A stretch of DNA of 15,163 nt from Prasinococcaceae sp. CCMP 1430 (GCA_013416795.1 RQSC01000030.1:86560-101722), one strand, 5' to 3'; numbered from the stretch's first letter, positions 1 to 15,163 are shown. Translations and numbers: made by a program. The notes: generated by a model from the letters alone, not told the origin.

Positions 1-64
1 GCCCGGCACCGCGCGCGCGCGTCTCTCTCGCGCGCGTCCGGTCGGGCGTCGTGCGAGGAGCAGC

Positions 65-1483
65 ATGGACGGAGGCGGCGTCACCGCGCAGTGGGAGGCC
101 GCGGGCGGCAGCCCCGCGTCGCAGCTGCTCGCGCCGCATGCCATGGTTCCGGTGACTCACCACCGCCGCACGGCGTCGGAGCCGCCCAAGTCGCTCTTCT
201 TTGGCGGGAGCGCGGTGACGCCCGCCGCGCCGCCGGGGGGCGGCCCGCCCAACCCGCTGCTGTCGCCGCTGAACGAGGCGTTCGGCGCCGGCCTGCATGA
301 GGTGGCGCACGCGCAGCCCGTGCCACCTGGCGGTGCCGCGGCGGTGGGTGCGGGTGTCACGGCGGCGGGGGCCAGTGCCGGCCATGGCGCGCTTGGCGTG
401 CGCGCCGGCCACGCGCCCACAGCAAGGGGCGAAGGCGCCGGGAGCGCCGTCTTCGGGGCAGGTGCCCCCGCGGGCGTGAGGGCACACCACCGGCGTGCGG
501 CGAGTGACAGCACGGCCTTCCTCGGCAAGTTCGCCGGCGCACAGATGGCCGCCTCCTTGGCGGCGGCAGGCGCGAGCCTGGCTAGGGCCGCGGCGCCTGA
601 CGGCGGCTCGGCGGCGGCCACGCCGCAGGTGAGCGGGATCACCAGGGCGCGGTCCATCGACACGATGGACGTGACGGAGGACATGACCTCGGCGATGGAG
701 CGCTTCCACGCGCTCGCGGGCGGTGCCGCCTCTGTGGGCACCGCGGTCGCGGTGAAGAGCGAGGAGCCCGTGCCGGCGGCTTCGGCGCCCCCTGTGGCGG
801 GCGGCCAGGCCAAGGCGGGCGGAGAGCGCAAGCGCACGCGCACGCGCAAGAAGAAGGCCAAGCCGAAGCCGACTGGCGTAGCCGCGGAGGCGGCTGCGGC
901 AGCCAAGGCGGCGGTGCCCAGCGTCGCCGACGGCAAGGGCGGCATTCCTGCGAGCGACCTCGATGACAAGACGGCCGTCGCGCTCGCGCTCGCGCCGGCG
1001 CCGCAGAAGTTCGACGCGACGTCGCTCGACCCCAAGAAGGCCCGTCGTGTGCTCGCCAACCGCCAGTCCGCCCAGCGCTCTCGCCTTCGCAAGATTCAGT
1101 ACATCAGCGAGCTCGAGAAGCGTGTGAACGCCATGCAGGACGAGGCTGAGGGACTCGAGAAACAGGTGGACGAGTTCCGCAAGCACACGAGCGTACAGGA
1201 GATCGAGCTGCAGCAGCTGCGCGTGAAGCTGAACTCGCTCAATTCACAGATGCAGTACAAGGACGCCGTCTTCGAGAACCTCAAGAGCGAGGTCGAGACG
1301 CTGCGCCAGGCCGAGGCCATGCACCGCGCGTCGCTCCAGGCGAACGCGGAGCCTTTCCTGCCGGACAGCGCAGGGACATTCGTACCAACCTCCACGTCCA
1401 CGATGGCGCTCAGCCCCGAGGTCCCACTGATCGAGCCCAAGGGCGCTGACATGTGGCCGTCAGGCCCCACGCTCTCCATCTGA
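65..1483 (+). CDS. bZIP transcription factor, plant group E-like (bZIP34/bZIP61 type), 472 aa, apparently intronless
   Basis: Basic region DPKKARRVLANRQSAQRSRLRKIQYISELEKRV (from 1028) is followed by a long zipper ending YKDAVFENLKSEVETLRQ. This matches the recalled group E pattern ANRQSAQRSRVRKLQYISELE...FKDA..E.LK.E..RLRQ. The N-terminus has HHRRTASE and HHRRAASDSTAFL motifs and a basic NLS-like RKRTRTRKKK (827-856). ATG context is gcagcATGG and third positions are strongly G/C-biased. Confidence 0.93.
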   Translation: MDGGGVTAQWEAAGGSPASQLLAPHAMVPVTHHRRTASEPPKSLFFGGSAVTPAAPPGGGPPNPLLSPLNEAFGAGLHEVAHAQPVPPGGAAAVGAGVTAAGASAGHGALGVRAGHAPTARGEGAGSAVFGAGAPAGVRAHHRRAASDSTAFLGKFAGAQMAASLAAAGASLARAAAPDGGSAAATPQVSGITRARSIDTMDVTEDMTSAMERFHALAGGAASVGTAVAVKSEEPVPAASAPPVAGGQAKAGGERKRTRTRKKKAKPKPTGVAAEAAAAAKAAVPSVADGKGGIPASDLDDKTAVALALAPAPQKFDATSLDPKKARRVLANRQSAQRSRLRKIQYISELEKRVNAMQDEAEGLEKQVDEFRKHTSVQEIELQQLRVKLNSLNSQMQYKDAVFENLKSEVETLRQAEAMHRASLQANAEPFLPDSAGTFVPTSTSTMALSPEVPLIEPKGADMWPSGPTLSI

Positions 1484-1993
1484 GGCGAGCGGGCTCGAGC
1501 TGCGGCAGGCCCGCGAGCGCGCTCGTGCGGACCCGCCCGGCCTGCTGCTGTCGTGCATCCCGACGCGAAGCAGACGCGAAGCGACGCAGACCACACACAC
1601 CACAGAAGAAGCCTCGGCGCGCCCGCCGGCACCGACACGCCGGCTGCGGCTGCGCCCGCGACAAAACAAGCGACCAACAGACTGTCTGTACCACCACCCA
1701 CATTGTACCAGATATCCCACCAGTACCCAATGGTCCGGACACGCGCCCGCCGGCTGAGAGCTGGCGAGGCGGACACACCTAAGACTGACGACGCCGAACG
1801 ACCCACGACAGCGTCACGGCCAACTCCAAGGGCCGAACGACGCGCGCGGCAGCGTCAACACAACTGTATCTAAGCGACCGCGGGGGCACAGCGCCACCGA
1901 AGCCGACGTCGACGACGGCGGCGTAGGTGGCCTGCGCCCCATCGACCGGCGCCCGCCTGTATGGGGCGCTGCGTACGATCCCAATCGCAAAAT

Positions 1994-1998
1994 TGTAA
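1994..1998 (+). terminator. Candidate TGTAA polyadenylation signal for the bZIP gene
   Basis: TGTAA lies in an AT-richer patch about 510 nt after the bZIP stop. UGUAA is the known chlorophyte poly(A) signal. The distance is long, so the assignment is tentative. Confidence 0.3.
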
Positions 1999-2045
1999 TG
2001 TGCATATTTTCTGACGACCGCGTGCAGTCGGCGCCTGGGCGCGTC

Positions 2046-3137
2046 TCACAGCTCCGCCACGAGCATGGACAATTCCTCGCGAAAGAAGGCCATCGCCCCG
2101 GCGGCGTGCGTCATAGGGTATCTGTGGCCCCCGGCAAGCCACCGAGTCTCGAAATGTCGCGATGTGTGCCTCTCCCACGCGCTTATTTGGTCCTCGCGGT
2201 AGCGGTTGTCGTCCTCGGCGCCCATCGCACACAGCGCCACAGGCAGCGCGTCCTGGCTGGTGGGAACGTACGTCTCGATCATCTCGAAGTCTTTCTGGAG
2301 CATGGGGTACACCTGATCACGGACTAGTGCCCGTTCGCGTGGGAGCATAAGCGAGTGCGGCTGTCAGCAGTGGTATGCGGCTCCGCATGGCCTCGGCGCC
2401 GCCAATGCGGCGCGCCCAGCGTTCCCCAGCGCGCGCGCGCGGCTGCAAGCGTGCGCGTTCGCACCGTGCTCGCTCTCGAGTCCCGGGATGTGTCCGTAGC
2501 GGCGGCCCCACGCCTTCCAGAAGCGCTCCTTCGGCAGTCGGCTGAAGGGCGTCGGATCGACGTCGTGCTTGAGGTGGTGCAGGTGCGGCGCGCGGTTCGC
2601 ACTCGCGTAGAGCTTTCGCGGCAGCGGCAGCCCGCGCGCCTGAGCCTGAGCGCACACCTCGTACGCGAGCCACGCGCCGAGTGAGTGTCCGAGTACGCAG
2701 TATGGTTTGTCGCATAGCAGCGCGCTGCACTCGTCCAGGAACGCTGCCGCCGCCTTTGTCATGCGGATGAAGCTCCTGTCGGTTGGGCGCGAGCCACGGC
2801 CGGGCAGCTCGATGACGCATACCTCGATTCGATCGCTCAGCGCGCCCGGCTCGAGCCACCTTTCCCACACGGCGGCACCAGCACCCGCCTGTGGGAACAC
2901 AATGAGTCGCATCGGCGCATCGGGCGCCGCGTTGAGCGTGCGAGCGCGGCCGTGCTCGTCGACCACGCCCACCTGCGCCAGGTCGATCGGAAACCACAGC
3001 CACCTGCTGTCGGGCAGCACGCAACGCGCATTGCGCGGCTGCCCGTCCGCGATCGCGCCGGGCGAGCCTGGGCCCACGACTCCGTCGCCTCCCCGCGGCA
3101 GGCCGTCCGCGGCCGCAGCGCCGCCGGGCGCGCCCAT
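2046..3137 (-). CDS. Stand-alone type II thioesterase (GrsT/RifR-like alpha/beta hydrolase), 2 exons, 316 aa
   Basis: Exon 1 is 3137-2465, intron 2464-2324 (GTGCG...CTGAC...CTAG), exon 2 is 2323-2046. Splicing is in frame (951 nt) and gives ESEH-V-RDQVYPMLQKDFEMIETY. TEII motifs: FPQAGAG, IELPGRG, nucleophile elbow GHSLG (2690-2676), AEDD, and GGH (His at 2126-2124). The ORF-track start at 3155 is GTG; the first in-frame ATG is 3137. Confidence 0.9.
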
Positions 3138-3339
3138 GCCGCCCGGCGACCACACGGCCCCGCGCGCCTCCCGAGCGCATCCGCGCGCGCGTGTGGCCCG
3201 CGCCGTGCGCTCACCTGCCCTCGGGGGAGGGAGAGAAGCGAGGGGGGAACGAGCCGGTGGCGCGCGGGGGCGCGCGCCCAGCGGCGCGCCGCCGCCCGGG
3301 GGAACGCCACCTCGCGCGGACGTACAGCACGGTGCGTCG

Positions 3340-3480
3340 CGTTAAGGTTTCGCAGTCCGATATTTTAGGTTAAGTCATGAATTAGGGTTTTTGTCTTGCG
3401 CCAACCACGCGTTTTGACCTGGCGCGCCCGCGCCGCATCGCAGCCGTTTTGACCTCGCTCGCGCGGCGGGCCCAAACCCT
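3340..3480. promoter_or_regulatory. Putative promoter of the thioesterase gene with telo-box, site II-like element and a duplicated TTTGACC (W-box-like) motif
   Basis: AT-rich patch with a perfect telo-box AAACCCTAA (minus, 3390-3382), AAACCCT (plus, 3474-3480), TTGGGCCC (minus, 3475-3468), and an 11-bp direct repeat CGTTTTGACCT at 3410-3420 and 3445-3455. Confidence 0.5.
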
Positions 3481-3517
3481 CGGCGCGCGCGCGCGCGCGC
3501 CACACGCCGCGCGGCGG

Positions 3518-3919
3518 GCGGTACGGGCACCTGCGCATCGCCTTGGGGTCGGCCGTGTCGTAGCGCCGCCCGGTGAGGGACTCCCAGAAGATAGCCCGTC
3601 GCCTGCTGTCGCGCACGGCCACCCACGCGTGCGGCCCCGTCGCGTCGCGGCCGAGCACCACCCACGCGTCCAAGTTGAAGCCGAGGAGGAGGGAGCACAG
3701 CAGCGTAGCGTGGTCGAGCCTGCTCGCCCAGCCCTGGGCGAACACGAGCGCGGCACCCGCCCACGTCGGCTCAAACGCCAGGGCGTTGCCCATCGCGGCG
3801 GCACCCCGTCGGCGCTCGCGCTCCTCCTCGCCGGCGGGTATGAGCGAGACGAAGCGCGCCGCCTCGCGCGGCGACGCAATTGAACGCCCGGCCTGCTGCG
3901 GCCGCACCGTGCTCACGCA
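3518..3919 (-). CDS. CEP76: CEP76-like centriolar protein fragment (transglutaminase-like domain); 5' end lost at the N, 3' part not found; possibly a pseudogene
   Basis: CVSTVRPQQAGRSIASPREAARFVSLIP...DHATLLCSLLLGFNLDAWVVLG...PHAWV...IFWESLTGRRY...PYR aligns with recalled CEP76 motifs (VCSYVKPLRAGRLLDTPRQAARFV; DHANLLCSLLLGYGLEAFVCVG; PHAWV; FWESLTGHRY; PYR). The 449-aa ORF 3365..4714 is a chimera of this fragment and antisense sequence of the next gene. Confidence 0.8.
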
Positions 3920-3920
3920 N
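3920..3920. other. Single N: probable scaffold gap or contig junction
   Basis: This is the only ambiguous base in the window. Homology to CEP76 (minus) and to F1-alpha (plus) both stop exactly here, and both genes lack their 5' parts. Confidence 0.8.
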
Positions 3921-5206
3921 GCGACCACGCCTCGGACGCTGAGCTGCTCGAGGCGGAGATGCAGGAGGGCGACGTAGTGGTCGCATGCTGCGGCGCGTAC
4001 GAGGGCGCGGCCACCAGCGCGGAGGAGTGGCGCGCGCGCGTGCGCGCGGCTGCCGGGCCGAGTGCCGACGCCGTCGACGCCAACCTCACCGTCGTGCACT
4101 CCTCGCCGGATGCGGGCGCGGGCGAGCGCTACCTGTGCGCCCAGGCCGCGTGCGCGGTCGCCGAGGGCTCCGCCGCGGCCGGCGACAGCACGCTGGTGGT
4201 ACTGGACGACGCGGGCGCGCTGTCGGGCTTCTGGAAGGCGGTGTCTGAGGTGGCTCCCGCTGAGCTCAACGTGCAGGCGAAGCAGGAGGTGCAGGAGGGC
4301 GACGAGGAGGGTGCCAAGGCCGTCGAGGAGATGAACTCGGCCATGGTTCAGGTGGCGGGCATGCTGGTGAGCAAGGAGGCCGCCGAGCGTCGCGGCATCT
4401 TCTCGTCGCTGCTGCAGCGCGCAGCATGCCTGTCGGAGGGCGCGGGCGGCGGCGAGATCTCGCTGGTGGCGATGGCATGCGAAGCTGGAGCCGCCGCCAA
4501 CGCCGCCTCCGGTCGCGAGGCTGCGATCGTGCAGAAGCAGATTGAGAAGGTGATGGCGTACGAGACAATCACGGACGAACAGAAGGAGCGCATGGTGGCC
4601 GCACTCCGCGAGAAGCTCCCGCAGGACGCCGCGGGCGGCGGCGACGGCGCACAGGCTCAGTCCTTCGTCTCGCAGGAGGTGTCTGAGGAAATCAAGAGCA
4701 TCTCCGACGGCCACGTCGTCCTGGAGGGCTCGCCGGCGTCGGATGGGGCCGCATTCACGGTGGACCTGCGTGGCTCACTCGTGCGCATTGGTTCGCGTGC
4801 GGCGCTGCCCACCACGCGCGCGGTGGCGTCGCGCATGCGCCTGGAGCTCGTGCAGACGCTGGACGAGCTCGAGTATTCCGCGTCGGGCTCCGAGGAGGAA
4901 AACCTCGACGAGGGCCTCAAGGCGCGCCGTGCGCGCCTGCTGGCCGCCGTAGAGGCGATGCACCAAAACGAGCTCGCTGCGGGCGTCGATAGGCAGGCGT
5001 TGGTGCTGTGGGCGATCGACAGGGGGCTCCTCGACGGCGTCGCGACGGACGATTCCTTCAGCTTCGCTGTCGCCGACGCCGCCGCGGACGCCGCCGCGCG
5101 AGCGGCACCCGAGGCGGCGGCAGAGCTGGCGGCGGAGGGCGCCGTCGACGATGAGGCCGCCGCCGGCGCGCTCGAGAGCGCTTTCCGCGCGGCGCTCGCT
5201 GAGTAA
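3921..5206 (+). CDS. Divergent F1-ATPase alpha-subunit-like protein, 5'-partial (frame open from the N; the Met at 3959 is probably internal)
   Basis: Colinear with AtpA: DVVVACCG~DVICVYVAIG; ERYLCAQAACAVAE~LQYLAPYTGAALAE; TLVVLDD~TLIIYDD; GIFSSLLQRAACLS~YLHSRLLERAAKLS; GGGEISLVAMACE~GGGSMTALPIVET; IKSISDGHVVL~VISITDGQIFL; SLVRIGSRA~SVSRVGSAA; VASRMRLELVQ~VAGKLKLELAQ. No N-terminal beta-barrel or Walker A is visible. Codon usage matches the nuclear neighbours. Confidence 0.85.
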
Positions 5207-5289
5207 TGCAAGCCCGTCACCTTCACGTCAGTGTGTGTACGCACACGCACACACACTCAGACAAACGCTGGCCTCCGTGCGCTACTACG

Positions 5290-5451
5290 AACCCTATAGA
5301 TTTGAACCCTTATTCCTCGGCGACGGGTTTTCACATCAAATTCAATAATCGATTCAAACCCACTTGTGAGGAGTATCCCGTGGTTGATATATATATATTT
5401 ATTCGTATGCACAATTACTTGGGGTATGAGGGTTTCGGGATGCGGTTAGGG
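5290..5451. promoter_or_regulatory. AT-rich intergenic patch upstream of the RCC1 gene with degenerate telo-box-like motifs and an (AT)n/TATA-like run
   Basis: AACCCTAT 5290-5297, AACCCTTA 5305-5312, GGGTTT 5325-5330, AAACCCA 5356-5362, (AT)n 5387-5398, AGGGTTT 5429-5435, TTAGGG 5446-5451. Confidence 0.4.
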
Positions 5452-5595
5452 GGTGCGCTGCGGGTGCGCCACACAGGCGCCCGCGCACCGCGCTCGCGTC
5501 GACGCAGCGACGCGGGGCGGGCCCGCCACGACGGCGACGGCAGCGGTCCGGCGAATGCGCGCGTGCTCGCGCGCGTGCGCGGCGTCGGCGCCGCG

Positions 5596-7137
5596 ATGGC
5601 CGCGGCTGCGTTTGCTCCCGCCTCCGCGCGCGTGCCCGCAGCGAGCGAGCGAGCGCCGGGCAGGCCGTGCGACACAATCGCGTGCGGTGGCACCCACACG
5701 GCGTTCATCGACGTCGAGGGCAGCGTATGGACCTTCGGCGCCAACGACAGGGGCCAGCTCGGTCGGCCCGAGGTCGACACGACAAATGGCTCGTGGGGGC
5801 GGCCAGGGCGCGTACGTGGGCTGCGCGAGAGGGCGGTGGCCGTCGCGGCCGGCCACCATCACACGCTGGTCGCCCTCGCCGACGGTTCAGGTGCGGGGGC
5901 AAGGGCGAATGAAGGCCAGCGCGAGCTCGCGTGCGCGCGCGCGAGTCGCGCACGGAAGCAGTGGCGCGCGCTGATGTGTCTCTCTGACGTGCTCGCGCGC
6001 GTCTACCTTCGCATTTTCGCGCGTGCTCGGTGTTGTGCCCCACAGTGATGTCGTTTGGCTGCAACGCTTCCGGCCAGCTCGGTACTGGGCCCTCGCTCAC
6101 CGCCACTGCGGGCCGCGCGCCCGCGCTGGTGGCCTCACTCGGCGATGAGCGCGTGGTCTCCGTCGCAGCGGGCGCATCGCATTCGCTAGTGGCGACCGAT
6201 GGCGGCGCCGTCTTTGCCTTCGGCTCGCGCAAGGACGGCGTCCTGGGCAAGGATGAGAAGAGGTCGTTCCTTACTGGCTTTCTGCCTGGCGCGGCCGTCC
6301 GCGCGATGGGCGCGGCGCCGCCGCAGCATTACCCGGCGCAGGTGCCTGGCACAGGTACGCGTGAGCGTGCACGCGCGTGTGCCCGCGCGCGAGCGCGTCG
6401 GCGCGACTGCGCTCGCTCGCGGGCGCGCGGGCGCAGTGCTACCCACAAGGGATCGCACACTCACGCTCCTCCGCGCACGCGCCGCGCGCGCAGGCACTGG
6501 CGAGGGATGCTTCTTTGCCGCGCGCGTCGCTGCGGGCCACCACCACTCGGCGGCGCTCACCGACCGCGGCGCGGTGTACACGTGGGGGCGTGGTCGCGAC
6601 TATCAGCTCGGACACGGCGACCACGCGAGCACTTCTCGAGCGCGGCGCTTGCGCGGCGCTAGCACAGGACCGCTTGCGCACATCGCGTGCGGTGGCTACC
6701 ACACGCTGCTCGTCGGCGGCGGTGGAGGCGTGTGGGCGGTGGGGAATAACGAACACGGCTGCCTGGGCACGGGCGCGCAGCCCGGCACCGTACACGGCGA
6801 GCCAGAGCGGTGCGTGGGGCTCGAGGGGGCACGCGTGGTGAGCGCCGCCGCAGGTTGGAAGCACTCGGCGGCAGTCGACGAGTCCGGCAGGCTCTTCACG
6901 TGGGGCTGGGGCGGCAGCAGCGGGATGGTTGATGCGTGGGCTTCTAGCGGTGGTCAGCTCTGCAGTGGGCGCGACCGCGACCGATGGGAGGCCGGCCAGG
7001 TGGAGTTGCCCCAAGGCGCGCGCGTGACGGCCGTGGCATGCGGATTCAACCACACGGCGGCCATCGTCGAGGCGGCCTCTGAGAGCGAGCTCGAGCGCGT
7101 CACCGACCAACTTGACGCGGCGGCAGGGACGGCCTGA
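5596..7137 (+). CDS. RCC1-repeat seven-bladed beta-propeller protein, 3 exons, 415 aa
   Basis: Exons 5596-5890, 6046-6354 and 6494-7137 (1248 nt). Both introns are phase 1 GT-AG (5891-6045, 6355-6493) and join three ORF-track frames. Seven RCC1 units: IACGGTHT..FGANDRGQLG, VAAGHHHT..FGCNASGQLG, VAAGASHS..FGSRKDGVLG, VAAGHHHS..WGRGRDYQLG, IACGGYHT..VGNNEHGCLG, AAAGWKHS..WGWG..SSGGQL, VACGFNHT. The start ATG is inferred. Confidence 0.92.
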
Positions 7138-7527
7138 CGGAGTGCACGACAGCAATCGGGCGTGCGGGGCGCGCATCGCGTAATAACATAATATCGCTGA
7201 ATGATTCGGGGCGCGGTCGCAGGAGACTTGGTGCACCCACGTACGTACAATTGTATGTAGTCTGATGAACGTGTGCATGTGTGAGTTGCGCTACAATGGT
7301 CACATTCGACTTTGTGCCAGTGGCGTCAATTGATGAGTGCTGTGTGCGCACACAGAAATGTGGTGTAGTCTATGTGAAATGTGTGTGTTCGGGGGTGCGA
7401 GTTCGTACGCGAGTGTGGCACTAGGTACTTGTACTTGTGAAATGCCCGAAGAGATGCAACGGCCGACGACGCGCCCACTGGCAGACGGCGGACGTTGCCG
7501 TACCCCGTTGGTATCCTGTCAGCGTCT

Positions 7528-7532
7528 TTACA
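7528..7532 (-). terminator. TGTAA polyadenylation signal candidate for the tandem-Myb gene
   Basis: Plus-strand TTACA, about 140 nt downstream of the stop at 7672. Confidence 0.45.
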
Positions 7533-7671
7533 ACTGCCAATAATTGCTTGCGGGCTCGTTGTTGTGTGTGCCTGCCTCGACACAGTACGTTTGTGAATCT
7601 GCTCGAGGCTCGGTCGAGCCTGAGGCTGGCAAGCACATGCCGATGCGATGCCAGTGCTCGCGCTCATTCCG

Positions 7672-9876
7672 TCAGGATGCGCGGGCACGCTTGCGAGCTT
7701 GCTCTTTCCCCAGTGACTCCTCGTGCGATTCGGCGGCGACCGTGGGCTCGGGTGTGCTCTGGCGAAGTGGGAGGTGCGCGTCCGCCATTGCCATCGCTGC
7801 TTGGAGCTTTGCCTCAAGCAGAGATGCCGCAGCGGCACGATCGCCGCCTTCGTTATTCGTGTCCAAAGGCGCCGAGGGGGCATCGATAGCTGCAGGAGAT
7901 ATGCAATCTGTGCCAACGAGCGGCTGCTTGGCTTCATCGTGTTCCGCAGACGCCCTTTCCAAGCGCGAGTACCGCCTGATCCATGCTCTCTGGTTCCGGT
8001 GAGTCCGCACGTAGGGCGCCAGAGCATCGAATGCAGCAGCGGGATTGGCAAACACCTGCACTCCTGCTAGCAAAATTGCATCCTCGATCGGAGTCCAATG
8101 CTTGGCAGTAGTCTCGGACAGGGTCAAGCCTGTCGCTGAGCTATCGTTTGTGCCAAAGATGTGGAACTTGGGCTGCGACTCTGAATCCGCGGCGTGTACG
8201 GCGTGCGCGAAGGCGGTGGCGATGACATCGAAAGCAGCCAAGCCCGGGGTGACTGCTGAAATTTTCGGGTTCGCGTCGTCGGTGCTAGCGTTGATGTCCC
8301 GCCGGAGCACATTTTTTCTCTTCCTCCACGCGGCGCATGATCGAGGCTCGCATAAGACCGGGCGCAGCGCCCTGTGAGCAGTTGACACTCCCTGGTACAC
8401 ATCCACTGCCGCAAGCACAATGGCATCCTCTACCGGCGTCCAAAACGTAGGTCGCCTCCAGCTCGTGGTGTGTTCTACTGCGCCCTCCGCGCGCTTCTGC
8501 TTCGCCACGCCAGATTCAGCTCCAGTTTCCATTGGCGAAGGGTCGGCCAAGATGGGCGCGCTGCCGTCTCGCGGAGAGGCGGACTGCTCAGGCTGGGGCA
8601 CATCATGCCGAACTCGCTCAGTGTCGCTGCCTCCTGCTGCCGGTTCGCTCGTGGTATCGGGCACATTGCCAGTGGCATCGCGTGGAGCTGCAATATTCTT
8701 TTCGTGGACATGTACCAATGCAGCAAGCTCAGGAGCAGTGCCGTCGCCACCGACCGCATCGATCATATCTGCCAGAAATGCTTCGGCTGGACCGGGACTC
8801 CCGGAGGATGCCTGCGCCAGCGCCTGGCGAGCTGCCTCGTCGGCACCGGCCGCGCCTGCGCCTGCCGCTGATTTCTCTGTCACCGCACGCGGTTCGATGT
8901 TCAGCAAGCTATCGATGGCGTCGCACAGCACACCAGCATCGCCAGATTCGCTCGCTCGTGCGATGTCCCCTTCGTAGTCACACTCGCCCCACCCAAGCGC
9001 TTCGAGATCGCGGCGTGCTTCCGCCTCCATCACCGCCGAATACGTCGTCGGCTTCAGGTCGGCTCCGCTCATGCCTGGATCCGCTGGCATCACTGGTTGC
9101 GACTGCTGCCCCAATAAACTCGAGTCCTCTCGTGGCGCAGAGGGCAAGATGCCAGGCACAGGTTCACCGTCGTCTGCCGCACGCCGCAGGGGGATGTGAT
9201 GGTGTGCCGGCAGAAGGCCACTGAGTGCTTCCATGGTGATGTGTTGTGGGCTTTGCAAGGTCTTGCCGACCAGCAATGCCACCAGCGATGCGGCGTGCGC
9301 GCTCTTGTCGAGCTTTCCTCTTGCCGTGGCTGCAGCCTTGCCATCGCCCAATGATGCCGCGCACATTGTCGGCAAATCCTCGAAGCGCCCCTGGAAGGGC
9401 GACGCCTGCGATCGCGCAAACGCACCAGCGGCGCTCGTGGTAGCAGTGGTATCCCCTTGTTCCTTGTCCGAGTCTTTCCCGTATTCCTGCGTGGGCTGCC
9501 AGCCGTTCATTCTCACAACGTGCGCGAGGTGCCCTGTCTTGGCTCCCAGAGGGTGCTTCTGCGAATACGCACCTACCGCAGAGCTGCCCTTGAAGCCCAA
9601 CTTTGAGAGGTGCGCAGGGTCTGCAGCGAACGTTGGCACCATCGCCACTCCCGCGGACAATGCACCCACTGGCGCGCCAGTCAAGCAGTAGAACAGCTCC
9701 GCGTAGTCCTCCAGTGCGAAATCGTGCGCGGGTGGAGCAGGGACGGGCGCGCCCATCGCGGCTGCCTCGGACGCCAGCGGCGCCTGCGTGACGCCAACCG
9801 CACCCGCGGCAGCCGCCCTGTCGGCGGCAAGCGCCTCCACGCGCGCGCGCGCCAACGTGCACGCCGCCTCCGCCAT
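7672..9876 (-). CDS. Uncharacterised protein of about 734 aa with two degenerate Myb/SANT-like repeats near the C-terminus
   Basis: Open frame of more than 2.2 kb. First ATG at 9876 (cagcgATGG); the ORF-track start at 10020 is GTG and an upstream exon cannot be excluded. Repeats: WTPVEDAIVLAAV...RSCAAWRKRKNVLRR (8442-~8300) and WTPIEDAILLAGV...RNQRAWIRRYSRLER (8097-~7955). Confidence 0.72.
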   Translation of the reverse strand: MAEAACTLARARVEALAADRAAAAGAVGVTQAPLASEAAAMGAPVPAPPAHDFALEDYAELFYCLTGAPVGALSAGVAMVPTFAADPAHLSKLGFKGSSAVGAYSQKHPLGAKTGHLAHVVRMNGWQPTQEYGKDSDKEQGDTTATTSAAGAFARSQASPFQGRFEDLPTMCAASLGDGKAAATARGKLDKSAHAASLVALLVGKTLQSPQHITMEALSGLLPAHHHIPLRRAADDGEPVPGILPSAPREDSSLLGQQSQPVMPADPGMSGADLKPTTYSAVMEAEARRDLEALGWGECDYEGDIARASESGDAGVLCDAIDSLLNIEPRAVTEKSAAGAGAAGADEAARQALAQASSGSPGPAEAFLADMIDAVGGDGTAPELAALVHVHEKNIAAPRDATGNVPDTTSEPAAGGSDTERVRHDVPQPEQSASPRDGSAPILADPSPMETGAESGVAKQKRAEGAVEHTTSWRRPTFWTPVEDAIVLAAVDVYQGVSTAHRALRPVLCEPRSCAAWRKRKNVLRRDINASTDDANPKISAVTPGLAAFDVIATAFAHAVHAADSESQPKFHIFGTNDSSATGLTLSETTAKHWTPIEDAILLAGVQVFANPAAAFDALAPYVRTHRNQRAWIRRYSRLERASAEHDEAKQPLVGTDCISPAAIDAPSAPLDTNNEGGDRAAAASLLEAKLQAAMAMADAHLPLRQSTPEPTVAAESHEESLGKEQARKRARAS

Positions 9877-10229
9877 CGCTGAGCCCCCTCCGTCAGCGCT
9901 GCCAGCAATGTCACCGGCCGCAGCAGGGGCACCCAACTTCAAATGCGCGCAAAAAGAGCCGCTCGTGGCGCGCGTGCGAGCCGCGCCGGCCGCCGCGCGT
10001 CCGCGGACCGCCCAGAGCACGGCGCTGGGAGGGGAAAGGGCGCGCAGGCGCGCGGGGCGCGCGCGACGTGTGGCGCGCCGGCTCGCGGCGTCAGCATGCG
10101 CCCACTGCCTCTCTGCGCGCTCGATTTCTATTTTTGAACATCGAGGTCAAATTGCATTTACTTTTGTTCGACAATGGCTTTTGATATGACATGCGGAGTG
10201 AGGTGCGCTGCCGGGCGTCGGCCACAGCA

Positions 10230-10258
10230 CCCCCCCCGCCCACCCCACCCCCTTCCCC
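10230..10258 (-). other. G-quadruplex-forming motif upstream of the tandem-Myb gene
   Basis: The minus strand reads GGGG AA GGGGG T GGGG T GGG C GGGGGGGG: five G-runs with 1-2 nt loops. Confidence 0.55.
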
Positions 10259-10336
10259 GCTCCTCCCAGAGGGCGGAGTGGCCCGCACGCGCGTGTACGT
10301 GTGTATTACTGTACTTATGTTACTGTATCTGTGACA

Positions 10337-10390
10337 ACGTGCGCACGCGCGCGTGCACGCGCGCATGCACGTGCGCGTGCACGTGCGTGC
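10337..10390. repeat. 54-nt perfectly alternating purine-pyrimidine tract (Z-DNA-prone)
   Basis: acgtgcgcacgcgcgcgtgcacgcgcgcatgcacgtgcgcgtgcacgtgcgtgc is an unbroken RY alternation. A second 22-nt tract lies at 10285-10306. Confidence 0.7.
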
Positions 10391-10415
10391 CGACGCGCGC
10401 GTGCGCATGCGGCGC

Positions 10416-11173
10416 TCATGGCCCGCCGTGCGCATCCGCGGGCGCACTGCACGCCTGTCTGGCGGCGGCGGCCTCCTCGCGCGTCTGCCCTAGCTTCCTC
10501 GTCGGGGCTGTGCGCCTGATGCAATCTGGCTCATGCGTGTGCGCGCGCGAGCGAGCGCGAAGAGTGCGCACACGCGGCGGGGGGCAGGATAGCACGTCAG
10601 CCTCGCGCGGCCGCCAGGTGCTCCTGCGATCGCAGAAGTGCAGCGGGCCCAGACGCACAGCAGGGGCGCCTGTGTCTGCGCTCGTGCACGCATGCGCGCA
10701 CGGGTGCGCGCGTGTCGCCCCTACCACTTACCTGCCATCTCAAGCTCGCTCGCCAGAAAGAAGGTGCCGAGCACAGACATCGCCCACTGCACACGCATGA
10801 GCGCAGAGGGTGTCCACATATACATTTGGCGCGCGCGGCAAACCGCGAGCGTGCGTCAGCGCGTGCCGCAGCGTGCGATCTGCGGCCCGCACCACCAGGC
10901 GCACTGCGTGCGTGGCGCAGCGCACGCGGATGGCAAACGAGGGAGAGCGCGTAGCGAGAGCGGGCGCGCACCAGGCGTGGGGACGGGCGCGCAGCTCACC
11001 GTCGCGTGGAGGACGATGGGCGTCCTGCGGAAGAACGAGCTCGGCGGGCTCAGCCTATGTGCGGCGAGCGCGGCGGCACCGGCCGTGGCCCCCACCGCCG
11101 CGGCGGCGGACGCGCCGGCGCGAACGCTGCAAGAGATGCACTCGTCCCGGTACGAAGGCGAGCTCCAGCCCAT
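10416..11173 (-). CDS. ENOD93: ENOD93-like small membrane protein, 3 exons, 112 aa (absent from the ORF track as a unit)
   Basis: Exons 11173-11000, 10786-10732 and 10525-10416 (339 nt). Donors GTGAGC and GTAAGT, CAG acceptors, CTGAC branch points. Product: MGWSSPSYRDECISCSVRAGASAAAAVGATAGAAALAAHRLSPPSSFFRRTPIVLHATWAMSVLGTFFLASELEMADCIRRTAPTRKLGQTREEAAAARQACSAPADAHGGP. It resembles recalled ENOD93 (CSHEGVLAGAKAAVVASVASAIPTLASVRMLP...AYFIVADKTVLATARK). ATG context cagcagcATGG shares agcagcATGG with the bZIP gene. Confidence 0.75.
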
Positions 11174-11417
11174 GCTGCTGAGGCGCGCTGCGGCGCAGCG
11201 TGCAGCGCGCGGTCCGCGGGGCGCAGCGCGTTCCGCACGCGGTGTGGCGCGCGCGAGAGCGCGCACAAACACAGTGGTCTGTGTGAGGCAGCCAACACCG
11301 GTGAAAGCGGCGCGCCTCTCGCCGCAAGCGCTCGCAGCAGGCCCGCGCGCCAAGGCATCGAAACGCACAGTCGGGCGTCACCAGGTCCGGAGCGGTGGAC
11401 AAACATTGCTGATGCAC

Positions 11418-11422
11418 TTACA
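11418..11422 (-). terminator. TGTAA polyadenylation signal candidate for the KEA gene
   Basis: Plus-strand TTACA, about 75 nt downstream of the KEA stop at 11496. Confidence 0.5.
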
Positions 11423-11495
11423 GGCCACGGGGGGCTCGACGCGTCCCTCGCTCACACACCGAACACTAGGCCCTGGCGCCGCCGCGACCACTCCA

Positions 11496-14400
11496 TCACT
11501 CGATGATGGCGGCCGTCTTGGGGACGTCCACGACGTCGCCGTTTCCGGACGCGCTCGACTCCGTCGCTGCGTTGCCGTTGCCATTTAAGGCTGCGTCGGA
11601 CTTGGCCAGAATCTGCAGGTCAGCAAGGTGCTGCCTCCGGAACTTGTCGATGGACGCCGCGATGTCGTCCGCAGGCAGCTTGGCCTCCGACAGGATGGCC
11701 GCGGCGAGCTGCAGCGACGGCTCGAGGGTCTCGGGGACCACCGCGGTGGCGCCCGCCTTTTCCAGCTGATGCCCGTGCTCGATGTCGTGCGCGCGCACGT
11801 AGATCTTGAGGTCGGGGAAGTTCTTGCTCATGGCCCACACCGCGCGGTAGTTGGCGCCGGGCGTGTCCAGCGTGATGACCGCGCCCGCTGCGCGGTCGGC
11901 GCCCACCGACTTGAGCACCTGCGGCGAGCCCGCGTCGCCGAAGAAGATAGGAAGGTCCTTCTTGCGGCCCTGCGAGATGCGCTCGGAGCGCACGTCCAGC
12001 GCGACGTAGGGCACGTTCTGCTCGCTGAGGATGCCGCCAATCAGGCGCCCCACGCGGCCGTAGCCCGCAATGATGACGTGGCCGGAGATGCCGTCCACGT
12101 CGCCCTCGGAGACGGTCATCGACGCAGTGTTCTCGGTGGCCATCTTCTCCGCGATGAGGGCGCCGAGCTGCGCCAGGTACGGCGTGATAGCCATCGAGAT
12201 GGCCACCACGAGGAAGAGGGTCGAGCTGAGCTGCGCCGACATGATGCCCACGCCCACGGCCTCCCCGAATGCCACGAAGGCAAACTCGCCGCCCGGCCCA
12301 AGCAGCATGCCCGTCTGAAGGCCCTGGACGACGCTCAGGCCGAAGGCCTTGCCCGTGGCGATGATCACCGCGAGCTTGCCCGCGACGAGCGCCACGAGCA
12401 TCGCCATGACGCCACCGGGGTTGCTCGTAAAGACGGCTGGATCCATCGACATGCCCACCGACATGAAGAAGAGGCCCAGCAGGATGCCGCGGTACGGCTG
12501 GATGTCCGCCTCGACCTGGAGGTGGTACTCGGTCTCGGCGACAAGGAGGCCCGCCAGGAAGGCGCCGAGGGCCATCGACAGGCCGGCGGTCTGCGTGGCC
12601 ACTGACGTGCCGAGCGCCACAAGCAGCGTGACCGACGCGAAGAGGTCCTGGTTGCCCTCGTCGGCGATGCGCTTGTACACGGGCCTGAGCAGCACGCGTC
12701 CGGCGGCGACGATGGCCACCATGGAGATCACCGCCTTAATGGCGGCGAACACCAGCGCGCGGGCAATGGTCGCGAGCGAGCTCCCCGAGTCCGAGGGCGC
12801 CAGCAGCGGGATGAGCATGAGCAGCACCACCACCGCGAGGTCCTGCAGCAGCAGCACGGAGAACGCCGCCCTGCCGTGCCTGCTCTGGCTTTCGCCGCGC
12901 TCGTTGAGCACCTGCAGCACTACGGCGGTGGACGACAGCGCGAGCGCGCCGCCGATGACGATGCCCGCCTGGGTGGTGAGGCCGCCCACGAACACGCACA
13001 CCGCGGCGATGGCCGCGCTGGTCACCACCACCTGCGACAGCCCCAGGCCGAAGACGAACTTGCGCATCGAGCTGAGGCGCTCGATGGAGAGCTCCAGGCC
13101 GATGTTGAAGAGCAGGAAGACCACGCCAATCTCACCGATGTGCTCGATGGCGTGCACGTCCGTCACGATGCCCAGCGCGTGCGGCCCGACCAGCAGGCCC
13201 GCCATCAGGTAGCCGATCACCGGCGAGCCGCCGGGCAGCTTGGTGACGAGCGGCACGGCCACGCAGCTCGCCAGCAGCAGCACGAGTAGGTCGGAGAGCG
13301 ACACGCCGGGCGTGACGGCGGCGGCGGCAGCCGCACCGTCGGCAGGCATCTGCATGTTGGCCAGCCACGGCATCCACTCAGGCGCCGTCTGCGCGATCTC
13401 CACCGACGTGTCCTGCAGCGCCTGCTGCAGGCTCGCGCCACCGAAGTACACCGCGGCGAGCACCGTCGCGGCGATTCCCACGTTGATCAGCATGCTGCGA
13501 TTGGCCTGCACCCACAGCGCCACCTGGTTGGGCTTCTTGGGCTCCGGCTCGCCCTCCTCGTCCAGCAGCTCGGCTGGCACCGCCTCGGCCGCCATGGTCT
13601 TCTTTTTGGCCTTCTTCTCGGCCTTCTTCTCGGCCTTCTTCTCGGCCTTCTTCTCGGCCTTCTTGGCGGCCTTCTCCGCCTTGGCCTCCGCCTTGGCCTC
13701 CGCAGCCCGCACCGCCTCCTCGGCCTCGAGCTCAGCGATGGACGCCTCGGCGTCCTCCGAGCGCACCGCGCGGCTGAGCTCGAGCGCTGCCTCGGCGATC
13801 GAGTCGGAGAGCGCACGCGCCTCGGCCAGCGCCGCCTCGGCGGCGTCCACCTCGCGCTCGGCGTTGACCTCATCCTCGAAGGCCGCCGTGGCGCGCTCCA
13901 TGGCCGCCTGCACCTCCTTCTCGGCCTCGAAAGCCGCCTGCTTGGCGTCGAGCACCTTCTGCGCGGCCTCCACCACGAGCATCTCGAGGTCCTCGCGCTC
14001 GCGGGACGCCTTCTTCTGCCGCGACACCGCGTCCGCCAGCGCCATGCGCAGGTCCATGGGCACCGACGGCGCCTCAGTCTCGCCCTCCGCCATCGCGTCG
14101 TCCATCTCCGCCAGGGTCGACTTGTTGGCCGGCGGCGCCGGCGCCTCCTTGGCCGCCGCCTCCGCGCCCGAATCCGCCGCGCCCTCGCCGCCTCCCTTGG
14201 CGTCCTCGCTGCCCCCCGCCGCGGCGTCGTCCTCGCCCGAGCTGCCCACGTCGTCGTCCGTCGCGCCGCCGCCCTCGGCCGCGAGGGCCGCGTCGGCGGC
14301 CTTCTTCTCGGCCTCCTTGTCGGCCTCCTCCTCTGCGAGCTCCGCGGCCGAGGTGATGGCCGCCTCGATCTCCTCGATCTCGCGCGTGGCCTCCTCCTCC

Positions 14401-14836
14401 GCCTGAAGGACCGCCGCGGCGCGCTCCAGCGCCTCGGCGGACTCGGCCTCGGTCGAGAGGACCGCCTGCGAGGGCGGGGAGGGAGGGGGCGGTCATCGAG
14501 CGGTCGGGTCAGCGAGCGCGCGAGCGCGCGCGGGCGCGGGGCGCGCGCGCGCAAGAGAGCGCGCCCGGCCGCGCGCCCGGCCGCGCGAGCGCGCCCCGCA
14601 CCTCCTGCTTCTCGGTGAGGATCTCTGCGAGCGCCTGCGCCTCCGCCTCCGCCTCATCCTTGACGATGGTCGCGCGCGTCTTGGCCTTGCGCCGCTCCTT
14701 GAGCTCGGCGGCGAGGCTCTCTATCGACGCGTCGTCCACTGCGATGCCCGCGACCGCCTCGCGGACCTCGCTCTCCACGCAGTCGTCCGCGCCCGCGCGG
14801 CAGCGGAGGCGGCGCGCGCGCGCGCGCTCGCCGCCG
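11496..14836 (-). CDS. KEA1/2: KEA1/KEA2-type plastid-envelope K+/H+ antiporter (CPA2 family with KTN/TrkA-N domain); 5' end unresolved
   Basis: A large exon 14465-11496 is joined in phase 0 through intron 14601-14466 (GTGCGG...CTGAC...CGCAG) to an upstream exon ending at 14602 (its start near 14836 is tentative). Long acidic Ala/Glu/Lys coiled-coil N-terminus, then CPA2 motifs FLLFNIGLELS, LSSTAVV, LLLQDLAVV, LGAFLAGLL.AETEY, PYRGILLGLFFM, GGEFAFV, then KTN motif IIAGYGRVG and VVPETLEPSLQLAA. RARARRLRCRA-GADD looks like the end of a plastid transit peptide. Confidence 0.95.
13609..13656 (-). repeat. In-frame 12-bp tandem repeat (4 copies) encoding (AEKK)n in the KEA N-terminal coiled coil
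   Basis: GCCTTCTTCTCG x4 on the plus strand, followed by a partial copy; protein ...KAEKKAEKKAEKKAEKKAKKK. Confidence 0.9.
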
Positions 14837-14851
14837 CTGCTCCCGCCCGCG

Positions 14852-14908
14852 AAAAAATCAAAAATCAAAATCAAAATCAAAATCAAAATCAAAGTCAAAA
14901 TCAAAATC
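14852..14908. repeat. AT-rich hexamer microsatellite (AAAATC)n, 9 units with variants
   Basis: aaaaaatc aaaaatc (aaaatc)x4 aaagtc (aaaatc)x2, embedded in otherwise very GC-rich sequence. Confidence 0.9.
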
Positions 14909-15128
14909 ATCGCGTTTCCGTGCAACGAGAATCTCCATGACAGTGTTGGCGAAAAACGCACAAAGAAGGCGCGAGTGCCACACCGCGCGCGGCTGGCGCC
15001 GGGCGCAGCAGGCTCCGGAGGGAAGGTGTGCGTGTCTGGGGAGGAGGGCGGGTGGACGACGCCGAGAGGGGGGTTTCCTTTGGCCCTGCGTGAGCGCGCC
15101 GTGCGGCATGTCAGATGAGGCGCCGCCG

Positions 15129-15163
<35 letters not shown>
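15129..15163. repeat. (GGC)n trinucleotide repeat running to the window end
   Basis: At least 11 perfect GGC units, truncated by the window edge. Confidence 0.9.

Follow-up and report, generated by a model that had tools for sequence, protein, structure and literature searches.

The window analysed here is a stretch of 15,163 nucleotides from Prasinococcaceae sp. CCMP 1430 (GCA_013416795.1 RQSC01000030.1:86560-101722). It consists of nuclear DNA of approximately 70% G+C, and the neighbours of the gene in focus, which encodes a protein resembling the alpha subunit of F1-ATPase, are ordinary nuclear genes. The features along the window, the flanking genes being those recognised by Pfam search, are the following:

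65-1483, plus strand: bZIP factor
2364-3155, minus strand: thioesterase-fold protein
3522-3919, minus strand: foreign patch, a piece of a CEP76 peptidase-like gene whose proper place in the genome is another one (PF24656, E = 1.5e-18), followed by a single N at 3920
3921-3971, no strand assigned: foreign patch of another well-expressed locus, known from separate contigs, joined via the common 10-mer 3972-3981 and with an apparent start codon at 3959 inside it
3972-5206, plus strand: native part of the xATPA gene, with the codons for residues 198/199-608 of PRCOL_00005968 and the stop codon TAA at 5204-5206 (tblastn; DNA and RNA contigs from 3972 on)
about 5560-7137, plus strand: RCC1-repeat exons
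11496-14249, minus strand: Na+/H+ exchanger with a TrkA-N domain

A short AT-rich island at 3360-3420 (atattttaggttaagtcatgaattagggtttttgtc), flanked by the thioesterase-like gene on the minus strand and the xATPA gene on the plus strand, resembles a divergent promoter region shared by the two. Further downstream, a minus-strand open reading frame (ORF) of 782 amino acids (7672-10020) gave no Pfam match at E <= 0.01; it may be spurious in DNA of 60-70% G+C, or an unannotated gene.

The alpha-like gene is seen in the window as an ORF of 415 codons, the frame of which opens at 3959 and closes with the TAA at 5204-5206. By tblastn, residues 199-608 of the EukProt protein PRCOL_00005968-RA (P0001, 608 amino acids) correspond with 100% identity to window positions 3974-5203. 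A phmmer search of PDB chains with the partial ORF gave F1 alpha chains as the best matches (E = 2.5e-10), and the partial ORF also matched PF00006 and PF00306 weakly. In the Pfam search with the full protein, PF00006 was recognised at E = 8.7e-14, and PF02874 and PF00306 stayed below the Pfam thresholds. The closest relative was a marine metagenome protein (P0002, 61% identity), followed by a Chlorella sorokiniana 'ATP synthase subunit alpha' of 722 amino acids (34% identity), and the Chlorella relative led on to dozens of chlorophyte proteins, including CHLRE_10g419050 of Chlamydomonas. A word-index search with the 415-aa ORF as query returned three matches, for which its Ala-rich composition is probably to blame; the family was widened by re-querying with the Chlorella and Micromonas-type relatives, and no SAR (diatom/haptophyte) member was retrieved in this way. 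We conclude that 3972-5206 on the plus strand corresponds to the 3' two-thirds of an xATPA orthologue, that of Prasinoderma coloniale, xATPA being a nucleus-encoded paralogue of F1-ATPase alpha, and we give the explanation developed here as a whole a probability of roughly 0.9.

The xATPA family was named by Penot-Raquin et al. (bioRxiv 10.64898/2026.07.08.737214, 9 July 2026) as a monophyletic, divergent homologue of alpha. The Chlamydomonas member is ATP1B (Cre10.g419050), and the family is found in chlorophytes, euglenophytes, dinoflagellates, haptophytes, chlorarachniophytes, cryptophytes and several ochrophyte groups (Penot-Raquin et al.). Its described traits are a 'bump domain' of approximately 60 amino acids, an inconsistently kept P-loop (GxxxxGKT) and a conserved arginine finger; the bump is always inserted at the same place in the central domain, which in P. 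tricornutum is A444-V499 (Penot-Raquin et al.). Our P0002 matches MATOU-v2.52506259 of their environmental xATPA table along the stretch shown there. The preliminary description, which was made from the sequence alone, had allowed for a family that was already characterised, and this is the case: xATPA was described in July 2026, and the P. coloniale copy is an additional member from a deep-branching green lineage. Two transcriptomes, MMETSP0806 and MMETSP1315, we take to be from Prasinoderma. Both were in the search space of the preprint, under 'Chlorophyta / Palmophyllophyceae', and the name 'Prasinoderma' does not occur in its accessible text or supplements (Penot-Raquin et al.). With the P. 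coloniale copy, xATPA, a recently named protein of microalgae that is widespread and abundant in the environment, now extends to the Prasinodermophyta.

With regard to the 5' end, it should be underlined that the gene only looks truncated. Residues 1-198 of PRCOL_00005968, which hold Walker A and the beta-barrel, were found nowhere in the window by tblastn. When public contigs were mapped on window 2600-5600, a 15.4-kb DNA contig (X5, record 21) proved to be collinear with and identical to the window over 2600-3521 and 3972-5600, with 842 other letters in between. Approximately 450 nt of foreign sequence thus replace approximately 842 nt of native sequence carrying the 5' third of the gene, hence its truncated appearance. 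The foreign sequence itself could be traced: window 3518-3919 sits inside other contigs that diverge from the window at both ends (X1, record 4; X5, record 24), while separate contigs in all four runs (records 5, 12, 17 and 25) cover only 3921-3981, and the joins of the patches are overlaps of 4 and 10 nt. In the probable source run (X1) the contigs break at the same places, and the gene contig reaches 647 nt beyond 3972 in the upstream direction. L002, a scaffold from the Tara metagenomes with 99.3% identity over the coding part, has the 608-codon ORF uninterrupted, its first 695 nt being without counterpart in the window. These results show that the 5' third of the gene is absent from the window through assembly error and that the gene is not truncated. 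The native sequence starts at 3972, and not at 3921 as first described, 3921-3971 being foreign; the apparent start 'MQEGD' at 3959 is an artefact of the foreign patch. Gene structure, start codon and truncation are not readable from the mis-assembled 3522-3971.

A metatranscriptome contig ends with GCAGGCGGCTGCGGGCGTGC before 3972, and when joined to the window it reads Q-A-A-A-G-V-H-V-V-V, exactly as P0001; this read-through shows that there is no intron at the join. An intron placed at 3974 was likewise rejected: tblastn with the 608-aa model detected none of its upstream exons in the window, an AG acceptor compatible with the codons around the GVH-VVV junction is lacking, the RNA reads through, and the DNA contig has 842 letters in the place of 3522-3971. 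Recovery of the 5' end, as the preliminary description had proposed, succeeded for residues 1-198, found in P0001 and L002, but not for the presumed upstream exon. The part supplied by P0001 comprises the beta-barrel crown and a degenerate P-loop. On L002 the in-frame codons before the annotated Met read ...GEPEWQKE, and a stop and a plausible acceptor site lie further upstream. GEPEWQKE matches a conserved xATPA motif, which reads EPNWEEEL in Chlorella and KPEWEQEM in MATOU-v2.52506259, the transcript of P0002, as listed by Penot-Raquin et al. As judged by this upstream reading frame, the 608-aa model is probably truncated at its N-terminus, the annotated Met probably being a false start, and an upstream exon is likely, presumably for a targeting peptide. 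The frame is open upstream of the annotated start in L002 (1-103) as well as in L001 (1-285), the 61%-identical relative, and encodes (G/K)PEW(Q/E).E in them.

Two smaller differences were seen between the window and the 15.4-kb contig (X5, record 21). Where the window has a single base at 3154, in the thioesterase-like gene or at its 5' end, the contig contains 106 additional letters. At 5528, in front of the RCC1-repeat gene, a single window base likewise stands against 201 additional letters of the contig. These are probably small stretches that were collapsed or deleted during assembly.

A decaying organelle-to-nucleus insertion, or a 5'-truncated pseudogene, would also present itself as an ORF that lacks beta-barrel and Walker A and has unrelated sequence and an N in front of it, as seen in the window. 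However, the independent DNA contigs, the contigs of the source-like run and the Tara scaffold all extend into the coding sequence that the window lacks, orthologues sharing both inserts are spread among the green algae, and RNA contigs cover the gene: window 3972-5132 is covered by contig set X15 (probably a transcriptome) and by marine metatranscriptome contigs (X16). The metatranscriptome contigs show 11 strain differences, 10 of them at third codon positions and 9 synonymous. By the Nei-Gojobori method, dN/dS was 0.35 relative to L001 (61% identical) and 0.21 relative to the near-identical Tara scaffold L002, the latter value being based on eight differences only. The inserts, with dN/dS of 0.33-0.44, are constrained like the rest of the gene. 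RNA coverage and low dN/dS together remove both the pseudogene and the organelle-insertion readings, to which we assign a negligible probability. The xATPA gene of P. coloniale is transcribed and under purifying selection (dN/dS 0.2-0.35), so that the first impression of a selected, nuclear ORF that is no organellar insertion was correct; what was found is the opposite of an untranscribed sequence with dN/dS near 1.

The protein encoded by the native part contains the following elements, the residue counts being those of a survey of 186 sequences (5 from the Prasinoderma clade, 73 core chlorophyte xATPAs, 68 Micromonas-type xATPAs and 40 canonical alphas):

4190-4210, plus strand: Walker-B-like strand TLVVLDD (Asp276/Asp277), both Asp present in 5/5 Prasinoderma-clade sequences and 40/40 canonical alphas
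4235-4381, plus strand: insert 1, residues 286-334, an acidic, partly helical, low-confidence loop in place of alpha RRPPGREAYPGD (alignment A1; 48 aa versus 20 aa in canonical alphas)
4481-4669, plus strand: insert 2, spanning residues 368-430 and corresponding to the 'bump domain' of xATPA; a small module of helices that replaces the QAGDVSAYIPTN loop (alignment A1)
4697-4723, plus strand: S-I-S-D-G-H-V-V-L, with Ser440, the equivalent of bovine alpha Ser344, adjoining the invariant Asp443-Gly444 (S440, D443 and G444 invariant in alignments A1 and A2)
4784-4786, plus strand: Arg469, the arginine-finger equivalent (bovine alpha Arg373), in 5/5 Prasinoderma-clade, 70/70 ungapped core chlorophyte, 68/68 Micromonas-type and 40/40 canonical sequences
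4817-5203, plus strand: C-terminal helical domain, ATP-synt_ab_C-like (weak PF00306 match, E = 0.0066; model helices at residues 483-607; aligns with alpha ~430-500 of PDB chains)

An AlphaFold2 model built from a 51-sequence alignment reached a pLDDT of 85 and a pTM of 0.86. The best 50 PDB matches found by Foldseek were all F1 alpha chains (E = 1e-27 to 1e-24), with TM-scores against canonical alphas of 0.7-0.8 relative to the target. The model shows that the whole alpha fold is kept, with beta-barrel crown, nucleotide-binding domain and C-terminal helical bundle. The F1-alpha fold and the motifs first proposed from the sequence were all located where they had been placed, in agreement with the PDB, Pfam and Foldseek searches: ISDGHVVL lies at 4700-4723 and SLVRIG at 4775-4792, and the Arg at 4784, which had been taken as a retained arginine-finger equivalent, was confirmed at codon 4784-4786 and is also invariant in alignments A1 and A2. 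The protein thus shares with canonical F1 alpha (AtpA/ATP1; PF02874, PF00006 and PF00306) the three-domain fold, the Walker-B Asp and the equivalents of Ser344 and Arg373. It differs in the P-loop Lys/Thr and in the RRPPGREAYPGD and QAGDVSAYIPTN loops, in place of which P. coloniale has segments of 48 and 63-65 amino acids, and it is only 22-23% identical to canonical alphas.

The first of these loops had been described as replaced by an acidic helical insert of about 45 amino acids at approximately 4247-4381; when aligned, the segment comprises 48 amino acids in Prasinoderma, compared to medians of 54 in core chlorophytes, 32 in the Micromonas type and 20 in canonical alphas. Its AlphaFold2 confidence is low over residues 290-320 (pLDDT 52-65) and rises over a hairpin at 322-331. 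Insert 1 leads into this conserved beta-hairpin (xATPA consensus VEYEGMLVS, here VQVAGMLVS) and a helix of the form RR.FFSSLLQRAA, the consensus of the insert end with hairpin and helix being VEYEGMLVS..AA.RRRFFSSLLQRAAK. On the evidence of the alignments, insert 1 is a second feature common to the xATPA family; the main text of the preprint contains no discussion of it (Penot-Raquin et al.).

Insert 2, for which about 60 amino acids at approximately 4484-4663 had been estimated, measures 63-65 amino acids after the ETQAG-equivalent strand versus 9 in canonical alphas, with a helical bump of approximately 55. It contains the conserved motif Y..[LI][ST].EQ..[KR]..AAL, and IVQKQIEKVMAYETITDEQKERMVAALREKL (the IVQKQ...REKL stretch) corresponds to window 4526-4618 within it. 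In the AlphaFold2 model it forms helices at residues 371-376, 379-393, 399-411 and 415-418, with pLDDT values of up to 95. Its alignment position is the same as in all green xATPAs. In P. tricornutum the Walker-B-like VVVID is at 366-370, and A444, 74 residues downstream, is the start of the second segment (Table S1 of Penot-Raquin et al.), a spacing that identifies insert 2 as the published bump domain (A444-V499). Orthologues bearing both inserts, a search for which in algal genomes had been suggested at the outset, were found across green algae and proved to be a family-wide feature of green xATPAs.

The P-loop separates the green xATPAs. The question raised earlier of whether a Walker A GKT is present was answered in part: a P-loop was found in P0001, but it reads GAPGSGLG and lies outside the window. 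This Lys to Leu and Thr to Gly change is common to P0001, P0002 and three further clade members, so that the Walker A GxxxxGK[TS] by which canonical alphas hold a non-catalytic nucleotide was not found in the Prasinoderma protein. In contrast, core chlorophyte xATPAs have GxxGSGK[TS]. The P-loop Lys was kept in 70 of the 73 core chlorophyte xATPAs (as GK[ST]) and in all 40 canonical alphas, but in none of the 68 Micromonas-type and none of the 5 Prasinoderma-type sequences; Leu took its place in 65/68 and 5/5 of the latter two groups, respectively. These counts indicate that loss of the nucleotide site is lineage-specific among greens. As judged by its P-loop, the P. coloniale copy would be unlikely to hold a nucleotide at its own site. 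An independent Lys to Leu change was observed in a core chlorophyte xATPA, that of the snow alga Sanguina (P0060, GPHSSGLSS). A strict link between P-loop loss and a Gln to Arg change at the alpha-Gln208 equivalent was ruled out, as Arg occurs in 16 of the 73 core chlorophyte sequences together with GK[ST].

To place the protein among its relatives, a maximum-likelihood tree (IQ-TREE, LG+C20) was built from 31 xATPA-type sequences, all from outside SAR because the re-query retrieved no SAR member, and 12 canonical alphas other than those of plastids, with no beta outgroup. The split between xATPAs and canonical alphas received an SH-aLRT value of 100, with the Prasinoderma pair on the xATPA side; the phylogeny that the preliminary description had proposed thus puts the protein inside the xATPA clade. 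With its xATPA relatives (ATP1B/Cre10.g419050; Phaeodactylum B7FRE6) it has in common the alpha fold, the loop that bears the bump, the degeneration of the P-loop, the conserved arginine finger, nuclear encoding and the clade itself; it is unlike other xATPAs in its very long branch and in an annotated model without a long N-terminal extension.

These results also bear on whether the protein could be an ordinary nucleus-encoded mitochondrial (or plastid) F1 alpha that merely evolves fast. Prasinophyte-grade organelle genomes normally encode atpA and atp1, which counts against this explanation, as do the clustering with xATPA at SH-aLRT 100, the loss of a P-loop Lys/Thr that all 40 canonical alphas retain as GK[ST], the replacement of the near-invariant RRPPGREAYPGD and QAGDVSAYIPTN by inserts, and the identity of 22-23% to canonical alphas. 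Moreover, in yeast without ATP1 the diatom xATPA and canonical alpha behaved differently (Penot-Raquin et al.). The annotation of relatives as 'ATP synthase subunit alpha' or 'alpha subunit of mitochondrial F1F0 ATP synthase' and the alpha fold itself speak for an ordinary alpha, but we consider this explanation highly improbable.

Within the tree, the stem of the Prasinoderma pair is very long, at 1.94 substitutions per site, and because of this long branch the function of the protein may differ by drift from that of other xATPAs. The pair adjoins the Micromonas-type sequences (SH-aLRT 94), outside the core chlorophytes, a grouping that may reflect long-branch attraction. The Micromonas-type (Mamiellophyceae) xATPAs, for example ACO62988 of Micromonas commoda (Table S1 of Penot-Raquin et al.), resemble the P. 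coloniale protein in the P-loop Lys to Leu change (GEPGTGL[ST]) and in Arg at the alpha-Gln208 equivalent; they differ from it by an identity of only approximately 28%, a shorter insert 1 (32 aa) and a longer bump (median 73 aa). P. coloniale is placed by NCBI in a phylum of its own, Prasinodermophyta, apart from Chlorophyta, and the P. coloniale genome paper reportedly also regards the lineage as a distinct phylum that branched early. The presence of xATPA in this phylum bears on the proposal that the family first arose in Chlorophyta (Penot-Raquin et al.). We tentatively suggest, at somewhat less than even odds for the two parts taken jointly, that xATPA predates the split of Prasinodermophyta from other greens and was later lost in streptophytes, and that it comprises two biochemical classes, one with the P-loop kept (core chlorophytes and some diatoms, e.g. 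Odontella) and a 'prasinophyte-type' with Lys to Leu (Prasinoderma and Mamiellophyceae). If this is true, it would be an oversimplification to describe xATPA across the board as a protein without an ATP-binding site, and nucleotide binding would act as a switch that differs between lineages. The P-loop contrast among green xATPAs offers a natural test of whether nucleotide binding matters.

As to what the protein does, the mechanistic evidence comes from the diatom orthologue in an unreviewed preprint, P. coloniale being represented here by sequence and model. The Phaeodactylum xATPA is plastid-localised and pulls down beta and gamma, and its Kd for beta measured by SPR is 1.2e-8 M versus 2.3e-9 M for alpha, i.e. 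approximately five-fold weaker binding (Penot-Raquin et al.). AF3 predicts a pentamer of two alpha, two beta and one xATPA, which is left incomplete because the bump blocks a third beta (Penot-Raquin et al.). By analogy, the P. coloniale protein would dock on beta (and gamma) in an alpha-like manner via its intact arginine-finger face, where Ser440 and Arg469, the residues that an alpha would give to the catalytic site of the neighbouring beta, are kept, and on the other face the bump would block recruitment of the next beta. The outcome might be an F1-like sub-complex that remains incomplete and cannot rotate, or the sequestration of free beta. The protein would then regulate or buffer the biogenesis or activity of an organellar F1, probably that of the plastid, instead of being a working ATP-synthase subunit. 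Physiologically, it could serve to regulate the biogenesis of beta or F1, or in stress acclimation. The diatom knockout grows poorly in cold, at low salinity and in constant light (Penot-Raquin et al.). The original proposal of a neofunctionalised paralogue that is unlikely to fit a normal alpha3beta3 ring and perhaps acts as regulator, assembly factor or decoy is supported by the present results and agrees with the published diatom data.

A regulator of F1 is put forward here as a hypothesis, and the RNA-seq and physiology of the preprint suggest no role in ATP-synthase function: protein-metabolism genes change and there is neither an ATP-synthase nor a photosynthesis phenotype (Penot-Raquin et al.). 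These data would suit a genuine xATPA that works in another way than through a blocked ring, such as a chaperone or CES-type translational regulator of beta, a subunit that forms a separate ring together with some unrecognised beta-like protein, or a protein whose role lies outside the plastid. The intact P-loop of 70/73 core chlorophyte xATPAs may likewise point to an activity that depends on nucleotide in some family members, and the occurrence of xATPA in non-photosynthetic labyrinthulomycetes (Penot-Raquin et al.) would fit an extra-plastid role. On the other hand, no divergent beta-like partner is reported in the accessible parts of the preprint (Penot-Raquin et al.) and none turned up in our searches; a separate ring with such a partner has no support. 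We regard these other modes as unlikely overall, yet as deserving appreciable weight. Against them, and for docking on beta as outlined above, stands the arginine finger, which was present in every sequence and argues that contact with the catalytic site of beta is the selected function.
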